DNA of 64,000 nucleotides, from IMG/VR virus record IMGVR_UViG_3300024272_000051, positions 1 to 64,000 of that record; one strand, given 5' to 3'. This document shows positions 1 through 64,000 of this stretch, piece by piece. The position numbers and the translations under genes were made by a program. A model generated the notes under the pieces. The model was given only the letters and a program-made list of their open reading frames with translations, searched no databases and was not told where the DNA came from. The stretch is from a virus. Taxonomy: Duplodnaviria; Caudoviricetes. Each line of letters begins with the position of its first letter. The stretch's first letter is position 1.

Positions 1-130
1 AAAAAAAAAAAAACAACAGGACAAAACCGCAAGCATCAACCACGGAACAAACAACAAAAGACACTCGAACACGCCAGCAAGCCACCTGCGCCTAGAGCGC
101 GAAGGCCGGCGCCCCCCAGCTGGACGACAG
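1..130. other. Probable low-quality contig end
   Basis: Poly-A start and near-absence of T; composition unlike the rest of the window. Confidence 0.6.
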
Positions 131-612
131 ACTCAGTATGTAGATTACAGATACTCAAAAGAAGAAGGTAAACAGATGGTTTATATAACCGGAGATACAC
201 ACAAACCTATATAAAAACGTCATTTCAATTTGTCAAGAGGCGTAAATACGGCAAACGGTATGTTAAGGTTCTGAATATGCTGATGGGTATGTCTCGTGAG
301 CATAGTCTTGCCATATATAAAACTTAATGAAAAGGGTGGTGCAAATGGTTCAGAGGGCCCCTCCTCAATAACACGTTTTGGTGGCAAAAGTTTCCACCAA
401 CTTTTACAGAAATGTCGGATTAAAGGAGATAAGAAATGTCTGAAATTCTTAATAAGGTTATGCCCTTAATGGGAAGACTGTTCGAGATGGGTTTGGTTTT
501 TCCCCTGTTTTTAAATAGAAACAGTGCGTTAAGACGATGATTACCGTCTTAACAGGTAGTGTTGCAGTATTTCTATTGTACATATAAAACACTAATTTCA
601 TAAATGTTTTAT

Positions 613-687
613 GCTGAAATAGCTCAATTGGTAGAGTGACACATTCGTACTGTGTAGACATTGGTTCAAATCCAGTTTTCAGCTCCA
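613..687 (+). tRNA. tRNA-Thr(CGT)
   Basis: Acceptor GCTGAAA/TTTCAGC, anticodon arm ACACA-TTCGTAC-TGTGT, GGTTCAAATCC, encoded CCA. Confidence 0.9.
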
Positions 688-848
688 GACTTCCCAAATT
701 TATGTGTAAATCAAGCGTATCCATCAATTAAAGCTCTTTGTTTTCTCTATTGTCTGACAGTGCTTCTCTTTACTTCTTTTTCCATTGCAGTAACCTTTCT
801 TAAGATATAAAACCTGATTTGGATACACCGTGACAGCCGGTCTAATAC

Positions 849-925
849 GCGGATATAGCTCAATTGGTTAGAGTATCGGCCTTCCAAGCCGAGGGTTACG
901 GGTTCGAGTCCCGCTATCCGCTCCA
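849..925 (+). tRNA. tRNA-Gly(TCC)
   Basis: Cloverleaf, TCGGC-CTTCCAA-GCCGA, TCCA end. Confidence 0.95.
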
Positions 926-1061
926 TGCGTATGCTTCCACGCTCTTGAAATGATATATAGCCATTAAAGACATAGGCGTAGAGAAAGGGGCTTCTGTTGC
1001 AGGTGGTGCAACACGGCAACGGCGAAAAATTATAGTTGGCTGGCTTCGGCCGATTGATTAA

Positions 1062-1232
1062 ACGGATGCGACTGATTGCACCAGCGCAGAGCTGAAAAGT
1101 TCCGTGACACCCTCAGATCTTGACTGGTCGTCTTCTGGCGAGGCTGAATAAAGCGTGGATGTGGTGTGGTACTGGCAGTGATACGTCACTCGGCCAGTGT
1201 GTAACCGAAGAGAGATCATCAAGATCGAGGGC
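1062..1232 (+). ncRNA. Candidate structured ncRNA
   Basis: Non-coding GC-richer gap; CCCTC(A)GATCTTGA pairs with TCAAGATCGAGGG; nested ACTGGC..GCCAGT hairpin. Confidence 0.45.
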
Positions 1233-1319
1233 GTTGTAAAAAGCAAGTCTAATCGGATTTTATATAAGGGGAAACTGACCCAGATACTATAGGTATTTTG
1301 TTCAGATGAAATAAGGGAT

Positions 1320-1517
1320 ATGGAGGAATATAACGTGGAAAACAACACAACAAACAAATGTGAACACGATTATTTTCTTGCAAGCAAAAGCGATGAATTA
1401 TGTAGATCGCTTGATCACTATTGTGAATGGGAGTATTACAAAATCGGAACACTGATTTGTAGAAAGTGCGGAGAAACAAAGCAAATTACGTTGGATGTGT
1501 ACACACTGAGACGTTAA
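1320..1517 (+). CDS. Small hypothetical protein (CEH..CxxC, possible Zn ribbon)
   Basis: ORF with SD; CRKC motif. Confidence 0.5.
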   Translation: MEEYNVENNTTNKCEHDYFLASKSDELCRSLDHYCEWEYYKIGTLICRKCGETKQITLDVYTLRR

Positions 1518-1567
1518 GTGCTAGTGCTGTGTAGTGCGATAAATGGAAATTTTGTGAGGTGATAGCT

Positions 1568-1876
1568 ATGAAAATGTGGATTGATGATGTCCGCTCAAAG
1601 CCCGAAGGATATGATTATTGGTGTAAAAGTGTTAATGAAGCAAAATATAAAATTACCTCAATTGAAAAAGTTCGTATTTTCGGCAGTCTCACATTAATTG
1701 ATATTGATCACGATGCAGGCGATTATGCAAATGATGGTGGCGACTATGCTAAACTCCTTGATTGGTTCGAAGAGACTGGTCGTAACTATCCTATCAGAAT
1801 CCATTCTATGAATCCTGTAGGCGTGGAAAAGATGCGCAGGATTATTCAGAGAAATGGTTGGACAGAAATAAGATGA
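1568..1876 (+). CDS. Cyclic-phosphate-processing receiver (cREC-like) domain protein
   Basis: WIDDVR...IDIDHDAG...IHSMNPVG motifs; GAGGTG SD. Confidence 0.75.
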   Translation: MKMWIDDVRSKPEGYDYWCKSVNEAKYKITSIEKVRIFGSLTLIDIDHDAGDYANDGGDYAKLLDWFEETGRNYPIRIHSMNPVGVEKMRRIIQRNGWTEIR

Positions 1877-1904
1877 AATGACGATTTCATAGGAGGGAAA
1901 TATT

Positions 1905-2159
1905 ATGACTAACGAACAGAAGAGATGGGAAGCGTTGCCTAATATTGATAATGAAACCGTATTGACTTGGCTTGACCAACTTCTTGAAAGCAAAAACAAA
2001 ATGTTTGTCGAAGAACTTACTGTTGAAGAAATCAAGGCAGAAATCGAAGAAACAAAGGGTTCGATTGATAATTTCAGAGCATGGGGAGATAGACATGCAA
2101 TTATCGATTGCGAAGAATATATTGAGGTACTTCAGGAAATGTTGGAGAAATTGAAATGA
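1905..2159 (+). CDS. Hypothetical protein
   Basis: ORF with AGGAGG SD. Confidence 0.7.
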   Translation: MTNEQKRWEALPNIDNETVLTWLDQLLESKNKMFVEELTVEEIKAEIEETKGSIDNFRAWGDRHAIIDCEEYIEVLQEMLEKLK

Positions 2160-2233
2160 AGTAGTATATCATTAAAATTACTGATAGATGAGCTAAAAAA
2201 GCAATCTTGTTACAAATGTTAAGGAGAGTAACT

Positions 2234-2401
2234 ATGGGAATTATTTTGATAGTTTCTGGAGTATTTTGGGTTATTTCAGCACTTACGCTTAACACAAAGA
2301 ATGTTGGGTCGGCAATCTTTTTTAAGGTTATCCCGTTCTTCACCGGACTTGCAAACATCGTATGTGCAATGGATCTGTTTGGTTGGGTGAATATTTTTTA
2401 A
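2234..2401 (+). CDS. Small membrane protein
   Basis: AAGGAG SD, two hydrophobic segments. Confidence 0.6.
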   Translation: MGIILIVSGVFWVISALTLNTKNVGSAIFFKVIPFFTGLANIVCAMDLFGWVNIF

Positions 2402-2415
2402 TCTCGTATAGGTGA

Positions 2416-2682
2416 ATGTATATGACAGTGCGTGAGTTCATGGCAATGTGGGTTGATAATGATGTAAGCATGAAGATATATCAAAGACCTATTAAAAAGA
2501 TAGATAAATGCGATGGTCTTGTACATCGTCAAACAGGAAGCGTCGATGTGCTAATCAACAGCAATCAGAACTATCTGGATTTTGAAATCGAGTATTTAAT
2601 GGATGACGATGGTTTGATTATCGTTGTTTGTAAAGCAAACGAAGAACAAGAACAAAGAACGATAGAAGCCTATAAGAGTTGA
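2416..2682 (+). CDS. Hypothetical protein
   Basis: ORF in tiled + strand array. Confidence 0.6.
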   Translation: MYMTVREFMAMWVDNDVSMKIYQRPIKKIDKCDGLVHRQTGSVDVLINSNQNYLDFEIEYLMDDDGLIIVVCKANEEQEQRTIEAYKS

Positions 2683-2912
2683 CCGCAATAAAAGAGTGAT
2701 TTGGTGATGTATTATGACACGACTAGATAGAATCATCGAAGTATTTAGACAATACGATAAAATGGTTGATGAAATTATATGGTGTAAAGAACAAGATCGT
2801 GAATTAACAAAGTTGCGCGACAAAACAAACGTGCTTATTGATGAATTAAAAAAGCATGGATGCAGAAGAGAAAAATGACCACATAAAAGTGAATTTATAC
2901 GGTGACAAACAT

Positions 2913-3230
2913 ATGACAGACAGAGAAAAATTATTGAGGCTTCTTAATGAGTGTCGAATAGAATCAATTGAAGAAATCCTAAATTGTTTCTTGGTGCTAT
3001 ATGGCGACGATATCGATATTAGAGACATATATGGATTAGTGAAAATAGTAGGCAGTCACCTTGAGGATAAAGTAGACAAGTTGGGACGAGCACGATTTGT
3101 GGCCAATGAAAGGGCAGGATATATTAAGAAATATCTTGAAGGTAAGATGTGGCCTAACGAAGAACTGGCAAAACAATATTTACAGCCACAGATTGATAAT
3201 GCACAAGCCATTATTGACGCCTGCAATTGA
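2913..3230 (+). CDS. Hypothetical protein
   Basis: ORF in tiled array. Confidence 0.55.
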   Translation: MTDREKLLRLLNECRIESIEEILNCFLVLYGDDIDIRDIYGLVKIVGSHLEDKVDKLGRARFVANERAGYIKKYLEGKMWPNEELAKQYLQPQIDNAQAIIDACN

Positions 3231-3442
3231 GGTGGGTTGTATGATTGATTTATATACCGCATTGAAACTATGCAAAAATGAAACATATATTATGCTGTTC
3301 GGCGACGAATACACACATGAACAGATTGTCAAAAAATTTGACTTGCGGAAAATCAAAGTAAGAAAGATATATTTTGATAGATGGCATGGAGTGATGAGGT
3401 TTGAAACAGAGTAATAAGAACCGTCCGTTGGAGGTGAGATGT

Positions 3443-3712
3443 ATGTTTCATAATGTTGTAATCGGAGAACCAATGGTTAGAGCAAGTTGTTTACTTGCAA
3501 TCGATGAGGACGACTGGGAAAACAACGAAAAACAAAACACTCTTTTTACAAAGACGAGATTTCTTCCAGCAATTATGAAGGAAGCAGGTATCGTGCAGTC
3601 AACCGGCGAAGTCAAACGGAACAAGCCAGAATTCTGCGTAATGCTCAATAAGCCGGATTTCATCAGACTTAAATGGGGGAAGAAGTTTCTGTTCATTGTC
3701 GTTGGAGAATAG
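3443..3712 (+). CDS. Protein with S4-like RNA-binding motif resembling the TyrRS C-terminus
   Basis: LPAIMKEAGIVQSTGEVKRN...LKWGKK; GGAGGTG SD. Confidence 0.45.
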   Translation: MFHNVVIGEPMVRASCLLAIDEDDWENNEKQNTLFTKTRFLPAIMKEAGIVQSTGEVKRNKPEFCVMLNKPDFIRLKWGKKFLFIVVGE

Positions 3713-3741
3713 AGAAACCCTAAAGTGAGGAGAAGCAATCA

Positions 3742-4167
3742 ATGAGTTATTGGACACATATCGTTGGCGTGATGCACATCGATACATACGAAGAAGTTGA
3801 TGACATTAAGGCGTATGTTGAAGAAAAGCTTAAAGATGCGCCTAAGATTACAGGGTCTGAGAATGACGCTGCGGTTTTCGTCAATCCTGAACCGGATCAT
3901 AATATCTTTATTAGCATGGACTGCAATCGGTGCGAGTATAATGATACAATTCAGGTTCTTGATGATGGTTTTTGTTGCGGATCTCCGAATGGGTATATCT
4001 GCCCAAGTGGTCGTTACCAGTCAAGAGCTATTATCACAGTTTGTGGAGATCTCAGAGATAGAATGAGGGCGCAAACCAAGAGAGAGTGGAACGCATTTCA
4101 CAGATATGTTGCAAAGCAATTGGATTTTGGTATAAGAATTGCTACATGCAAGATTGATGGATGGTAA
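3742..4167 (+). CDS. Hypothetical phage protein
   Basis: ORF with GAGGAG SD. Confidence 0.7.
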   Translation: MSYWTHIVGVMHIDTYEEVDDIKAYVEEKLKDAPKITGSENDAAVFVNPEPDHNIFISMDCNRCEYNDTIQVLDDGFCCGSPNGYICPSGRYQSRAIITVCGDLRDRMRAQTKREWNAFHRYVAKQLDFGIRIATCKIDGW

Positions 4168-4179
4168 TCTGAAGTATAT

Positions 4180-4254
4180 TGGGGTGTAGCCAAGTGGTAA
4201 GGCAACGGACTTTGACTCCGTTATGCGTAGGTTCGAATCCTGCCACCCCAGCCA
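4180..4254 (+). tRNA. tRNA-Gln(TTG)
   Basis: ACGGA-CTTTGAC-TCCGT, GGTTCGAATCC, GCCA end. Confidence 0.95.
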
Positions 4255-4481
4255 AAAAAGGAGAAGTATGTTTTGGATTAGTGCAGATAAAGCAATCCCT
4301 GCCTTTAACAAGCAAATTGTAAAAGTGAAGGTTGCAGATGTAAGCAAGAACTATATTACTTACGCATACTACAATCATGGACTCCAAGAATGGTGGTCAC
4401 ATGATGGGCATTGTTTAAATGACAATGTGTATGCGTGGAAACATGTGAAAAGACATATAAATGCATGGTAAGGGAGATAAC

Positions 4482-5225
4482 ATGAAGAATATTTTGAATA
4501 GAGCTGCGTTGTTGTTTTGTTGTATCGCAGTATTGACGGCAGTGTGTGTTGCCGTCTTTTTTATGGAAGACACAAAGGCATCCGGTACTTTTGACGCTAT
4601 GACATACGAAAGTGAAATGTCAACTGAAGCCCCAATGGGATGTGCTCGTTTTACCGACGAAGAAATTGATTTTCTTCGCGAAATTATAAATCGTGAAGCG
4701 GGGGCACAAGATGAGTATGAAGTCGATGTTCCCCCAGTTCAAAATAATATTGAGGCAAATTGCACAGAGCTCGCGGTAAGCGATGACAACAGCTCTGGCT
4801 CAAAAGAATTTAACGACTGTGTCGATGAACAGCCTGCAGAGATTTTGTATTCGGCAGAAGATCTAAATATACTTGCTCTTGTTATTTATACAGAGGCCGG
4901 TGGAGATATTTATTTGGACGAGACCAGAATGATGGTTGGAAATGTATTTTTAAACCGAGTTGTAAGTAATGGATTTCCAAATACTTTCTATGAAGTTGCA
5001 ACAGCATATGGGCAATATAGCACCTTGTATTGGACTGGTATCGTGTGGCCGGAAAGGTCTACATATGAATGTGAAAAAGCAGCTGTTGAGAGAGCCTTTA
5101 ATTGCGCAAAAAGACTGCTTGATGGTGAACGCATCTTTGAGACAAACGACGTTGTATGGCAGGCTGAGTTTCCACAAGGAACAGAAACGGTTAAAATTCA
5201 AGATGGAATCTTCTTTTGTAGATAA
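4482..5225 (+). CDS. SleB/Hydrolase_2-like cell wall hydrolase with N-terminal membrane anchor
   Basis: LALVIYTEAGG, VGNVFLNRV, FPNT..EV...GQYS motifs; hydrophobic N-terminus. Confidence 0.75.
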   Translation: MKNILNRAALLFCCIAVLTAVCVAVFFMEDTKASGTFDAMTYESEMSTEAPMGCARFTDEEIDFLREIINREAGAQDEYEVDVPPVQNNIEANCTELAVSDDNSSGSKEFNDCVDEQPAEILYSAEDLNILALVIYTEAGGDIYLDETRMMVGNVFLNRVVSNGFPNTFYEVATAYGQYSTLYWTGIVWPERSTYECEKAAVERAFNCAKRLLDGERIFETNDVVWQAEFPQGTETVKIQDGIFFCR

Positions 5226-5229
5226 AAAT

Positions 5230-5305
5230 GCTGGCGTAACTCAGTTGGTAGAGTCCCGGTTTTGTACTCCGGTTGTCGCGGGTTCGACTCCTGTCGCCAG
5301 CTCCA
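5230..5305 (+). tRNA. tRNA-Thr(TGT)
   Basis: Cloverleaf; loop TTTGTAC; U31-U39 mismatch; CCA. Confidence 0.9.
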
Positions 5306-5443
5306 CCGTTATTATATAACGGCTCATTATCCTTTCTAACCTGCTCTGATAAGCGTTGTTGGGTGGTTCCCAACTGATGTGTGGGTGTGATCGGAACCAC
5401 ACAAAGAATGACAATGCCCATTTAGATGGGAACCGATCAATTC

Positions 5444-5520
5444 GTGACATTGGTGTTTAATGGTTAGCACATTGGCTTCCCAAGCCAAGAGTGCCGGTTC
5501 GAATCCGGTATGTCACTCCA
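5444..5520 (+). tRNA. tRNA-Gly(CCC)
   Basis: GTGACAT/ATGTCAC acceptor, TTGGC-TTCCCAA-GCCAA, TCCA. Confidence 0.9.
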
Positions 5521-5554
5521 CCACTGCCTGAATGCATCTTCTGGCAGTAAAAAC

Positions 5555-5674
5555 CTCCCTTAAAGGCACCGGGTTTATGACGAGATGCAACAACGTCATA
5601 ATCGAGAAACCGCAAGATAAGAACCGACTTATGCAGTACGCCCTGCACACAGAAATGTGGCGGAAGTGAGGGAG
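5555..5674 (+). ncRNA. Candidate multi-branched RNA between tRNAs
   Basis: CTCCCT/AGGGAG closing stem with internal TTATGACG/CGTCATAA, TGCAG/CTGCA and CACA-GAAA-TGTG hairpins. Confidence 0.4.
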
Positions 5675-5678
5675 ACAT

Positions 5679-5755
5679 CCGGGTTTAGCGAAGTTTGGTA
5701 TCGCGCTTGGTTTGGGACCAAGAGGCCGTGGGTTCGAATCCCGCAACCCGGACCA
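5679..5755 (+). tRNA. tRNA-Pro(TGG)
   Basis: CTTGG-TTTGGGA-CCAAG, T arm, ACCA. Confidence 0.95.
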
Positions 5756-5796
5756 AAATTCTTAACACTACGTATCAATAGAAAGGGGAACAAATA

Positions 5797-6240
5797 GTGA
5801 CAAGACAGGAATTTATTGATAATGTCAGATCTTTTTATGATCTAATTAGTTTTTGCAACGAAGAAGATCTTGATGTTTGTTGCGACATTCTTGACGAAGA
5901 GGATGCTAATCAAGAAATCATGGCGAGGCTTAGAGATTTTGACACATGGCTAGATGTTCGCAGATTTATTGACGAAATTCCAGATTGTGACTACTATCGA
6001 GAAGACGACTGGGGAGATTTTGAAGCGGCAGAAGATTATTTCGAGGACTACAAAGAAGAAGCCCTTCGAATTATGGATGAGGATGATCGTTGGGACGAAG
6101 ACGAAGAAGTTTACTTCATCGAAGAAGATGTGGAGCAAAAGCAAACAGTCACGACGGTCGGAGATTATTTTGACCCGGATGATGAAGAAGATGAAATATC
6201 CACAGATGCACTTTTTGAAGTGCTAAGCAAAGCGGGATAA
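5797..6240 (+). CDS. Extremely acidic protein (DNA-mimic candidate)
   Basis: About 54 of 147 residues are D/E by hand count; GTG start with SD. Confidence 0.75.
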   Translation: MTRQEFIDNVRSFYDLISFCNEEDLDVCCDILDEEDANQEIMARLRDFDTWLDVRRFIDEIPDCDYYREDDWGDFEAAEDYFEDYKEEALRIMDEDDRWDEDEEVYFIEEDVEQKQTVTTVGDYFDPDDEEDEISTDALFEVLSKAG

Positions 6241-6253
6241 AAAAATAAAAATT

Positions 6254-6449
6254 GTTTGCAACGGATTACCCTTATCTCAGAAGCAATACATAAAGGGTGC
6301 TTCGTATTGTAAATCGAAGTTTTGAGCATACGATATAATTTCAAGGCGAGTGAAGCGCCTAAGCGACCCAGGTCTCGAATCTACGATCTCAAAGAGATCG
6401 CAAATTCAAGACCTTAGTCGCCCAAGCACTCCACTTGCAGGTTGCAAAC
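6254..6449 (+). ncRNA. Structured RNA module 1
   Basis: GTTTGCAAC/GTTGCAAAC closing stem; CTTCG-TATTGTAAAT-CGAAG hairpin; long hairpin capped by CGATCTC-AAA-GAGATCG. Confidence 0.7.
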
Positions 6450-6452
6450 CAT

Positions 6453-6663
6453 ATAGGAATTTATAATGTATATAGGTCTGCTCATCTACAATATACATAA
6501 CGGCAGCCACTTCATATTGTAAATTGAAGTAAAGTTTTGAACGTTTTCACACAAGCTCTTCAGCTCCGATCCTAAAGGATCTTCGCGATCAGCTTGTGTG
6601 TTCCATCAGCATAATCTTCTCTTACATGAAAGGAAAGAGAAGATAATGGATTATAGATTCTAT
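6453..6663 (+). ncRNA. Structured RNA module 2 (paralog of module 1)
   Basis: ATAGGAATTTATAAT/ATTATAGATTCTAT closing stem; CTTCA-TATTGTAAAT-TGAAG hairpin; CACACAAGCT/AGCTTGTGTG hairpin with GATCCTAAAGGATC cap. Confidence 0.7.
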
Positions 6664-6690
6664 GTCATAATAACAACAGGAGGAATAAAA

Positions 6691-7332
6691 ATGTATTTAA
6701 AAGAAGCGTTTCGTTATCAGAATTTTCTGAACGGTATGATTGACAAGACTCTTGGTTATCTGTCTTTAAACCGCTTCACGACTATGACGGTACAGCATCA
6801 TTTACGCAGCAAAGTTAACCCGGAAGCAGAAGATGAAACCATTGACCTGTCCTCAGAACGTGAAATCGAGTATACCGCCGATCAGATGATTGCATTCTTG
6901 GAATACATCCTGTGCAGAAAGCAGGTACTGACAGAAGCCATCAGCAAAGCAAAGAAAGACTGTGAAATCGATATCGATGCAGAAATTGCGAACAATCGTG
7001 TACGTCAACGTGTTTCGGCTACTCTGTCCAGAATTGGGAACATAAGACCAAGCGAACGAATTTCACGTGGCTATGCATACAAATTTAACGCAGAGGGCAA
7101 TCAAGTCCAGTACACATATGACGTGAAAGAAGTTACAACCATTGACTTCAATCGCAATGCTGTCAAGCGCCTCAGTAAGAGTTTGATCGGTCTTGCTGAC
7201 GACACATCGACAGCCATCGACAAAGCAATGGTTGAGTTGATGGTGGAATACGAACCCGAATTCAGCGTCAACGATTCCTTTAACGATGTTATGGAACTGT
7301 TTTTGGCACACGCAGAGACAAACGACAAGTAA
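6691..7332 (+). CDS. Helical coiled-coil protein (MYLKEAFRYQN...), loosely DIP1984-like
   Basis: AGGAGG SD and ATG at 6691; MxLxEA N-terminus and amphipathic helices; family assignment tentative. Confidence 0.8.
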   Translation: MYLKEAFRYQNFLNGMIDKTLGYLSLNRFTTMTVQHHLRSKVNPEAEDETIDLSSEREIEYTADQMIAFLEYILCRKQVLTEAISKAKKDCEIDIDAEIANNRVRQRVSATLSRIGNIRPSERISRGYAYKFNAEGNQVQYTYDVKEVTTIDFNRNAVKRLSKSLIGLADDTSTAIDKAMVELMVEYEPEFSVNDSFNDVMELFLAHAETNDK

Positions 7333-7347
7333 AAAACGAGACAGCTT

Positions 7348-7819
7348 TTTAGTTGTCTCGTTCAGGACTAAAGTAGAGTTTTATTTGTGGTCGCTTCAGA
7401 CGCAGATGAAGTATGATGCTGCGAGGCCGAGTTGCCAGAAACTCATCTTTTTACAAATAGTAATGCATTGCCCAAGCATAATCAAATGGGCGCTCTTGCT
7501 TTTTCAAAAAAATAGTTATTCGACACACAAACTGTTTGCTACTCACAATGCCACAACTGCTTAATTTGTTAATTCGTTATGACCTAGGTATATCCTCGGT
7601 CTTGCCAATAAAAGCGCAGCACAAGCAACGTTTCATCAACCGTCTATTAATAGAAAAGAATTCTTGAAGATTTAGGATCTTCAATATCCTTTCTGCTCAA
7701 GGTATTTTTGAGTAGTAGCAATTGATAGTCTGATTTAGGTCGGACCAAACTATGTGGATTTCCACATTAAAATTGACTTCAAAGAAAATGAAGCTTTAGT
7801 TCTGAACAAGGCAACTAAA
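7348..7819 (+). ncRNA. ~470-nt structured ncRNA downstream of the coiled-coil gene
   Basis: 26-bp closing helix 7348-7373/7794-7819 (2 G-U, 1 mismatch); nested helices 7417-7423/7615-7621 and 7425-7431/7595-7601; several local hairpins. Confidence 0.75.
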
Positions 7820-7840
7820 TAACAATCGAATGTAGCAACA

Positions 7841-7890
7841 AGACCCAAACATCTCTTGAATTTTTTATCAGGCGAGTTTGGGTCTTTTTT
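7841..7890 (+). terminator. Intrinsic terminator
   Basis: AGACCCAAAC...GTTTGGGTCT followed by T-run. Confidence 0.75.
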
Positions 7891-7916
7891 ATTTCCGGAA
7901 ATGTCGTGGAGGTAAT

Positions 7917-8465
7917 ATGAAGAAATATAAAGAAATGTTTCAGCCCATTGGTGTTTTTGAAATAAAATCTAGACTTCGAGTAAGTGACCCGTGTTACGAC
8001 CCAAATGTATGGTGCTCTGGTACGCTATTTGCTAAAAAAGGAAATTGGATCGCCGCAGCAATGAAATTTGACAATCGCAGAACAAATGGGTGGGGAGATC
8101 GCATTGCGATACTTGCAGCAAAACATGAAAGTTGCCCTATTCCCATTGATGCAACAACTATAAACAACACCGCCGCCAACTTAAAAGCGGGCGACTGGTA
8201 CGAAACGGGATTTGAAGTTGGTGTAGACAGCGGCCAAGCAGGATTTTACGACAACGATGCGTTTATTGCCAGAGACGGTGGGAGAAACAGGGATTGGTAC
8301 AACGAAGTGTGCGATATGACAATTCTTAATAACATGGGTGTCTTAGAAGATTGTGTTGTTGTTAGTTCTGGATACGGAGATGGTGGATATCCGTGTTATT
8401 ATCATGCAGATAAAAAAGGACAAGCAGATTACGTCTATGTAATTTTTATCGATCCTGATGATTGA
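7917..8465 (+). CDS. DUF4241-like protein
   Basis: VSDPCY, VGVDSGQAGF, SSGYGDGGY motifs. Confidence 0.7.
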   Translation: MKKYKEMFQPIGVFEIKSRLRVSDPCYDPNVWCSGTLFAKKGNWIAAAMKFDNRRTNGWGDRIAILAAKHESCPIPIDATTINNTAANLKAGDWYETGFEVGVDSGQAGFYDNDAFIARDGGRNRDWYNEVCDMTILNNMGVLEDCVVVSSGYGDGGYPCYYHADKKGQADYVYVIFIDPDD

Positions 8466-8477
8466 GGAGGTGTAAAA

Positions 8478-9026
8478 ATGGGTCTTGATATGAATATCCT
8501 GAGAATCAAAAAGCCGCACTTGGATGCTTACAGAATTTATAGTCGAGACGATCTTGACTGCATAATTCTGGAAGAAGATTGTTTAAAACAGCCGAAGTAT
8601 CAAGAACTTACTCCATATTTGCAGCGAGTTCGTGTTCGGAGTTCGTATGTAGATATGGAAAGAATTAGAAAAGATTACGGTTTGTCTGAAAAATCCTATC
8701 TCGGACATATGAATGCAGATGTTGTTGGGATAAGAGATATTGATAGATCTGTTGAAATCTCGGCTAAAACAATTGAAGAAAAATACTCCTTCAATAGAGT
8801 GGAGGATTGCTACGTTTGCAATGCCGAAGAAGTTCGGTATTGGCGTAAGGCATATGATGTTCAAGACTGGTTTTATGAAAACATTGAGTCTGAAGTGGAA
8901 AATACCGGATATTATCTTTTGTCAAAAGATTTGCTTGAAGAGTTTAACGAGGCGTGGCCGGAAGACAGTGTTTTAGTCGAAGATCCTGATGAAGAGTCTG
9001 CCCTTTATTATTGGGAGTGGTATTAA
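8478..9026 (+). CDS. Hypothetical phage protein (MGLDM..YWRK)
   Basis: ORF with GGAGG SD. Confidence 0.7.
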   Translation: MGLDMNILRIKKPHLDAYRIYSRDDLDCIILEEDCLKQPKYQELTPYLQRVRVRSSYVDMERIRKDYGLSEKSYLGHMNADVVGIRDIDRSVEISAKTIEEKYSFNRVEDCYVCNAEEVRYWRKAYDVQDWFYENIESEVENTGYYLLSKDLLEEFNEAWPEDSVLVEDPDEESALYYWEWY

Positions 9027-9028
9027 TA

Positions 9029-9391
9029 ATGATTAGACTTACACTAACTGATGAACAAGCAAAGATTGTTTCTATTGCAACCGAGTTTTATTCTCGTGTT
9101 AGAATTGGGCAGTTTGATGAAATTATTTGGCATACTCTTGATCTATCAATCAACACAGAAGAATTCTGTCAACGTAGAGATAAGGCAGAGCGCCTACTCT
9201 TCGCTGCAAGAAAGCAACTGTACCCAGAACTGAATGGTATCGGACATTCTTTTGGTATGGGGAAATTTAAAGATGCAGATATGAGCTTTGATGTTTATCA
9301 AGTAATCCGACACGCAATGGGAGATGATAGAACTCCCTTTAGTTATTATGAATTGCCAAAGTGTGAAGTAGTGAGAGGTGCGGATGAATAA
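9029..9391 (+). CDS. Hypothetical protein
   Basis: Tiled ORF. Confidence 0.6.
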   Translation: MIRLTLTDEQAKIVSIATEFYSRVRIGQFDEIIWHTLDLSINTEEFCQRRDKAERLLFAARKQLYPELNGIGHSFGMGKFKDADMSFDVYQVIRHAMGDDRTPFSYYELPKCEVVRGADE

Positions 9392-9836
9392 TCTGGAAGC
9401 AGCTAATGTTCTCGTAGCTATGAAGTCCGACATGGTTGATGCAACTTGCAATATGACTAATAGAAATCCGATGCAAGGGGTGTTGACACAGAGAGTTGAA
9501 GCGATAAATGTTGCTATTTCTGAGTTGGATAAACATAGAAATGTCAAAAAAATTGATTTCTGCAGATGTCCATGGTGCGAAAGCGACGCTAAAGTTCATA
9601 CATTTATATCTAAAATTGTTGAGCTCCCCACCCCAAAGAGACTCTTTGGAAAATGGTCACTGCTAAAAATGCGATATAAAGACATTCCGATACAATACTG
9701 CGTCGAATGTTCTGCGTTTTGCGAAGGATTTGCAAAATTCTCAGATGTCTGTTGTGGGAACACAATAGAAGAAGCAACGATTGCTTGGAATGAGATGGTA
9801 AATAGGATTGGATGGGAGATCAAAATGGATAACTAA
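9384..9836 (+). CDS. Hypothetical protein with Lar-like CPWC Zn motif
   Basis: CPWC...CVEC...EATIAWN. Confidence 0.55.
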   Translation: MNNLEAANVLVAMKSDMVDATCNMTNRNPMQGVLTQRVEAINVAISELDKHRNVKKIDFCRCPWCESDAKVHTFISKIVELPTPKRLFGKWSLLKMRYKDIPIQYCVECSAFCEGFAKFSDVCCGNTIEEATIAWNEMVNRIGWEIKMDN

Positions 9837-9845
9837 AAATCGCAT

Positions 9846-9922
9846 GGGTCTATAGCACAATCGGTTAGTGCATCCGGCTCATAACCGGACGGTTCTGGGT
9901 TCGAGTCCCAGTGGACCCACCA
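9846..9922 (+). tRNA. tRNA(CAT), probably Ile2
   Basis: TCCGG-CTCATAA-CCGGA; body resembles Firmicutes Ile2; no initiator features. Confidence 0.85.
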
Positions 9923-9926
9923 ATAT

Positions 9927-10018
9927 GCCCCTGTAGCTCAACGGTAGAGCAGCGGGTTTATACCCCGTAGCGCCAGATAAGCGGCAGGTTTAGGGTTCGA
10001 ATCCCTACAGGGGCACCA
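9927..10018 (+). tRNA. tRNA-Ile(TAT) with long variable arm
   Basis: GCCCCTG/CAGGGGC acceptor, GCGGG-TTTATAC-CCCGT, ~21-nt variable region, ACCA. Confidence 0.85.
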
Positions 10019-10038
10019 GACTTTTGGAGGTAATTATT

Positions 10039-10242
10039 ATGAAGAGTTATGAAGAACCTGTAGTAAAAGCTGGTTGTAAATACACTTTCGAAATACCTGG
10101 TGTTGGCAGTTGCTGCAATGCATACAGCGAAAGTAAGCACCCAAGAGGATATCATTGGGCTCATTACCCTAATTGTTGTAACAAAGATTGTCCTCTGGTA
10201 CATCCGGAACTGCTTGAAGGTGCAATCCTGGAGGAGAAGTGA
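10039..10242 (+). CDS. Small Cys-rich hypothetical protein
   Basis: GGAGG SD. Confidence 0.55.
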   Translation: MKSYEEPVVKAGCKYTFEIPGVGSCCNAYSESKHPRGYHWAHYPNCCNKDCPLVHPELLEGAILEEK

Positions 10243-10302
10243 TATGTGGACCGAAAGCTGTGCAGTGCTTAATCCATATGAAGCAATGAGAGGAAGAGAA
10301 AC

Positions 10303-10548
10303 ATGTATCAAATCAACTTGGTTTATGGGTATCAAGAGGGTGAGTGCGGCATTTATCATGCTTTTGAGGCGTTTGACCCGAATGAGAAAATAGACTTTGA
10401 AAAGGTATCTGAACATATAGCAGAAACGCTTGACACAACAACCGACGATGTCAACTATAACTGCAACATGATGTATATAAATGTTCCGGAAGAAACAGTA
10501 GACAGGATCATAAAAGACTATATTGCTAACAGAGGAGTCGAAACATGA
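10303..10548 (+). CDS. Hypothetical protein
   Basis: Tiled ORF. Confidence 0.6.
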   Translation: MYQINLVYGYQEGECGIYHAFEAFDPNEKIDFEKVSEHIAETLDTTTDDVNYNCNMMYINVPEETVDRIIKDYIANRGVET

Positions 10549-10781
10549 ATATTGAGTTCAAAATTAAAGGCGTGACGTTAGATGCAAGCGACCTCTGTAT
10601 CATTAATCAATACTACGAAGCGGCTTGTACAGCGGAGTATTTGCTTGACAACTATGAGCAGGTAGCAAATGAACAGAAAGCTCTTGATCTTGGGTACCAA
10701 GTGAGACGCGAAATGGACAAGTACGGATATTTAGAAGAAGATGCTATTGATATAGTGTTGCGGAGGAATTTTAATGTTTGA
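10545..10781 (+). CDS. Hypothetical protein
   Basis: ATGA overlap, SD. Confidence 0.65.
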   Translation: MNIEFKIKGVTLDASDLCIINQYYEAACTAEYLLDNYEQVANEQKALDLGYQVRREMDKYGYLEEDAIDIVLRRNFNV

Positions 10782-10935
10782 CGAAGCCTGTAACGAACTA
10801 AGAGACATCATTCGCTATGCAGTCATGAAAAGCGACAAGTTTGTCGGAGAATGCGTTGGCATTAGCTGCACAGACGAGGGTCTTGCTATCACTATTGGTG
10901 ATAAGCTGTATGGTGTCACTATTTTTTCTGTATAA
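10774..10935 (+). CDS. 53-aa hypothetical protein (below ORF track cutoff)
   Basis: GGAGG SD; MFDEACNELRDII... Confidence 0.55.
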   Translation: MFDEACNELRDIIRYAVMKSDKFVGECVGISCTDEGLAITIGDKLYGVTIFSV

Positions 10936-10972
10936 AACTGTAGTTTGATAAATAAAAAAGGCGGATTTATAA

Positions 10973-11383
10973 ATGAATGTAAGTGATCAGCTTATCAGTG
11001 TGTTAAATACACTGTGTGAAAAGTTTGGTATTGTGATTGATTGGTCACAGAAAAACATTCTGCCGTATGCACAAGAATTGGCAGAAAAGTGTATCAGGTT
11101 TGAAATTATAACAAGCATTGCTACATGTGTAATGTTGTATATTGCCGTAGCAATTTCTTGGATGTTGGCAGCACATTTTCACAAAATAGTTAAAGCAACC
11201 GATTATGGATATAATCCAGATTATTTTTTGCCATGGATGGCAGTAATCTTCTGGATTTTACTTGCGGGATTTTCGATTGCTGCCGTTATAGTAACGGCTT
11301 TTCAAACAATGGATGTAATTACGTGCTTTGTCCTGCCAGAAAAACAAATTGTGGAGCTTGTCTCAAGCTTGACAACAACTTAG
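10973..11383 (+). CDS. Membrane protein
   Basis: Two TM segments. Confidence 0.7.
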   Translation: MNVSDQLISVLNTLCEKFGIVIDWSQKNILPYAQELAEKCIRFEIITSIATCVMLYIAVAISWMLAAHFHKIVKATDYGYNPDYFLPWMAVIFWILLAGFSIAAVIVTAFQTMDVITCFVLPEKQIVELVSSLTTT

Positions 11384-11405
11384 ACCATAGAATTGGAGGA
11401 CATTC

Positions 11406-11879
11406 ATGCAAAAACAAAATACAATTGGAGAATTTGCAGGTAAATATTATTTCCTGAGCAACTTTTATCCTGCACCGGTAACATGTTTTGGACATACATT
11501 TCAGAACAACGAAGCTGCCTTTCAAGCTGCAAAGTGCCCTGCACGTATGCAGGAGTTTTGTGGACTAAACCCGTCGGAGGCCAAACGCCTTGGTAGGCGC
11601 GTTTATCTCCGTACTGACTGGGAAGACATCAAGGATGATGTTATGTACGAAGTTTGTAAAGCAAAATTCTCCCAGAATTCTAGTCTTGCGGTTCTCCTGT
11701 TAATGACCGGTAACGCGGAACTCATTGAGGGAAATACGTGGGGAGATCGAGTTTGGGGGATGTGTGACGGAGTGGGAGAGAATCGGCTCGGCAAGATCCT
11801 GATGAAGATCAGGGATGAGTTTAACATTGAACACACACAGACAAAGGAAGTGGGTGTTGACAGTGGTTGCCCGGTGTAA
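11406..11879 (+). CDS. NADAR (YbiA-like) N-glycosidase
   Basis: FLSNFY, EAAFQAAK, AKRLGR, DW, KAKF, IEGNTWGDRVWG, GENRLGKILM motifs. Confidence 0.9.
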   Translation: MQKQNTIGEFAGKYYFLSNFYPAPVTCFGHTFQNNEAAFQAAKCPARMQEFCGLNPSEAKRLGRRVYLRTDWEDIKDDVMYEVCKAKFSQNSSLAVLLLMTGNAELIEGNTWGDRVWGMCDGVGENRLGKILMKIRDEFNIEHTQTKEVGVDSGCPV

Positions 11880-12182
11880 AATGAATGGAAAAGAAACGCG
11901 GTTGCCCTGCTCTGCAGTTGCCCGCCCTTTGTTTGGAGATTGTCTAGTTGAGTATGAAAAGCATTATAACGCCAATGCAAAACAAACCAAGGCAGATTGT
12001 ATCAGGGTGATGCCAGATGAAAAGATGGCAAAATACCTTGTTGAAATAGGGTGGGATTGTCACTTGTGTTCTGAGCATAGACGACTTGACAACGAGCCGT
12101 TGTTTCGAGAAGAAAAGTGCGACGAGCAATGTGAGAAGCATTGTCTTGAATGGCTCAAGAGTACAGTCTAAGAGGTGTATAT

Positions 12183-12536
12183 ATGGAAGAATGTGTAAAC
12201 TGCGGAGCTCCTACACACACCATACTTTCAGGTGTTGGACCGCTGTGTAAGGAATGCCGACAGAAACGAAAAGAAGACGAAGTAATTGCCAAGTCGAAGA
12301 CGCTCCAGAAATGCTCAGATTTTAAGTCGTGGGATAGCGGCGATATGTCAGAGCTGTTCTGGCTGCATCTTGGTAGATACATAAAAGAGCCAAATCAAGA
12401 AAGCTTGCGATATATGAGCATGGCACTGGCCTGGGCTTGTCATGATAATCATGGGATTTCAAATTCATTTTATCATGCGTTGAAATGGGCTGGCATTGAT
12501 TTGTGGTCCGAAGAACGAAAATGGGCAAAAGACTGA
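12183..12536 (+). CDS. Zn-finger hypothetical protein
   Basis: CVNC...LCKEC. Confidence 0.55.
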   Translation: MEECVNCGAPTHTILSGVGPLCKECRQKRKEDEVIAKSKTLQKCSDFKSWDSGDMSELFWLHLGRYIKEPNQESLRYMSMALAWACHDNHGISNSFYHALKWAGIDLWSEERKWAKD

Positions 12537-12975
12537 GGAGGGTATGACACTTGAGTAGGAAGAGGTTTGTGAAAAAGATGATGGCATTAGGACAATCTCG
12601 CAATATGGCAAACAAACAGGCTAACATCATCAAACTTACCGGCAGTTATGATGGTGCTTATAAACTCTGCTCTAATATTCTTCTTAGCGCATTAGAACGG
12701 ATGAAAGGCTGATTTGGTATGGACACAAGACGAACTGTCGTTACATATTGGGAAGATAGTATAAGTTGCGTCGATACAATTGAAATTGAGTCTTCTGACC
12801 GTGTAGATTTTTTGCGACAGATGCTCGAACACGCAGAAAATCTTGAAAAAGAAGGATATGAAATTGCCGGGATGCGGCATGATTACGAAGGTGCTTTATA
12901 AGCTTGTATGATGATTTTTAGCTCTTGGTTACACAAAAAACGAGGCAAAACTGCTTACAAAGGAGATAATTCAAA

Positions 12976-13258
12976 TATGGTAGATATTAAATTAGAGCAT
13001 GGACAGAACGGATACGATGTCGTGGGTGAATACATCAGAAAGTATTGGAAACACAACGTAGAAGATACTGTCATTGTCTCTATCGGTATTTCTTACGATG
13101 GAGATACATACGAGCTAACAAAGCAAGTTGCGTCACCAATGGGATTTGACGATGTTGAATTCCTGTATGATTGGTGGGAAGGCGAGAAGTTCATTAAGAT
13201 TTTCGGTATTAAGAGTGTTGGTGAACTCGACATTTCTGGAGGCTTATATGAAGAATGA
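12976..13258 (+). CDS. Hypothetical phage protein
   Basis: AAGGAG SD; DWWEGE motif. Confidence 0.55.
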
Positions 13259-13601
13259 TCGGAAGTCGAACGCCGCGCAAGATATCAATGAAAAGCTTAT
13301 CAACCACATAAGAGGTGCACTTTTGGGGACAAATTCAGAGCAAGACAATAGGGAATTTACCAGACTACTCATAGATATAGCTAATGGTGCCACAGCATAT
13401 AAGCAAAAGGTAGATCCTGTTTGGGAAGCTATAGAAACAATTGAACTTTTTCTTGATGAGCTCGATGAGAATTGTGGCCTGTTGTTATTGCAATACGGCC
13501 CAGAAGCAGGTGATGCTATCGAAACCATACGCTCTTGGTATATTGAGCAACTCGATAAGTTCGATGATGATGAGAGAAACTGCCCGGACGCCATTGAGTG
13601 A
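13248..13601 (+). CDS. Hypothetical protein
   Basis: GGAGG SD before ATG 13248. Confidence 0.55.
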   Translation: MKNDRKSNAAQDINEKLINHIRGALLGTNSEQDNREFTRLLIDIANGATAYKQKVDPVWEAIETIELFLDELDENCGLLLLQYGPEAGDAIETIRSWYIEQLDKFDDDERNCPDAIE

Positions 13602-13632
13602 TACAGATATATAAAGAATTGGAGTGAAATGT

Positions 13633-14220
13633 TTGACCTGTATTATAGGATTTGCGGATCGAAAAAATGGAGTTTCATGGATTGGCGGAGACAGCCTTGG
13701 TAGCAATGGATACACAAAAGCTGTCGAGATGCCATCTAAAGTATTTAGAAACAACACGTTCGACAACGTTCTGATTGGCGGAACGACGACGTTCAGACAT
13801 TTGGATTTGCTAAAGTACTCAGACAGTTTATTCGATGAGGTTGATTTACTTAAAAAGACGGAAATTGACCATAGATTTATGGTTACTAAATTTATTCCCA
13901 GAGTAATAGCTTTGTTCAAAGATGGTGTGGTACATGAGGGCGAAAAAGACCGTGGCGGAAATTTTATTGTGGCAACCCCCGGCAAGGTATTTGAAGTACA
14001 GGGCGACTATTCAGTACTTGAGCCGGAGCTTGGAATTTGCGCAGTAGGGTGTGGCGAAAAAGTTGCAATGGGAAGTCTTCTCACTACAAAGGATTTGGAC
14101 ATGCCGCCGGAGGAAAAGATCCTCAAAGCATTAGAGGCAGCTGAACAATATTGTTGCGGTGTCCAGCGTCCATTCCGTATCCTGTGTACAGATGGCAGAG
14201 ACGAGATTATTATCAAATAG
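13633..14220 (+). CDS. HslV/proteasome-beta-like Ntn hydrolase
   Basis: TTG start gives (M)TCIIG..GGDS with Thr1 nucleophile, KVF, AVGCG. Confidence 0.75.
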   Translation: MTCIIGFADRKNGVSWIGGDSLGSNGYTKAVEMPSKVFRNNTFDNVLIGGTTTFRHLDLLKYSDSLFDEVDLLKKTEIDHRFMVTKFIPRVIALFKDGVVHEGEKDRGGNFIVATPGKVFEVQGDYSVLEPELGICAVGCGEKVAMGSLLTTKDLDMPPEEKILKALEAAEQYCCGVQRPFRILCTDGRDEIIIK

Positions 14221-14507
14221 GAGTGAACGGTTTGCATTTCATTGGCGGTTGTAAAAAGGTAATCATTACTCAGAATGATGATTGTACATCTAAAATAGAG
14301 TTTACTGGATGCAAACTCATATATGACGGTAGAGAAGTAGAGGCCAATATTGTTTTTCCAAAAGTTTCAGGGATTGATGCGAGTGCAGTGAGCGAGATAA
14401 AAGACTTCCACCAAATATATGAGTTCTCTACGGGAAGCATAGATGAAGATCAGACCATATATACGATATGCATACCAGAGTAATGTAGAAATTGGAGGTC
14501 TGCCCTA

Positions 14508-14783
14508 ATGAATATCACAGATGCTTTGGCACCGTACTTTTGGGGAGATATTACGCTTGAAGAAGCGACGGAAAATGCGGCACAACTGTTTGTTGAAACC
14601 TATGTTAAAGGGTCGTTTGTTTGTGAGTGGTGTGGAAAAATTATTTATCCAAAGGTAACCACAAATGAACACGGGATATTTGTGGAGAGCAACAGCGCAG
14701 AACTGCGCGGCGGTGTTGGTAACGCTTGCATTGCAAAGAATATTTGTGAAGCGTGCTACCAAAAAGTGAATATGAAAGGTTAG
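14508..14783 (+). CDS. Zn-finger hypothetical protein
   Basis: CEWC...CEAC; GGAGG SD. Confidence 0.55.
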   Translation: MNITDALAPYFWGDITLEEATENAAQLFVETYVKGSFVCEWCGKIIYPKVTTNEHGIFVESNSAELRGGVGNACIAKNICEACYQKVNMKG

Positions 14784-14809
14784 TTTGATGAGCAAATTAG
14801 GGGGATGTT

Positions 14810-15064
14810 ATGAGAAGTGAATGGTACGAAATTCCGGTACTTGTAGAGCGCAATAAAAAGGAACTTGTGGTTCCTGCTAATCAGGTACAAAAGGGCGATA
14901 AAGTATGGTTCGCATGGTCTGGTGTTTCTCATATCGCTGCAGGACATATTGTTGATGACGAAGAAGAAATTGTGTACATAGAAATCAACAACGGGGCCGA
15001 TTGTTGGCCGGCGGAAATGTTTTTGAGCGAAATCAAAAATGCAAGGAAGAAGGAAGCATCATAG
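14810..15064 (+). CDS. Hypothetical protein
   Basis: Tiled ORF. Confidence 0.55.
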   Translation: MRSEWYEIPVLVERNKKELVVPANQVQKGDKVWFAWSGVSHIAAGHIVDDEEEIVYIEINNGADCWPAEMFLSEIKNARKKEAS

Positions 15065-15375
15065 TGAAATGGAATGTGTTCTACCATGATCCCAATAAAG
15101 ATTCAATAGAGGTTTTTAACATCTTTGAGCACAGTGGATTTTTTAAGGATATTGAGGATGCGCACAAGAAGTGCAAGAACAAATATGACTTTGCCATAAA
15201 ATTAGAGTCGTCCTTGCTATATTACTTCTGGAGTAAGTGCGAATGGGAAACTATTATTGCACCATGGTGCGGAAGCCAGATTAACAAGCCAAAGAAGGTA
15301 GATGTGTACTGGCAAGTAATGAATTGTTGGGATGCATTTGTAGATTATGTGTGGACTCATTACAACTCAAAATAA
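15064..15375 (+). CDS. Hypothetical phage protein
   Basis: WNV..FNIF..YYFWSKCEWE..KVDVY; GTG start inferred. Confidence 0.6.
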   Translation: MKWNVFYHDPNKDSIEVFNIFEHSGFFKDIEDAHKKCKNKYDFAIKLESSLLYYFWSKCEWETIIAPWCGSQINKPKKVDVYWQVMNCWDAFVDYVWTHYNSK

Positions 15376-15401
15376 ATATTTAATTAAGGTGGTATGTACA
15401 T

Positions 15402-15947
15402 ATGAAAATCCTTGTTGTTGTTGATATGCAAAACGACTTTGTGGATGGAGCATTGGGCACAGCGGATGCCGTTGCAATCGTTCCCAAGGTTGTCGAGAAG
15501 ATCAATACTTTTGATGGAATTTTTGCAGTAACGCATGACACACATCATTCAAACTATATCGATACGCAGGAGGGGGAGAACCTGCCTGTGATTCATTGTA
15601 TCGAAGACACCGAGGGATGGATGTTGGCGGCGCCTGTATTCGAAGCGTTGGATAAAAGAGTCCAGGGCGGAGTAAGATCCGAGGTTTTTCTTAAACCTAC
15701 ATTCGGCTCTGTTGAATTGGCTGACTGGCTGACTCAGATCGATAGAAAGGAAAAAGTTGACGAGGTAGTCCTTGTTGGTCTGTGTACCGATATCTGTGTT
15801 ATCTCCAACGCTATGCTTATCAAGGCGTTCATGCCCGAAGTGAAGATCACTGTTGATGCATCTTGCTGTGCCGGTGTTACTCCGGAAAGCCATAAGAATG
15901 CATTAGAGGCAATGAAAATGTGCCAAATCAATATCGAAGGAGCATAA
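15402..15947 (+). CDS. pncA: Nicotinamidase (cysteine hydrolase)
   Basis: VVDMQNDF, THDTH, HC, K, GLCTDICV catalytic and metal motifs. Confidence 0.9.
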   Translation: MKILVVVDMQNDFVDGALGTADAVAIVPKVVEKINTFDGIFAVTHDTHHSNYIDTQEGENLPVIHCIEDTEGWMLAAPVFEALDKRVQGGVRSEVFLKPTFGSVELADWLTQIDRKEKVDEVVLVGLCTDICVISNAMLIKAFMPEVKITVDASCCAGVTPESHKNALEAMKMCQINIEGA

Positions 15948-15950
15948 GGT

Positions 15951-16739
15951 ATGATTACAGTCAATGGTTGTATTGTCAATTGTACGCAGTTCCCTGATGG
16001 CACTTCGTCTATGAGATGCGAAAACTATGGAAGTGGTAAAAACATTATTGAATGGAAGTTTGACGGGGATCACGAATGTATCATTATTTGGCATTTGGTT
16101 CATCATATTCGTGCCAATGATCCCGAAACTTGTATCTTTTTATTCTTGCCCTACATTCCAAATGCAAGAATGGACAGAGTCAAGGCGTGCGACGAGGTGT
16201 TTACACTGAAGTGGTTTGCAGAGTTTATTAATGCCCTCAACTTCACAAAAGTCTTTGTCGAAGACCCTCATTCTAATGTAAGCGCTGCACTAATCGACAG
16301 AGTTGACATTAAGGGTGTTGGGGCGAATGTAAGAGCTACCATTAATCTCATTGGGGCGAACAAGGACGAAGTCTTGTTCTGCTACCCAGATGAAGGGGCA
16401 ACAAAGAAGTATTCTGACCAGATCAAGGGAGAATATGTGTTTGGCATTAAACACCGAGACTGGCGCACCGGCAATATCCAGAAGTTTGAATTGGTTGGAG
16501 CAGATAAGGTTCGTGGAAGAACTGTTCTTATCGTCGATGACATTTGTTCTCGTGGCGGTACATTTATGCATACTGCTAAGGCTTTGAAAGAAGCGGGCGC
16601 AGGAAAAGTGTTCCTGTACATTACTCACTGTGAGAATACAATCTTCAACGGAGAGCTGCTTAGCAGTGACCTTATCGAGCATATTTATACTACAGACAGC
16701 ATTTATCGTGGTTGCCACAAAAAGATAACTGTGCTGTAA
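15951..16739 (+). CDS. Prs-like pyrophosphokinase (Adps-like)
   Basis: FPDG, PYIPNARMDR, DPHS, PDEGA, IVDDICSRGGTF; short 262 aa; adjacent to NAMPT-like gene. Confidence 0.85.
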   Translation: MITVNGCIVNCTQFPDGTSSMRCENYGSGKNIIEWKFDGDHECIIIWHLVHHIRANDPETCIFLFLPYIPNARMDRVKACDEVFTLKWFAEFINALNFTKVFVEDPHSNVSAALIDRVDIKGVGANVRATINLIGANKDEVLFCYPDEGATKKYSDQIKGEYVFGIKHRDWRTGNIQKFELVGADKVRGRTVLIVDDICSRGGTFMHTAKALKEAGAGKVFLYITHCENTIFNGELLSSDLIEHIYTTDSIYRGCHKKITVL

Positions 16740-16755
16740 TTGGAGGAATAAAAGA

Positions 16756-18243
16756 ATGATAGATTATAACCCATTGTTGTGTCTTGATTTTTACAAGACG
16801 GCACACGCTGATCAGTACCCAAAAGGTTTGACCAAAATGGTTTCTTACTACACCCCTCGTATGTCTCGTCTGCAGGACACTCAGAAGATCACAATGTTTG
16901 GGCTTCAGGCATTCATTGGAGAATATTTAATTAAGGCTTTTGGTCGATGGTTTTTCGATAAAAGTTTGGAAAATGTTCTTAATGATTATAAGCGCGTTCT
17001 CAGATCCACTATTGGTACAGACGGTGTCGGCGAACAACGCATCGAAGAGCTCTATAATCTTGGGTATTTACCCCTGAAGATTAGAGCACTTCCCGAGGGG
17101 ACAAGGTCTGACATCAAGGTGCCACAGATTGAAATTTCAAATACACATCCAGACTTTGTGTGGCTGGTAAATTCCATCGAAACAATGCTTTCTTGTACAA
17201 TGTGGCATACCCAGGTGTCTGCAGAAGTCGGATACCGCTACCGCCAGATCGTCAATGAGTTTGCAGAGAGAACGTGCGACGACAATGTCTCTCGTGCAAG
17301 ACTTCTTGGCGATTTTTCTATGCGAGGACAAGAGAGCGTTGAGAGCGCAACTAAGAGTTCTGCTGCATTCTGCCTCAGCTTTTTGAATACAGCAACTGTT
17401 CCGGCAATTCTTTGGTTGGAAAGAAATTATGATTGCGACTGTGAAAAAGAGCCCGTCGCATTTGGCGCACTTTCTACTGAACACAGCGTAATGTGTTCCA
17501 ACTTTGCGATTGATGGCGATGAAATCACACATGTCCGTCGGCTCCTTACCGAGATTTATCCGCACCAGAGTTTTTCCATGGTCAGCGACAGTTATGATTA
17601 CTGGAATCTGGTAGACAATATCTTGCCACAGCTTAAGGAAGAAGTTTTGGCACATGATGGCTTTATCTCTATCCGTGGTGACAGCGGCGATCCTGTGGAG
17701 GTTGTTACACAGACGGTGTTTAAGCTGTGGGACACTTTCGGCGGAACAGTAAATGCCAAGGGATTTAAGGTTCTCAATCCACATGTAAAGGCGATTTATG
17801 GCGACAGCATCACGCCTCAGCGTTGCCGTCGTATCTATGAGATTCTGGAAGAAAACGGTTTTGCAATCAATAATGTTTCCTTGGGAGTAGGCTCGTTCTC
17901 CATGCAGTGTCTGGAGACTATTTGGAAGGATGATGTAGTCTACAATCCGTTCACCAGAGATACGTTTGGTATTGCGGTTAAGGCAACATATGCGGAAGAC
18001 GAGTGCGGCAATCCTATTATGATTTTCAAAAACCCAAAGACCGATTCTGGTCGTTTCAAAAAGTCTCAGCGAGGTTGTTGTCGTGTGTATAAGACCGGAG
18101 ATGGTTATGCATATGAAGACGGTCTTACTTGGGCGGAGGCACAGGAAAACAATGAACTGGGTACAGTTTTTGAAAATGGTGTCTTTACCAAACGGTTTAC
18201 GCTGAGTGAGGTCCGCCAGAATTTGCACGAGGGGAATTTCTGA
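16756..18243 (+). CDS. NAMPT/Namat-like phosphoribosyltransferase with Ala at the Asp219-equivalent position
   Basis: DFYKTAH, DFSMRG, NTATVPA, TEHS, VSDSYD, IRGDSGDP, IYGDSIT, GVGS, RDT, KKS motifs. Confidence 0.9.
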   Translation: MIDYNPLLCLDFYKTAHADQYPKGLTKMVSYYTPRMSRLQDTQKITMFGLQAFIGEYLIKAFGRWFFDKSLENVLNDYKRVLRSTIGTDGVGEQRIEELYNLGYLPLKIRALPEGTRSDIKVPQIEISNTHPDFVWLVNSIETMLSCTMWHTQVSAEVGYRYRQIVNEFAERTCDDNVSRARLLGDFSMRGQESVESATKSSAAFCLSFLNTATVPAILWLERNYDCDCEKEPVAFGALSTEHSVMCSNFAIDGDEITHVRRLLTEIYPHQSFSMVSDSYDYWNLVDNILPQLKEEVLAHDGFISIRGDSGDPVEVVTQTVFKLWDTFGGTVNAKGFKVLNPHVKAIYGDSITPQRCRRIYEILEENGFAINNVSLGVGSFSMQCLETIWKDDVVYNPFTRDTFGIAVKATYAEDECGNPIMIFKNPKTDSGRFKKSQRGCCRVYKTGDGYAYEDGLTWAEAQENNELGTVFENGVFTKRFTLSEVRQNLHEGNF

Positions 18244-18668
18244 TGGACTATTTTTTAGATACTCAAAATGCATATAAGCGTTTAATTGATGAGTTTGCCG
18301 CACATGGTAAGCTCATCATTGCTTATGACTTTGATGATACTGTCTTTGATTATCATAATCGCGGAGAAAGCTATGAAGATGTTATTAACTTGCTAAGAAG
18401 GTTGAGACCGTATGCAAGCTTTATCGTATTTACATCGTGTTCCAAAGAAAAAGAGGCCGGGATCGCCTCCTATCTTGAGGAAAATGATATTCCATACGAC
18501 AGTATTAACGAGGACATTATCACCCAGTTTGGTGGCAGGAAAGTGTACTACAACCTCTTTCTTGACGACCGAGCTGGTTTGAGAGAGGTTTATGATTTGC
18601 TCATTCGATTTTTGAATGAAGTCGAATCTCAAACCGATTTGAAAGAGAGGGTTGTACATGCTCGCTGA
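18243..18668 (+). CDS. HAD-family phosphatase
   Basis: AYDFDDT motif I, FTS, K..LDDRAG; overlaps both neighbours. Confidence 0.75.
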   Translation: MDYFLDTQNAYKRLIDEFAAHGKLIIAYDFDDTVFDYHNRGESYEDVINLLRRLRPYASFIVFTSCSKEKEAGIASYLEENDIPYDSINEDIITQFGGRKVYYNLFLDDRAGLREVYDLLIRFLNEVESQTDLKERVVHAR

Positions 18669-19413
18669 TCCAAAGAGAACAAAGGACGAAATCGTCCAGT
18701 GGATTCGTAACTATTTTGAAGAAAACGGGAAAGGCTGCTATGCGGTCGTCGGGATTTCCGGCGGTAAAGATAGCAGTATCGTAGCCGCTCTGTGTGTTGA
18801 AGCGCTCGGTGCAGATAGGGTTTTTGGAGTCCTGATGCCAAATGGTGAGCAGCGCGACATTACTGACTCCGCTCGTCTGGTGGAGGCTCTTGGCATTAAC
18901 GATGTTATAATCAACATCTACGGAGCTTACCGTGATATGATTGATAGAATTGATCGCGCTTTGCCAGATGGAATCAGTGAGCAGAGCAAGGTCAACCTTC
19001 CACCGCGTCTTAGGATGGCTGCATTGTATGCGGTGGCACAATCTCTACCGGGTGGTGGACGCGTTGCTAACACATGCAACAGATCTGAGGATTTCGTTGG
19101 CTACTCTACGAAGTTTGGCGACAGCGTTGGTGACTTTAGTCCGCTGGCCAACCTGATGGTACACGAGGTTATCCAAATTGGTCACGAGCTGCCAATCCCA
19201 AGGGATCTTGTTGATAAGACTCCATCTGATGGACTGTGCGGGAAAACAGATGAAGATAATCTTGGCGTAAGTTATCAAGAAATTGACCGCTATATCGAAA
19301 GTGGTGTTTGCGCCATTGAGAAAAATGAACGCATTATAGAGAACCTACATCAAAAAAATCTACATAAACTTAGACCGATGCCCGCCTTTGGAGATGTCGC
19401 ATGGGAGAAGTAA
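18658..19413 (+). CDS. nadE: NH3-dependent NAD synthetase
   Basis: GISGGKDS, N..PRLRM, TCNRSE..GYSTKFGD, PSDGL, DE; no glutaminase domain. Confidence 0.92.
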   Translation: MLADPKRTKDEIVQWIRNYFEENGKGCYAVVGISGGKDSSIVAALCVEALGADRVFGVLMPNGEQRDITDSARLVEALGINDVIINIYGAYRDMIDRIDRALPDGISEQSKVNLPPRLRMAALYAVAQSLPGGGRVANTCNRSEDFVGYSTKFGDSVGDFSPLANLMVHEVIQIGHELPIPRDLVDKTPSDGLCGKTDEDNLGVSYQEIDRYIESGVCAIEKNERIIENLHQKNLHKLRPMPAFGDVAWEK

Positions 19414-19494
19414 TTTCTGTCGGGTTTATCATGGCCGCCAGCATAGCGGTATTTATCGCCTACAATTCTGGCGGATATGGTGGAGGTGGAGCAT

Positions 19495-20760
19495 TTGGAT
19501 AAAGCTATCTTGGCTCTGATCGAATTGCAACAAACCACAGGAATGAAAAGAAAGCTTGCTATTGTTGAAGAAAATCGCGACAATGAGCATTTCACAAGAT
19601 TGCTGTATTATGCTTGTAATCCAAGGCTTTCGTATAAAGTGTCGGAGGCAACTCTGAGACGACTGATACCTGCGGCATGGCATACCCACCAGTATAGAGA
19701 TATTTTTGATGTGTGCAATGAGCTGTCAAAAAGAAAAGCGCTTGACGACGAAACAACGTTTAGAGTTTGCTCGTTTTTGCGAACTCAGAATGCTGGTACG
19801 CAAGAACTATATATCAAACTGTTGGCTAAAACGCTTCGGCTCGGCATCACCGCTAAAAGTATCAATAAAGTTATCCCTGGGCTGATCCCGGAATGGGAAG
19901 TCCAGCAAGCTTATCCAATCGAGAAGTATCCACTAAAAGATGGATGTTGGTTTTCTGTTTCGCAAAAGCTAAACGGTGTCCGCGCCACCTTTTATCGTGG
20001 GGAGCTGATCGGCAGAAGCGGTATTGCGTTCGATGGTCTTGAACACATTACAGATGAGCTTAGCCACTTCCCACATCTGGTTTTTGATGGAGAGCTGACC
20101 TTGGCCAACAAGGGCACTCTTTCTGACAATGAGGCTTTTCGCTTAACCACGGGAATTGTGAACTCTGAAAATGATGATAAAACGGTGATTTGCTTCACAA
20201 TTTTTGACATGCTTCCTGCGGACGAGTTTGATACAGGTGAAAGCGTAGCTACATACAAAGAGCGCCGACAACAGCTTGATGATTTACAAGAGTGGTTTAC
20301 TGGAAATGACCATATACACATTCTTAATTCCTTATATAGCGGTGACGACCAAAGCATTGTTCCGAAATTGTTGGAGAAAATGGTGTCTGAAGATAAAGAG
20401 GGATTAATGATAAATCTAGATGTCCCCTACCAGTGCAAAAGACATCGCGGTATTCTTAAAGTCAAACAATTCTACACAATGGATCTACCGATATTAAGAT
20501 GTGAGTCTGGGAGTGGAAAGCTTGCCAATACACTTGGGGCAATTATAGTTGACTACAAGGGAAATGAGGTTGGAGTTGGGTCTGGCTTCACAGACGAGCA
20601 GAGGTCTTGGATTTGGACACACCAAGATGAATTGGTTGGTAGCCTTGTGGAAATTAAATATAAAGAACAGTCTTATGACAAATCGACGGGGTGCTGTAGT
20701 TTACAGTTCCCTGTTTTTGTGTCGCTAAGAACGGATAAACAGGATGTTAGTTTTGGGTAA
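19495..20760 (+). CDS. ATP-dependent DNA ligase
   Basis: QKLNGVR, FDGEL, FD, EGLM, LKVK, VGSGF, LQFPVF motifs. Confidence 0.9.
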   Translation: MDKAILALIELQQTTGMKRKLAIVEENRDNEHFTRLLYYACNPRLSYKVSEATLRRLIPAAWHTHQYRDIFDVCNELSKRKALDDETTFRVCSFLRTQNAGTQELYIKLLAKTLRLGITAKSINKVIPGLIPEWEVQQAYPIEKYPLKDGCWFSVSQKLNGVRATFYRGELIGRSGIAFDGLEHITDELSHFPHLVFDGELTLANKGTLSDNEAFRLTTGIVNSENDDKTVICFTIFDMLPADEFDTGESVATYKERRQQLDDLQEWFTGNDHIHILNSLYSGDDQSIVPKLLEKMVSEDKEGLMINLDVPYQCKRHRGILKVKQFYTMDLPILRCESGSGKLANTLGAIIVDYKGNEVGVGSGFTDEQRSWIWTHQDELVGSLVEIKYKEQSYDKSTGCCSLQFPVFVSLRTDKQDVSFG

Positions 20761-20788
20761 ATAATGATTTATGAAAGGGGTGAGCAAT

Positions 20789-21250
20789 ATGACAATTGCA
20801 GAATGTCAGGTGGAAACTCAGAAGCATATTGAACGCGTGAGGCACTATATTCGTTTCTTTACAGACAAACTGACAACAAGAGGTGTCAATCATGATCGCG
20901 TAAAGCTGGAAACTCCAGAAGTTGAGATTTTTGCAGAGCACACACCGGCACTTGCATCCTGTGTGTATGACTCTCCAGAATATAAGGAACATCTTGATGC
21001 AATGAAGCCGGCACTTAGTCATCATTATGCTCAGAGTCGTCACCATCCTGAACATTTCGATAATGGCGTGCTTGATATGAACTTGATCGATATTGTCGAA
21101 ATGTTTTGTGATTGGAAGGCGGCAACCGAACGGCAGCACGATGGCAATTTACTGAAGTCAATTGCGGTCAATGCTTCAAGATTTGGCTACGACGATCAGA
21201 TTAAGAGAATTCTTCTCAATACGGCAAAGCTGTTTGATGAAATACAGTGA
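20789..21250 (+). CDS. DUF5662-like HD-type protein
   Basis: HD..K...E, HHY..SRHHPEH, EMFCDW. Confidence 0.65.
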   Translation: MTIAECQVETQKHIERVRHYIRFFTDKLTTRGVNHDRVKLETPEVEIFAEHTPALASCVYDSPEYKEHLDAMKPALSHHYAQSRHHPEHFDNGVLDMNLIDIVEMFCDWKAATERQHDGNLLKSIAVNASRFGYDDQIKRILLNTAKLFDEIQ

Positions 21251-21259
21251 GGTAAGAAT

Positions 21260-21508
21260 ATGAAGAAATACATATCAGTACTGTTGACGATAATGATGTT
21301 GTTTGCACTTGTTGGATGTGGCAACCAACAGCTATTTGACACAACTTACACATTCGACTATGCAATTATCGGATTACCGAATGGTGAGGTCGTTGAGGGT
21401 GAAGTCGAAAGCTGGAATGACTATGATGGCGAGCAACTACAAATTGTTATTGATGGTGCAACATACCTGACACATTCTGAAAACATTGTATTAATTGCGG
21501 AGAAATAA
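21260..21508 (+). CDS. Small lipoprotein
   Basis: Signal peptide with LVGC lipobox. Confidence 0.75.
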   Translation: MKKYISVLLTIMMLFALVGCGNQQLFDTTYTFDYAIIGLPNGEVVEGEVESWNDYDGEQLQIVIDGATYLTHSENIVLIAEK

Positions 21509-21509
21509 T

Positions 21510-21674
21510 ATGAGGTTTTGGCTTTTAGTTGTGGTGCGTGTAGCACTGGCCATAGGTCTTCTAATGATAACAGTATTGGCGAGTCGTATGCACGCGTTTC
21601 TATCCGCCCCTGTTTTAGGTATTTCTTTGTTTTTGTATGCAATATTAAATGTGTTTTTAGAAGAATGGTTTTAG
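21510..21674 (+). CDS. 54-aa membrane protein (below ORF track cutoff)
   Basis: MRFWLLVVVRVALAIGLL...; two hydrophobic helices; directly after upstream stop. Confidence 0.55.
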   Translation: MRFWLLVVVRVALAIGLLMITVLASRMHAFLSAPVLGISLFLYAILNVFLEEWF

Positions 21675-21684
21675 CAAGTGAAAT

Positions 21685-21801
21685 TATGCGGTGGCGGAAT
21701 AGGTAGACGCAGACAATCCCCATCAGATGGAGGAATAAGGCGCGCATGTTGTGGGAGTAGGACAACCACATGCGAGGTGCAAATCCTCGCCCGCATAACA
21801 A
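21685..21801 (+). ncRNA. tRNA-like RNA with expanded anticodon region
   Basis: Acceptor TATGCGG/CCGCATA, Leu-type D arm GGCGGAATAGGTAGACGC, T arm GCGAG-GTGCAAATC-CTCGC, no canonical anticodon arm. Confidence 0.75.
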
Positions 21802-21807
21802 TAAAAT

Positions 21808-21892
21808 GGCGGTTTGGTGGAATTGGCAGACACGCTGGATTTAGGTTCCAGTGGAGAAATCCATACGAGTTCAAGTCTCGTAACCGCCACCA
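21808..21892 (+). tRNA. tRNA-Leu(TAG)
   Basis: CTGGA-TTTAGGT-TCCAG, variable arm, ACCA. Confidence 0.93.
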
Positions 21893-21895
21893 TAT

Positions 21896-21981
21896 GCCGG
21901 TGTGATGGAATGGTAGACAAAAGGGACTTAAAATCCCTTGCTGACAACAGCGTACCGGTTCGAGTCCGGTCACCGGCACCA
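21896..21981 (+). tRNA. tRNA-Leu(TAA)
   Basis: AGGGA-CTTAAAA-TCCCT, variable arm, ACCA. Confidence 0.95.
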
Positions 21982-22060
21982 CAAGGGATTAAGGTTTATT
22001 CTTGTACCTCCCTTGAAACAAGAAAGAGGGGGCTCAATTGTCTTGCCCCCTCACCTAAAT

Positions 22061-22137
22061 GATCCATTAGCACAGTTGGCAGTTGCACAAGATTTTTAAT
22101 CTTGGTGTCCTGAGTTCGAATCTCAGATGGATCACCA
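22061..22137 (+). tRNA. tRNA-Lys(TTT)
   Basis: CAAGA-TTTTTAA-TCTTG, ACCA. Confidence 0.9.
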
Positions 22138-22139
22138 TA

Positions 22140-22246
22140 TAAGGGTGAAGGGATATGCGAGTATGAGCTAAATAAATCATACTACCTGTGCACAAGGTGA
22201 GTGAAGCCCGGAAAGTCGTTAGCGGTCTGGAAGTGCCGCTCCCTTA
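22140..22246 (+). ncRNA. Candidate structured RNA
   Basis: TAAGGG/CCCTTA closing stem adjacent to AGCGGT..GCCGCT hairpin; AGTATGA/TCATACT hairpin. Confidence 0.4.
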
Positions 22247-22309
22247 AAAGTCTGAGGGGTTTGTCCGTCCTCTTGACCGGCGCAAGAACGCAAAGGACAT
22301 TATAAATAT

Positions 22310-22398
22310 GGGAGGGTGCCTGAGTGGTTTAAGGGGCCGGTCTTGAAAACCGGTGATGGGTAACACCACCGTGGGTTCGAATCCCACTCCTCCCGCCA
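22310..22398 (+). tRNA. tRNA-Ser(TGA)
   Basis: CCGGT-CTTGAAA-ACCGG, long variable arm, GCCA. Confidence 0.95.
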
Positions 22399-22562
22399 GG
22401 AAAGTGAGTCGCCAGTCAGCTAGGTACAATGCTTGCTGCAGTGCTTTTTAAATGTTGCGAACAAGGATAAGCCTTATAGGGATCAGTACCTGTACTGGTA
22501 CCGAATAGCGGTGACGATGCCGAGCGCAGGTGCAACAGCCGCCTTAAAAGAGAGGTAGAGAT

Positions 22563-22763
22563 ATGAGCAACAATGTTGTGATCAATAACGGAACGGTAGT
22601 TTCAAACGGCGAAGTGATAGTAAACGGTGTTAAGCTGCCACCTTGTCCGTCAGGTGGTTATAGTTGCACGGTTATTAACAATAAGGTGTACATTGACGGA
22701 TTTGAATTTGTCAATGGAAAATGGAAGAAAACACTTAGGGCTTTGTGGCACAAGTTGTTCTAA
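22563..22763 (+). CDS. Hypothetical protein
   Basis: GAGGT SD. Confidence 0.6.
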   Translation: MSNNVVINNGTVVSNGEVIVNGVKLPPCPSGGYSCTVINNKVYIDGFEFVNGKWKKTLRALWHKLF

Positions 22764-22797
22764 AATATGAAAAGCGTATTTTATTTGGAGGATTATT

Positions 22798-23082
22798 ATG
22801 AGCACGACGAGAATTTTTAAATATCCTGTAAATGGAAATGGAGAAGTTACTAGGATTACTTGCCGTAGACACAGATTGCTTGATGTTCAACTTCAAGGGC
22901 ACGACCTAATGTGTTGGATTGAGACAAGAGATGATTGCCCTGAAACGACGACAGAGTTGATATCTGTTGGTACCGGATGGGAAGTTCCATCAGAAGTTAT
23001 GGATGGATCGTTCTATTTTAAAACTGCACAAGACGCACTTGGTTATGTTTGGCATTTTTATGAGTTAGACAGTATCCATTGA
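22798..23082 (+). CDS. Hypothetical phage protein
   Basis: GGAGG SD; VGTG..VWH motif. Confidence 0.65.
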   Translation: MSTTRIFKYPVNGNGEVTRITCRRHRLLDVQLQGHDLMCWIETRDDCPETTTELISVGTGWEVPSEVMDGSFYFKTAQDALGYVWHFYELDSIH

Positions 23083-23599
23083 TGAAATACGAATTTTATG
23101 AGGTAAGACATGAGTGTTTGGATTAAGTTGTACGAAAAAACTCCACCAGTTAATGAGGATGTTGAGTTAAAGGTTATTTATAACGGTGAAGAAAGAATCT
23201 ATATCAACAAGCTGGTACCTATGTGGAATGGTGTATATAAGTGGTGCTATTGTGATTATGACGATTGTGATGAAGTAGTTGCTTGGAAAAGCATAGTCAA
23301 GCATTAAAAACAAACTTTTAAAAGGTGAAAAATATGTATAATCCGTGTTTTGAGTGCTTAAATAGATATGGACATTCGTATACAGAAGAGTGCGACAACA
23401 CTTGCGATTATGCACACGCATTAAGCAAGCTTAAACCATATGGCGGCATAGATGAAGCGGTCAAGGTTATGAAGGGCGATGCCATACCGTTGGTATTTGT
23501 AGATGATGATCATATTGATTTTACATATAGATTCGTATGTGCTGCTAAAGATGGTGTTATTTAACAATATAAAAATAGAGTTTGGCGAGGTTGAGCGAC

Positions 23600-24085
23600 A
23601 TGGAAGACGAACTGATTATCACATATGATAATTGCTCAACGGATATTCCTACATTGATAGCATCCAGAGCAGACAAGCATGATATGACTATGTTGAAGAA
23701 AATTCAAGGAGATGAAGCTCTTGGCATTTATTACTACCTTGTCGGCGGAACAAACATGATTATCACACCGCCGTGCAAAGTTGGTGACACAGTCTGGAGA
23801 GTCGATGATGTTTGGCACTTGGATGATAAGGAAACTTGGACATATCATTATGAAAAAGAGATCGTAGAATATGCCGTTCGCAGCATATCAATTTCTTGCA
23901 ATTCCAAAGGTAAATGGACAAAGAAATTCAGGATCTGCGAAGTAAGAAACGGTAAAATAATAGATCGACAGCGTGATATCGAATTTGATGATTTCGGTAA
24001 AATAGTATTTCCTATCAGAGAAGAGGCAGAAATAGCATTGATGGAAGCGCTGAAGAACAACGGCAAAGAAGAGGTGAATACATGA
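23600..24085 (+). CDS. Hypothetical phage protein (PCKVGDTVW..FGKIVF..REEAE)
   Basis: Common phage motif. Confidence 0.6.
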   Translation: MEDELIITYDNCSTDIPTLIASRADKHDMTMLKKIQGDEALGIYYYLVGGTNMIITPPCKVGDTVWRVDDVWHLDDKETWTYHYEKEIVEYAVRSISISCNSKGKWTKKFRICEVRNGKIIDRQRDIEFDDFGKIVFPIREEAEIALMEALKNNGKEEVNT

Positions 24086-24327
24086 AGCTTAGGAATATCA
24101 GTGATGTTAATGACTTTTTAGCGACTGTAGAAAGTTGCACCGGAGAAGTATATCTGACCAGCCAGTATGGCGATAAATTCTGCTTGAAAAGCCATATCAG
24201 TAGATACATAGCACTTGGAGCATTGTTGGGAGAACACGGCGACGAACTTGAAATTTACTGCGAGCATAAGGAAGATGAGGGTAAATTCCTGAACTTCTTT
24301 GATGAACACAGCCATGTGTTGGGGTGA
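24082..24327 (+). CDS. Small protein, possibly HPr-like fold
   Basis: DVNDFLATVESCTGEVYLTS..LKS pattern; no HPr His15 motif. Confidence 0.45.
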   Translation: MKLRNISDVNDFLATVESCTGEVYLTSQYGDKFCLKSHISRYIALGALLGEHGDELEIYCEHKEDEGKFLNFFDEHSHVLG

Positions 24328-24489
24328 ATCGCATGGAACTTAAGTTTGGATACTGTCCTATTTGCGACATAGATATAGAGGTCTACAGTGATGACAATAT
24401 GTGCAGCTGTCATCACTGTGGTCACTATGTAGTTTTGCATGAAAAATTGAGCTTGGTTACTAATTCGTCAGAGAGCTCGTCACAACTAT

Positions 24490-24566
24490 GCACGCGTAGT
24501 TCAATCGGCTAGAGCATCTGCCTTCCAAGCAGAGGGTTGCGGGTTCGATCCCCGTCGCGTGCTCCA
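24490..24566 (+). tRNA. tRNA-Gly(TCC), second copy
   Basis: TCTGC-CTTCCAA-GCAGA, TCCA. Confidence 0.93.
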
Positions 24567-24673
24567 ATGCCAAAGCTTTTGGCGTTTCATAGAATCCTTT
24601 TCCAACTGCTCGTATCTATAGATACGGAGACCATGAAAACAGGTCTTGACAGCCGGGAAGAGACCGGCAACGA

Positions 24674-24760
24674 GGGGGAGTGCCGTAATTGGTAGCGGAA
24701 TGGATTGCTAATCCATCCAAGAGAGATCTTGTGCGCGTTCGAGTCGCGTCTCTCCCGCCA
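24674..24760 (+). tRNA. tRNA-Ser(GCT)
   Basis: ATGGA-TTGCTAA-TCCAT, variable arm, GCCA. Confidence 0.88.
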
Positions 24761-25056
24761 TAGAAGAAGTGAGTTGAATAATCCTCAAAAATATAGTGAG
24801 TCATCTGGTTGCGACAGACGGCTCACTTCTTCTTTTAAATTAGATAATTTAAGTTTCATTTTGTGAGGTTGTATATGTGTAAAAGATGTGGCAATTGCAC
24901 GTATTGCTGTGAGGTAAGAAAACACCCTGATTATCAAGAAATTTTAACACATGTATGTGCTTATTTTGTTGTAACTGAACATACCGACTATATTCTTGAG
25001 GTAGCAGACAGTGATATATGCGAGTGTTGGAAACAAAAAAATTAGAGGTGGAAACT

Positions 25057-25482
25057 ATGGCTCTTAATAACGGATTTTACGAATGGAAAAAAGGTCTTGA
25101 ATCGGCTCGAAGCCACATTGGTAGAGAGAAACTCAAAAACAGAATATTGGGGATCTTGTTGCTGCTTATAATGATTTTCAGTCTTATGGGATGTACCAAG
25201 CTTATCGACACCAGATATGAGAATGTAGAAGTAACTGTTGTAGACCAATATCATCGTAGCATGTATCTCCAGCCAATGATGGTTGGTAAAACAATGACGT
25301 TAATTACACATCCCGCAATATACAGAATTATTGTTGAATACAATGGCTTTGAATATTCAATCAATGGCGAAGATACATATACAAAGTATAAGAACAGAAT
25401 TGGACAAACTACAATTGGAAATCTAGAGACCAAGATTTATGATGATGGCACAGTAAAATACAGTATTGTCTCATTGGAGTAA
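25057..25482 (+). CDS. Putative lipoprotein/membrane protein
   Basis: Hydrophobic stretch ending LMGC. Confidence 0.6.
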   Translation: MALNNGFYEWKKGLESARSHIGREKLKNRILGILLLLIMIFSLMGCTKLIDTRYENVEVTVVDQYHRSMYLQPMMVGKTMTLITHPAIYRIIVEYNGFEYSINGEDTYTKYKNRIGQTTIGNLETKIYDDGTVKYSIVSLE

Positions 25483-26130
25483 TTGGTCAAAAACATATTT
25501 GCATAAAGCGAAAAGACAGGTGGGAGTTTGTGATGGTTTTTAACTCAGAGGAATTAAGGGACGTGACACTAAAAGAAGGGGTGCTTATTCAAACACCGGC
25601 GCCAAAGAGTATTCTTTGGATCGGAGACAAATATTACAGAACATCATTGCCGGTAGATCAGCATTTTAACTGGTTGCAAAAGATAATGTGGAAATTGTGT
25701 TTTGGAATTAAAGTTGAAGACCGTTGCGAGAAAGGTGCACGATATGAAAAAAGAAGAAAAGAGATGTGGTATGACTCGACAAGAGGCTATGGATCTGGAA
25801 ACAAAGTGCGATCAGCTGATGTCGGAATATCTGCGTACAAAGTGCAACGTGTCCTTGGCACTGAGCGGAAAATTTAAAGTATGCTTTGATGATAACTATA
25901 TTACATTTGACAAAAAAGACATGTCTGTAGTGTATGTTAATGTCCATGGATATTACTCAGACTTAAAGGTAACTGTTAATTTTATTGTTAGATGTGTCAG
26001 TGAAAACAGAGAACTTTTTGATAAGCTGATATGGTCTTACGAACATATATCTGAACTAAATTAGATAAGATAACTACAATCGTTGGGATAGAGGTGCAGC
26101 TGCAATTGCGACAATTAAGGAGTGACAAAT

Positions 26131-26799
26131 ATGGGAGAACTAAGTATTAGTAAGGGCAACTCAAAACTCGGAAGTATACAAAGCATTTCTTTACCTTCGG
26201 GGCTCACTTGTAGAGAATGTAAATGTCAAAGTAAGTGCTATGCGAGAAAAATCGCTCGGCTGAGGCCAACAGTGGCAAAAGCCTATCAACACAACTATGA
26301 GATACTACAATCAAATCCAGAGGTTTATTGGCGGGAGGTCGAAGCGGCAATTATGCTGTCTCGATACTTCCGTTTCCATGTTTCCGGTGATATCCCAAAT
26401 GTAAACTACCTTATTAAAATGGTGGAGATCGCCAAAAGAAATCCACACTGTGAGATTTTGTGCTTCACAAAGAAGTATGAGATTGTAAATGACTACATCA
26501 TTGATTCATATATCGCATCTATCGATGGTACATCAATTCATCCACAGCTTTATAACATGTGGATGATTGCGGAACGGATTATACCAAAAAACTTACATAT
26601 TATATTTAGTGCATGGGTTGACTTAGAAATGGTCAACCCATTTTCTTTACCCGAAGCACATGTGCGATATAGGGATGGATCTACAACAGCAAGAGATGGT
26701 GCCAAAGAATGTGGTGGAAACTGCACAGAGTGTGCTACAACAGACGATGGTTGTTGGATTCTAAAACATGGAGAACAAGTGATATTCGATGAACACTGA
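26131..26799 (+). CDS. GP88-family (radical-SAM-like) protein
   Basis: GNSKLG, TC..C....CYA, FRFHVSGD, FTK, C-terminal C...C..C....C. Confidence 0.75.
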   Translation: MGELSISKGNSKLGSIQSISLPSGLTCRECKCQSKCYARKIARLRPTVAKAYQHNYEILQSNPEVYWREVEAAIMLSRYFRFHVSGDIPNVNYLIKMVEIAKRNPHCEILCFTKKYEIVNDYIIDSYIASIDGTSIHPQLYNMWMIAERIIPKNLHIIFSAWVDLEMVNPFSLPEAHVRYRDGSTTARDGAKECGGNCTECATTDDGCWILKHGEQVIFDEH

Positions 26800-26825
26800 T
26801 GCAACAGAACAAGGGGGAATTAAAA

Positions 26826-27266
26826 ATGAGTATGTGCTATTGGATGATCGAGGGAATTGGTGTTCGGGCAGACCGAATCGAATCTCACGTTAATAAAGAA
26901 AAATTGCTCGATTTCCTTATTGAGCAGCTTCCGGACGATGGAGAACTAAGGTTACTAAAATCATCTGGCAACATTTCTTCTCTTGATCCAAGCGACTATT
27001 ATTATGGAGAGCCGTTTGAAAATTTTGCAGATATGCTTTGTCATTGCGATGACACAGACAGCCTGATATTTGGAGGAGATGGTGACGGGAATGATTATTT
27101 TTACTATCCACCATCTATGCCTTGGTATCACACAAAAAATGAACCCAACAGCCTTCTTGAGGTTCATGATCGAATTGTGGACGCAGTACAAAAATTGACA
27201 GATATGACCAGAGAGGAGATTCTCGAAGTTATTCAAGACGATTTGTACGAGGTCGGCTTTGGCTAA
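26826..27266 (+). CDS. Hypothetical protein
   Basis: Tiled ORF. Confidence 0.6.
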   Translation: MSMCYWMIEGIGVRADRIESHVNKEKLLDFLIEQLPDDGELRLLKSSGNISSLDPSDYYYGEPFENFADMLCHCDDTDSLIFGGDGDGNDYFYYPPSMPWYHTKNEPNSLLEVHDRIVDAVQKLTDMTREEILEVIQDDLYEVGFG

Positions 27267-27296
27267 TTTATAACATATCCCCAAGGAGGTATTGCG

Positions 27297-27785
27297 ATGA
27301 TTGATGTTGGTGAATGTTACTTTGCCTGTGATGAGTGTCCGATTAGCGATGGTGTGGAGTACCGCCTTCGGATTGCTGAAGAGGGTGGGTATGAGCCACA
27401 ATTGGAGTATTGCGGATGTGACAAAATTCAGGACGAATTCTTGTTTGGTGGATATTGTGAAGATGCCTTTGTTTGCAAACCACGCAAGAAGAAAACCGGG
27501 AAGCGCAGAACTGGATCAGAGTATCGAAGAGCTATGCGAATCAAGCATAGAGACGATCTGATGGCAATTCTTGATCTTGGATACAAACCGTATGTGGGAT
27601 GGGCCGATTGGGAGTGGGTAGATGGGGTGTGGAAGCGCACCGGTACATATATCAAGTTCCCAAGAGATTCCAGAAAAGAAAAATATCTAAAGAAATGTGC
27701 AAATAGACATGTCCGCAGAAGCAAAGAAATATATCGAGGGAATCAGTACAAAAAGTGCTATGAATATTGGTGGCAGTTGTATTAA
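27297..27785 (+). CDS. Hypothetical protein, Cys-rich N-terminus and basic C-terminus
   Basis: AAGGAGG SD. Confidence 0.65.
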   Translation: MIDVGECYFACDECPISDGVEYRLRIAEEGGYEPQLEYCGCDKIQDEFLFGGYCEDAFVCKPRKKKTGKRRTGSEYRRAMRIKHRDDLMAILDLGYKPYVGWADWEWVDGVWKRTGTYIKFPRDSRKEKYLKKCANRHVRRSKEIYRGNQYKKCYEYWWQLY

Positions 27786-27799
27786 TAGGGGGTGGAAAG

Positions 27800-28288
27800 T
27801 TGTTATCAACATATGACGAAAACAAGCATTTGATCGAACGCTATCCGTTTCTAATGCCACACAATCGTTTTACAGATGAAACGCCTGTAGAATTTGATTA
27901 CAGGTATACTGAATTAGATTCTATGCCATGCGGATGGAGAAAAGCTTTTGGGAAGCAGATGTGTGAGGAAATTAGAGAAGAGCTGCTGCGTATCAACTGT
28001 ATTGACAGATATCGAATAATGGATATTAAGGAAAAATACGGTGTGCTTAGATGGTATGGGACGCTTGTACGACGTGATTCAGAGCATGACACAAGAACAC
28101 TACATAACATCATTCAAAAATACGAAGCTCTATCGGCAAAAACATGTATTAAATGTGGAGAACCTGCAACAAAAGTTTCCGTTGGGTGGATCAGTCCCTA
28201 TTGTGATGTGTGCGCAGAAAAAATTGATGGGTATGAGCAGTTTATACCAATAGATGAATGGCTTGCTGAATGTGAGGAGGAATTGTAG
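27800..28288 (+). CDS. Hypothetical phage protein (GW..KEKYG.LRWY..CxxCG)
   Basis: Common phage motif. Confidence 0.65.
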   Translation: MLSTYDENKHLIERYPFLMPHNRFTDETPVEFDYRYTELDSMPCGWRKAFGKQMCEEIREELLRINCIDRYRIMDIKEKYGVLRWYGTLVRRDSEHDTRTLHNIIQKYEALSAKTCIKCGEPATKVSVGWISPYCDVCAEKIDGYEQFIPIDEWLAECEEEL

Positions 28289-28573
28289 ATGTTTAAACGA
28301 ATAGGGGAATTAAAGCTAAAAGAAGGTGTATTTTCCAATGGAGATCATTTGGTGGTCTGGTTTGATGATACAAGACGTATTCTAAAAGTCTCCCTGTGTA
28401 GCAAGAATTATGCACTCCCGGACGAAGCGATAATCCATCTACTGGTAGATAGTCATGGAAGGCTTATTACAGATGGAGACAAATGGAAGAAAAAATGTTT
28501 GGAGCTTGCAGCTCGCATAGACGAACTGGAGGCGGCTCATGAGGACTACGGTGATATAGATGATTTATCTTGA
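28289..28573 (+). CDS. Hypothetical protein
   Basis: GAGGAGG SD. Confidence 0.6.
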   Translation: MFKRIGELKLKEGVFSNGDHLVVWFDDTRRILKVSLCSKNYALPDEAIIHLLVDSHGRLITDGDKWKKKCLELAARIDELEAAHEDYGDIDDLS

Positions 28574-29693
28574 TAATGCTGCGACAACAAAAGTCTCACA
28601 AGAGGTGATAGATGCTATGCTGCCATATATGTCGTTGAACTATGGAAATCCTGGCAGCATTCATTCTATGGGACGCTTAGCTGCCAACGCCATAGAAAAA
28701 GCGAGGAAGCAAGTTGCAAAACCAATCAATGCTGATCCGGAGTGTATTATTTTCACTTCCGGTGGGTCCGAGGCCAATACGCTGGCTATTGTTGGTTTGG
28801 CTGATTATTTGCGACGGGTAGGTAAGACGCATATCATCACATCTACGGTCGAGCACCAATCTGTCTTAGAGCCTATAAAATACCTATTTGATAATGGTTT
28901 TGATGTAACACATATTTCAGTAGATTCAAACGGGTATGTGTCGCCAGACGATGTTGATAACGCCATACATGGTGGCACTGGCCTTGTTTCTATTATGGGA
29001 ATTAACAATGAAATAGGCAACAAGATGGATACGAAATCCATTGGGCAGATTTGCAGAGCGAATGATGTTTTATTTCACACTGATTGTGTGCAAGCATATT
29101 GTGATACCGAGATCGATGTAGACAAGTTCTGCATCGATTTTTTGTCTGCGTCTGGTCACAAGTTTCACGCACAAAAGGGGATTGGTTTTCTATATGCAAG
29201 AAATAAAGACTTGTTGAATCCAATTATTTTTGGCGGAAAACAGGAATTTGGGATTCGTGCAGGAACGGAAAATGTGCCGGCAATTATTGGAATGGGAGCG
29301 GCTGCAGAGGGAGTATATAGAGAATGCCATAAAACACCTGAGCACTACAAGACAATAAAAGAAGAATTTTTCAACATTTTGAGTGAGCTACAGGGCGTCT
29401 ATATTAACGGCGATCCATGTAAAGATTCTAAAATTGTAAATATGCGTTTTGATGGTGTTGATGGAGAGACATTACTTTTACTTTTGGGTAGTAAGGGTGT
29501 TGTTGTATCGGCAGGCTCGGCCTGCACCGCACACTTGGCTGTTCCAAGCCATGTGTTGACCGCGATTGGACTATCAAGCGACCAAGCAAGGAGTTCTATT
29601 CGTATTTCATTTTCAAAATATACAACATTAGAAGAAGTTCGCGATGCTGCCCGTGTCGTCGTTGAATCTGTAAAAAACTTACGAAGGAGATAA
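28560..29693 (+). CDS. iscS: Cysteine desulfurase
   Basis: YLDNAATT, GNPGSIH, FTSGGSE, SGHKF (PLP Lys), RAGTEN, SAGSAC catalytic Cys. Confidence 0.93.
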   Translation: MIYLDNAATTKVSQEVIDAMLPYMSLNYGNPGSIHSMGRLAANAIEKARKQVAKPINADPECIIFTSGGSEANTLAIVGLADYLRRVGKTHIITSTVEHQSVLEPIKYLFDNGFDVTHISVDSNGYVSPDDVDNAIHGGTGLVSIMGINNEIGNKMDTKSIGQICRANDVLFHTDCVQAYCDTEIDVDKFCIDFLSASGHKFHAQKGIGFLYARNKDLLNPIIFGGKQEFGIRAGTENVPAIIGMGAAAEGVYRECHKTPEHYKTIKEEFFNILSELQGVYINGDPCKDSKIVNMRFDGVDGETLLLLLGSKGVVVSAGSACTAHLAVPSHVLTAIGLSSDQARSSIRISFSKYTTLEEVRDAARVVVESVKNLRRR

Positions 29694-29696
29694 ACA

Positions 29697-30098
29697 ATGG
29701 GATACTATACTGATTACAGTTTGGCGGTCTACGGTATTTCTGTCTCAGGAGATACGGTAACAACTAGCTCTGTTCCTACTATCGTCAGAAATGACTTGGT
29801 AGCAGAGATTGATAAAATGGGGGTTTTTAGTCAAAGCGATGTCGAATACGGATGGTATGCCAATGCGAAATGGTACGACTATGCTGACGATATGAAATAC
29901 CTGTCCAGTAAGTTTCCGGAAGTTCTCTTTGAACTCCATGGAGCTGGTGAAGACCAGGAAGATATGTGGTATGCATACTTCCACGACGGCAGAGAACAAC
30001 ACTGTCCAGCAGTTATTACCTATGATGATTTTTGTTTGTCGAAATTAGGGCAAAAAGAAACATTTGCCTCAGATACAAAATATTCATACCAATCGTAA
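29697..30098 (+). CDS. Hypothetical phage protein (MGYYT..KWYD..GED)
   Basis: AAGGAG SD. Confidence 0.65.
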   Translation: MGYYTDYSLAVYGISVSGDTVTTSSVPTIVRNDLVAEIDKMGVFSQSDVEYGWYANAKWYDYADDMKYLSSKFPEVLFELHGAGEDQEDMWYAYFHDGREQHCPAVITYDDFCLSKLGQKETFASDTKYSYQS

Positions 30099-30110
30099 GG
30101 AGTATTCGAT

Positions 30111-30755
30111 ATGAACGATTTTGACTACGATGTTTTGCAGAAAAAAAGACTTGCTCAACAAGCAAAATATCGTAAGAACGGAAGTAAAAGCAAAAAATGT
30201 CCGTTGTCCACTGATCACATGACTCAGAAACAATGGAAAGAAAGGTGTGGAGAAACAATGACTTATCAACTTGGGAGACCTATGGTTTGGGATGATTTCC
30301 GGAAGCTCCCCATACATATTCAAAAAGAATACCTTCTTGGACTAATTCGCAAGTACTCAACAACAGCATCGGATCTTGCCACTATGTTTGGCATTGCACC
30401 TCAGACTGTTACAAAGTTTTGCGGTTGTGACGAAATCGGCATCAAATTCACAAGAGGAAAGCGCATGCCCAAAAATCTTCGTGAAGAGTTTGAAAAGTTT
30501 ATGGCTTGCGATTTGTTGCAAGAGGAGAAACAAATTATTGACGATCCTCTGCCAAGAGATGAGGCAAACATAAGTGATGTAAAACACTCTGTTGATGTTA
30601 ATGATATGTCCAAGTCGAAACGGATGGCAATGACGGAGTTTAGCCTGTGTTTTAATGGGAAGTTCAGCAGGGATATGATTTGTAACTCCTTGGCTTCAAT
30701 GGTGCCTGCTGGGACTGAAGTGTGTATTGATGTCAAGTGCTCAATTGTATCGTAA
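30111..30755 (+). CDS. Hypothetical HTH-containing protein
   Basis: SDLATMFGIAPQTV helix-turn-helix pattern. Confidence 0.6.
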   Translation: MNDFDYDVLQKKRLAQQAKYRKNGSKSKKCPLSTDHMTQKQWKERCGETMTYQLGRPMVWDDFRKLPIHIQKEYLLGLIRKYSTTASDLATMFGIAPQTVTKFCGCDEIGIKFTRGKRMPKNLREEFEKFMACDLLQEEKQIIDDPLPRDEANISDVKHSVDVNDMSKSKRMAMTEFSLCFNGKFSRDMICNSLASMVPAGTEVCIDVKCSIVS

Positions 30756-30762
30756 CATTTGG

Positions 30763-30791
30763 TTGAAAAAGTTAGCATACAGGGATATAAT
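30763..30791 (+). promoter_or_regulatory. SigA-type promoter
   Basis: TTGAAA-17-TATAAT. Confidence 0.6.
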
Positions 30792-30822
30792 AATTTAACA
30801 GCAAGAAAGGTGGGAAGTATTT

Positions 30823-31188
30823 ATGTCAGAAAACACGAAGACCATTGACGATAAGGTAAAAGAAATTTCATCCAAAACAGATGGGATTTATGTTTTGGAT
30901 ATCGACAATTATAAGCGACTGTGTATTGTTTACTCAGAGCTTCGTAAGTTTTCATTGCAGAACGACGGTGGCATTGCCGACATTCAAATGGAGCCTACCA
31001 CTGAGTTTGCTAAAATTTCTGTTGTTGTACCAACAGTAGATTTGTATCGAGATGGGCTTGAGCAATTTATCAACCTTCTTTCGATGATTGATGCACTGGA
31101 TGTGTCCACAACAGAAGATGGGTTTCTAATGATCGGTGCCGCCGTTTCCGGTGTATGGAAGGCGGTAAGAGAGAATGAACAAGAATAG
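30823..31188 (+). CDS. Hypothetical protein
   Basis: ORF after promoter. Confidence 0.6.
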   Translation: MSENTKTIDDKVKEISSKTDGIYVLDIDNYKRLCIVYSELRKFSLQNDGGIADIQMEPTTEFAKISVVVPTVDLYRDGLEQFINLLSMIDALDVSTTEDGFLMIGAAVSGVWKAVRENEQE

Positions 31189-31405
31189 AAGAAAGTCACT
31201 TAGGCGTGCATTATCATATCTTGACAGTGCAATTTGTATTATTCGCGATGCAAAAGACGAGGAACAGGATTGTTTAGACAACCTTCCAGAAAATCTCCAG
31301 AGCAGCGAGCGCTACGAACGCATGGAGAGCGCAATAGACAATTTAGAAGATGCTATAGATAAAATTGATGAAGCAAAAGATAGCATTAATGAAGCGGTAG
31401 CATAG
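31175..31405 (+). CDS. Small coiled-coil phage protein (EEQ..DNLPENLQ.SER)
   Basis: Common phage motif. Confidence 0.7.
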   Translation: MNKNRRKSLRRALSYLDSAICIIRDAKDEEQDCLDNLPENLQSSERYERMESAIDNLEDAIDKIDEAKDSINEAVA

Positions 31406-31418
31406 GTGGTGTTTGTGT

Positions 31419-32063
31419 ATGGCCTTGATCATAGCTATTGTTCTTATTTTAATAATTACAATTAAAGTTGGTAACGAAAAACAAGAGTCGTACAAAACAG
31501 ATGCTCTTATTGCATCCAATTTACGGCAAGACGAAAGAATTAAAATGTTTGCAGAAGATCGGAATCTTGAACTTTTACTAAAGGAGAAACTTGACGATCC
31601 AAGTAAGTATGAAGAAGTGATGGAAGAACTGAGCGATGTTTTTTCTCAAGTTTTATTACATAATGAGCTTGAGGCGTTCTCATACTACCCTAAAAACAAA
31701 TACTTGGTTGAATACGACATGGCGTTAAGAATGCTTATGGCAAAAAGGGGAAAGATACCTCGATGGGAGTGCTCTGTTTCAGGCGCTTTTCCAACGACCA
31801 TGCATCTTCCGTCTCAGGTATCCGACAAGGGCAGACGATTGAGAAAATGCTTTAAGAAACTCATGGGGTGGGTGGAACAAGAGCTTGTTAATCATGATGT
31901 GCCTATTCGTCTCATTGTGGTGGTAGGTCCCGACGAGGTTAATTCATTAACTGAAAAATATGTTAGTCGAGGAATGGATTTTTATTGGGATGACTATCAG
32001 AAAATTGCAGACCCAGAGGCTTTAACGGATAATATATACGGTTTCCGGTGGAGTCTAAAATAG
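31419..32063 (+). CDS. Membrane-anchored hypothetical protein
   Basis: N-terminal TM segment. Confidence 0.65.
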   Translation: MALIIAIVLILIITIKVGNEKQESYKTDALIASNLRQDERIKMFAEDRNLELLLKEKLDDPSKYEEVMEELSDVFSQVLLHNELEAFSYYPKNKYLVEYDMALRMLMAKRGKIPRWECSVSGAFPTTMHLPSQVSDKGRRLRKCFKKLMGWVEQELVNHDVPIRLIVVVGPDEVNSLTEKYVSRGMDFYWDDYQKIADPEALTDNIYGFRWSLK

Positions 32064-32100
32064 GGCAGAGCGACCATCGCAGTCGCTCTGTTCTTTATTT
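32062..32100 (+). terminator. Intrinsic terminator
   Basis: AGGGCAGAGCGAC/GTCGCTCTGTTCT followed by T-rich tail. Confidence 0.75.
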
Positions 32101-32172
32101 GGCTTAAGCAATATTTTATTGTTATTGATAAATTTTCAAGAAATTGTCAAATAGTTTTATGTTTCCCAAACC

Positions 32173-32246
32173 TTGACACATCCAATTGTTTGTGTTAGCA
32201 TATGGAACATGAACACATATTCAAACGAATGTTCGAATAAGTGTTC
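32173..32246 (+). promoter_or_regulatory. SigA promoter followed by three contiguous LexA (SOS)-like boxes
   Basis: TTGACA-17-TAGCAT (32173-32201); GAACACATATTC, AAACGAATGTTC, GAATAAGTGTTC at 32211-32246. Confidence 0.75.
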
Positions 32247-32451
32247 GAAAATGAAGTGGCAACTGTAATGCTTTGCAAAAGAAAAGAGGACAAGCCGAAG
32301 CTTGCCCTCCCCGCCCGAAAGGAATACACCAAACCCCAAGGCGGCATTGCAGCAAAACACTGCAAGTGAACGACATACTGCAATATGTCTTCACGACTGT
32401 AGTGTACCACGCAAACAAACAAAAATCAACAGAAATCTGGAGGTATGCTAC

Positions 32452-32760
32452 ATGAAGTCGAATCTCTCTCTTGGGCAATTTAGAATTGAAGCAGAAGCAT
32501 ATAAGGATATTATTGTTACGTTTGATGATCCTCTTAGCCCACTGAAGTTTTCACTCCAATTTGATCATATTGCTGTGAATATTTCAGCCTCACCTTACAT
32601 CGCCTTAAAAAGTAGTTCTGCAAGAATGTGTCTTAACCATATTTGTTCCATAAAAAGACATAGAAGATCTGACGATGAACAATCATACATATTTCTATGC
32701 AATGACTACACATTGAGCGATAGACCTACTCAGGTTAGGTACACATTGAGGTGTAGTTAA
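32452..32760 (+). CDS. Hypothetical protein under putative SOS control
   Basis: GGAGG SD, ATG 32452. Confidence 0.65.
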   Translation: MKSNLSLGQFRIEAEAYKDIIVTFDDPLSPLKFSLQFDHIAVNISASPYIALKSSSARMCLNHICSIKRHRRSDDEQSYIFLCNDYTLSDRPTQVRYTLRCS

Positions 32761-32789
32761 AAGATTTCGGAATACTTCATAAATTATTG

Positions 32790-32818
32790 TTGACATTATA
32801 CGCATTATGTGATATAAT
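32790..32818 (+). promoter_or_regulatory. Consensus SigA promoter for mazF-mrpR
   Basis: TTGACA-17-TATAAT with extended -10 TG. Confidence 0.85.
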
Positions 32819-32847
32819 CAGCCCATCAAGATAAGGAGGGACTGAAC

Positions 32848-33282
32848 ATGAGCGAGACTCGTCACGAAGTGCGTATGGCTCCGATGATCGGAGAAGTTTA
32901 CCTGATGAAGTTTGAAGGTAGCGGGAATGAGCAGAACGGGTGGAGACCTGGCGTGGTGTTCCAAAACAACACCGGCAACGCGCATAGCCCGAATGTGATA
33001 GCATTGCCATTAACAAGTTCAATCAAAAAAGCAATGCAGCCAACTCACGTGGTTGTCTACGCTGCAGATACTGGTCTACGCATGGATAGCATGGTGTTAT
33101 GTGAAAATCCTGAAAAGATGTCTAAGTCTAAAATCGGCAAGTTCATTACTAAGCTCTCCGATGATTACATGAGAAAGATCGCAATGGCTAATCTGATTGC
33201 AACGTCAGCGATTTCTTTTCTAAACGAAGCGGACTTGTTGGACGCATGGAGAAAGTCTATGAAGTTTAACTGTGCGGCATAG
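32848..33282 (+). CDS. mazF: PemK/MazF-family endoribonuclease
   Basis: GEVY..GNEQNGWRPGVVFQNNTGN..SPNVIALPLTS..PTHV, SMVLCE. Confidence 0.88.
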   Translation: MSETRHEVRMAPMIGEVYLMKFEGSGNEQNGWRPGVVFQNNTGNAHSPNVIALPLTSSIKKAMQPTHVVVYAADTGLRMDSMVLCENPEKMSKSKIGKFITKLSDDYMRKIAMANLIATSAISFLNEADLLDAWRKSMKFNCAA

Positions 33283-33291
33283 GAGGTAGTC

Positions 33292-34224
33292 ATGTACAAC
33301 GAAGAGCGCAAGATGAGGTTCCTTGAAGAGACGAGATCATCCGTCGGATTTGGTAAGTCTGTATTTAAGACTATAGCCCCTTATGAACACGAGGCAAAGA
33401 TGGATCTGTGTGAGCTACCGATTGAGATTTTACAGCCAGTAGCAAACTCCAACTTTGGTTCACGAACGAGAACATCAGATTCAACCATCGCATTTCTTCG
33501 CGCATACACAACTTGGTGTAGGGAAGAAGGATTTCCAGTTGGGGATGGTGTATATCTGTTAAAAACAGAAATGGACGAAAAAGTTCGCCGTCTAATGATT
33601 GCGTCGCCTAAGCATCTTGAAGCCACACTAAACAAGGCGTTTGCACCAGTCCAGTCTGAAACAGTGGACTGTCTTTATCGTTGTTATTTATGGATGGCTT
33701 TTGCGGGGTTGAAGGATGTAGATGCACTGGATGTCAAAGTTTGCGAAATTGACTTTGATACGATGTTAATTGAACACAACGGAAGGTCTTATGAACTGTA
33801 TCGTGAAGCGGTTCCCACATTTAAAATGGCATGTAGTGCTACGCAATTCCGCTATATCAACCCAAATTATGGATCAGACAAGCAGGGTGGATATCGAAAT
33901 AGATATCCGGGAGAACTCCTCATGCGAGGTATTCGTTCGGAGCAAATTAAAATTGCAACTGTAAGAGCAAGCATTGGCAAGGCATTTAAAGAATGTGGTG
34001 TGGAAACTACCTATAACAAAATCCGACTGTCTGGATTGTTCTACAAGGCATATGAGATGGAACGATGTGGCGAAGAAGTTAATTTTGATGGTATTGTTGA
34101 AGAAAGACTTTCTCAGATGGATCACAAATACCACAAGAACTACACAAGAAATAAGGAAGCAAATGGAATTCGACGCGACTTGTTTGATGACTACGGTTGT
34201 TGGAAAGCAGCATTTGCAAGATAA
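33292..34224 (+). CDS. MrpR/YopR-like integrase-fold lysogeny repressor
   Basis: MYNEERKMRFLEE N-terminus; degenerate tyrosine-recombinase boxes (AGLKDVD, NKIRLSG). Confidence 0.7.
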   Translation: MYNEERKMRFLEETRSSVGFGKSVFKTIAPYEHEAKMDLCELPIEILQPVANSNFGSRTRTSDSTIAFLRAYTTWCREEGFPVGDGVYLLKTEMDEKVRRLMIASPKHLEATLNKAFAPVQSETVDCLYRCYLWMAFAGLKDVDALDVKVCEIDFDTMLIEHNGRSYELYREAVPTFKMACSATQFRYINPNYGSDKQGGYRNRYPGELLMRGIRSEQIKIATVRASIGKAFKECGVETTYNKIRLSGLFYKAYEMERCGEEVNFDGIVEERLSQMDHKYHKNYTRNKEANGIRRDLFDDYGCWKAAFAR

Positions 34225-34254
34225 AGAAGGAGGGGGAAGCCCTTCTTCTTTTTT
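34224..34254 (+). terminator. Intrinsic terminator
   Basis: AAAGAAGGAGGG-GGAAG-CCCTTCTTCTTT plus T-run. Confidence 0.75.
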
Positions 34255-34274
34255 AATTAGCTCAATTTTAAGGA

Positions 34275-34481
34275 GTGAAAAGTGTGGCACTAACATATCC
34301 AAAAGGAGAGAGTGTGTGGGTTAGTTATTACGATAAAGAACACAATCTTCGCTACATCACAACATCAAAGCCAACGAGGGATTTTTATTATCTCTATACA
34401 CTGCAAGATGGGAAGTTTGTCAAGCTTGGAAAAGACAAGAACCCGGCAGCTCTTGAGGAAAAATATATAAAATTAATATGA
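34275..34481 (+). CDS. Hypothetical protein
   Basis: ORF with SD. Confidence 0.55.
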   Translation: MKSVALTYPKGESVWVSYYDKEHNLRYITTSKPTRDFYYLYTLQDGKFVKLGKDKNPAALEEKYIKLI

Positions 34482-34638
34482 GTTTTGCGATCTGGTCGCT
34501 TAACAACACGCTCATCAAGGTTTGGAAACTTTGATTTAGAGCGTGCTTTTTAATGCCTTGATTTAGGTATTAAGTGGAAGGTGTGCAGTGTTTCTATTAT
34601 CCATATAAAACACGAGTTTGGATGAAAGGGGTGATGAT

Positions 34639-35214
34639 ATGTCAAACAACAAAGAACGATTTCTTGAACTTTGCGCAACAATCAAACGCGACGGCATCGA
34701 CGATCTGATGAGGTGGCTGGAAAAAAGTGATTTTTACACAGCACCTGCAAGCACAAAATATCATGGAGACTACAGTGGTGGTCTTCTTGAGCATTCTTTG
34801 AATGTATACGATGAATTAAAGCGCATTTTACAAGCGTATCCAGAAGTCCGAGTGGATGAAGAGTCTATTGTAATCGCGTCTCTATTCCATGATTTGTGTA
34901 AGGTTGGTCTTTACACCAGCGAAAAGAGGAATCGAAAGAATGAGCTTGGGCAATGGGAAAGTTACGATGCCTACACAATCAAAGAAAAGTTCTGTTACGG
35001 AGGACACGGCAGTAAGTCAGTATTTATTCTCCAGAACTTTATAAGGCTTACACCAGAAGAAGCGATAGCCATCAACTGCCACATGGCATCCTGGGATGGC
35101 AACAAAGATGTCGGAAATGCATTTGAACGCTGCCCATTTGCTTGGCTGGTTCATGTGGCCGACGAAGCAAGTACGTTTATTAAAGAGTCAAAAGCAAACA
35201 TTGAAAGCAATTAG
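34639..35214 (+). CDS. HD-domain phosphohydrolase
   Basis: APAS.KYH..GGLLEHS, FHDLCK, HG, HM, HVAD. Confidence 0.85.
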   Translation: MSNNKERFLELCATIKRDGIDDLMRWLEKSDFYTAPASTKYHGDYSGGLLEHSLNVYDELKRILQAYPEVRVDEESIVIASLFHDLCKVGLYTSEKRNRKNELGQWESYDAYTIKEKFCYGGHGSKSVFILQNFIRLTPEEAIAINCHMASWDGNKDVGNAFERCPFAWLVHVADEASTFIKESKANIESN

Positions 35215-35233
35215 TTAAATAAGAGGTAAAACT

Positions 35234-35506
35234 ATGGCGTTATTTAAGAAAAAATCTACAGAAGATATTATCGAGCAAAAGAAAAAAGCGTTGGCGGGAT
35301 ATACTGCAGACTATGAAAATGCTGTCGGTTTAGTTACTGCAACAGTCAACCGAATGACCATGCTAGATGAAGATATTGGAAGAACAATTCAGGAGATTGA
35401 TGAGTATCAATCTGAATTAGAAGAAACAAAAAATGGATTGCTTGCAGCCAAGCAAAGAAATGAGAGCGTAATGAAGAACTTTAAAGCGCTGCTTAATGAG
35501 GAGTAA
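35234..35506 (+). CDS. Coiled-coil hypothetical protein
   Basis: Heptad pattern. Confidence 0.65.
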   Translation: MALFKKKSTEDIIEQKKKALAGYTADYENAVGLVTATVNRMTMLDEDIGRTIQEIDEYQSELEETKNGLLAAKQRNESVMKNFKALLNEE

Positions 35507-35519
35507 GTGAGGTGTCTCA

Positions 35520-36236
35520 ATGGCTGAAAAAATGAATATCTATCAAAAGTTGGCTAAGATCAGAAAGCCTGTCGAAGTCATCAAAAAGAATCGAAAAGGT
35601 TACGGATATACATACGTCGACGAAGAAGAAATTCTGTCTAAGATTACTGGATTAATGGGTAAGTATGGCGTTTCTCTTATTCCAAACATTACTCATGGAT
35701 CTGCAGTTGTGGAACCCTATCACTACACAAAAACAAAAACTACGAAAGACGGCACTCCATATGAGGAGCATGTAAACGAAGTTTTAGTGCGTGCAGATAT
35801 GGATTGGATCTGGATCAATGATGAAAATCCAGAAGACAGAGTTATTGTCCCATGGCTTTTTGTTGGAACCCAGTCAGACGCAAGTCAAGCTTTTGGTTCG
35901 GCGTTAACATATGCGTCAAGATATTTCCTATTAAAATACTTTAATGTTGCAACATCTGATGATGACCCAGACAACTGGAGAAGTCGTCAGAGAGAGGCGG
36001 AAAGCGAAGAAGATCGTTTGATTGCCGAAAAGATCGTAGATCAGATCCATGCCCTGGTAACAGAGCATCTTGCTGTTGCCCCCGAAGATAAACAGAATGT
36101 CATTGCAATTACTAAAAAGTATGTCAAGGAAAATGGCAAGGCAAGCGCAAATTACTATGCAATCGAAACTTCTGCAGTTGCATCCGAGCTTCTGAATGCG
36201 CTCAAAGCAGAGTTCGAAAATAATAAGGAGGAATAA
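35520..36236 (+). CDS. ERF-family ssDNA annealing protein
   Basis: NIYQKL, GYGYTY, QAFGSALTYASRY, DDPD. Confidence 0.85.
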   Translation: MAEKMNIYQKLAKIRKPVEVIKKNRKGYGYTYVDEEEILSKITGLMGKYGVSLIPNITHGSAVVEPYHYTKTKTTKDGTPYEEHVNEVLVRADMDWIWINDENPEDRVIVPWLFVGTQSDASQAFGSALTYASRYFLLKYFNVATSDDDPDNWRSRQREAESEEDRLIAEKIVDQIHALVTEHLAVAPEDKQNVIAITKKYVKENGKASANYYAIETSAVASELLNALKAEFENNKEE

Positions 36237-36239
36237 GAT

Positions 36240-36638
36240 ATGGGATTTCGTCAGGGCGGCTATATGACCGTGTGGTCAACAGAGACAAGTAAGTCAGGCA
36301 ACACCACGCGGGTTCGTCTTTCTTCTAGCCGTAAGAACAAGAAGACCGACGAGTATGAACAGGATTTTTCCGGGTTTTGTACATTCATCGGCCCCGCACA
36401 TGAAGCAGCTCAACACCTAAAGGAAAAAGATCGTATTAAAATTCTTGAGTGTGATGTTGGCACCACTTTTGACAAAGAAAAGAGAACTGAGTATGTCAAC
36501 TATAAGGTCTTTAGCTTTGAGATGGCGGATGGTTCTACCCCTGCAGGTGGAAAGACCACTGCTAACACAACCAAGAAAAAGGCGGCATTGGTTGACGATG
36601 GAGAAGTTGAAGTCGACGAAGATGGTTTGCCATTCTAA
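36240..36638 (+). CDS. Phage single-stranded DNA-binding protein
   Basis: Acidic tail ending DEDGLPF; position after ERF. Confidence 0.75.
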   Translation: MGFRQGGYMTVWSTETSKSGNTTRVRLSSSRKNKKTDEYEQDFSGFCTFIGPAHEAAQHLKEKDRIKILECDVGTTFDKEKRTEYVNYKVFSFEMADGSTPAGGKTTANTTKKKAALVDDGEVEVDEDGLPF

Positions 36639-36655
36639 CACTACGGTGACACCTT

Positions 36656-37429
36656 GTGAATTATTCAAATATCATATCTGATTTCACATGGTCTTACTCT
36701 CGTATTGGTCAATTTGAAATGTGTCCATACGCTTTTTTGCTCCATTATATTAAGCGCACCCCACATAAAAGACTGTTCTTTTCGGACTACGGGGTTTTTA
36801 TGCATAAGATAATCGAGCTCTACCTGAAGGGTGAACTTGACAAAAAAGATCTTGCATCGTATTACCTCGAAAACTTTCGTAAAGAGGTGAAGGGATACGC
36901 GCCAAGTAGAGATATCTTTAAAACCTATTTTGAGCAAGGATTGAATTATCTCCTCCATATTGATCGGTTTCCATATCAATTGCCACTTTGTGTTGAAGAA
37001 CAACTTGATTTCAATATTGAGGACAAGAAATTTACAGGAATTATTGACTGTATTGCAAAGGACGACGGTTTGATTATTGTTGACAATAAATCCAGAACCT
37101 TAAAACCACGTTCTAAAAGAAATAAGCCAACAAAGTCGGATGAAGAACTGGACGCTTATCTCAGACAATTGTATTTGTACAGCATACCTGTAAAATCCAC
37201 ATTTCATACATATCCGGCACGATTAGAGTTTAATTGTTTTAGAACGGGAGAGTTAATTTCTGAACCGTTCAGTGAAGAAAAATTTGAAGAAGCTAAACAA
37301 TGGGCGCTTAAAATGATTGATACGATTACTGACAACGAAGACTGGTCGCCAAAGATGGACTATTGGAAGTGCAGATATATCTGTGATTTTAGCGATAGCT
37401 GTGAATACTTCCAAATGAACAGAAAATAG
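36656..37429 (+). CDS. PD-(D/E)XK (RecB/Cas4-like) exonuclease
   Basis: SYSR..CP, G..H, GIID, IVDNKS, QLYLY, C-terminal C..IC....C. Confidence 0.85.
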   Translation: MNYSNIISDFTWSYSRIGQFEMCPYAFLLHYIKRTPHKRLFFSDYGVFMHKIIELYLKGELDKKDLASYYLENFRKEVKGYAPSRDIFKTYFEQGLNYLLHIDRFPYQLPLCVEEQLDFNIEDKKFTGIIDCIAKDDGLIIVDNKSRTLKPRSKRNKPTKSDEELDAYLRQLYLYSIPVKSTFHTYPARLEFNCFRTGELISEPFSEEKFEEAKQWALKMIDTITDNEDWSPKMDYWKCRYICDFSDSCEYFQMNRK

Positions 37430-37440
37430 GAGGTGGCACT

Positions 37441-38772
37441 ATGAATGTTTGTGACATCAATGATGTCGCAAGCGAAGCGGGAGTAATTGCTTCGGCGATT
37501 TTACATCCTGAGTTTGTGTTTTACTCAGAACAGCTTACCCCGCACCACTTCACAAATGATCAGAATGCTTATATGTACTACGCCATTTGTGAGTTGGCGA
37601 AAATGGGTATCGAAAAAATTGACGCATATAACATTACAAATATTTTGAATGCGAGACCATCAACGAGAGAGAAGGCGGCAAGCCTTCTCTCCATTGCTTC
37701 CATCACGGAGTTTATTGATAATGCACATAGCATTGCGCGAGATAGTGTCGAGGAATACAAGATGGTTTCTGACATGGTGTTAAATGCAGCGTTTCGTCGT
37801 GACACATATAACAAGCTTGTCGAGTGTCAGCGACTTTGCTTTAACAGCAACGAAAAAGAAATCGAGCAACAGATTTACTCTACACTTGACGATGTGATGA
37901 TGGAGTATTCCACCACAACGGAAGTTCCACAATATAAAGATGTTGTTGACGGCCTTTGGGAAGAAATAAAAGCACGCCAACAAAACGGTATGTCTGGAAT
38001 ACCATTCAAGTTTCCAACACTCAATCAGTATGTCAGCATTGAACCCGGAGAGCTTGTCGTGTTTGCCGCAGAGGCAAAGCAGGGCAAAAGTATGATGCTG
38101 CTCAACTGTGCTGTGGATCTATTAAAAAAGGGAAAAAAGGTTCTATATATTGATAGCGAACTTAACTCCCGGTTGTTTACATGTCGAATACTTTCACATT
38201 TGGCTAAGATCGAGTTTAGTCGTGTGCGAAGTGGCAATTATTCTACAGAAGAAGAGCAACGAATAAATATGTGTCTCAAATGGCTGAAAAAGCAAAGCTT
38301 CACTCATCTCTATATGCCGATGTTCGATGCTCAGAGCATTTATACAGCAGTCAAAAAAGTGAAGCACACACAAGGAATTGATGTTCTAATTATTGATTAT
38401 TTCAAGGGCAAAGGGGAGGGCGATGCCTTTGCTTCCTATCAGGAATTAGGTCGCCTCGTGGATATGGTTAAAAACCAAATATGTGGCGATATGAATATCG
38501 CAGGCATTGGAGCTGCACAAGCAACTGTTACTGGCAAGGTTGCTGACAGCGCGAAGATCGGTCGCAATGCTTCGACAATTGCTATTATTCAAGACAAGCT
38601 TCCAGAAGAGATTGAGGCGGACGGACCGGAGTGCGGCAATAAAAAACTACGTATTGTTCTAAACAGAAACGGAGCACAAATGTCGCAGGACGAATACATA
38701 GATCTAAACTTCCAAGGAAATATAATTTCGTATGAAGAAGCTGCGCAACATGTTGTGCAAACGCCATATTAA
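37441..38772 (+). CDS. dnaB: Replicative DNA helicase
   Basis: Walker A AEAKQGKS, IDSE, IIDY, AAQ, NRNG. Confidence 0.88.
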   Translation: MNVCDINDVASEAGVIASAILHPEFVFYSEQLTPHHFTNDQNAYMYYAICELAKMGIEKIDAYNITNILNARPSTREKAASLLSIASITEFIDNAHSIARDSVEEYKMVSDMVLNAAFRRDTYNKLVECQRLCFNSNEKEIEQQIYSTLDDVMMEYSTTTEVPQYKDVVDGLWEEIKARQQNGMSGIPFKFPTLNQYVSIEPGELVVFAAEAKQGKSMMLLNCAVDLLKKGKKVLYIDSELNSRLFTCRILSHLAKIEFSRVRSGNYSTEEEQRINMCLKWLKKQSFTHLYMPMFDAQSIYTAVKKVKHTQGIDVLIIDYFKGKGEGDAFASYQELGRLVDMVKNQICGDMNIAGIGAAQATVTGKVADSAKIGRNASTIAIIQDKLPEEIEADGPECGNKKLRIVLNRNGAQMSQDEYIDLNFQGNIISYEEAAQHVVQTPY

Positions 38773-38789
38773 GGAAAGCGGGTGACGGC

Positions 38790-39782
38790 GTGGAAGTATC
38801 TGAGATCATTGAATGTGTAGATATTCTTGAGTACATATCACAGTTTTGTGAATTGGAAGAAAAACAAGACGGAGAATTTTGGGGTCTATCGCCACTGAAG
38901 GATGAGAACACGCCGTCGTTCTCCGTCAATGTGGAAAAACAGAGGTTCTATGATTTTTCAACCGGCAAGGGTGGAAACGTATTGGAGTTTATCTGTCAAT
39001 ATAATCACTGCGATTTTTTCAAAGCACTTCGTATTTTAAAAGAGTATGCAAATATCACTGAAGAAGAGAGAGGCGAGACGCCTAAGAGACTTCAAGCTAC
39101 ATCGATTGCAAAAAAATTCAAAGACAAACAAAAAAGGGTCAAAGAATCTAAAAGCGTTATTTTGCCGCAAGATTATATGAACCGCTATGAGAAAAATGAA
39201 GAAAAGCTTTCGTTGTGGATCAAAGAAGGTATAACGCAAGAATCTCTTGATAGGTTTCAAGTACGATATGACCCATTCTCAGATCGTATAGTTTATCCAA
39301 TTCGCAATAACACTGGGGATATCATTAACGTATGTGGTAGAACATTAGACCAATCGTACAAAGAAAAGAGGCTTCGAAAGTATACATATTTCAAACCACT
39401 TGGTGTACTTGACTCAATCTATGGATTTGCAGAAAACAAAGAATACATTCTTCAAAAGAAAGAAATTATTTTGTTTGAAGGTGCTAAGTCAGTAATGATT
39501 GCTGATGGTTGGGGTATTAAAAATACTGGAGCTATCCTAACTTCGCACCTCAATCCCTACCAGTTTAAGCAGCTGATTAGTTTTGGCATAACAACAGTGG
39601 TATTTGCGCTTGATGCCGAGGTAGATATTCGAGATGATGTAAATATCAAAAAACTGTTACCTTATGTTCGTGTTGAATGGGTTCGGAACAGAAATGGCCT
39701 ATTGGAAGACAAAGATTCTCCTGTTGACAAGGGTTTTGATGTTTTTCAGACATTGTATGAAGAAAGGGGGCGACTACACTGA
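38790..39782 (+). CDS. dnaG: DNA primase
   Basis: Degenerate Zn domain (SPLKDENTPSF..FYDFSTGKGG), RIVYPI, GR, KY, EG TOPRIM, ALD. Confidence 0.88.
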   Translation: MEVSEIIECVDILEYISQFCELEEKQDGEFWGLSPLKDENTPSFSVNVEKQRFYDFSTGKGGNVLEFICQYNHCDFFKALRILKEYANITEEERGETPKRLQATSIAKKFKDKQKRVKESKSVILPQDYMNRYEKNEEKLSLWIKEGITQESLDRFQVRYDPFSDRIVYPIRNNTGDIINVCGRTLDQSYKEKRLRKYTYFKPLGVLDSIYGFAENKEYILQKKEIILFEGAKSVMIADGWGIKNTGAILTSHLNPYQFKQLISFGITTVVFALDAEVDIRDDVNIKKLLPYVRVEWVRNRNGLLEDKDSPVDKGFDVFQTLYEERGRLH

Positions 39783-42700
39783 TTCATTTGCACACACATT
39801 CGATGTATTCGTTGCGTGACAGTATTATCAAGCCGGAAGAGTTGATAAGTCGGTTGAAAGAAATTGGACAAGATACCATTGCTGTAACAGATCACGGCGA
39901 ATGTCTCGGCACAGTGGAGATTTATAAGCTATGTAAAGCAAATGATATTAAACCAATTATCGGGGTTGAGTTTTATATATGTGATGACTTGACCATCAAA
40001 GACAAAAACTCAAGGTATTACCATCTTGTTGCGCTGTGTAAAAACGAAGTGGGTCGCCTCAATTTAAATACACTCATCAGTCTATCGGAAAGACCTGAAA
40101 ACAAATACTACAAGCCCCGTATTGATTTTGAGCTATTGTCACAGTATGGAGAAGGATTGATTATTCTCAGTGCTTGTCTGGCCGGTGAAATAAGTAAAAA
40201 TCTATTGGCAAATGATTATGGAAAAGCAAAGGAAATTGCCTTGCGATATAAGGAGCGGTTTGGAGAGGATTATTATTTAGAAATCCAAGCTCACCGAGAT
40301 CCTGAACAGATAGCGATCAATCAGCAAATTTTACGACTTTCGCAGGATATTTCGGTTCCGTGTGTAGTTACTTGTGATGCTCATTACACTTGGGAAGCAG
40401 ACAAGGTTTACCAGAACAAATATGCATTTAATGGGGCGTATAAGGAAGATGGGGAATCGTACATCGATTGCTTTATTCAAAGCGAGAGCGAAGTTAAGGA
40501 GCGACTCGGTTATTTAACCCCAGAGATTGTAGATGATGTTATTAGAACTACACACATCATCGCAGATAAGTGCAATGTTGAGCTACCACTTTCTGCACCA
40601 ATTATGCCAAAAATGGATGTGCCACAAGAGTTTTCAGACAGTAAAGAATGGCTTATGTCGATTTGTGAAAATGGGTTTCGTACCAAGTTGAATATTGATG
40701 TAGCCACGCGTTCTCAGGCTGACCCAAATAGAAAAATATTCCAACAGATTTTGAATGAAGATGGGGAGATTGTTGGGTACGAAGAAAAAGATCTATCACA
40801 AGAGACTATCGATGCATACATAAAGCGATATGAGTATGAATTAGACAGTCTAACACGAATGGGTTTTCTCGACTATATGCTTCTGGTTTATTCATATGCA
40901 AATGTGGCGAAGCGTCGCGGAATCGCAAGAGGCTCCGGCGGAGGAAGTCTGATCTGTTATGTCTCCAACATTACGAACATTGACCCACTTGAGCACAAGC
41001 TTTATTTTGAGCGTTTCATTGATGTTGGGGCATTGCCGTTGCTTGAGAGCGGTGAAATAACTCCAAAGGAACTAAAAATACCAGACGTTGATCTCGACTT
41101 TTCTGGAGAGTCTTGTGCAGAGGTCATGCGCTTTTTGTACGATACATATGGAGAAAAAAGAGTTGCCTCTATTGGAAAGTTTGGCACAAATAAAACAAAA
41201 GGCACAATTCGAGATATGTGCAAGGTTTTGGGAATTGATCTTCAGGCTGCAGACGAAATTGCGAAGTCTTTTGAGAGCTTTGAAATCAACGAAATTGACG
41301 CAATGATTTCCGGCGAGATGGATGTTGTACCAAGTGCAAAAGCGGCCATTGATAATGTGAAGACATATCCAGAACTGTTTGATTTTGTTAGAAAGCTAAA
41401 TGGTCTGCCCAAGTCATTTGGTTTACATGCCTGTGGCAAGATTATCGCCAATAACGAATTAGATTATTATCTCCCATCAAGTTATGATGCAGAAGGAATT
41501 CGCTTCCTACAAGGGGATATGCACAGTGTGGATGATGTCGGATTGGTAAAAATTGACGTTCTTGGACTTCGAACTTTAGACCAAGAATATGACACTCTTG
41601 AAATGTCTGGAGAGTCATTGGAGTTCATCAACCCAAAACAAGACTATGGAGACCCAAAAGTTTTGGACATTTTCCGAAATGGAGACACACTGGGGATTTT
41701 CCAGTTTTCTTCAAATGGAATGAAACAAACCCTCAAGAAAATGAACGTAAGTGGCATTGATGATTTGTCTGCAGCAAATGCACTGTTCAGACCTGGATCA
41801 ATGGGATATATCGATAATTACTGCAACAGAAAAAGCGGCAAGGAAAAGTTTACTTATTTGCATCCGGACTTGGAAGGCATCTTGAACACAACATATGGAA
41901 TTATTGTCTTCCAGGAACAGCTGATTGAAATTGGTCGATTAGCCGGTATGCATAACCCAGACTTGTTGCGTAAGGCAACCGGCAAGAAAAACCCCAAGCT
42001 TCTGGCTCAAGTAAAACCAGAACTTGAAGAGAAGCTGAAGGCAAGGGGCTGGACTGATGAACAATTTAGTCAATTGTGGACAGATATGTTGGAATTCGCT
42101 AAATACTCGTTTAACAAGGCGCACTCAAGTGCATACGCAATTCTTGCGTATATTACAGCAAAACAAAAGGCATATTATCCAGCCGAATTCTATGCAGGGC
42201 TTTGCAATTCCTATATCGGGCAAAGTTCTTTTGTTAAAGATGATGCCGACGAAATTATTAGCGATATGTTTAAGCACAAAATCAGCATTGAGCCATTCAG
42301 CTTTAGAGATGATCATAGAAAATGTTGGGTCAAAGATAATAAAGTTGTGTATGCAATTCCTTTGATCAGAGACTGCAACCAAAATACAGCAGAGGTGTTG
42401 TATCAATTCCGAAACAGTAAACAGAAATACTTCTGGGCGCTTTGTGGAGATATGATACAGGCAGGTCTTGAAAAGTCTAAGCTTAAAATTTTGATCCTAC
42501 TTGGTTTCTTTAAAGAGTATGGAAACACAAAGGAATTATTACGCATCATGGATATCTTCGAATTCTTTAAATTTGGAGAGCGAGCATCAATTAAGGTTTC
42601 TCAAATCGTTGAAGACGGTTTTATGAATGTGGTTATTCCTCAGTATAGTGTTCGCCCCAAGACAAAGAGTGGAGAACTGTCAAAAACATATAAAGAACTA

Positions 42701-43075
42701 AATATCCCTGCGATTATGAATGCGTATGAAGATAAGTTGTTATCTCTTGGTATTGACGAATTTAGCTACAGAGACATTATGGCTACACAGAAAGAGTACT
42801 TGGGATTTGTCAGTCTTGTTTCTGGGAAAGAGGAAGATAGAACCAAGCTCCGCATTAAGGGTGTCTACCCAGTCTGTAGAAAGTCTGACGGAAAACTGTT
42901 CGGATACAGCATCCTCACACAGTCTATAGGAAGTGGTAAAGAAAGCCGCATGACCGTTTTTAAAAAGCGGTTTGAAGAAAACCCCATCCAAGAAGGGGAT
43001 ATCATCGACTGTAGAAGGTGGGAGCGTGACGGTATTTATTTCCGCCTGCTCGACTATGTACATTTGGTCGATTAA
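39779..43075 (+). CDS. dnaE: DNA polymerase III alpha subunit (probable CTG start)
   Basis: HLHTHSMYS, TDHG, RGSGGGS, PDVDLDF, HACG, KIDVLGL, GIFQF, YSFNKAHS. Confidence 0.95.
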   Translation: MIHLHTHSMYSLRDSIIKPEELISRLKEIGQDTIAVTDHGECLGTVEIYKLCKANDIKPIIGVEFYICDDLTIKDKNSRYYHLVALCKNEVGRLNLNTLISLSERPENKYYKPRIDFELLSQYGEGLIILSACLAGEISKNLLANDYGKAKEIALRYKERFGEDYYLEIQAHRDPEQIAINQQILRLSQDISVPCVVTCDAHYTWEADKVYQNKYAFNGAYKEDGESYIDCFIQSESEVKERLGYLTPEIVDDVIRTTHIIADKCNVELPLSAPIMPKMDVPQEFSDSKEWLMSICENGFRTKLNIDVATRSQADPNRKIFQQILNEDGEIVGYEEKDLSQETIDAYIKRYEYELDSLTRMGFLDYMLLVYSYANVAKRRGIARGSGGGSLICYVSNITNIDPLEHKLYFERFIDVGALPLLESGEITPKELKIPDVDLDFSGESCAEVMRFLYDTYGEKRVASIGKFGTNKTKGTIRDMCKVLGIDLQAADEIAKSFESFEINEIDAMISGEMDVVPSAKAAIDNVKTYPELFDFVRKLNGLPKSFGLHACGKIIANNELDYYLPSSYDAEGIRFLQGDMHSVDDVGLVKIDVLGLRTLDQEYDTLEMSGESLEFINPKQDYGDPKVLDIFRNGDTLGIFQFSSNGMKQTLKKMNVSGIDDLSAANALFRPGSMGYIDNYCNRKSGKEKFTYLHPDLEGILNTTYGIIVFQEQLIEIGRLAGMHNPDLLRKATGKKNPKLLAQVKPELEEKLKARGWTDEQFSQLWTDMLEFAKYSFNKAHSSAYAILAYITAKQKAYYPAEFYAGLCNSYIGQSSFVKDDADEIISDMFKHKISIEPFSFRDDHRKCWVKDNKVVYAIPLIRDCNQNTAEVLYQFRNSKQKYFWALCGDMIQAGLEKSKLKILILLGFFKEYGNTKELLRIMDIFEFFKFGERASIKVSQIVEDGFMNVVIPQYSVRPKTKSGELSKTYKELNIPAIMNAYEDKLLSLGIDEFSYRDIMATQKEYLGFVSLVSGKEEDRTKLRIKGVYPVCRKSDGKLFGYSILTQSIGSGKESRMTVFKKRFEENPIQEGDIIDCRRWERDGIYFRLLDYVHLVD

Positions 43076-43091
43076 ACAAAGGAAAAAAGAT

Positions 43092-43412
43092 ATGTACGAA
43101 CACTTTGGTGTTAATGAATTTGCAAAAAATAGATGGGCTGTAGTTGGTTTTGATTATGATACAGCACTCCAACTTATATCAGATATCGAGACATCTTCTG
43201 AGAAAGAAGTGTTAAGAAAAACGCGAACAAAGCACGAAATACGCACAGAATTTACTGATGGCACTTTGTTAAGATGGGTGCCTGCTTATATTAATGCAAG
43301 AGGACATAAGTTCGGTAAAATGTGGTGCGATAAAAGTATTAACGAAGAAGAGCTAAGATGTAGGATCATGCCGATGTATTTTGGCAAAAGAGAAGATATT
43401 ACTTGGTTATAA
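43092..43412 (+). CDS. Hypothetical protein
   Basis: Tiled ORF. Confidence 0.55.
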   Translation: MYEHFGVNEFAKNRWAVVGFDYDTALQLISDIETSSEKEVLRKTRTKHEIRTEFTDGTLLRWVPAYINARGHKFGKMWCDKSINEEELRCRIMPMYFGKREDITWL

Positions 43413-43665
43413 AATTGAGATTTCATAAAGGAGGTGCGCCTCTTCGTGATAAAACAGGTTTGTAATTTTTGCGGAAAAGATTTTGATATGTGGGACAAAC
43501 AAGAAGCGTTTGGCCTTCATCACCATGTTGGCTACGGAAGCGAGTTTGACGGCAGTTATATTGATGTCGATATGTGCTGTTCTTGCTTTGACAAGCTGAT
43601 GAATACATATGTCATTCCAAATTGTAAGATCTCGCCGGTGGGAGAGGTTGGTGAGACATAATAAG

Positions 43666-44103
43666 ATGATGACACTAAGAGAACTCGATAATATGCTTGC
43701 TGAATTTGAATATAAAACAGGCAAGTATGCAACGAAAATATATTGCGGGGCAAAGGCACTGGTTAGCTTACTTAAATACTGTAATAACCATGAGCTTGGA
43801 TATTTTGATCGGTTCGAACCTTATGTTGACGGACGTATTAAATATATGGGAATCCCAATAGAAGTTGTTCACAACCCAAATATTGGAGAAGAGTTCATTG
43901 TAACAAACGAATCTGAGTGGACACCCCATCTACATTCTCCGCATGATTTGTATATTGACGATCTGGTTCAGAGACATCGAGAGTGGTTTGAGCCAATATA
44001 TTACGGGGAATGGGATGTCAACAAAGTTAGTAGTCTTTTCGATGAAGAAATAGACGATATTGATGATGCGGACTTAATGTCGATTTTAGGATTTGAAAGT
44101 TGA
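43666..44103 (+). CDS. Hypothetical protein
   Basis: Tiled ORF. Confidence 0.5.
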   Translation: MMTLRELDNMLAEFEYKTGKYATKIYCGAKALVSLLKYCNNHELGYFDRFEPYVDGRIKYMGIPIEVVHNPNIGEEFIVTNESEWTPHLHSPHDLYIDDLVQRHREWFEPIYYGEWDVNKVSSLFDEEIDDIDDADLMSILGFES

Positions 44104-44111
44104 GGAATACT

Positions 44112-44771
44112 ATGGCAAAAATTGAAAACGTAGAAGTCTACGGTCTTGATAGCACCATCTACAGAAGTGGATATCCTATGATGGATGCCGCACCTACTAA
44201 AGAAGAATTTTGTGATGCGGTTTCTGAAATCGCCACTGCTCGTGTGGTTGGTGATTATAATAATCCGCATATTAAGAGAGCAATTGGTCTTGCAAATGCT
44301 AAAGGTGGCGGACACGACCAATTCCTTACTGGTATTGTAGTTAATTTCGACCTTACACTTTCCAACAAAGCGTGGGTTGAAGCAGAGCGGTACACATTCT
44401 TAAACTTCATTTCTTCTATGAGCACCATGCATCGTGTTGCGATGTTCAAAATCGGGGATTGCTGCAATGGTCATGTGAGCGATGTAGAAGTTAAAGAGGC
44501 GGAACGGCTACAGGATATCTACAACTCTATCGATGGCGAAAAAGAACCAAAAAGAAAGAAGATAGCATATCTCGATTTGTTGTACAATCTCCCATCTGGC
44601 TTTGAACTGATGGCTGGAATGACAACCAACTATCGTTGTCTAAAAAACATTTATGCACAGCGCCGTCATCATAGACTGCCTGATTGGCACGTTGTTTGCG
44701 ACTGGATTGAGACTCTTCCTATGGCAGACTATCTGATCACAGGTGCTGCTACAAGAAAAGAGGTCAAATAA
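44112..44771 (+). CDS. Divergent ThyX-like protein
   Basis: GHDQFL, EAERY..SSMSTMH, LPSG, NYRCLKNIYAQR..H..W; next to dNMP kinase. Confidence 0.55.
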   Translation: MAKIENVEVYGLDSTIYRSGYPMMDAAPTKEEFCDAVSEIATARVVGDYNNPHIKRAIGLANAKGGGHDQFLTGIVVNFDLTLSNKAWVEAERYTFLNFISSMSTMHRVAMFKIGDCCNGHVSDVEVKEAERLQDIYNSIDGEKEPKRKKIAYLDLLYNLPSGFELMAGMTTNYRCLKNIYAQRRHHRLPDWHVVCDWIETLPMADYLITGAATRKEVK

Positions 44772-45334
44772 TGAAAGTCATTTGTATTTCTGGAAAGGCA
44801 CAGCACGGAAAGGATACAACAGCATCACTTCTTCGGGATGCGCTTGAGAATGACGGATACACAGTCCTGATTGCGCATTATGGAGACTTGGTTAAGTATG
44901 TGTGCAAGACATTCTTTGGTTGGAATGGAGAAAAGGACGAATATGGACGCAGTTTGTTACAACATGTTGGGACAGATGTAATTCGGAATCAACAAGAAGA
45001 TTACTGGGTTGGATTCATTGGCGACATGCTTAGAATGTTCCCAGGTGAATGGGACTATGTACTGATCCCTGACTGCCGGTTCCCAAATGAGGTTGAGTAC
45101 TTGAGGGGGCTGGGCTTTGATGTGACCCATGTTCGTGTCTTGAGAGAAAATTTTGTCAGTCCACTAACAGAGGAACAGCAAGCGCACTCGTCAGAAACTG
45201 CCCTGGATGATGTTGCTCCGGATTTTTGGGTCATCAATTACGGTTCATTGCAGGACTTGAAACATGCTATTAGTTCGCTGATTTCTTCAATGAACGGGTA
45301 TCATCAAATGCATATTGATGAGTTTGTGGGGTGA
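44771..45334 (+). CDS. Deoxynucleoside monophosphate kinase
   Basis: ISGKAQHGKDT P-loop, RSLLQHVGTD, DCRFPNE, HSSE. Confidence 0.85.
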   Translation: MKVICISGKAQHGKDTTASLLRDALENDGYTVLIAHYGDLVKYVCKTFFGWNGEKDEYGRSLLQHVGTDVIRNQQEDYWVGFIGDMLRMFPGEWDYVLIPDCRFPNEVEYLRGLGFDVTHVRVLRENFVSPLTEEQQAHSSETALDDVAPDFWVINYGSLQDLKHAISSLISSMNGYHQMHIDEFVG

Positions 45335-45337
45335 GAT

Positions 45338-45910
45338 ATGTTCGTAGATATCTACAACACAAACAACAAGTACGATCTCATAGTAGCAGATCCGCCCTGG
45401 AAACAAAGTAAAGGCGGTAAAAAGGCGGTTAGAGCAAACTCAAGCGGAACACCGTTAGATTACCCAGTGTGTACACTTGATGAAATAAAGGAACATTTGC
45501 AAAAAGCAAACGAATGTACCGGTGAAAATGCGATATTGTTTCTGTGGACAATCGATAAATATTTGTTCGAAGCAGAACAAATAGCAAAGGAACTTGGATA
45601 TAAGCTTCATGCCAGAATGGTGTGGAACAAAGTTACCGGAATTCCGGCTGCATTTACAATTCGATTTGGGCACGAATACCTATTGTATATGTACAAAGGA
45701 CGATTACTACCGGTCAACAAGGAGCAACGAGGAAAGATCCACTCGGTTTTTACGGAGCGTGTAAAAAGACATAGCCAAAAGCCAGAAATTTCCTACGATA
45801 TTATAAACTGCTTATACCCTCATGCAAAAAAAGTCGAGCTATATGCACGCCAAGAACGAGACGGTTTTGATAGTTGGGGAAATGAAATTGTGGGGTATAT
45901 CCCGCAATAA
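45338..45910 (+). CDS. MT-A70-family adenine methyltransferase
   Basis: ADPPW, LFLW, WNK, E, HSQKP, ELYAR, WGNE. Confidence 0.88.
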   Translation: MFVDIYNTNNKYDLIVADPPWKQSKGGKKAVRANSSGTPLDYPVCTLDEIKEHLQKANECTGENAILFLWTIDKYLFEAEQIAKELGYKLHARMVWNKVTGIPAAFTIRFGHEYLLYMYKGRLLPVNKEQRGKIHSVFTERVKRHSQKPEISYDIINCLYPHAKKVELYARQERDGFDSWGNEIVGYIPQ

Positions 45911-45925
45911 CACAGGAGGATACAT

Positions 45926-46561
45926 ATGAAGAAACGTGGATATTACGATGTTGATGTTGAAATTGAAAAGGCTCTTATGGACGGAGCGCTTGTTGGCGAG
46001 CTCCTTTACTATAAAGACCTCAAGCAACGCAAGTTATTCTTAAGCGAAGATGTCTCTCAGTATAGTATTGGAGAAATCGCCAAACACATTCTCCAATATA
46101 ACAGAGAAGATGTTGGGAAGAAAATCAAGGATAGACAGCCAATTATGCTTTACATCGCATCCAACGGTGGTGAAGTTGACGCAGGGTTTGAGTTAATCGA
46201 TGTTATTATAAGCAGCAAAACTCCGGTCTACACAATCAATATGGGATATCAGTATTCTATGGGCTTTCTGATTGGTTTGGCAGGACATAAGAGATACGCG
46301 TTCGCACACTCCAAATTTCTGATGCACGATGGATCAAACTTCATTTATAACTCTGGTGCTAAAGCTCAAGACCAGATGGAGTTCAACCGCCGAGTTGAAG
46401 AACGTATTAAGAAATATGTTCTGTCTATGAGTAAGGTGACCTCTGAAGAATACGATAGTAAGTTGCGTATCGAGTGGTATCTGTTTAGTGATGAAGCAAA
46501 GGAGAAAGGATTTGTCGATTATATCATCGGCGAAGACTGTGACATCGAAGATATTATTTAA
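45926..46561 (+). CDS. ClpP-like protease subunit
   Basis: YIASNGG, YSMG (Ser), MHDG (His), EWYL..DEAKEKGFVD. Confidence 0.85.
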   Translation: MKKRGYYDVDVEIEKALMDGALVGELLYYKDLKQRKLFLSEDVSQYSIGEIAKHILQYNREDVGKKIKDRQPIMLYIASNGGEVDAGFELIDVIISSKTPVYTINMGYQYSMGFLIGLAGHKRYAFAHSKFLMHDGSNFIYNSGAKAQDQMEFNRRVEERIKKYVLSMSKVTSEEYDSKLRIEWYLFSDEAKEKGFVDYIIGEDCDIEDII

Positions 46562-46570
46562 GGAGGCTTT

Positions 46571-47401
46571 ATGGAAAACTATTTGGGATTTCAGACAGTC
46601 GTGATGAACGATGAAACTCTTGCCTCTTTTTATGAAGATATGAATAGTGTCATATTGCCAGAGTGTCTGACTAATGAATACTTACTCGTGGAAAACGACC
46701 ACGGAGAAATCGTCGAATATCTCAAGTTTAACGGAGAAGGCTTTATAAAGGTTCCGTATAAACAAATTGCCAGCAGATATCTTGGAAAGATTAAACCAAG
46801 AAATCCTCAACAGCAATTAGCTATAGATATGCTGTATAGCCAAGATACAACCGTGAAAGTGATTACAGGAAAATTTGGAACGGGCAAAGATCTCTTGATG
46901 ACTTCAGCCGCCATTGATCTTTTGGAAAAAGGAAAGTTTTCAAAAATTGTTTGGGTCAGAAACAATATTGAGGTTAAAAATTCTAAACCTATCGGTCATT
47001 TGCCCGGCGACTATAAGGATAAATTATTGCCATTCGCCATGCCACTCGCAGACCACCTTGGTGGAGTCGACAGCCTTGAATTAATGATGAACCAAGGAAA
47101 AATAGAAATTGTACACCTTGGCTTTATACGAGGCAGAGACATTAAAGACTCCATTATTATATGTTCTGAAGCAGAAAACATGACCAAAGAACACATACAG
47201 CTGTTGCTTGGCAGAGTTGGTGATGGTTCATCTTTGTGGATCAACGGAGACTATAAACAGGTAGACGAAAAGGTGTTCCGAGAAAACAATGGCCTGATTA
47301 CAGCAATAGACAAGCTAAAAGGACACCATCGATTTGGGTTTGTTAAGTTGTTAAAAACAGAACGAAGTGAAACGGCTGCAATGGCCGATTTGCTTGATTA
47401 A
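46571..47401 (+). CDS. phoH: PhoH-family protein
   Basis: GKFGTGKD, IGHLPG, FIRGR, EAEN, RVG, GDYKQVD, RS. Confidence 0.88.
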   Translation: MENYLGFQTVVMNDETLASFYEDMNSVILPECLTNEYLLVENDHGEIVEYLKFNGEGFIKVPYKQIASRYLGKIKPRNPQQQLAIDMLYSQDTTVKVITGKFGTGKDLLMTSAAIDLLEKGKFSKIVWVRNNIEVKNSKPIGHLPGDYKDKLLPFAMPLADHLGGVDSLELMMNQGKIEIVHLGFIRGRDIKDSIIICSEAENMTKEHIQLLLGRVGDGSSLWINGDYKQVDEKVFRENNGLITAIDKLKGHHRFGFVKLLKTERSETAAMADLLD

Positions 47402-47407
47402 GTATAT

Positions 47408-47956
47408 ATGAAAAGACTAACGATTTTAATAGATATGGACGATACTATTGCAGGTCTTGTCGAAGCATGGGTTTCATATCTAAATAGCCATTATGGCACA
47501 AAAGTATCGACACAAGATATCACGGATTGGAACATTAAGGACTTTTTCCCGGATATATCGGTGGACGATGTGTACGGAGCTCTTGAAGATGAGGAATTAT
47601 GGAAAATGGTAAGACCAAAGGACGAGGCAGTTTACTATGTTAAAAAGCTTATCGATGATGGTCACCGAGTTTATATTCTGACCTCTTCTTATTACAAATC
47701 AATCGTCCAGAAAATGGAGCATGTGTTATTCAAATACTTTCCATATATCACTTGGAATGATGTAATAATCGCACACGTTGACGATGGCGTACATAACCAT
47801 GAGGGTGGCAACCATATCGGCATCCTAATGGATGCACCGCACAATAAATGGTTTGATGCAACCGCAAATGGCATTACCAGAATGAAGACGTGGAAAGAGA
47901 TTTATCGCTATATTTGTGATATTTGTGAAGATAGAAATAGAGAGGTGGTTAAATGA
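47408..47956 (+). CDS. 5'(3')-deoxyribonucleotidase (NT5C-like), possibly internally deleted
   Basis: IDMDDT motif I, VDD; segment usually carrying the motif III Lys appears absent. Confidence 0.75.
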   Translation: MKRLTILIDMDDTIAGLVEAWVSYLNSHYGTKVSTQDITDWNIKDFFPDISVDDVYGALEDEELWKMVRPKDEAVYYVKKLIDDGHRVYILTSSYYKSIVQKMEHVLFKYFPYITWNDVIIAHVDDGVHNHEGGNHIGILMDAPHNKWFDATANGITRMKTWKEIYRYICDICEDRNREVVK

Positions 47957-50205
47957 CAGTAAACGAATGGCTCGGAAATGAAAATGAACTTGGACTTAAA
48001 ATATATGACAGCAAGTACAGACACAATGAAGAAGATTTTGAATGCTTTTTGGACAGAGTGAGTGGCGGAGACGAAGAACTTCGTAAGTATGTAAAGCAGA
48101 AAAAGATTTTGCTCGGCGGAAGAACGCTCACAAACAGAGGAACGGATAGCAGTGCGTCATATTTTAACTGTTACTCTCGTGGTTTTGTAGAAGACGACTA
48201 TCGTGACATTATGCAGGCCGCTGTTGATATTGGTTTAACATTCAAGTCACAAGGTGGACAGGGTATTTCACTTAGTAAGTTAAGACCAAAGGGCACACCC
48301 ATCGGAAAAGAGTACTCATCAGATGGTATCATCCCATTTATGAAGATCTACAATGAGGTCACCGCCGGAACAAGTCAGGGCGGCTCTCGAAAGGGTGCAT
48401 TGATGTTGTCTATCGATGCACGACACAAAGAAGCAATCGATTTTATCCATATCAAATCCACGGAGGGTTCTATCGAAAAGGCAAACTTGTCTCTTGAGAT
48501 CGACGATGAGTTTATGCGTGCAGTAGAGAAATACTACCAGACCGGCGAGATTGTTACTTTACATGAAAAGCGCAATTACAGTGGACATGTAGTAGAATAT
48601 GATGTCGTTCCAATCAAAGTGTTTGAAGCACTTGTTCAGAACTCATATGACTGGGCAGACCCCGCATGTCTGTTTGTAGATGAGTTTAGAAACCACAATT
48701 TGATGCAGTACGATCCCAATTATCAGATTGAGACATGTAATCCCTGCGGGGAACAACCTTTGCCCAAGCATGGCGCCTGTTGCCTTGCGTCACTTAACCT
48801 TTCTGAATTCGTCAAAAATCCATACACAGAACAGGCTCATGTCGATGTGTCAGATTTCGTAAATGCTGTGAGAGTTGGCATCGAAACACTTGATAAGCTC
48901 ATTGACGAGAATTACTCAAGACATCCTCTGGAAGAGCAACAGAAGATGTCTTACAACTACCGTAATATCGGACTCGGTATTTTTGGTTATGCTACGGCAC
49001 TTATGAAGCTTGGGATGAAATATGGTTCCAACGAAGCAATTAAGTTCACCGAAGAGATTTTTGGCATGATGTTTAAAGCTGCTGTCATCAAGAGTAATGA
49101 ACTTGCCAAGGAGTATGGGCCGTTCCCAAAGTACAACGATTTGTTGTTCGATGCAGACATCCTTAAAGAGCACTTTACACAAGATGAGTTGGATGCAATG
49201 AAGCCGTATGGGCTAAGAAACTGCTCACTGCTTTCCATTGCGCCTACTGGCAGTATCTCAAATCTTCTGAATGAAAGTGGTGGCTGTGAGCCGGAATTTG
49301 CTCTCAAATATACAAGACGAACTATCGGCATGACCGAGGGGCAGGATACATACTTTGATGTTTACTGTAAGGCTGCAAGGGAATATATGGCTTTCACTGG
49401 AAAGCATGAACTGCCTGACTATTTTGTGAGTTCGAGCGACATTCCGTGGGAAGCTCGTATCGCAACACAGGCTGCCATGCAACGGCATGTTGATACGGCC
49501 ATCTCATCTACAGTCAATCTTCCTGAGAGTGCGACGTGTGAAGACATTGCACAGCTTTATTTGGAGAGTTGGAAGCAAAAGCTAAAAGGTGTTACGATTT
49601 TCAGAAGCGGATGTAAGAGAATGCCAATCCTTTCTACAAAAGCCAACACTTCTACAAAAGAAGAACCGTACCGTGAGCTGAGTAGGGGAGATATTATTGA
49701 ATGCTCCAATGAGCTTGTCGGCAAAAAGAGAAAGCTGACAACGGGCTGTGGCAGCCTTCATGTGATGGCATACTTTGACCCCGTTACAGCAGAATTACAA
49801 GAGTGCTTCCTTGCTAAAGGTTCGACCGGTGGGTGTGCCAACTTTATGACAGGCTTGAGCAGAACTATTTCGCTTCTCGCTCGTGCAGGTGTCAGTGTGT
49901 ACACCATCCAAGACCAGCTGAATAGTACGGGAACCTGTCCCTCATATGCAACACGAAGAGCCGTTTCTCACGATACATCAAAGGGATCTTGTTGCCCGAT
50001 GGCAGTCGGAAATGCTCTTATCGAAATGTATGAGGAGATGTTGGATGAAGTTCTGTATGACGAAAGTGGCGATTGTGAAGAATGTGTATGTCACAACGAT
50101 ACCAGAGAGACAGTCAGTGACAAGTGTCCGCAGTGCGGAGAAAACGTGATTTATGAAGTCGGGTGTATGACTTGTAAATCGTGTGGATGGACAAAGTGTG
50201 AATAA
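47953..50205 (+). CDS. nrdJ: Class II (AdoCbl) ribonucleotide reductase
   Basis: FNCY, NPCGEQ, CCLASLNL, IAPTG, AISSTVN, KGVT; TSCPD-like domain and C-terminal Zn ribbon; no beta subunit nearby. Confidence 0.9.
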   Translation: MTVNEWLGNENELGLKIYDSKYRHNEEDFECFLDRVSGGDEELRKYVKQKKILLGGRTLTNRGTDSSASYFNCYSRGFVEDDYRDIMQAAVDIGLTFKSQGGQGISLSKLRPKGTPIGKEYSSDGIIPFMKIYNEVTAGTSQGGSRKGALMLSIDARHKEAIDFIHIKSTEGSIEKANLSLEIDDEFMRAVEKYYQTGEIVTLHEKRNYSGHVVEYDVVPIKVFEALVQNSYDWADPACLFVDEFRNHNLMQYDPNYQIETCNPCGEQPLPKHGACCLASLNLSEFVKNPYTEQAHVDVSDFVNAVRVGIETLDKLIDENYSRHPLEEQQKMSYNYRNIGLGIFGYATALMKLGMKYGSNEAIKFTEEIFGMMFKAAVIKSNELAKEYGPFPKYNDLLFDADILKEHFTQDELDAMKPYGLRNCSLLSIAPTGSISNLLNESGGCEPEFALKYTRRTIGMTEGQDTYFDVYCKAAREYMAFTGKHELPDYFVSSSDIPWEARIATQAAMQRHVDTAISSTVNLPESATCEDIAQLYLESWKQKLKGVTIFRSGCKRMPILSTKANTSTKEEPYRELSRGDIIECSNELVGKKRKLTTGCGSLHVMAYFDPVTAELQECFLAKGSTGGCANFMTGLSRTISLLARAGVSVYTIQDQLNSTGTCPSYATRRAVSHDTSKGSCCPMAVGNALIEMYEEMLDEVLYDESGDCEECVCHNDTRETVSDKCPQCGENVIYEVGCMTCKSCGWTKCE

Positions 50206-50217
50206 GAGGAGAATAAA

Positions 50218-50838
50218 ATGAATTTATATCAATATATCTCAGTCGGTATTCAACTGATTTTGGTAGTAGTTCTTGTTGCTCTAATGTGGGAAGACCGCAA
50301 CAAGAGAAAGGTTGGAGAATTTGAAAAGGTCAGCTTTAAGCAGTTCTATTCTGCTATGAAAGACGAGTTTTATGAGCATTTAGCCCCAGAGGTAAGCGAA
50401 GTCGAGTATGTTGAACGTGTCAAAGAAATGTATGATGCGATTGAACTTCCTACCAGAGCTACAAAGGGAAGTGCTGGATACGATTTTAAGGCGCCGTTTT
50501 CATTTGAATTGATGCCCAGACACACCATTAAAATCCCGACAGGTATTCGTGTAAAGATTCGTAACGACTGGTGGCTTGGATGTCTTCCGAGAAGCAGCTT
50601 GGGATTTAAGTACAGAGCGCAGCTTGACAATACCATGGGAGTTATTGACTCAGACTATTACTACTCAGACAATGAGGGTCATATCTTTGTTAAGATGACG
50701 AATGACTCTGGAAACAAAAAGTTGATGGTTAATACCGGCGACGGCTTTGTACAGGGTATTTTTATGCCATATGGAACAACACAGTCAGACAAGACTACAG
50801 TTACCAGAAATGGTGGCATTGGTTCTACAGGACGATAA
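50218..50838 (+). CDS. dut: Trimeric dUTPase with hydrophobic N-terminal extension
   Basis: SAGYDF, PRSS, GVIDSDY, QGIF, RNGGIGSTG. Confidence 0.9.
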   Translation: MNLYQYISVGIQLILVVVLVALMWEDRNKRKVGEFEKVSFKQFYSAMKDEFYEHLAPEVSEVEYVERVKEMYDAIELPTRATKGSAGYDFKAPFSFELMPRHTIKIPTGIRVKIRNDWWLGCLPRSSLGFKYRAQLDNTMGVIDSDYYYSDNEGHIFVKMTNDSGNKKLMVNTGDGFVQGIFMPYGTTQSDKTTVTRNGGIGSTGR

Positions 50839-50900
50839 AAGAAAAGCCGCCCCTTTGTGGGGCGGCTACACTGTTGTCTGCGCGAAAATGGAGATGGAAG

Positions 50901-51092
50901 ATGTTAAATGGTTTAGAAGTATATACAGTTAAGGAAATTCAGGAATTATTTAAGTGTGGAAAAAGACAAGCCTATGAACTTATGCGTTCTCCGTCATTTC
51001 CCTCAATCAAAGTTGGAGGAAGATACATAGTCGAAAAAAGTGCCCTGCAGCGCTGGTTTTCGACATATGAAGGATCATATTTCATCATTTGA
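50901..51092 (+). CDS. xis: Excisionase-like HTH protein
   Basis: YTVKEIQELF..AYELM..FPSIKVGGRY; immediately upstream of integrase. Confidence 0.8.
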   Translation: MLNGLEVYTVKEIQELFKCGKRQAYELMRSPSFPSIKVGGRYIVEKSALQRWFSTYEGSYFII

Positions 51093-51106
51093 GGAGGCGT
51101 ATGTTT

Positions 51107-52225
51107 ATGGCAAAGTCTGGAAGTATTTCAAAAAGAGCAGATGGTCGGTGGACAGTAAAATACAAGAACAGGCAAACGACCTGCAAAACAGAAGCTGAAG
51201 CAAAACGGAAGCTTAAAGAAATGAAAGCGGTAAGCATAATACAAGCTGTCCCGGTGGCAAAATTGACTGCTGAAGATGCTATAACGAAGTGGCTAAGTGT
51301 ACAACAAGTTAGGCTGAAACCGAGTAGTTTTGACAGGCTTGAGCAGGTTTGGGAAAACCAAGTAAAGCTGTATTTTGCAAAACAGCAGTTCAGTACAATC
51401 AAAAAAGGCGACATAGATGATATGCTGATTGATCTATGTAATAAGGGATACTCCTATTCGACGGTCAAGAAAGCATTTGAGCTTTTAAGCGGGTGTTTCA
51501 GATATTATCTGGAACGAGAAACAATAACCAGTGATCCAACCACCTTTGTAAAAGTGCCATCTGTTAACAAGAAACCAAAAGGCGAAATCATATTCTATGA
51601 AGAAGACGAGCTACGCAAAATTTATGATGCGTCAACCAGAAAGTATTCCAATGGGGTGCCTGTGTTCAGACAGGGGTGGGCAATTGTTCTGCTCGGCAAT
51701 ACAGGACTACGCCTTGGTGAGCTTTGTGGGTTGACATGGGACAATGTTGACTTTAAGAAAAAACAAATTATAATCAAAGGAAATAGGGTATTGGTAAAGA
51801 ACCGAGATGAGGGTGCAACAACCAGAAACAAGCTTGTTGACCAAAAGGTTACAAAGACACAGAATGGTATGCGCACAGTTCCTCTCAATGAGATGGCCGT
51901 AGAAGCACTCATAGAACTACAAAAGATAAAGAGTAGTAACTATGTGCTTGCATCGAGACACGGCAATCCGACATACCCTAAGGTGTTAGACACGACATTC
52001 CGCAGAGTGTTAAAAGCTGCGGGCATACCAGAAGATAGGATTTATGGTGTGCACTCTCTCAGACATTCGTTTGCGACTACGCTAATACGAAATGGAGTGT
52101 CGCCCAAGACAGTCTCCAAACTATTAGGGCATGGAGACATCAACATTACATTACAGACGTATGTTCATGCACTGCAAAATGACTACTCAGACGCAGTTGC
52201 GATGTTGGACAGAGCTATAAAATAG
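51107..52225 (+). CDS. int: Tyrosine integrase
   Basis: GSISKRADGRW arm domain; TGLRLGE, TKT, HSLRH, LGH, TY. Confidence 0.95.
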   Translation: MAKSGSISKRADGRWTVKYKNRQTTCKTEAEAKRKLKEMKAVSIIQAVPVAKLTAEDAITKWLSVQQVRLKPSSFDRLEQVWENQVKLYFAKQQFSTIKKGDIDDMLIDLCNKGYSYSTVKKAFELLSGCFRYYLERETITSDPTTFVKVPSVNKKPKGEIIFYEEDELRKIYDASTRKYSNGVPVFRQGWAIVLLGNTGLRLGELCGLTWDNVDFKKKQIIIKGNRVLVKNRDEGATTRNKLVDQKVTKTQNGMRTVPLNEMAVEALIELQKIKSSNYVLASRHGNPTYPKVLDTTFRRVLKAAGIPEDRIYGVHSLRHSFATTLIRNGVSPKTVSKLLGHGDINITLQTYVHALQNDYSDAVAMLDRAIK

Positions 52226-52236
52226 CTCAAAAAATT

Positions 52237-52572
52237 GGTGTCAAAATTGGTGTCAAAAATTTTTTCGATGGCTGAAAGCCAGTATTTTCAAGCGTTTGCG
52301 GAGTTTGGCGGATGGGTCTCCAAAACCGTAGGCTCAGGGTTCAAGTCCTTGTGCCCCTGCCAAACAAAGAAATCGGTAGATGCTTGGAAAGTTCAAGTTT
52401 CTTTCGGTTTCTTTGTTTTTTGCTACCATTTTGCTTCTGAATGTTTCGGATATCAAGAGTGGGATTTTGCTTTGCATTCCGCATAGATTAGCTGCACTCG
52501 CTCGAAATTGTCCTATTTTATCCTTTTGTATCCCTTTTTATCCTCCGAAAAAGGTGTCAAAAAGGTGTCAAA
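52237..52572 (+). mobile_element. attP: core = 3' half of tRNA-Trp (52315-52362) flanked by integrase arm repeats
   Basis: GGT-CTCCAAA-ACCGT..GGTTCAAGTCC..TGCCCCTGCCA with no 5' half; GGTGTCAAA twice on each side (52237, 52249, 52553, 52564). Confidence 0.88.
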
Positions 52573-52705
52573 CTATTCGGAGTATTCTAAACTATTCCAT
52601 TATCTTTTCTTCGTCTCAGCTATCATGTTGGGGCGAAATACATACTATATGTTCCTTTAAAAGATCGCTAATTTCGATTAACTATGTTTTAAGAGAATAT
52701 TGTTT

Positions 52706-52750
52706 AAGGGCAGGGTAGAACTAAGCTTCTATCTTGCCCTTTATTTTTTT
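52706..52750. terminator. Terminator between converging gene blocks
   Basis: AAGGGCAGGGTAGAA/TTCTATCTTGCCCTT plus T-run. Confidence 0.7.
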
Positions 52751-52849
52751 GCCGATTATGGCGCAAAAAAATGAGAGCCAACTCCGATATGGAGAAAGCT
52801 CTCATAAATACTTAGATATTTACACCCACAAATATCTGAATTTCAGTTA

Positions 52850-53473
52850 TCATTCGTATCCTCGGACATCCTCCAGGAACGTATGATTTTTCATGTGATT
52901 TTCATAGGACTCAGTTATGATCCTATAAACAATATCAATCTCACCGTTTGTAAGTCCACGCTCTTCAAGGAAGACCTCGTATCTGTCGTAAACCTTAAAA
53001 ATACGATTAAACTCTTCTCTCGAAACAACTGCGTTTTCGTTACTAACTCTATTGGCAAAATCAATAATTCTATCTCTGCTGCTCTGAACAAACATTTCTT
53101 CTGTCATTTTAGTGTTGTCTCTCAGAGCCTCTGTTACATCGGCTAAATTTTTGCTGATTTCTACGATAGAATCATCATAGGTATCAGCCCTGTCATTTAC
53201 CCATTGCATCCACTTATCGCGTTTGGAGATATTGTCAGCTGAGTAATGGCTGTTTACATCGCTCAACAGCTGTCTCACTTCTTTTAGTGTTTGTGCTGCC
53301 TCTTCTTTTTCTCTTTTCTTTCTGGTAAATACTTTTCTGATCTTAAGGAACTCTGGTACTACTTTGCCCTTGAATTCCAAAATTTCTCCAATGCCTTGCA
53401 TACCAAAAAAGACGACTGCTACTCCAATTGCGATTTTAGTTGGTACATTTAAATAATTAAGATAGTTCAGCAT
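52850..53473 (-). CDS. Membrane-anchored lysis-module protein
   Basis: N-terminal TM, coiled coil, RDRIIDFA..Y..NG. Confidence 0.7.
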   Translation of the reverse strand: MLNYLNYLNVPTKIAIGVAVVFFGMQGIGEILEFKGKVVPEFLKIRKVFTRKKREKEEAAQTLKEVRQLLSDVNSHYSADNISKRDKWMQWVNDRADTYDDSIVEISKNLADVTEALRDNTKMTEEMFVQSSRDRIIDFANRVSNENAVVSREEFNRIFKVYDRYEVFLEERGLTNGEIDIVYRIITESYENHMKNHTFLEDVRGYE

Positions 53474-53783
53474 CTTGGGCTACCTCTGTTTCTGCGTCGG
53501 CCTCGACAAGGACGCCCTCTTCGACTTCAAACATATCAGAGATATACTCGATAATACCCTGCAATGCTGTGCCAATGGTGGATGCGCTGGCTGCGTCGAT
53601 CTTACCTTCGGTAACAATATATGTAATTGCAGAAATAAGAGCGGTAACGCAACCGGCAATAGCTTGAACATCACTTTCAGCTCCATTTCCACCAACTGCT
53701 AAAATAACGCCAAGAACAATGCCTGCGATGGCGCACCATAACTTCGTGGACTTCAGCTTTTGCCAAAATGTACGTGTTTGCAT
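53457..53783 (-). CDS. Holin-like protein
   Basis: KLKSTKLW, two TM segments, YIVTEG.ID. Confidence 0.7.
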   Translation of the reverse strand: MQTRTFWQKLKSTKLWCAIAGIVLGVILAVGGNGAESDVQAIAGCVTALISAITYIVTEGKIDAASASTIGTALQGIIEYISDMFEVEEGVLVEADAETEVAQDAELS

Positions 53784-53829
53784 ATTAGTTCCTCCCATGG
53801 ATCGCCCTCCGCCGAAGCGGAGGGATCTG

Positions 53830-54207
53830 TTATATTGATGGACTGTCTTTTGAAATAGATTGCTTTAAGAACCCTTTGGCTTGAGCAGAAGCAAAAGTAA
53901 TACCATCACCATTGCCACCCACATTTTCTGCCCTATTCTTATCGACCACACGGCTTATAGCAATGCTTACTGCTGTACCTATCGGAGTAAAGACAACTGT
54001 CCAGCACATAAGAGCGCCGGTATACCCAGTGGAAATACTCTTCAGGGCAAGATAAAAGCCGCCGACCAAACCGGCAGCAAGAAAGAGTAGTATGTAGAGG
54101 GCGAGTCGATTAGTAAAACCAAGCTTAGCAAAATGAGCCAATAGGGGACAGCCCTTCTTCTGCTTCTCTTTTTTGGGCTTTGTGTTTTTGCTAATCAAGA
54201 CTATCAC
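53830..54207 (-). CDS. Membrane protein in lysis cassette
   Basis: Two TM segments. Confidence 0.65.
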   Translation of the reverse strand: MIVLISKNTKPKKEKQKKGCPLLAHFAKLGFTNRLALYILLFLAAGLVGGFYLALKSISTGYTGALMCWTVVFTPIGTAVSIAISRVVDKNRAENVGGNGDGITFASAQAKGFLKQSISKDSPSI

Positions 54208-55007
54208 ACCTTACCCATCATCTTTGCAAATCTGTATAGGATGGTAGCCATCTGCTCTCTTGTGAGAACGTCTTCCCACATATAGTTGGGTTCACCGGTA
54301 GCAGTTACATTACCGCCAGTGATCAAACCAGAGTTAATAGCCCAGTCACGAGCTTCCTTGCTCCACTGTGCGGAATCATTATCCTGCAGACCTTCGCGCA
54401 TCTGCAGCCACAGTTCTCTAAATCTTTCAACGTTCATATCATCATCCTCCTCGAACTCCATGCCCTCGACCAAGGAATAGTCGGGGCGACCATATCTGCC
54501 ATAACTAATTGGATAAGACTTGGGCGCAACACCACCGCCATTAGCGACTACGCCAGATGCTGCAGATGTATTGCCCTCGATTGTATAGACTCGTCCATCG
54601 CGTACATCAATAACAAGACCAGTGTGGTAAGATGTAGCCCATCCATCGTTGCTGAAGAAAATTTGGTCTCCGGGCTTAGGCTCGGTCTTCAGCTGACCCT
54701 TTGCTTTGTAGTACTTCATAGAGAACTCACAGCCGGCACCAAGACCGCCCATGGGTTGACACAGAAGCTTCATGCCCATTTCAAGACCAAAAGCCTTGAT
54801 AAAGCACCAGTCAACAAAGACATCACACCAGTGATATCCATTCTTGTTACCGTTGTAAACTCCGAGCTGAGCAAGATCTCTGGCATACTTAGTCCAGTTG
54901 TTATAACCGGCATTGCCTGTGTGACTGTCGAGATTAGAGTTAGTTGCCTTTTCAAGATACCCAATCTCATTCTTTGCCACTTGAATTACTTTTTCAATTG
55001 CTGTCAA
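54204..55007 (-). CDS. Endolysin, CHAP domain plus SLH-like domain
   Basis: WCDVFVDW, PGDQIFF, HTGLV, TIEGNT; W..EA..WA..GLI..TREQMATILYR. Confidence 0.88.
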   Translation of the reverse strand: MTAIEKVIQVAKNEIGYLEKATNSNLDSHTGNAGYNNWTKYARDLAQLGVYNGNKNGYHWCDVFVDWCFIKAFGLEMGMKLLCQPMGGLGAGCEFSMKYYKAKGQLKTEPKPGDQIFFSNDGWATSYHTGLVIDVRDGRVYTIEGNTSAASGVVANGGGVAPKSYPISYGRYGRPDYSLVEGMEFEEDDDMNVERFRELWLQMREGLQDNDSAQWSKEARDWAINSGLITGGNVTATGEPNYMWEDVLTREQMATILYRFAKMMGKV

Positions 55008-55219
55008 GAATATTCCTCCTTCCAAGCCAATCGATTTTTTAGAATGATTCCTAGAGCCATCAGATTCGTTTCTGGTGGCTTATTTTTTTACATAGAAAAA
55101 GACACGCCCACATAACCTATCTCAGAAACTGATTCATCTGAGCAGGTGAGAGCATGTCTGTGCGGATATAACAATACCGGGCCCGATTGAGCCCGGTTAT
55201 GTATGAAATATTGGTTTTA

Positions 55220-55993
55220 TCAGCGAAATGTAACCGTGATTTGTGAAGGGTCATAGTCCTCCGGAACACTTCCACTAAACAACAGATTAATAAAAATGTA
55301 CTTTCCACCAATTTCTGATATTGAAAAGCTGCCAGAGGTACCGCCGCCAAATCCAATCCTGCTCCAAGTTTGAGAATCTGCATCATAGCTTACAACAAAA
55401 TAACCATAGTTCGTTACAGCTAGTCCATGTCCCATGGTGTCAGATACACCTATATTCATATTAGTAGCATTATCGGGGATTTGTATGGGGTAATAGCCAC
55501 TAATACTTAGGTTGTCTACATTCTTTGTAGAGGACGCAAATAAATATTTGTCATTTAGTGCAAAGCCAGCATAAACATCTACGGTAGTTATATGGTGTCC
55601 TACCCACAAATCAAAGTTCTCAACACGAACACGATTCACATTTATAGTAACGTCTTCTGTAATATTTTCAACTGTCACTAAATTGTCTGAATATGAAGAT
55701 TGTGTAATATTATTTTCACCCATTGTTATATGTACATCAGACGAATTACATATAAAACCTACTGGCGGAGATAAAGTAGCGCTATAGTTATGTACTAAAG
55801 ATACATTATTTAGATTACTATTTATATGTGTGCCCCCAGGACATTTTTCAATGTGATACCCGGCGATTAATGTATCTACCGCATCGGTCAAATTAATATT
55901 ACTTACGCCTGTTTTTTCATTTGCACTATCTAAGAGAGTGCGAAATTGGTTTTTTACTGATTGTGCTGTAATCACAATAATCACCTCACTCAC
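55220..55993 (-). CDS. Virion accessory protein with Ig-like repeat
   Basis: Shared N-terminal motif and ITMG.NIT..Y repeat. Confidence 0.6.
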   Translation of the reverse strand: MSEVIIVITAQSVKNQFRTLLDSANEKTGVSNINLTDAVDTLIAGYHIEKCPGGTHINSNLNNVSLVHNYSATLSPPVGFICNSSDVHITMGENNITQSSYSDNLVTVENITEDVTINVNRVRVENFDLWVGHHITTVDVYAGFALNDKYLFASSTKNVDNLSISGYYPIQIPDNATNMNIGVSDTMGHGLAVTNYGYFVVSYDADSQTWSRIGFGGGTSGSFSISEIGGKYIFINLLFSGSVPEDYDPSQITVTFR

Positions 55994-57285
55994 GAATAAC
56001 GTATCTTGGAGTTGGTGAGTTGACTAGCGGTAGATGTAGACCAATACGGGTCGCTAAACATATTAAATACGACATTAACACCGCCATCTTCTACAACTCC
56101 CCAATCGCCCCATTTCTCTCTGCATATATCAATGGTTGTTGATAAATTGAGGTCATTTGTTGCTGTGCTTACAAACTCGTGGTTGGAAGAATATTTATTA
56201 CCGGCAATAAATGCGGCTTCTACAGTGATCAACTCTGGACACATTGTATAAAGATGTATTTGCGATGCCCCAATTGGGATTGGTATCAAATAAACATTGC
56301 CATATATGGTGTAAGCACTCGTTCTTGCTGTGCCACAACCCAATAAAGCACAATCATCATAAAGCTGACTGTTCGTACCACTAATACCGTTTGTAGTCGA
56401 TGACACTTTAGTATTTGTAATTGCGCGCAAAGTTGATGCATACTCCACAGAAACTACAATATCTATATCTCCGCTTATACTTTCTATGAATATTTCAGCG
56501 GTCTTATAGTCTGCGGAAATAGCACAGCAATCTGATGTAATGTCTACACCACCCATGGTAACAACGATACTTCGATCATATAGAAGCCACCAGCTTGGGA
56601 GCGATACGGTAACAGTGGTTGAAAAAGAACTGTTGCGATCTACGGTATCTGGCTGGTTGCTCAAAGTGACTCCGACAGGGGAGTATGTAACAGCATAGGA
56701 AGTAATTTCGCCACACACGGCGGTAATCTCAATGTTCCCAGTAATGTTGTTGATTGTGATTGTCCCATCAGCATAAACATCCACTGTCACATCCTGCCCT
56801 CCCATAGTAACAACAACAGATTGTAATTCATAACCATCGTCTGGAGTTAGCGTGGCCGAATATGATTGCTTTTCATATATGGTTGCAATATCGTTATTGG
56901 AAGAACAATATGTCAGACAATTGTTAATAGAATATTGCTCCAAAGCTCTTGCATTTGCTACGATCTGCAGATCTCCAGTCAGGTCCTTGATAGATACTAT
57001 GCCGTCTGCATAGGCCGTGCTTGTAATATCTACGCCATCCATAATAACAGCGACAGACCCTTCGTCTAATGTATAGCCCTCGTCAACAGACAGAGTCGCT
57101 TGATACGACCCTGTTAAAGAAACCAGTCCTGTATTTATAATATGTTTTCCGCCAACACAGTCACTTGCGCCAAAACCTTCAACAAGAGTGGCTATAGCAT
57201 CTGATATATTTGTATCGTTGGCGCCAGTTTCTGTATTGGAATTGAGCAACAATTCAGATAATTTTGTTTTAACGCTATTAATCAT
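55990..57285 (-). CDS. Virion accessory protein with three Ig-like repeats
   Basis: Repeated V.MGG.DIT..Y.DG.I.I..ITGNI.I. Confidence 0.65.
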   Translation of the reverse strand: MINSVKTKLSELLLNSNTETGANDTNISDAIATLVEGFGASDCVGGKHIINTGLVSLTGSYQATLSVDEGYTLDEGSVAVIMDGVDITSTAYADGIVSIKDLTGDLQIVANARALEQYSINNCLTYCSSNNDIATIYEKQSYSATLTPDDGYELQSVVVTMGGQDVTVDVYADGTITINNITGNIEITAVCGEITSYAVTYSPVGVTLSNQPDTVDRNSSFSTTVTVSLPSWWLLYDRSIVVTMGGVDITSDCCAISADYKTAEIFIESISGDIDIVVSVEYASTLRAITNTKVSSTTNGISGTNSQLYDDCALLGCGTARTSAYTIYGNVYLIPIPIGASQIHLYTMCPELITVEAAFIAGNKYSSNHEFVSTATNDLNLSTTIDICREKWGDWGVVEDGGVNVVFNMFSDPYWSTSTASQLTNSKIRYS

Positions 57286-57300
57286 TGCTTTTACCTCATA

Positions 57301-58260
57301 CTACAAAATTGGAGAATTATACTCAATGATAATTTCTATGTCTCCAGAGACTTCTGGGATATTTACAGACAAATTAGTCCCATCTATTGAAGACACAGTA
57401 TTAGTTATATCCGTAGCCCCCATAAGAATTTGATACTTACAATCCGCATCAATCACATTCACTTCGTTAACATACGGATCGCCAGCAAAAACTGCTTTTA
57501 AAGCATTGCTCATCGTAATACCGTCGCCCTGAAGGCTATTGTACGAAAGCGATACGGAATATGTTTTTGCAACAAGAGAGGCAACCTCTGCGACATACTC
57601 ATTAAACATGGCATCTATCTCTGATGCCGTATAATAATTATCTGGGTCGGCGATAGTTGGAAGCGTTACTGATGTTGTAGTTCCATCTGTTTTTTTAAAT
57701 CTCCAAGCTTTGTTACTATATGATACAGAGGATATTCCAACGCCATTCGATCCGGTATCTCCTTTTAGGTTTGCAGAGCTTGTTCCAGAAGCAGATGTAA
57801 CAGTTAATGTAGTTCCATTCCAGGAATGAGTGCAAGAGGTGCCATCTGCACCGTTGCTGCCATTTTTGCCAGATGATCCGTTATACACATTAAAAGCAAA
57901 CGATGATCCGTCAGTTAGCGTAATAGTGATTGTGTTTACCCCGCTACTTACAAGACTTTCGGAAGTAAGTTCAATGCTCGAAATTCCGACACCATCATTG
58001 TAGTCTACGCCCTTGATAGGGGTATAGCCATCGTTTCCATTTTCGCCATTTGCACCATCTTTTCCATCAACACCATCTGTTCCAACAACCACTCCAAGAT
58101 TAATAGGTTGACCCTCAGAAAGTTCTAATATCAACTCATTGTCGTCGTTGATGTAGGCATTAGTGATGCTAACACCATCGTTGCCAGGATCTCCCTTATA
58201 GGAGTAAATTTCTGTGATTTTTCCGTCTTCGCCACGGACTCTCAAAATTGGATCTGCCAT
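57301..58260 (-). CDS. Collagen-like tail fibre/BppU-type protein
   Basis: G-X-Y triplets, GYTPIKGVDY, SCTHSWNGT. Confidence 0.65.
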   Translation of the reverse strand: MADPILRVRGEDGKITEIYSYKGDPGNDGVSITNAYINDDNELILELSEGQPINLGVVVGTDGVDGKDGANGENGNDGYTPIKGVDYNDGVGISSIELTSESLVSSGVNTITITLTDGSSFAFNVYNGSSGKNGSNGADGTSCTHSWNGTTLTVTSASGTSSANLKGDTGSNGVGISSVSYSNKAWRFKKTDGTTTSVTLPTIADPDNYYTASEIDAMFNEYVAEVASLVAKTYSVSLSYNSLQGDGITMSNALKAVFAGDPYVNEVNVIDADCKYQILMGATDITNTVSSIDGTNLSVNIPEVSGDIEIIIEYNSPIL

Positions 58261-58271
58261 AGTATCACCCC

Positions 58272-60956
58272 CTAATCAATAACGCGAGCAAATAGATTTG
58301 CTCCATCGTCAACACCACAACTAAATCGAATATAATGCATGTCGCTCCAAGATCCAGATACTGGAGCATTTGAACAAGTGCTGGAGTCCCAATATAAGTA
58401 TGTATCGTCGGTAGTACTATAAGCTGGGCCACCATATCCTTCTTTTAGCAAATTGGAATAATTAATCGCCTGTATTAAGGAGTGTGATGCATCATATACA
58501 CATACATAGGAAGCAGAGTTGTTCCAAGAACCACCAGTTACTTCAAGTTTTTGCCCATACTCGAATTCAATGAATCCGACAGCGGCAGAAGCTATTGAGG
58601 ATGTGGTGACTTGACCACTGGAGTTCAATCTATATTCGTTTTTATATCCAGTACCATTGAAGATGTTGCCATTTTCATCTTCAGATGTTAAGACCACATT
58701 TGCTCCACTGCTTGTAGCAACGACTGTAATGATAATATTCCCGGTAACTTTATCAATAGATATGATACCGTCAGAATAGACAGTGTCTGATATATTGACT
58801 CCACCCATAGTGACCACCACACTCTCAAGAACATACCCACTGGACGCAGTGATGTTAGCAGTGTACCTTTCGCCGTTGGAAATGGTAGTAGCACTGTTGT
58901 CGTTAGTTGCATATGTTAAGTTGTTAACAACCGACCACACATCTTCTACTTCATCGGCATATTTGATTTCCTCGTTTACAGTCAAAATACTGTTATCTGT
59001 AATATTGGCGCAACAAACGCGAATAAATGCAGTGTTTTCTAAAGATACAGAGGCACCGCTAACTGTTGCACTAATAGAAGTATTAACTGTAAAGTCTGTG
59101 CAGTTTCCAGCATTATCTACCGTCGCATTCATTTGACCGAGATACCAAGCACTATTTGCCTGTATAAATGCTATATAATTCTTTTCAGAGTCATAGAAAA
59201 CAATACGATGATTCCCGTCATTGGTAGAAAAAGACATGTCTTGCATACGGATAATATCTCCGTTTTTAACAGGAATAAATCCCGTGGTGCACACGGCAGC
59301 ATTTGTACTTTCAACACCACCATTGATGTAGGTCTTTGCCTTATATCCTGTTCCGTTGTATACGTTGCCACTGGTGTCAGTAGAAATTGGGATTTGATTA
59401 GTGCAGGCAAGGGCGATTTCCGCACTTGCGGTAATAACTACATCTCCGATTACTGATCCAATGGTTATTATGCCGTCAGAATAAACAGAAGAGGTTATGT
59501 CTTCTCCGCCCATTGTTACAAAAACAGATGTAATAATACAATGTTCACTAGGTATTAGAGTTGCAGTAAAAGACTTACCTTCTTCGGCGCTCCCTGCCTC
59601 ATTTGAAATCGTCAAATTCGACAAAGCGTTTGTGATACTATAATATACAGTGTCTCCATACCCAATTGTCCGATCCCTACCTGCTCCGTAGCAGAATGAA
59701 TAGATAATTTCTTCTGACGGATTAATAACATTAATTACAAAAGAAGTATCTTTGGCTGAGCCGACCGTCTTTAAATAATCAAGCTTTTCGCCATTAGAAT
59801 CTTTTTCCTGAAAATCAATGTCTGTATAACTGCCAACTGTTGAGTAATAATTTTCTCTATTATACTGACCGTTTGGAACACAGATACGCCAAGCATCATA
59901 CGAGACAGAGCTACTGTTCTCATAGACACTAAGCTTGTCTGTCTTGAAATTATGGACATGCCCATGAAACTGTGCTATGAACTTTGCCATATTCGCGGAA
60001 GCGAAATCAATAATGTGACTTATCTCATCCTCTGAAGAAATTGTAATTGAACTGCCTTCAACATAAGCCTTAAACAGTTCGCTGAGTGGCATCGTATTAC
60101 CATAATCAGCGGGGTAGTGAGATAAAACTATAAAGCCCCATTCGGACGCATCGGTTTTACTATTCAAATCTAATAAGGCATTCGCAAGCCAAATGCGCTG
60201 AGAGCCAAGCGTTCCTTTATCGGTTTGGTTAACAACCAAGGATTCGCTGGTATTAAGCAGAAATACTCGTAGCTTTTTATCAGAAAAGTCACGATAACAG
60301 TAGCCTCCATTTTCTACCCCACCAACTACGGTGTCTTCACTTTCAGAAAGAGCAGTGTATTGACCATACAGATAATCGCCAGTCTCGGTATATGTACCAC
60401 TGTTTCCATCACTAATCATCTGGTTATGATAGTAAATACCGGTATCATGATTGCCGATAGCATGAAAGCAGGGAATGCCCTCGTGAGATTCCTTTAGTAG
60501 TGAAAATGTATCAGATGCTTGAGATTGTAATAACTCGGAGGTTGTCTTTGCACTACCCCAAGTAGAGTCTCCTAAATGTGCCATGAAATCAAAATCTAAA
60601 ATATAAGAAAGGATCTTTGCTGCCATGGCACTATGTAGATTGCTTGTATTGGTTTGAACACCATCGGCATCTGTATATGTATCGCTGTCAGCTTGTGCAC
60701 CATATTGGTGGGTATCACTCATTGTAAGGAACACGATGCTTTCATCTCTTAAAACAGACTTCACTTCATTGGCAACACGCAAAGCTTCGGCCTTGACATA
60801 GTCTGGAATATTCGCATGAGCGATTTCCTCTGTTAGACTCAAAGCAGAAACCGCTGTTATCATATCGTCTAAGCTCAACTTAGCTGTTGTTCCTGTCTTT
60901 TCTCGGATGGCATTGGCAAGGTTTGTCATTTTTTGATTTACTTCATATACAGCCAT
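58272..60956 (-). CDS. Calcineurin-like metallophosphoesterase fused to Ig-like repeats
   Basis: SDTH, HLGD, IGNHD, SH, HGHVH; two Ig-like repeats C-terminal. Confidence 0.8.
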   Translation of the reverse strand: MAVYEVNQKMTNLANAIREKTGTTAKLSLDDMITAVSALSLTEEIAHANIPDYVKAEALRVANEVKSVLRDESIVFLTMSDTHQYGAQADSDTYTDADGVQTNTSNLHSAMAAKILSYILDFDFMAHLGDSTWGSAKTTSELLQSQASDTFSLLKESHEGIPCFHAIGNHDTGIYYHNQMISDGNSGTYTETGDYLYGQYTALSESEDTVVGGVENGGYCYRDFSDKKLRVFLLNTSESLVVNQTDKGTLGSQRIWLANALLDLNSKTDASEWGFIVLSHYPADYGNTMPLSELFKAYVEGSSITISSEDEISHIIDFASANMAKFIAQFHGHVHNFKTDKLSVYENSSSVSYDAWRICVPNGQYNRENYYSTVGSYTDIDFQEKDSNGEKLDYLKTVGSAKDTSFVINVINPSEEIIYSFCYGAGRDRTIGYGDTVYYSITNALSNLTISNEAGSAEEGKSFTATLIPSEHCIITSVFVTMGGEDITSSVYSDGIITIGSVIGDVVITASAEIALACTNQIPISTDTSGNVYNGTGYKAKTYINGGVESTNAAVCTTGFIPVKNGDIIRMQDMSFSTNDGNHRIVFYDSEKNYIAFIQANSAWYLGQMNATVDNAGNCTDFTVNTSISATVSGASVSLENTAFIRVCCANITDNSILTVNEEIKYADEVEDVWSVVNNLTYATNDNSATTISNGERYTANITASSGYVLESVVVTMGGVNISDTVYSDGIISIDKVTGNIIITVVATSSGANVVLTSEDENGNIFNGTGYKNEYRLNSSGQVTTSSIASAAVGFIEFEYGQKLEVTGGSWNNSASYVCVYDASHSLIQAINYSNLLKEGYGGPAYSTTDDTYLYWDSSTCSNAPVSGSWSDMHYIRFSCGVDDGANLFARVID

Positions 60957-61780
60957 TACCATTCACCACCTAAAATAAGAGTATCCACATAGTTTTTGAT
61001 TTCGTCTTTATCTGATTCGGTCCAATAATCAATTCCCTTTTGTGGAGTATATCCATCCTCTCCATCTTGACCTTTCAAATCAACAGATGTTTCTCCGGAA
61101 GCAGATTTGATAGTCAAAACAGTTCCGTTCCAAGAGTGTGTGCAAGAAGTACCAGGCACACCATCTTGGCCGTCCTCTCCATTTTTAATGACAACTGTAT
61201 TAGATCCATTTTTATCTGTGATAGTTATGGTCGAGCCATCATCTGTTTTTTCTACAGTAATAGTGGGTGAAAAACCATCATCACCATCAGTTCCGCTTTC
61301 TCCAGAGGGGATCGTAATTATTTGATCTGAAACCTCGTTCATACCGTCCAAATTTGCTCTAAAAGAGATTTTGATTGTGTTTGCGTCAACTTGCGAGACT
61401 GTGGGTGTATAGTATCCACCATCTCCAACAGTTGGCGCAACGGTATTGCCACCGCTCGGCAAAATTTGAATCCTACAATCATCCGGCATGTCACCATCAC
61501 CGATATAGATGTCCGCAATACCATCTGTACCATTTCTAACAGTAAAGTCAACAACCTTGCCATTCGCCAGTGTAAAAGTGATCTTATTTTCACCACCGCT
61601 GGCATCGCTCTCTTCTGTTGTGATATCAACAACGCCAGCCTCTGCAATCTCTTTTAATATTCGATCAATCTTTACAATATTAGAATCGTCGGCAGAACTA
61701 TTCATTTTTGCTCTCCAATCCTTAAAGAGCGTGGAACTGTCGTCTTCGACATACAGCCCATAATTAATTGTTTCAGCCAT
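60956..61780 (-). CDS. Collagen-like tail fibre/BppU-type protein
   Basis: DGFSPTITV, SCTHSWNGT, GYTPQKGIDYWT. Confidence 0.65.
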   Translation of the reverse strand: MAETINYGLYVEDDSSTLFKDWRAKMNSSADDSNIVKIDRILKEIAEAGVVDITTEESDASGGENKITFTLANGKVVDFTVRNGTDGIADIYIGDGDMPDDCRIQILPSGGNTVAPTVGDGGYYTPTVSQVDANTIKISFRANLDGMNEVSDQIITIPSGESGTDGDDGFSPTITVEKTDDGSTITITDKNGSNTVVIKNGEDGQDGVPGTSCTHSWNGTVLTIKSASGETSVDLKGQDGEDGYTPQKGIDYWTESDKDEIKNYVDTLILGGEW

Positions 61781-61828
61781 TTTTACCTCCTTTCATACAT
61801 GCTTGTATAAAATGACAGTTTGGCCTAA

Positions 61829-61990
61829 TTAGTATTCAACGCCGTAAAGATCAAAAAGATCTTTTACGGCGTTGGTTTTTAATATTTTCTTTTGTTGCCC
61901 TTGGTTTAAGGCATCATATACTGTTTGTAAGGCCAATTTTGTATTCGTTTTTGCCTCTTGTACAGCCAAAGTCAATTCTTCTTTTGTCAT
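61829..61990 (-). CDS. 53-aa hypothetical protein (below ORF track cutoff)
   Basis: MTKEELTLAVQEAK...; overlaps upstream stop. Confidence 0.6.
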   Translation of the reverse strand: MTKEELTLAVQEAKTNTKLALQTVYDALNQGQQKKILKTNAVKDLFDLYGVEY

Positions 61991-62232
61991 AGTTTCACCC
62001 CAAATTCTGCAAGGGCCATTTCATAATCAGACGTAGTGGCCAATTCAGTATCACAAAAAGCACTATCTGGTGTTAATATCGGCACATCGGTCTCATTATA
62101 TACCCTATTACTCCCGATAGGATCGATTGCCTCATCATACAAAACATCGTCACGTTCAATCATATAACCACTGTCTGAGTATTTTTGTAAAAACTCAACA
62201 TCGTCAATGACTATTGTTTTTTGTACAATCAT
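61987..62232 (-). CDS. Small tail-fibre-associated protein
   Basis: YSDSG..YDEAID..YNETD motif, directly after the LRR gene. Confidence 0.6.
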   Translation of the reverse strand: MIVQKTIVIDDVEFLQKYSDSGYMIERDDVLYDEAIDPIGSNRVYNETDVPILTPDSAFCDTELATTSDYEMALAEFGVKL

Positions 62233-62235
62233 ACG

Positions 62236-64000
62236 TTATACACCTCCGCAAATATCCTGATAATCTTCGATAGCTCTAAACCTTTTTGATAAAGTGCTCC
62301 AGTTAGTTGCAGACTTGTATTCGGACAGTAAGGCTTTTGGAACATATATATATCCGGTAGTTGTCAGAGAGCTGCTTGCAAAAGCTGTTGTAGACGCTAA
62401 TGCGCATACAGTGTCGCTCCTGAGAATTAACGCATCTAACGGTGTATAATTAAACGAGTTACCCTCTATTTTTGTTGCGACATGAAAATCTGCCTTTGTT
62501 AAAAATTCACACTTCCAGAATGAGCTTGTTGTTACGGTCTGTAGTTTTGTGCATACGACGCTTGTAAGTCCAGATTGAGAAAATGTGCTACTACCAAGAA
62601 ATTTCTTGATATTTGAAAAGTCAAAATTTGTTAAAGAAGAGCATTTTGAGAAAACCGCTCCGGGCAACTCTTCTATAGCAGGTGAAAGTTTAACACTTTG
62701 TAGATTGGTACACCCGTAAAACGCGCTTCCCTCCAATTCGACAACTCCTGGTAAATAGACCTCTTTTAGATCAACGCACCCATTGAATGCGCTATATCCA
62801 ACTTTACTTACATTTTCAGCATGTATACTGGACAAAGACTTGCAATCCATGAATGCACACTCTCCAATATGTGTTGCGCTTGGAAGATCGGCGACTTTTA
62901 ACGATGAGCATCGCGCAAAACAACGATCAGCCACCACGTTTAAAAGAGGGAAGGGGGTAGACTCAATGTTTGACCATTCAAATGCACCCTCATACCCATA
63001 ATCACCTTCGCCAACATCGATAAACTCAACAAGGGGGGAGTTTATGCTGTATAGATTTTTACATCCAAAAAATGCCGCTCCACCTATTGTGCGCACGCGA
63101 GGAAAATCTACATACAATAGACTGGTATTCCTATAAAATGCATATGGAGCAATTTCGCCCAAACTGTTACTACTCATATTGAAACTTGATCGAGAAATAA
63201 GATCGTCATAAACAGATATTTCCCAATCAAGCATCGGTAAATTACCAGTATACACAAACCCGAATATTTCTGCAAAGTCCAATCCGCACATATGTTCATG
63301 TTCCACATCAATTGCAACGTCTTCATAGTGGTCATCGGCCTGAATGTTAAACGGCTTTCTGCTAACACCCCTCAAATATGCGACATTATTATAGCTTCCG
63401 ACAGAGGTGCTTCTACATGTTACATATATCGCGCTACCTGCATAAAAGTCATTTTCGTCAATTATTCCATCCTCGTTTGTATCTATGTTGCGCTCAATAT
63501 AATCAGCTGCACCAGCAGTGAAACAATTGTGTACATAGAAACTTTCTATTTGCGTTTCACCAAAAAGACCAGCAGAATGCCAGCGGCTTGTTCCGTCTAG
63601 CGAATGACTTCCATAGTTTCCAGTATTATAGCAATTGTTTACTATTGTCGTGCGAGTTGATGTATCAATATCGCCTACAGCAGTAGCAAACAAGTCTACA
63701 AGGTATTCGGATTTATTTCGATCATACAGTCTTATCCAGGCATTCTCAGCTCTACCAGATCTATATGTTATATTACAGTAAGTGTCGTTATCGGTGCGCA
63801 TCGATACATCTATAAAATCATTATTTGATATTATATCAATGTCATCAATAGAAGAGCCTGCATTTTCTAAGATGCCTTTGGCTTCAAATTCAATAGTCTT
63901 TCCGCTGATAACCTCTATATCGTTGGCTTGAATTAATTTTATGCTGTTTAACATAATCGTTGGTCTTGAGCCATAACTGGGGTCAGAATGTTCTATGCTT
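62236..64000 (-). CDS. BspA-type leucine-rich repeat protein (5' end outside window)
   Basis: Repeated IG..AF.GC..L..V.LP; IYVP..L...YK.ATNWS; frame open to window edge. Confidence 0.85.
   Translation of the reverse strand, partial: SIEHSDPSYGSRPTIMLNSIKLIQANDIEVISGKTIEFEAKGILENAGSSIDDIDIISNNDFIDVSMRTDNDTYCNITYRSGRAENAWIRLYDRNKSEYLVDLFATAVGDIDTSTRTTIVNNCYNTGNYGSHSLDGTSRWHSAGLFGETQIESFYVHNCFTAGAADYIERNIDTNEDGIIDENDFYAGSAIYVTCRSTSVGSYNNVAYLRGVSRKPFNIQADDHYEDVAIDVEHEHMCGLDFAEIFGFVYTGNLPMLDWEISVYDDLISRSSFNMSSNSLGEIAPYAFYRNTSLLYVDFPRVRTIGGAAFFGCKNLYSINSPLVEFIDVGEGDYGYEGAFEWSNIESTPFPLLNVVADRCFARCSSLKVADLPSATHIGECAFMDCKSLSSIHAENVSKVGYSAFNGCVDLKEVYLPGVVELEGSAFYGCTNLQSVKLSPAIEELPGAVFSKCSSLTNFDFSNIKKFLGSSTFSQSGLTSVVCTKLQTVTTSSFWKCEFLTKADFHVATKIEGNSFNYTPLDALILRSDTVCALASTTAFASSSLTTTGYIYVPKALLSEYKSATNWSTLSKRFRAIEDYQDICGGV

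Follow-up and report, generated by a model that had tools for sequence, protein, structure and literature searches.

A conserved phage unit of an uncatalogued protein gene and a large structured RNA: a candidate RNA–protein module of gut and rumen Clostridia

The large conserved RNAs of bacteria and phages that have no known function are, to our knowledge, few (OLE, ROOL, GOLLD and raiA), and each of them has opened new biology or a new RNA architecture. OLE RNA is co-transcribed with an adjoining gene, which encodes a dedicated protein partner. Ro60 (Rsr) and its Y RNA or YrlA are encoded in rsr-yrlBA-rtcBA operons, and the ends of the RNA form a long stem. In the RNase III stalks of rRNA precursors and phage transcripts, the flanks likewise pair in a long duplex that brackets the functional RNA. 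ROOL and GOLLD are large structured non-coding RNAs of 400–800 nt that occur in phages and prophages of Firmicutes, often next to tRNA genes; they include pseudoknots and are without a known function (PMC5737381).

The DNA analysed here (64,000 nucleotides, referred to as the window) comes from a 104,404-bp IMG/VR virus record. An original prediction had described it as a tightly packed phage in which a 213-aa reading frame is flanked on both sides by structured non-coding sequence, and all items of that prediction were found in the sequence where it had placed them: the window is dense in genes on the + strand, with 14 tRNAs, and both flanks of the frame fold well beyond shuffles. The proposal that protein and RNAs form one unit is supported for the downstream RNA, as a conserved unit, and not for the upstream flank, which elsewhere occurs only in close relatives and at a distance from the gene. 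Gene and downstream RNA together make up one conserved unit and almost never occur apart. The unit is widespread, its carriers being phages and prophages of Clostridia from the gut and the rumen. The prediction knew of no described function for such an arrangement, and literature searches on DIP1984, septicolysin, ROOL/GOLLD and new ornate RNAs of phages likewise yielded no description of the module; a blastn search of the phage collection with the entire locus gave no match. The features of the locus are listed in Table 1.

Table 1. Features of the locus, in coordinates of the window.
Feature	Position	Strand	Basis
Structured leader, outside the conserved module	6241..6690	+	fold z −8.2; position in relatives
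Leader module A, closed by TTGTTTGCAAC/GTTGCAAACCA	~6251–6452	+	part of leader 6241..6690
Leader hairpin copy 1, CTTCGTATTGTAAATCGAAGT	6300..6320	+	direct-repeat family D1
Long imperfect hairpin in leader module A, 45-nt arms	6346..6438	+	inverted repeat I1
Leader module B	~6453–6660	+	part of leader 6241..6690
Leader hairpin copy 2, 90% identity with copy 1	6510..6530	+	direct-repeat family D1
Ribosome-binding site AGGAGG, 7 nt 5′ of ATG	6678..6683	+	read from sequence
Gene of 213-aa acidic protein, predicted DIP1984 fold, new sequence family	6691..7332	+	homologs, AF2 model, 3KDQ match
12-bp hairpin directly past the stop codon	7335..7362	+	inverted repeat I16; fold −17.4 kcal/mol
Closing helix P1, 5′ arm	7340..7392	+	41 bp with 7775–7827, 5 G-U
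H-type pseudoknot, conserved	7394..7424	+	nhmmer, alignment A3
Variable RNA interior, several hairpins	7425..7766	+	fold z, within-cluster covariation
A-rich 3′ junction strand TTAAAATT, immediately 5′ of P1 3′ arm	7767..7774	+	by eye
Closing helix P1, 3′ arm	7775..7827	+	pairs with 7340–7392; includes CTTCA..TGAAG at 7777–7793
Terminator-like hairpin 7840–7886 running into TTTTTTATTT	7840..7894	+	−23.1 kcal/mol; inverted repeat I10

The 213-aa frame is a real gene, as had been supposed: it is preceded by a ribosome-binding site and has at least 366 homologs, the family comprising 1093 clusters at 50% identity. The protein has no significant match in Pfam, PHROG, NCBIfam or PADLOC. A profile search of the PDB sequences with the family found no match, 3KDQ being unlisted at E up to 10, and the DIP1984 profile left the protein unmatched in NCBIfam (E up to 10) and Pfam (E up to 1). 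DUF7873 (PF25283), to which the protein atlas had pointed, was rejected, its Pfam model having no match in the window's own genome at E up to 10. The AF2 model (pLDDT 95.8) was compared with 48,161 chains, among which the top match was 3KDQ, the structure of DIP1984 from Corynebacterium diphtheriae, with 145 of 152 residues aligned (positions 1–186 of the model), an rmsd of 3.3 Å and a Z of 10.6, which for helical proteins lies in the range (below about 13) that can reflect a common arrangement; the second-best row (Z 8.8) covered 61 residues only. Foldseek of the same model against PDB and BFVD returned no row at E ≤ 0.001, with 3KDQ listed at rank 47 (probability 0.77). Judged from the model, homology to DIP1984 is likely but not proven. 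The loose DIP1984 resemblance that had been noticed from the sequence therefore stands at the level of the fold and not of the sequence; the phage protein is also some 60 residues longer. We know of no function for DIP1984, whose relatives commonly carry the label ‘septicolysin’. With about 1100 clusters at 50% identity, the family is a large one and gives the DIP1984 fold a first genomic context.

The oligomer modelling that the original prediction had proposed supports a homodimer, with an ipSAE of 0.65 against 0.00 for the best control, a mark that 20 of 30 proteins with structures solved as pairs reach, against 1 of 23 solved as single chains. At least 97% of the contacts agreed between model runs and the pLDDT of the partner was at least 87, and we consider that the protein is probably a homodimer. 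Its pI is about 5 (5.1) and its net charge about −7; such acidity is uncommon in RNA binders. At thirteen positions, 80% or more of the family sequences have K or R.

The downstream RNA (7340–7827, + strand, about 490 nt) starts 7 nt past the stop codon. Its flank, 7333–7900, has a minimum free energy of −160.8 kcal/mol against −121.6 for shuffles (z −6.1). The 26-bp closing helix with G-U pairs noticed earlier proved to be the core (11 + 15 bp) of the 41-bp helix P1. Across homolog loci the P1 arms covary: between clusters they are 32% identical, and pairing of a locus's own arms gives −50.6 kcal/mol against −23.6 for swapped arms. A near-invariant pseudoknot is placed at the inner end of P1, its stem 1 made by 7394–7397 with 7408–7411 and its stem 2 by 7401–7405 with 7419–7423, plus 7407 with 7416. 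It is present in 105 of the 140 loci by nhmmer, and its model R1 has one match in the window. In alignment A3, 98.5% of the cells are paired and five pairs are altered on both sides, which none of 500 shuffles matched; cells altered on both sides number 64 versus 15 in shuffles, and pairing in slid controls was 29–52%. The pseudoknot persists in RNAs whose GC content ranges from 21% to 60%. About one quarter of the loci have no pseudoknot and carry a different inner motif, so that the RNA of these loci and that of the pseudoknot loci may constitute two families rather than one.

Between the pseudoknot and the 3′ arm of P1 the RNA is variable. The stability of this interior is z −2.3 in the window and −1.7 as the median over 41 representatives, 40 of which are negative, and its helices covary within two clusters. 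The interior sequence is poorly conserved between clusters and its stability is modestly above that of shuffles. MAFFT alignment of the whole RNA, both between clusters and for the 12 closest relatives, aligned only P1 and the pseudoknot reliably and gave no interior consensus, and no 7-mer shared by the interiors was common except the 3′ junction motif; AAAAT(T/G) was seen at this junction by eye, uncounted, in many cluster representatives. Where a terminator had been predicted, behind P1, a terminator-like hairpin was found with a run of six T at its 3′ end (7885–7890); it was missed by a simple terminator scan because its inner loop is long.

These data show that the downstream region is a structured non-coding RNA of the + strand. 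We regard it as highly improbable that it works at the DNA level, as an inverted-repeat origin, recombination site or mobile insertion, or that it consists of unrecognised small genes. Long inverted repeats do surround a variable interior, and ORFs of 100–127 aa overlap the region in GC-rich loci. Nevertheless, the G-U pairs (398 in total) favour the + strand, which pairs better in 88 loci against 15 for the − strand, and the arms covary instead of keeping a binding sequence. The pseudoknot covaries as well, and the region keeps a constant place with respect to the gene. No reading frame is conserved in the RNA and none is open across the pseudoknot; the longest ORF tends to lengthen with GC content, from 26 aa at 21% GC to 127 aa at 59% GC.

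The RNA most likely belongs to the same transcript as the gene, and the whole folded region might be a cis-acting 3′ UTR that stabilises or regulates the gene's mRNA. The 3′ half of the hairpin 7335–7362 doubles as the outer end of the P1 5′ arm, and this alternative pairing, in which the hairpin competes with P1, could act as a switch. However, 290–540 nt with a helix of 30–45 bp and a near-invariant pseudoknot far exceed what mRNA protection needs, the identity of the pseudoknot (85–97%) is above that of the protein in the same loci (37–45%), and in two loci, L016 and L025, an extra ORF stands between the gene and the RNA. We therefore find the UTR explanation unlikely.

The linkage of the gene and the RNA was followed in a non-redundant set of 140 loci on viral and bacterial contigs. 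In about 138 of them the gene is followed by a gene-poor region closed by a helix of 30–45 bp, which bears out, for the downstream side, the conservation of flanking structure that the original prediction had wished to see checked in homologs. In two apparent exceptions, L016 and L025, one small ORF has been inserted and the RNA lies 3′ of that ORF. The RNA spans 288–727 nt (median 432) in the 103 fully delimited loci, and independent gene callers leave a gap of 490–630 nt 3′ of the gene. In each of four bacterial genomes of 2–4 Mb there is exactly one gene and one pseudoknot match, 52–64 nt behind the gene; in a fifth the gene is present and the pseudoknot model is unmatched. Among 151 genomes of one family, strong RNA matches were limited to the two that carry the gene, one further genome giving a weak match of 24.5 bits. 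The linkage persists over 33–100% protein identity, while all other neighbours vary.

Comparison of the downstream RNA with Rfam, also proposed at the outset, placed it in no family: the window at gathering scores, positions 5100–8100 at E up to 10 and 20 homologous loci gave only tRNAs and chance miRNA-like rows. The covariance models of ROOL (RF03087) and GOLLD (RF02032) were both unmatched in the window, in 5100–8100 at E up to 10 and in the 20 loci. The RNA resembles ROOL and GOLLD in being a large structured phage RNA with a pseudoknot, often near tRNA genes, and differs from them by its fixed partner gene, its closing helix of 30–45 bp and its poorly conserved interior. It could nevertheless act alone in the manner of ROOL and GOLLD, for example by RNA-only self-assembly, the protein being a co-transcribed neighbour or a folding chaperone. 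Large phage and prophage RNAs near tRNAs that need no protein are known, according to two reports (PMC5737381; PMC12286853), 38 of 147 loci of our module have tRNA genes at a distance of up to 3 kb (66 of 70 on the same strand) and the 213-aa protein is acidic. Against this, the linkage to a single protein family is near-absolute at all levels of identity, no such fixed partner is described for ROOL or GOLLD in the reports consulted, and the RNA is not similar to the Rfam model of either; we consider an RNA acting alone to be rather unlikely.

The best explanation, in our judgement a probable though by no means certain one, is that the gene and the RNA constitute one co-transcribed RNA–protein module of a new family. 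Neither the protein nor the RNA is present in any of the catalogues searched, and the module is therefore probably a new RNA–protein particle. The OLE RNA, which is reported to form a ribonucleoprotein with the dedicated proteins OapA, OapB and OapC, is likewise a large bacterial non-coding RNA; its model (RF01071) was unmatched in the window, in 5100–8100 and in the 20 loci. The protein partner here is, according to the model, a soluble acidic helical dimer and not a membrane protein, and the carrier is a phage and not the chromosome of an extremophile.

In the proposed module, an upstream promoter would drive a single transcript that covers the gene and the RNA and ends at the hairpin 7840–7894. 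A scan for sigma-70 promoters found sites no commoner than in shuffles. P1, a long and nearly perfect duplex bracketing the RNA, may by analogy with the stalks of rRNA precursors serve as a processing stalk, in which cutting by a double-strand-specific nuclease, e.g., RNase III, would release the RNA from the mRNA. Binding of the RNA by the dimeric protein would yield a stable particle. The ends assigned to the RNA within this one transcript are those suggested by the predicted structure; the public sequencing runs listed as containing this DNA include no RNA run. The dedicated, well-folding and, judging from the model, probably dimeric protein partner offers a handle on the module. The module is carried by cultured gut bacteria, e.g., Intestinimonas butyriciproducens, Faecalibacterium tardum CLA-AA-H175, Intestinibacter bartlettii N19 and Lachnospiraceae bacterium 48-33, and together with the dedicated partner this makes the module directly open to experiment.

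The distribution of the module on phages and prophages is patchy (2 of the 151 genomes), and its surroundings form an accessory or counter-defence island that includes NAD salvage, NADAR and tRNAs. Such features would suit a toxin–antitoxin or abortive-infection pair, or an anti-defence decoy, in which the RNA neutralises the protein or soaks up a host nuclease. A pair of this sort is improbable here, since the RNA lies 3′ and not 5′ of the gene, no tandem RNA repeat of the type III kind is present, PADLOC gave no match and the protein has neither a nuclease nor any other toxin signature. In a search of 6200–7950 for a ToxIN-like tandem array, only two trivial rows with periods of 8–10 nt were found. 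A retron was looked for as well, and no RT domain was found among the neighbours in the window or the commonest neighbour families of the 147 loci.

In the lineage of the window, the neighbours include RtcB, RlaP, CCA-adding enzyme, Thg1, PTH2, a T4-type RNA ligase, NAD-salvage genes and tRNAs; RtcB is absent from the phage record to which the window belongs. RtcB, RlaP and the CCA-adding enzyme were rejected as universal neighbours, few loci having them in their 3-kb flanks, and a distant member stands in an unrelated context of TerD, FtsH-like and UvrD genes. More tentatively, these neighbours point to RNA maintenance or counter-defence as the role of the module; tRNA, RNA-repair and NAD-salvage genes of the phage around it would tie it to the survival of phages under host attacks on RNA. 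Like Ro60 and its Y RNA, it has an RNA with a long end-stem that adjoins a protein gene, with RtcB-type repair genes near in the window's lineage; the protein differs, having the predicted DIP1984 fold and not the Ro60 ring, and the RNA is 3–4 times longer. No Rfam match to Y RNA or YrlA was found in the window or in 5100–8100, the TROVE domain of Ro60 is absent from the adjacent protein (no Pfam match) and from the window's neighbours, and no tRNA-like domain was found. It is possible, and we propose it as speculation, that the module is a phage ribonucleoprotein for RNA damage control, a counterpart of Ro60/Y RNA, that scaffolds RtcB, RNA ligase, CCA-adding enzyme and Thg1 on broken tRNAs or decoys defence nucleases that cut tRNA or rRNA, the terminal helix being both a processing stalk and a docking site for the protein.

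The original prediction had also pointed to a single stem recurring four times across the locus. All four sites of this stem (CTTCR-N6–12-YGAAG) are present, and a fifth is located at 27366, five being found in 64 kb against 1.6 expected. Their clustering is beyond chance, yet the four sites are not one repeated element and mark no common module: stems 1 and 2 are true paralogs within the leader, stem 3 is stem 1 of the conserved pseudoknot, and stem 4 (7777–7793) is part of the 3′ arm of P1 and is unconserved in other loci.

The upstream flank folds with −134.4 kcal/mol against −88.8 for shuffles. Its description as two paralogous modules was correct: modules A and B have a common 21-nt hairpin, preceded by a common 11-nt block. 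This leader was found in close relatives only (protein at least 55% identical), in which it lies 0.85–8 kb upstream of the 213-aa gene and directly 5′ of a gene for a 170-aa protein and/or RtcB; one relative, L166, keeps both closing helices. On these positional grounds we take 6241–6690 to be a lineage-specific leader of the 170-aa/RtcB RNA-repair block, separate from the gene–RNA module, and its contact with the 213-aa gene here is most simply explained by the 170-aa and RtcB genes being missing. A role of the leader hairpin as a genome-wide phage promoter was rejected, since the 104-kb genome contains two copies only; exact matches of copy 1 occur in just two other viral contigs. By eye, the relatives seem to carry, at the place of the long imperfect hairpin of module A, a hairpin of different sequence.

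The 213-aa gene and the RNA directly downstream of it are a real RNA–protein gene module, absent from the catalogues and the literature searched, and it is to this pair that the single functional unit of the original prediction reduces, since the structured element upstream of the gene proved to be separate from it. The ORF is present as claimed and has a good ribosome-binding site. A word-indexed search found at least 366 homologs of its product, and a full profile search gave 1093 clusters at 50% identity (500 with E up to 1e-30), nearly all of 200–220 aa. Their sources are gut and rumen metagenomes, viral contigs and clostridial genomes or MAGs, among them those of Oscillospiraceae, Faecalibacterium, Ruminococcus, Lachnospiraceae, Intestinimonas and Intestinibacter.

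No family match to the protein was found in Pfam, PHROG, NCBIfam or PADLOC. Its AlphaFold2 model (61-sequence alignment, pLDDT 95.8) is built of long helical hairpins and two beta hairpins. The suspected resemblance to DIP1984-like proteins is real at the level of the fold, because the DIP1984 structure of Corynebacterium diphtheriae (3KDQ) heads the all-against-representatives structural search (Z 10.6, rmsd 3.3 Å, 145 of 152 residues aligned) and the rows below it cover one helical hairpin and no more; at the level of sequence, neither NCBIfam nor a PDB-sequence profile search returned it. Modelling supports a homodimer: the ipSAE was 0.65, whereas the best of three controls scored 0.00. Among proteins solved as pairs 20 of 30 come up to this mark, and among those solved as single chains 1 of 23; the runs agreed in at least 97% of contacts with a partner pLDDT of at least 87. 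The family is acidic (median pI 5.1), and thirteen positions carry K or R in 80% or more of the sequences.

The 568 nt downstream of the gene are structured (fold z −6.1 against dinucleotide shuffles). The 26-bp helix described there exists as the 11 + 15 bp core of a larger closing helix of 41 bp, five of them G-U, in which 7340–7392 pairs with 7775–7827; the terminator-like hairpin also stands (7840–7886, −23.1 kcal/mol, followed by a run of six T). When the flanks were compared by blastn with 160 homologous loci, a 37-nt core just 3′ of the gene (7391–7427) was 85–97% identical where the protein was only 37–45% identical. Of 140 non-redundant loci, 105 proved to have this core by iterated nhmmer searches, usually 50–70 nt past the stop codon, and in virtually all of these about 50 nt immediately 5′ of the core pair with a stretch 300–500 nt further on. 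The resulting helices (30–45 bp, −40 to −84 kcal/mol) set the length of the RNA at 288–727 nt (median 432), and a comparable helix occupies the same place in the 35 loci without the core. In two loci, L016 and L025, one small ORF intervenes between the gene and the helix-closed region (L016:3658–3939, L025:3625–3921; ~93–98 aa), the RNA there beginning ~330 nt past the stop codon of the gene. Independent gene callers leave 490–630 nt behind the gene empty.

The covariation that was to be sought in the flanks of the homologs is present downstream, both in the helix arms and in the pseudoknot of the core. Between clusters the arms are 32% identical, and own arms pair at −50.6 kcal/mol versus −23.6 for swapped arms, which is covariation on a large scale. 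Such a helix could belong to a DNA element; the better-pairing strand, however, was the plus strand in 88 loci and the minus strand in 15, and the helices contain 398 G-U pairs, which points to an RNA made from the strand of the gene. Searched with R1, a covariance model built on the core, four bacterial genomes of 2–4 Mb gave exactly one match each, always 52–64 nt 3′ of the single-copy gene; in a fifth, the gene comes with a variant core. Among 151 sampled genomes of one family the gene occurred in two, and the same two gave a strong RNA match directly behind it; the R1 match in one other genome (24.5 bits) is probably noise. The conserved anatomy of the RNA and its linkage to the gene are direct observations.

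The core folds into an H-type pseudoknot, as judged from an ungapped alignment of 78 distinct sequences. Stem 1 joins 7394–7397 to 7408–7411 and stem 2 joins 7401–7405 to 7419–7423, plus 7407 with 7416, one more pair being frequent in other loci. Standard pairs fill 98.5% of the alignment cells, and five pairs are changed on both sides (pair 11/28 from G-C to C-G, pair 18/40 from U-A to C-G, pair 21/37 from A-U to G-C, pair 24/33 from U-A to C-G, and pair 17/41 in several ways); none of 500 shuffles matched this covariation, and slid controls paired at 29–52%. The interior (7425–7766) is variable in sequence and modestly more stable than shuffles, with a median z of −1.7 over 41 representatives, all but one of them negative, and −2.3 in the window. 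In two well-populated clusters its helices are 86–87% paired; 35 and 29 pairs are changed on both sides, whereas slid partners give 13–26, a comparison biased towards the helices because these alignments also served for predicting the structures. In many clusters the A-rich strand AAAAU(U/G) directly precedes the 3′ arm. The region is non-coding: a frame stays open across the pseudoknot in at most 8 of 44 representatives, and the longest internal ORF tends to be longer where GC is higher. In roughly one locus in four the inner motif is another one, in which a GACAGUACGYAACUGU hairpin precedes a second hairpin whose loop is AGCGAU; it lies just 3′ of the 5′ arm inside a 30–45 bp closing helix, and the pseudoknot is missing. 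Therefore at least two classes of RNA stand behind one protein family.

With Rfam 15 at gathering scores, the window and 20 homologous loci yielded tRNAs and nothing else, and over 5100–8100 with E up to 10 only chance rows appeared, so that neither flank of the gene, leader included, matches a characterised family; the published literature searched holds no description of the module. The nearest kind is represented by ROOL and GOLLD, which are large phage and prophage RNAs that often lie near tRNAs (PMC5737381). Here 38 of the 147 loci have tRNA genes within 3 kb of the module, and 66 of 70 share its strand. Unlike ROOL and GOLLD, the present RNA has a fixed protein partner and a long closing helix; the module belongs to the general kind of large phage RNAs, with a dedicated partner added. 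We infer that gene and RNA would form a single transcript ending at 7840–7894, and that a double-strand-specific nuclease would then cut the long helix and free the RNA, in analogy to the processing stalks of rRNA. The dimeric protein would then bind the RNA, and the resulting particle may serve RNA maintenance or counter-defence. One strand of the hairpin at 7335–7362 also takes part in the outer end of the closing helix; speculatively, this hairpin could shield the mRNA left after cutting or compete with the helix.

The upstream leader is itself a real structured element (450 nt, fold z −8.2 against dinucleotide shuffles), lying outside the gene–RNA module. Its repeated hairpin (6300–6320 and 6510–6530, 90% identical) was correctly described, and CTTCR...YGAAG occurs at all four places proposed (6300–6319, 6510–6529, 7394–7411, 7777–7793), four of its five occurrences in 64 kb falling within 1.5 kb where 1.6 are expected window-wide. 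The exact 20-nt hairpin was found in just two other viral contigs, besides its two copies in the genome of the phage. With flanks of 3 kb the leader matched in one locus only; larger flanks revealed the whole two-module element in relatives sharing at least 55% identity in the protein, always upstream of the 213-aa gene on the same strand, at 0.85 (partial), 2.8, 3.5, 4.3, 5.4 and 7.9 kb. This variable distance, and its position directly 5′ of a 170-aa gene (four lineages) and/or RtcB, set it apart from the unit. The nearest relative retains both closing helices; in place of the long hairpin of module A it seems, by eye, to have a hairpin with another sequence. The virus record (104,404 bp, estimated 88% complete, the window being its first 64 kb) contains no RtcB, and the window no relative of the 170-aa gene; the simplest reading is therefore that intervening genes were lost and the leader now abuts the 213-aa gene. 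It may be a cis-regulatory RNA of a phage RNA-repair operon.

Features of the window and of homologous loci (L numbers) of the 213-aa gene
Feature	Position	Remark
Cyclic-phosphate-processing receiver domain, stand-alone	1559–1876	cREC_REC, E 5e-14
Cell-wall hydrolase	4461–5225	
Asp/Glu-rich protein	5797–6240	147 aa
Leader	6241–6690 (+)	module A ~6251–6452, module B ~6453–6660
213-aa gene	6691–7332 (+)	
Downstream RNA	7340–7827 (+)	pseudoknot 7394–7424
DUF4241	7917–8465	
tRNA-Ile	9927–10018	anticodon TAT
NADAR-domain gene	11406–11879	
NAD-salvage set	15402–19413	nicotinamidase-like isochorismatase, PRPP-synthetase-like protein, NAMPT, NAD synthase
DNA ligase	19477–20760	
753-aa RdRP-match protein	L069:165–2426 and 19 other loci	~0.5 kb upstream of gene
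Leader copies in relatives	L169:3262–3729, L175:2441–2905, L178:4209–4574, L181:1649–2088, L163:4887–5500	
Second-class RNA	L100, L126, L029, L027, L030, L031, L034, L043, L058, L065, L070, L075, L079	

In the lineage of the window the module stands alongside RtcB, RlaP, CCA-adding enzyme, Thg1 and PTH2, as well as Macro and Band-7 proteins, DUF4241 and NAD-salvage genes. Close relatives carry a Thg1-type tRNA-His guanylyltransferase, CCA-adding enzyme and RlaP together a few kb downstream of it (L169:16581–16630, L170). In other lineages it neighbours a T4-type RNA ligase in 8 loci, a metallophosphatase in 16 and GP88 in 22. Another neighbour there, lying close upstream in 20 of the 147 loci, is a 753-aa protein with a Pfam RdRP match (PF05183, E 1.3e-13), which may be a single-subunit RNA polymerase like YonO of a prophage. 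A distant family member has an unrelated gene context. The window (GC ~40%, nearly all genes up to ~52 kb on the plus strand) surrounds the gene and its RNA with accessory and counter-defence functions. The NAD-salvage and NADAR genes look like a phage response to host defences that deplete NAD, and in L173 this set adjoins the module. The extremely Asp/Glu-rich protein, without a family match, could be an anti-restriction protein of the DNA-mimic type. The cREC_REC domain is present although the record lacks RtcB. Among the 14 tRNA genes of the window, tRNA-Ile, directly 3′ of tRNA-Met, is unusually long for its type at 92 nt.

What the first reader, a model, noticed from the sequence alone, without database searches (positions are those of the whole stretch)
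15402..19413. Probable deamidated NAD-reconstitution pathway: PncA, Adps-like, Namat-like, HAD, NadE
Seen: five tightly linked genes with no NadD/NMNAT adenylyltransferase in the operon or the window. Known: phage NARP1 uses a Prs-like enzyme (Adps, ADP-ribose to ADPR-PP) and a NAMPT-like enzyme (Namat, ADPR-PP plus nicotinamide to NAD+) against NAD-depleting defences such as Thoeris, DSR and SIR2-HerA. PncA would destroy the NARP1 substrate and NadE would be unnecessary unless the route runs through nicotinate. Inference: nicotinamide is deamidated to nicotinate plus NH3; ADPR-PP plus nicotinate gives NaAD directly; the NH3-dependent NadE re-amidates it to NAD+. This would be a route distinct from NARP1 and NARP2 that can also use environmental nicotinate. 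The alternative is an ordinary Preiss-Handler salvage relying on host NadD.
Basis: partly seen in the sequence, partly recalled or inferred. Interest (0 to 1): 0.86.

Follow-up and report, generated by a model that had tools for sequence, protein, structure and literature searches.

The report
Nicotinate-routed phage NAD+ rebuilding operon
This gut-phage operon looks like a re-wired version of the known phage NAD+-rebuilding pathway NARP1. Its key enzyme has lost its nicotinamide-recognising residues, so NAD+ is probably rebuilt from ADP-ribose through nicotinic acid and deamido-NAD, a route and an enzyme reaction not yet described.

Summary
The five genes are real, intact and tightly packed at the stated coordinates: PncA nicotinamidase, Adps-like, Namat-like, a small HAD phosphatase and NH3-type NadE.

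- **Closest relatives.** The Prs-like protein is 40% identical to the proven SPbetaL1 Adps. The transferase is far closer to Namat (E 7e-117) than to Nampt.
- **Active-site switch.** The adenine clamp and the ribose/phosphate residues are kept. The residues around the nicotinamide amide are changed: Namat D215 to Ala213, A242 to Ser240, G213 to Asn211, H187 to Gly185.
- **Co-occurrence.** In 146 phage loci, all 108 with Ala or Ser at this position carry NadE and/or PncA. None of the 38 with Asp or Glu does.
- **Phylogeny.** The Ala/Ser enzymes form one clade (support 0.98) inside Namat, sister to the clade that holds ICP1's Namat.
- **Missing step.** No NMN/NaMN adenylyltransferase was found in this record or in five related records.

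Best reading: Nam to nicotinate; ADPR to ADPR-PP; nicotinate plus ADPR-PP to NaAD; NaAD to NAD+. No biochemistry exists, and the PRPP/NaMN/host-NadD route is not excluded.

The HAD gene sits where relatives carry the Macro phosphatase Adpp. This scan noted the same cassette earlier on other DNA. No paper I could search describes it.

The parts
15402..15947 (+). PncA-type nicotinamidase (181 aa, P0003): nicotinamide to nicotinate plus NH3
   Evidence: PF00857 E 1.8e-21. The best PDB match is P. horikoshii pyrazinamidase/nicotinamidase 1ilw. Catalytic D8/K98/C132 and metal ligands D46/H48/H65 are invariant in 87 distinct homologues from related loci.
15951..16739 (+). Adps-like PRPS-fold pyrophosphokinase (262 aa, P0002): inferred ADPR plus ATP to ADPR-PP plus AMP
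   Evidence: 40% identity and E 3e-53 to the biochemically characterised SPbetaL1 Adps, against E 1.4e-13 to B. subtilis PRPP synthetase. It falls in the same PHROG (phrog_619) as SPbetaL1 Adps and below every curated Prs cut-off. The Adps active-site residues F18, R87, H121, D161, K185, D212 and D213 (ICP1 numbering) are kept.
16756..18243 (+). Namat-derived transferase (495 aa, P0001) with a switched pyridine pocket: inferred nicotinate plus ADPR-PP to NaAD plus PPi
   Evidence: Best PDB match is SPbetaL1 Namat 9w5x, E 7e-117, against 1e-43 to 1e-50 for Nampts. It lies inside the Ala/Ser clade (support 0.98), which is nested in Namat.
17383..17403 (+). Pocket segment LNTATVP. Ala213 (codon 17392-17394) replaces Namat Asp215 / human NAMPT Asp219. 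Asn211 replaces Gly213.
   Evidence: Alignment to 9w5x; translation. This is the most group-discriminating column of the family, with no overlap between the groups.
17464..17487 (+). Segment GALSTEHS. Ser240 (17473-17475) replaces the Namat pocket residue Ala242. The catalytic His243 is kept.
   Evidence: Ala242 is listed as a nicotinamide-pocket residue in the Namat-NAM crystal structure (PMC12774641).
17890..17961 (+). Selectivity-clamp helix region, GSF...YNPFTRD. Namat F392, T398, R399 and D400 are kept, but a 13-residue insertion splits the published GSX-Phi-X-Phi-X-Phi-TRD motif.
   Evidence: Early-branching Ala/Ser members have the uninterrupted motif.
18243..18668 (+). Capless HAD phosphatase (141 aa, P0004); inferred accessory phosphatase that feeds ADPR into the pathway
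   Evidence: D29, D31, T33, K100, D108 and D109 are invariant and T64 nearly invariant (90% or more) in 44 homologues. AF2 pLDDT 93.5; best fold match 2obb BT_0820. Homologues lie between Adps and Asp-type Namat in L160 and L161. It is never found together with the Macro Adpp-like gene in the loci examined (0 of 8 against 82 of 138, p = 0.001).
18652..19413 (+). Single-domain NH3-dependent NAD synthetase NadE (253 aa, P0005; an ATG at 18658 is an alternative start): inferred NaAD plus ATP plus NH3 to NAD+
   Evidence: PF02540 E 2.5e-51 and TIGR00552 176 bits. The SGGxDS P-loop is conserved in 94 homologues. Best PDB matches are P. horikoshii NadE 2e18 and 3fiu.

Best explanation
The operon is a deamidated (nicotinate-routed) derivative of the phage NAD+ reconstitution pathway NARP1. 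After a defence NADase splits NAD+ into ADP-ribose and nicotinamide, four steps are proposed.

1. PncA converts nicotinamide to nicotinate plus NH3.
2. The Adps homologue pyrophosphorylates ADP-ribose to ADPR-PP.
3. The Namat-derived transferase couples nicotinate to ADPR-PP and gives deamido-NAD (NaAD) directly. Its amide-recognising pocket has changed (Asp to Ala/Ser, Ala to Ser, Gly to Asn/Lys, His to Gly/Ser/Cys), while its adenine clamp is kept.
4. The NH3-dependent NadE amidates NaAD to NAD+.

No adenylyltransferase is needed. The net reaction would be ADPR + Nam + 2 ATP to NAD+, one ATP more than NARP1. The small HAD phosphatase is an accessory enzyme. It probably liberates ADPR from a phosphorylated ADPR derivative, as the Macro phosphatase Adpp does in NARP1-AP.

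What is shown: gene identities, the residue switch, the co-occurrence, the phylogeny, and the absence of an adenylyltransferase. What is inferred: every substrate and product, and the biological rationale. That rationale could be hosts that deamidate nicotinamide quickly, trapping of the charged nicotinate in the cell, or an extra ATP-driven irreversible step.
For: **Gene identities.**

**Transferase.**
- P0001 is much closer to crystallised Namat than to Nampt.
- The three most group-discriminating columns of about 490 are D215 to A/S, H187 to S/G/C and A242 to S. S239 (to G) and G213 (to K/N) also fall among the seven lowest-overlap columns.
- R40, F189, R192, R306, D308, G360, D361, G390, S391, F/Y392, T398, R399 and D400 are conserved in both groups.
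- Asp215 and Ala242 line the nicotinamide pocket in the Namat-NAM structure, and D215A cuts NAD+ formation about 8-fold (PMC12774641).
- In human NAMPT, D219S switches substrate affinity and D219A abolishes activity (PMC4919578 Table 2; PMC7096376).

**Co-occurrence.**
- 108 of 108 Ala/Ser loci carry NadE and/or PncA, against 0 of 38 Asp/Glu loci.
- Two apparent exceptions have NadE about 8 kb downstream, beyond the edge of the fetched locus. The other incomplete loci (L011, L019, L039, L042) have the transferase at the start of the fetched stretch; L141 is a 9-kb fragment that lacks only PncA.
- Six further divergent Ala/Ser lineages all sit next to NAD_synthase.
- Five phage genomes at least 93% complete with Asp-type Namat have no NadE and no isochorismatase gene.

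**Phylogeny.** All 52 Ala/Ser tips form one clade (support 0.98), one parsimony change from Asp. The clade is sister to the one holding ICP1 Namat, with SPbetaL1 Namat more basal. ADPR-PP use is therefore the bracketed ancestral state.

**Link to ADPR.** 77 of 108 Ala/Ser loci carry a Poa1p-like Macro phosphatase.

**Missing step.** PF01467 has no match in this record or in five other Ala/Ser records, three of them 100% complete.
Against: - Nothing has been assayed. ADPR-PP plus nicotinate to NaAD is an undescribed reaction.
- Namat retains PRPP activity in vitro (PMC12774641). The variant could therefore make NaMN and rely on host NadD.
- The Adps residues I could check are also conserved in canonical PRPS, so they do not prove ADPR specificity.
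- In the window's lineage the published clamp motif is interrupted by a 13-residue insertion.
- NadE's second-best PDB match is chain 3fiu; from memory this is the Francisella NMN synthetase (the table names it only an NH3-dependent NAD synthetase). NaAD against NaMN preference could not be read from sequence.
- The D to A/S change happened once, so the 108-versus-0 association is phylogenetically a single event, although it is maintained down to about 40% identity.
- The earliest-branching Ala-type member (P0254, L150) lies next to a NadM-like adenylyltransferase on a bacterial-looking contig.
Confidence: 0.67

Rival explanations
1. A Preiss-Handler-type salvage that depends on the host. The Prs-like enzyme makes PRPP, and the Ala-type transferase acts as a nicotinate phosphoribosyltransferase and gives NaMN. 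Host NadD then makes NaAD and phage NadE finishes to NAD+. ADP-ribose is not reused.
For: - Namat keeps PRPP-dependent activity in vitro (PMC12774641).
- The pocket switch argues for nicotinate but says nothing about the ribosyl donor.
- The basal Ala-type gene P0254 sits beside a NadM-like adenylyltransferase.
- Phage Preiss-Handler clusters are known (PMC11662467).
Against: - The Prs-like protein is an Adps family member (40% identical to proven Adps, below the Prs cut-offs).
- The adenine-clamp residues are conserved across the Ala/Ser clade.
- The clade is bracketed by systems with experimental support for ADPR-PP use.
- 77 of 108 such operons include an ADPR-1''-phosphate-phosphatase-like Macro gene, which makes sense only if ADPR is the substrate.
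- Phages with classical Preiss-Handler clusters encode their own NadD. Six records of this type, three of them 100% complete, encode none.
Confidence: 0.17
2. Canonical NARP1 plus an independent side route. The transferase still uses nicotinamide and ADPR-PP to give NAD+. PncA and NadE only boost the host's own Preiss-Handler flux in parallel.
For: All five genes are individually ordinary NAD-salvage enzymes. Some gut-phage contigs carry NadE alone, without Namat (L003, L004, L006).
Against: - This does not explain why every NadE/PncA-linked enzyme has lost Asp215 and Ala242, and why no Asp-type enzyme has these neighbours.
- D215A in Namat and D219A in NAMPT cripple nicotinamide use.
- A co-expressed nicotinamidase would compete for the transferase's own substrate.
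Confidence: 0.08
3. The switched pocket accepts some other pyridine or base, or the cassette serves general NAD+ supply for phage metabolism rather than counter-defence.
For: The Ala/Ser/Gly substitutions enlarge the pocket. No defence system or infection phenotype has been linked to these uncultivated phages.
Against: The constant pairing with a nicotinamidase (which makes nicotinate) and with NadE (which amidates a nicotinate nucleotide) points specifically to nicotinate. Its nearest relatives are proven counter-defence systems.
Confidence: 0.08

Closest known systems
NARP1 (Adps + Namat; Osterman et al. preprint 10.1101/2024.02.11.579819; Namat structure PMC12774641; Adps structure PMC13586617)
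   Same: It has homologous Adps (40% identical to SPbetaL1 Adps) and Namat (E 7e-117 to 9w5x) as adjacent genes in the same order. The catalytic core and the adenine-clamp residues are kept. It is nested phylogenetically within Namat.
   Different: The nicotinamide-amide residues are replaced: D215 to Ala, A242 to Ser, G213 to Asn, H187 to Gly. A nicotinamidase and an NAD synthetase are always attached. The inferred product of the transferase is NaAD, not NAD+, and the route costs one more ATP. The Osterman preprint does not mention PncA, NadE or nicotinate.
NARP1-AP (Adps-Adpp-Namat of Vibrio phage Gary; preprint 10.64898/2026.01.28.702374)
   Same: An accessory phosphatase gene is embedded in the operon. 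Most relatives of this cassette carry a Poa1p-like Macro gene in that slot.
   Different: In this window the slot holds a BT0820-type capless HAD phosphatase. The whole record contains no Macro domain. The substrate of the HAD enzyme is unknown.
Classical Preiss-Handler salvage (PncA-PncB-NadD-NadE), including the pncB-nadD-nadE clusters of 'NAD-jumbo phages' (PMC11662467)
   Same: It begins with PncA and ends with NadE, and it runs through nicotinate and NaAD.
   Different: There is no PncB-family enzyme and no NadD. The two middle steps are replaced by an Adps/Namat-type pair that is inferred to reuse ADP-ribose.
Human NAMPT D219S specificity mutant (Khan et al. 2006, as cited in PMC4919578 and PMC7096376)
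   Same: It carries the same position and, in 18 of the 150 family representatives, the very same substitution (Asp to Ser), which lets NAMPT use nicotinic acid.
   Different: This is a natural, fixed, clade-wide change accompanied by further pocket changes, in an ADPR-PP-type enzyme.
NARP2 (Nampt + NMNAT) and NARP3 (PnuC + NadR; PMC13464706)
   Same: These are phage NAD+ restoration pathways directed against NADase defences.
   Different: Both need an adenylyltransferase, and NARP3 also needs a transporter. Neither gene was found here (no PnuC search was run).

Membership tests
NARP1 | Adps: a PRPS-fold enzyme of the Adps family next to the transferase | tested here: met
   40% identity and E 3e-53 to SPbetaL1 Adps. 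Same phrog_619. K185, D212, D213, F18 and R87 are conserved.
NARP1 | Namat with adenine selectivity clamp (R40, F/Y392, Y396, T398-R399-D400; motif GSX-Phi-X-Phi-X-Phi-TRD) | tested here: inconclusive
   R38, F381, T400, R401 and D402 are present, but a 13-residue insertion splits the motif. Basal members of the same clade have the intact motif.
NARP1 | Nicotinamide recognition by Asp215 (with Ala242) in Namat | tested here: not met
   Ala213 and Ser240 in the window protein. Ala or Ser in all 108 loci of this kind.
NARP1 | Two enzymes suffice to make NAD+ from ADPR and nicotinamide | not testable with these tools
   This needs enzyme assays. The obligatory linkage to PncA and NadE argues against it.
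NARP1-AP | Macro-domain ADPR-1''-phosphate phosphatase (Adpp) in the operon | tested here: not met
   PF01661 has no match in the 104-kb record. A HAD phosphatase occupies the slot. The feature is met in 77 of 108 related loci.
Preiss-Handler salvage | PncA nicotinamidase with catalytic triad and metal site | tested here: met
   D8/K98/C132 and D46/H48/H65 are conserved.
Preiss-Handler salvage | PncB-family nicotinate phosphoribosyltransferase | tested here: not met
   The only PF04095 gene in the record is the Nampt/Namat-type P0001.
Preiss-Handler salvage | NadD/NadM NaMN adenylyltransferase | tested here: not met
   PF01467 has no match in this record or in five related records; 14 of 14 control genomes are positive. 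The host could supply it.
Preiss-Handler salvage | NadE NAD synthetase | tested here: met
   TIGR00552, 176 bits against a cut-off of 63.65; single domain, so NH3 type. Preference for NaAD over NaMN was not testable.
NARP2 / NARP3 | NMN adenylyltransferase (NMNAT or NadR) | tested here: not met
   No PF01467 match in the record.
HAD phosphatase superfamily (BT0820-type, capless) | DxDxT nucleophile motif, Thr/Ser motif II, Lys motif III, DD motif IV, Rossmannoid fold | tested here: met
   D29, D31, T33, K100, D108 and D109 are invariant and T64 nearly invariant (90% or more). Fold match to 2obb: probability 1.0, TM 0.57-0.65.

The most novel reading that the evidence does not exclude
A large, monophyletic branch of the Namat family catalyses a reaction not yet described: nicotinate + ADPR-PP to NaAD. 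This branch makes up about a third of the 150 family representatives nearest the query, mostly from uncultivated gut phages. With PncA, Adps and NadE it forms a fourth, deamidated NAD+ reconstitution pathway that needs no adenylyltransferase. In addition, a capless HAD phosphatase has replaced the Macro phosphatase Adpp as a non-homologous supplier of ADPR.
Probability: 0.55. Interest if true: 0.85.

Novelty: new variant of a known kind. Interest (0 to 1): 0.78.

Why it matters
NAD+ depletion is one of the commonest bacterial anti-phage strategies. The known phage answers (NARP1, NARP1-AP, NARP2, NARP3) all work through amidated intermediates.

A nicotinate-routed version would add three things:
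- a new enzyme reaction, direct NaAD synthesis from ADPR-PP;
- a natural example of the Asp-to-Ser/Ala specificity switch known from engineered human NAMPT;
- a clear sequence rule, G-[TS]-D against [KN]-[TS]-[AS] plus A242S, for annotating thousands of 'nicotinamide phosphoribosyltransferase' genes in phage metagenomes.

It would also suggest that host nicotinamidase activity, or loss of nicotinamide from the cell, shapes which counter-defence works. That is directly testable in laboratory strains.

Tried and rejected
- **Megablast against phage records.** The 4-kb region found nothing. Protein-level searches were needed.
- **First IMG/VR scan.** It failed on the remote machine and was repeated.
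- **Promoter/terminator scan.** Nothing above the shuffled expectation, so operon boundaries are not defined by it.
- **Rosetta-stone fusions.** I looked among long family members (P0157, P0173, P0190 and others). The extra length is HNH or LAGLIDADG homing-endonuclease/intein-like insertions, not fused pathway enzymes.
- **Separating ADPR from ribose-5-P specificity.** I mapped the ICP1 Adps ligand residues. They are conserved in both groups, but most are also shared with PRPS, so this does not discriminate.
- **NadE substrate determinants.** I tried to read them from the Francisella NMN synthetase paper, which is not held. I could only establish that short archaeal-type NadE is a true NaAD enzyme (PMC3376133).
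- **NARP3 as an explanation.** Rejected: it is PnuC + NadR.
- **Apparent exceptions L040/L041 (no NadE within 8 kb).** Resolved: NadE lies just beyond the locus edge, after an inserted RNA-repair module.
- **Steps not run.** I did not model the transferase with ligand; the tools give no coordinates or docking.

Full report
**Observation**

The five + strand ORFs are at exactly the coordinates given: 15402-15947, 15951-16739, 16756-18243, 18243-18668 and 18652-19413. They are separated by 3 and 16 nt, or overlap by 1 and 17 nt.

Profile searches name them as follows:
- an isochorismatase-family protein;
- a divergent ribose-phosphate pyrophosphokinase (phrog_619, E 1.4e-69), which falls below every curated Prs cut-off in NCBIfam;
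- a Nampt/Namat-family transferase (phrog_448, E 1.3e-154);
- a small protein with a DxDxT motif;
- a single-domain NAD synthetase (TIGR00552, 176 bits).

The window is part of a 104,404-bp IMG/VR virus record, 88% complete. That record has no PF01467 adenylyltransferase, only one PF04095 gene and no Macro domain. The cassette lies in a replication and nucleotide-metabolism block rich in tRNA genes. An ATP-dependent DNA ligase lies directly downstream.

**The individual enzymes**

- **PncA.** Its best solved relative is the P. horikoshii nicotinamidase. It keeps the catalytic triad (D8, K98, C132) and the metal ligands (D46, H48, H65), which are invariant in 87 homologues from related loci.
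- **Prs-like protein.** It is 40% identical (E 3e-53) to SPbetaL1 Adps, the enzyme shown to make ADPR-PP, against E 1.4e-13 to B. subtilis PRPP synthetase.
- **Transferase.** It matches crystallised SPbetaL1 Namat (9w5x) at E 7e-117, and bacterial and human Nampt only at 1e-50 to 1e-43.
- **NadE.** It has the SGGxDS loop. Its best solved relatives are short NH3-type enzymes.

**The key result: a specificity switch**

I aligned the transferase to 9w5x, whose numbering I checked against the residues named in PMC12774641. It keeps D13, Y15, R40, F189, S190, R192, R306, D308, G360, D361, G390, S391, F392, T398, R399 and D400. However, it has Ala213 where Namat has Asp215.

Asp215 hydrogen-bonds the nicotinamide, and D215A lowers NAD+ synthesis about 8-fold. 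The equivalent human NAMPT residue Asp219 defines nicotinamide specificity. D219S switches substrate affinity and D219A inactivates the enzyme (Khan et al. 2006, as tabulated in PMC4919578 and cited in PMC7096376).

I then compared 93 Asp-type and 51 Ala/Ser-type representatives from a search of 1.84 billion cluster representatives.
- The three most discriminating of about 490 columns are D215 to A/S (no overlap), H187 to S/G/C and A242 to S.
- S239 (to G) and G213 (to K/N) are also among the seven lowest-overlap columns.
- Ala242 is a listed nicotinamide-pocket residue.
- By motif offsets, and from my own knowledge of human numbering, H187, G213, D215 and A242 correspond to human H191, G217, D219 and A244. 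These are the positions whose mutation alters substrate choice or blocks nicotinamide-site inhibitors.
- The stacking, ribose, phosphate and adenine-clamp residues are conserved in both groups.

The change is therefore concentrated at the carboxamide end of the pyridine pocket.

**Comparative genomics**

Three scans of IMG/VR were run, with the window protein, the Phass-1 homologue and SPbetaL1 Namat. Together with phage-database loci they gave 146 loci with a scorable transferase.

| Residue at the D215 position | Loci | With NadE and/or PncA in the locus |
|---|---|---|
| Ala or Ser | 108 | 108 (101 have NadE + PncA + Adps) |
| Asp or Glu | 38 | 0 (36 have Adps) |

Naive Fisher p is 6e-36.

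- Most incomplete cases have the transferase at the start of the fetched stretch (L011, L019, L039, L042). L141 is a 9-kb fragment that lacks only PncA.
- L040 and L041 have NadE about 8 kb downstream, behind an inserted RNA-repair module.
- Six further, more divergent Ala/Ser lineages all lie next to NAD_synthase. Where the contig allows, they also have isochorismatase and a Prs-like gene (P0224, P0220, P0206, P0157, P0153, P0136).
- Two out-of-sample operons found through the HAD gene (L160, L161) lack PncA and NadE and, as predicted, have G-T-D, His187 and Ala242.
- At whole-genome level, five Asp-type phage genomes at least 93% complete have neither NadE nor an isochorismatase gene.
- Five other Ala/Ser-type records, three of them 100% complete, have no PF01467 adenylyltransferase.
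- The published gut phage Phass-1 (OQ749652, code 15) has the same five genes in the same order as the window. Its paper does not discuss them as a pathway.

**Phylogeny**

The tree was rooted with three phage Nampts: KVP40-like V09, phiEap-3, and CcrRogue, which has an adjacent cytidyltransferase. All three carry G-x-D.
- The 52 Ala/Ser tips form one clade with SH-like support 0.98. It is nested within Asp-type Namat, one parsimony change away.
- Its sister clade contains ICP1 Namat, and SPbetaL1 Namat branches more basally.
- SPbetaL1 Adps/Namat and ICP1 Adps are biochemically characterised (PMC12774641, PMC13586617).
- ADPR-PP use is therefore the bracketed ancestral state of the Ala/Ser clade.

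There are two caveats. This is a FastTree topology, and because the switch occurred once, the association is a single evolutionary event that has been maintained down to about 40% identity.

**ADPR-PP or PRPP?**

Evidence favouring ADPR-PP:
- Adps family membership;
- conserved clamp residues, with an uninterrupted GS-aromatic-x-x-Q-x-x-TRD motif in early-branching Ala/Ser members;
- a Poa1p-like Macro phosphatase gene in 77 of 108 Ala/Ser operons. This is the class shown to convert ADPR-1''-P to ADPR for NARP1 (preprint 10.64898/2026.01.28.702374), and it has no role in a PRPP route;
- the consistent absence of an adenylyltransferase, whereas phages with classical Preiss-Handler clusters encode NadD (PMC11662467).

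Evidence against:
- Namat retains PRPP activity in vitro.
- The Adps residues I could map are largely shared with PRPS.
- The window lineage has a 13-residue insertion in the clamp helix.
- The basal member P0254 lies beside a NadM-like gene on a bacterial-looking contig that ends right after the transferase.

**The HAD gene**

P0004 folds confidently (pLDDT 93.5) as a capless HAD. Its best match is BT_0820 (2obb), and all four HAD motifs are conserved, motif II Thr64 nearly invariant (90% or more) and the rest invariant.

Homologues 55-57% identical sit between Adps and Asp-type Namat in three-gene operons. That is the slot Adpp occupies in NARP1-AP. HAD and Macro genes never occur together in the loci examined (0 of 8 against 82 of 138, p = 0.001).

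I infer that it is an analogous accessory phosphatase supplying ADPR. Its substrate is unknown.

**NadE**

It is a single-domain enzyme, hence NH3-dependent. PncA releases one NH3 for each nicotinamide, which matches NadE's need.

A short archaeal NadE is a strict NaAD enzyme (PMC3376133). The second-best PDB relative is chain 3fiu, which I recall as the Francisella NMN synthetase; the table itself names it only an NH3-dependent NAD synthetase. Substrate preference is therefore unresolved, although an NMN product would again need an adenylyltransferase that the phage lacks.

**Mechanism and novelty**

The best-supported reading has four steps:
1. Nam to nicotinate (PncA).
2. ADPR to ADPR-PP (Adps).
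3. Nicotinate + ADPR-PP to NaAD (switched Namat).
4. NaAD to NAD+ (NadE).

The HAD enzyme would act as an accessory.

Full-text searches for NARP1/Namat together with PncA, NadE, NaAD or nicotinate found no description of this. NARP3 is PnuC/NadR. The jumbo-phage study reports only classical pathways.

I file it as a new variant of NARP1, not as a member in the strict sense, because the defining nicotinamide-recognition feature is tested and not met.

The scan's notebook shows that the same cassette was noted on other DNA, including one follow-up that reached the same conclusion. I found the Asp-to-Ala change before reading those notes and tested it independently here.

Noticed in passing
P0125-P0274; P0173, P0190: Many Namat/Nampt-family representatives are 550-1100 aa and match the query in two stretches that break near residue 318, just after the IRGDSGDP motif. 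Two of the seven long forms scanned carry HNH/AP2 (P0173) or LAGLIDADG (P0190) matches. This suggests intein or homing-endonuclease insertions at a conserved active-site position.
   Followed up: partly
L150:3236-6418: The earliest-branching Ala-type transferase (P0254, 'GGSAT') lies on a bacterial-looking contig next to PadR, FtsW and GTPase genes. It sits directly after a NadM-like NMN adenylyltransferase and an Adps-like gene (41% identical to SPbetaL1 Adps). It may be a hybrid or intermediate arrangement. The contig ends after the gene.
   Followed up: partly
L040:9496-17448 (and L041): An RNA-repair module is inserted between the Namat-type gene and NadE. It contains an RlaP-like nucleotidyltransferase, a CCA-adding enzyme, a kinase-phosphoesterase-RNA ligase fusion and Thg1. 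Thg1 also lies near the cassette in L155.
   Followed up: partly
L155:4602-5765 and 9042-10112: Two IS605 OrfB/TnpB (Cas12f-like) genes flank or interrupt the cassette, one of them between the transferase and NadE.
   Followed up: no
window 13624-14220: An HslV-family peptidase-like gene (phrog_1040) lies just upstream of the cassette. The same family is annotated a few genes downstream of the Nampt gene in Caulobacter phage CcrRogue (L159:6151-6663).
   Followed up: no
window 613-24760: Fourteen tRNA genes are interspersed with the early/metabolic genes around the cassette. None is a suppressor tRNA, although the relative Phass-1 uses code 15 and carries tRNA-Sup-CTA.
   Followed up: no
window 33292-34224 and 51089-52225; about 52000: There are two integrase-like genes (phrog_5830 weak; phrog_1 strong, E 3e-69). 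GC skew changes sign near 52 kb, where gene orientation flips. One related record (G011) is classed as a provirus, so the phage may be temperate.
   Followed up: no
L003, L004, L006: Human-gut phage contigs carry a NadE homologue (36-48% identical) with no Namat, Adps or PncA gene on the contig (10.2 to 17.8 kb). NadE also occurs alone in phages.
   Followed up: no
window 19477-20760; L155:10867-12201: An ATP-dependent DNA ligase follows NadE directly, both in the window and in the distant relative L155.
   Followed up: no
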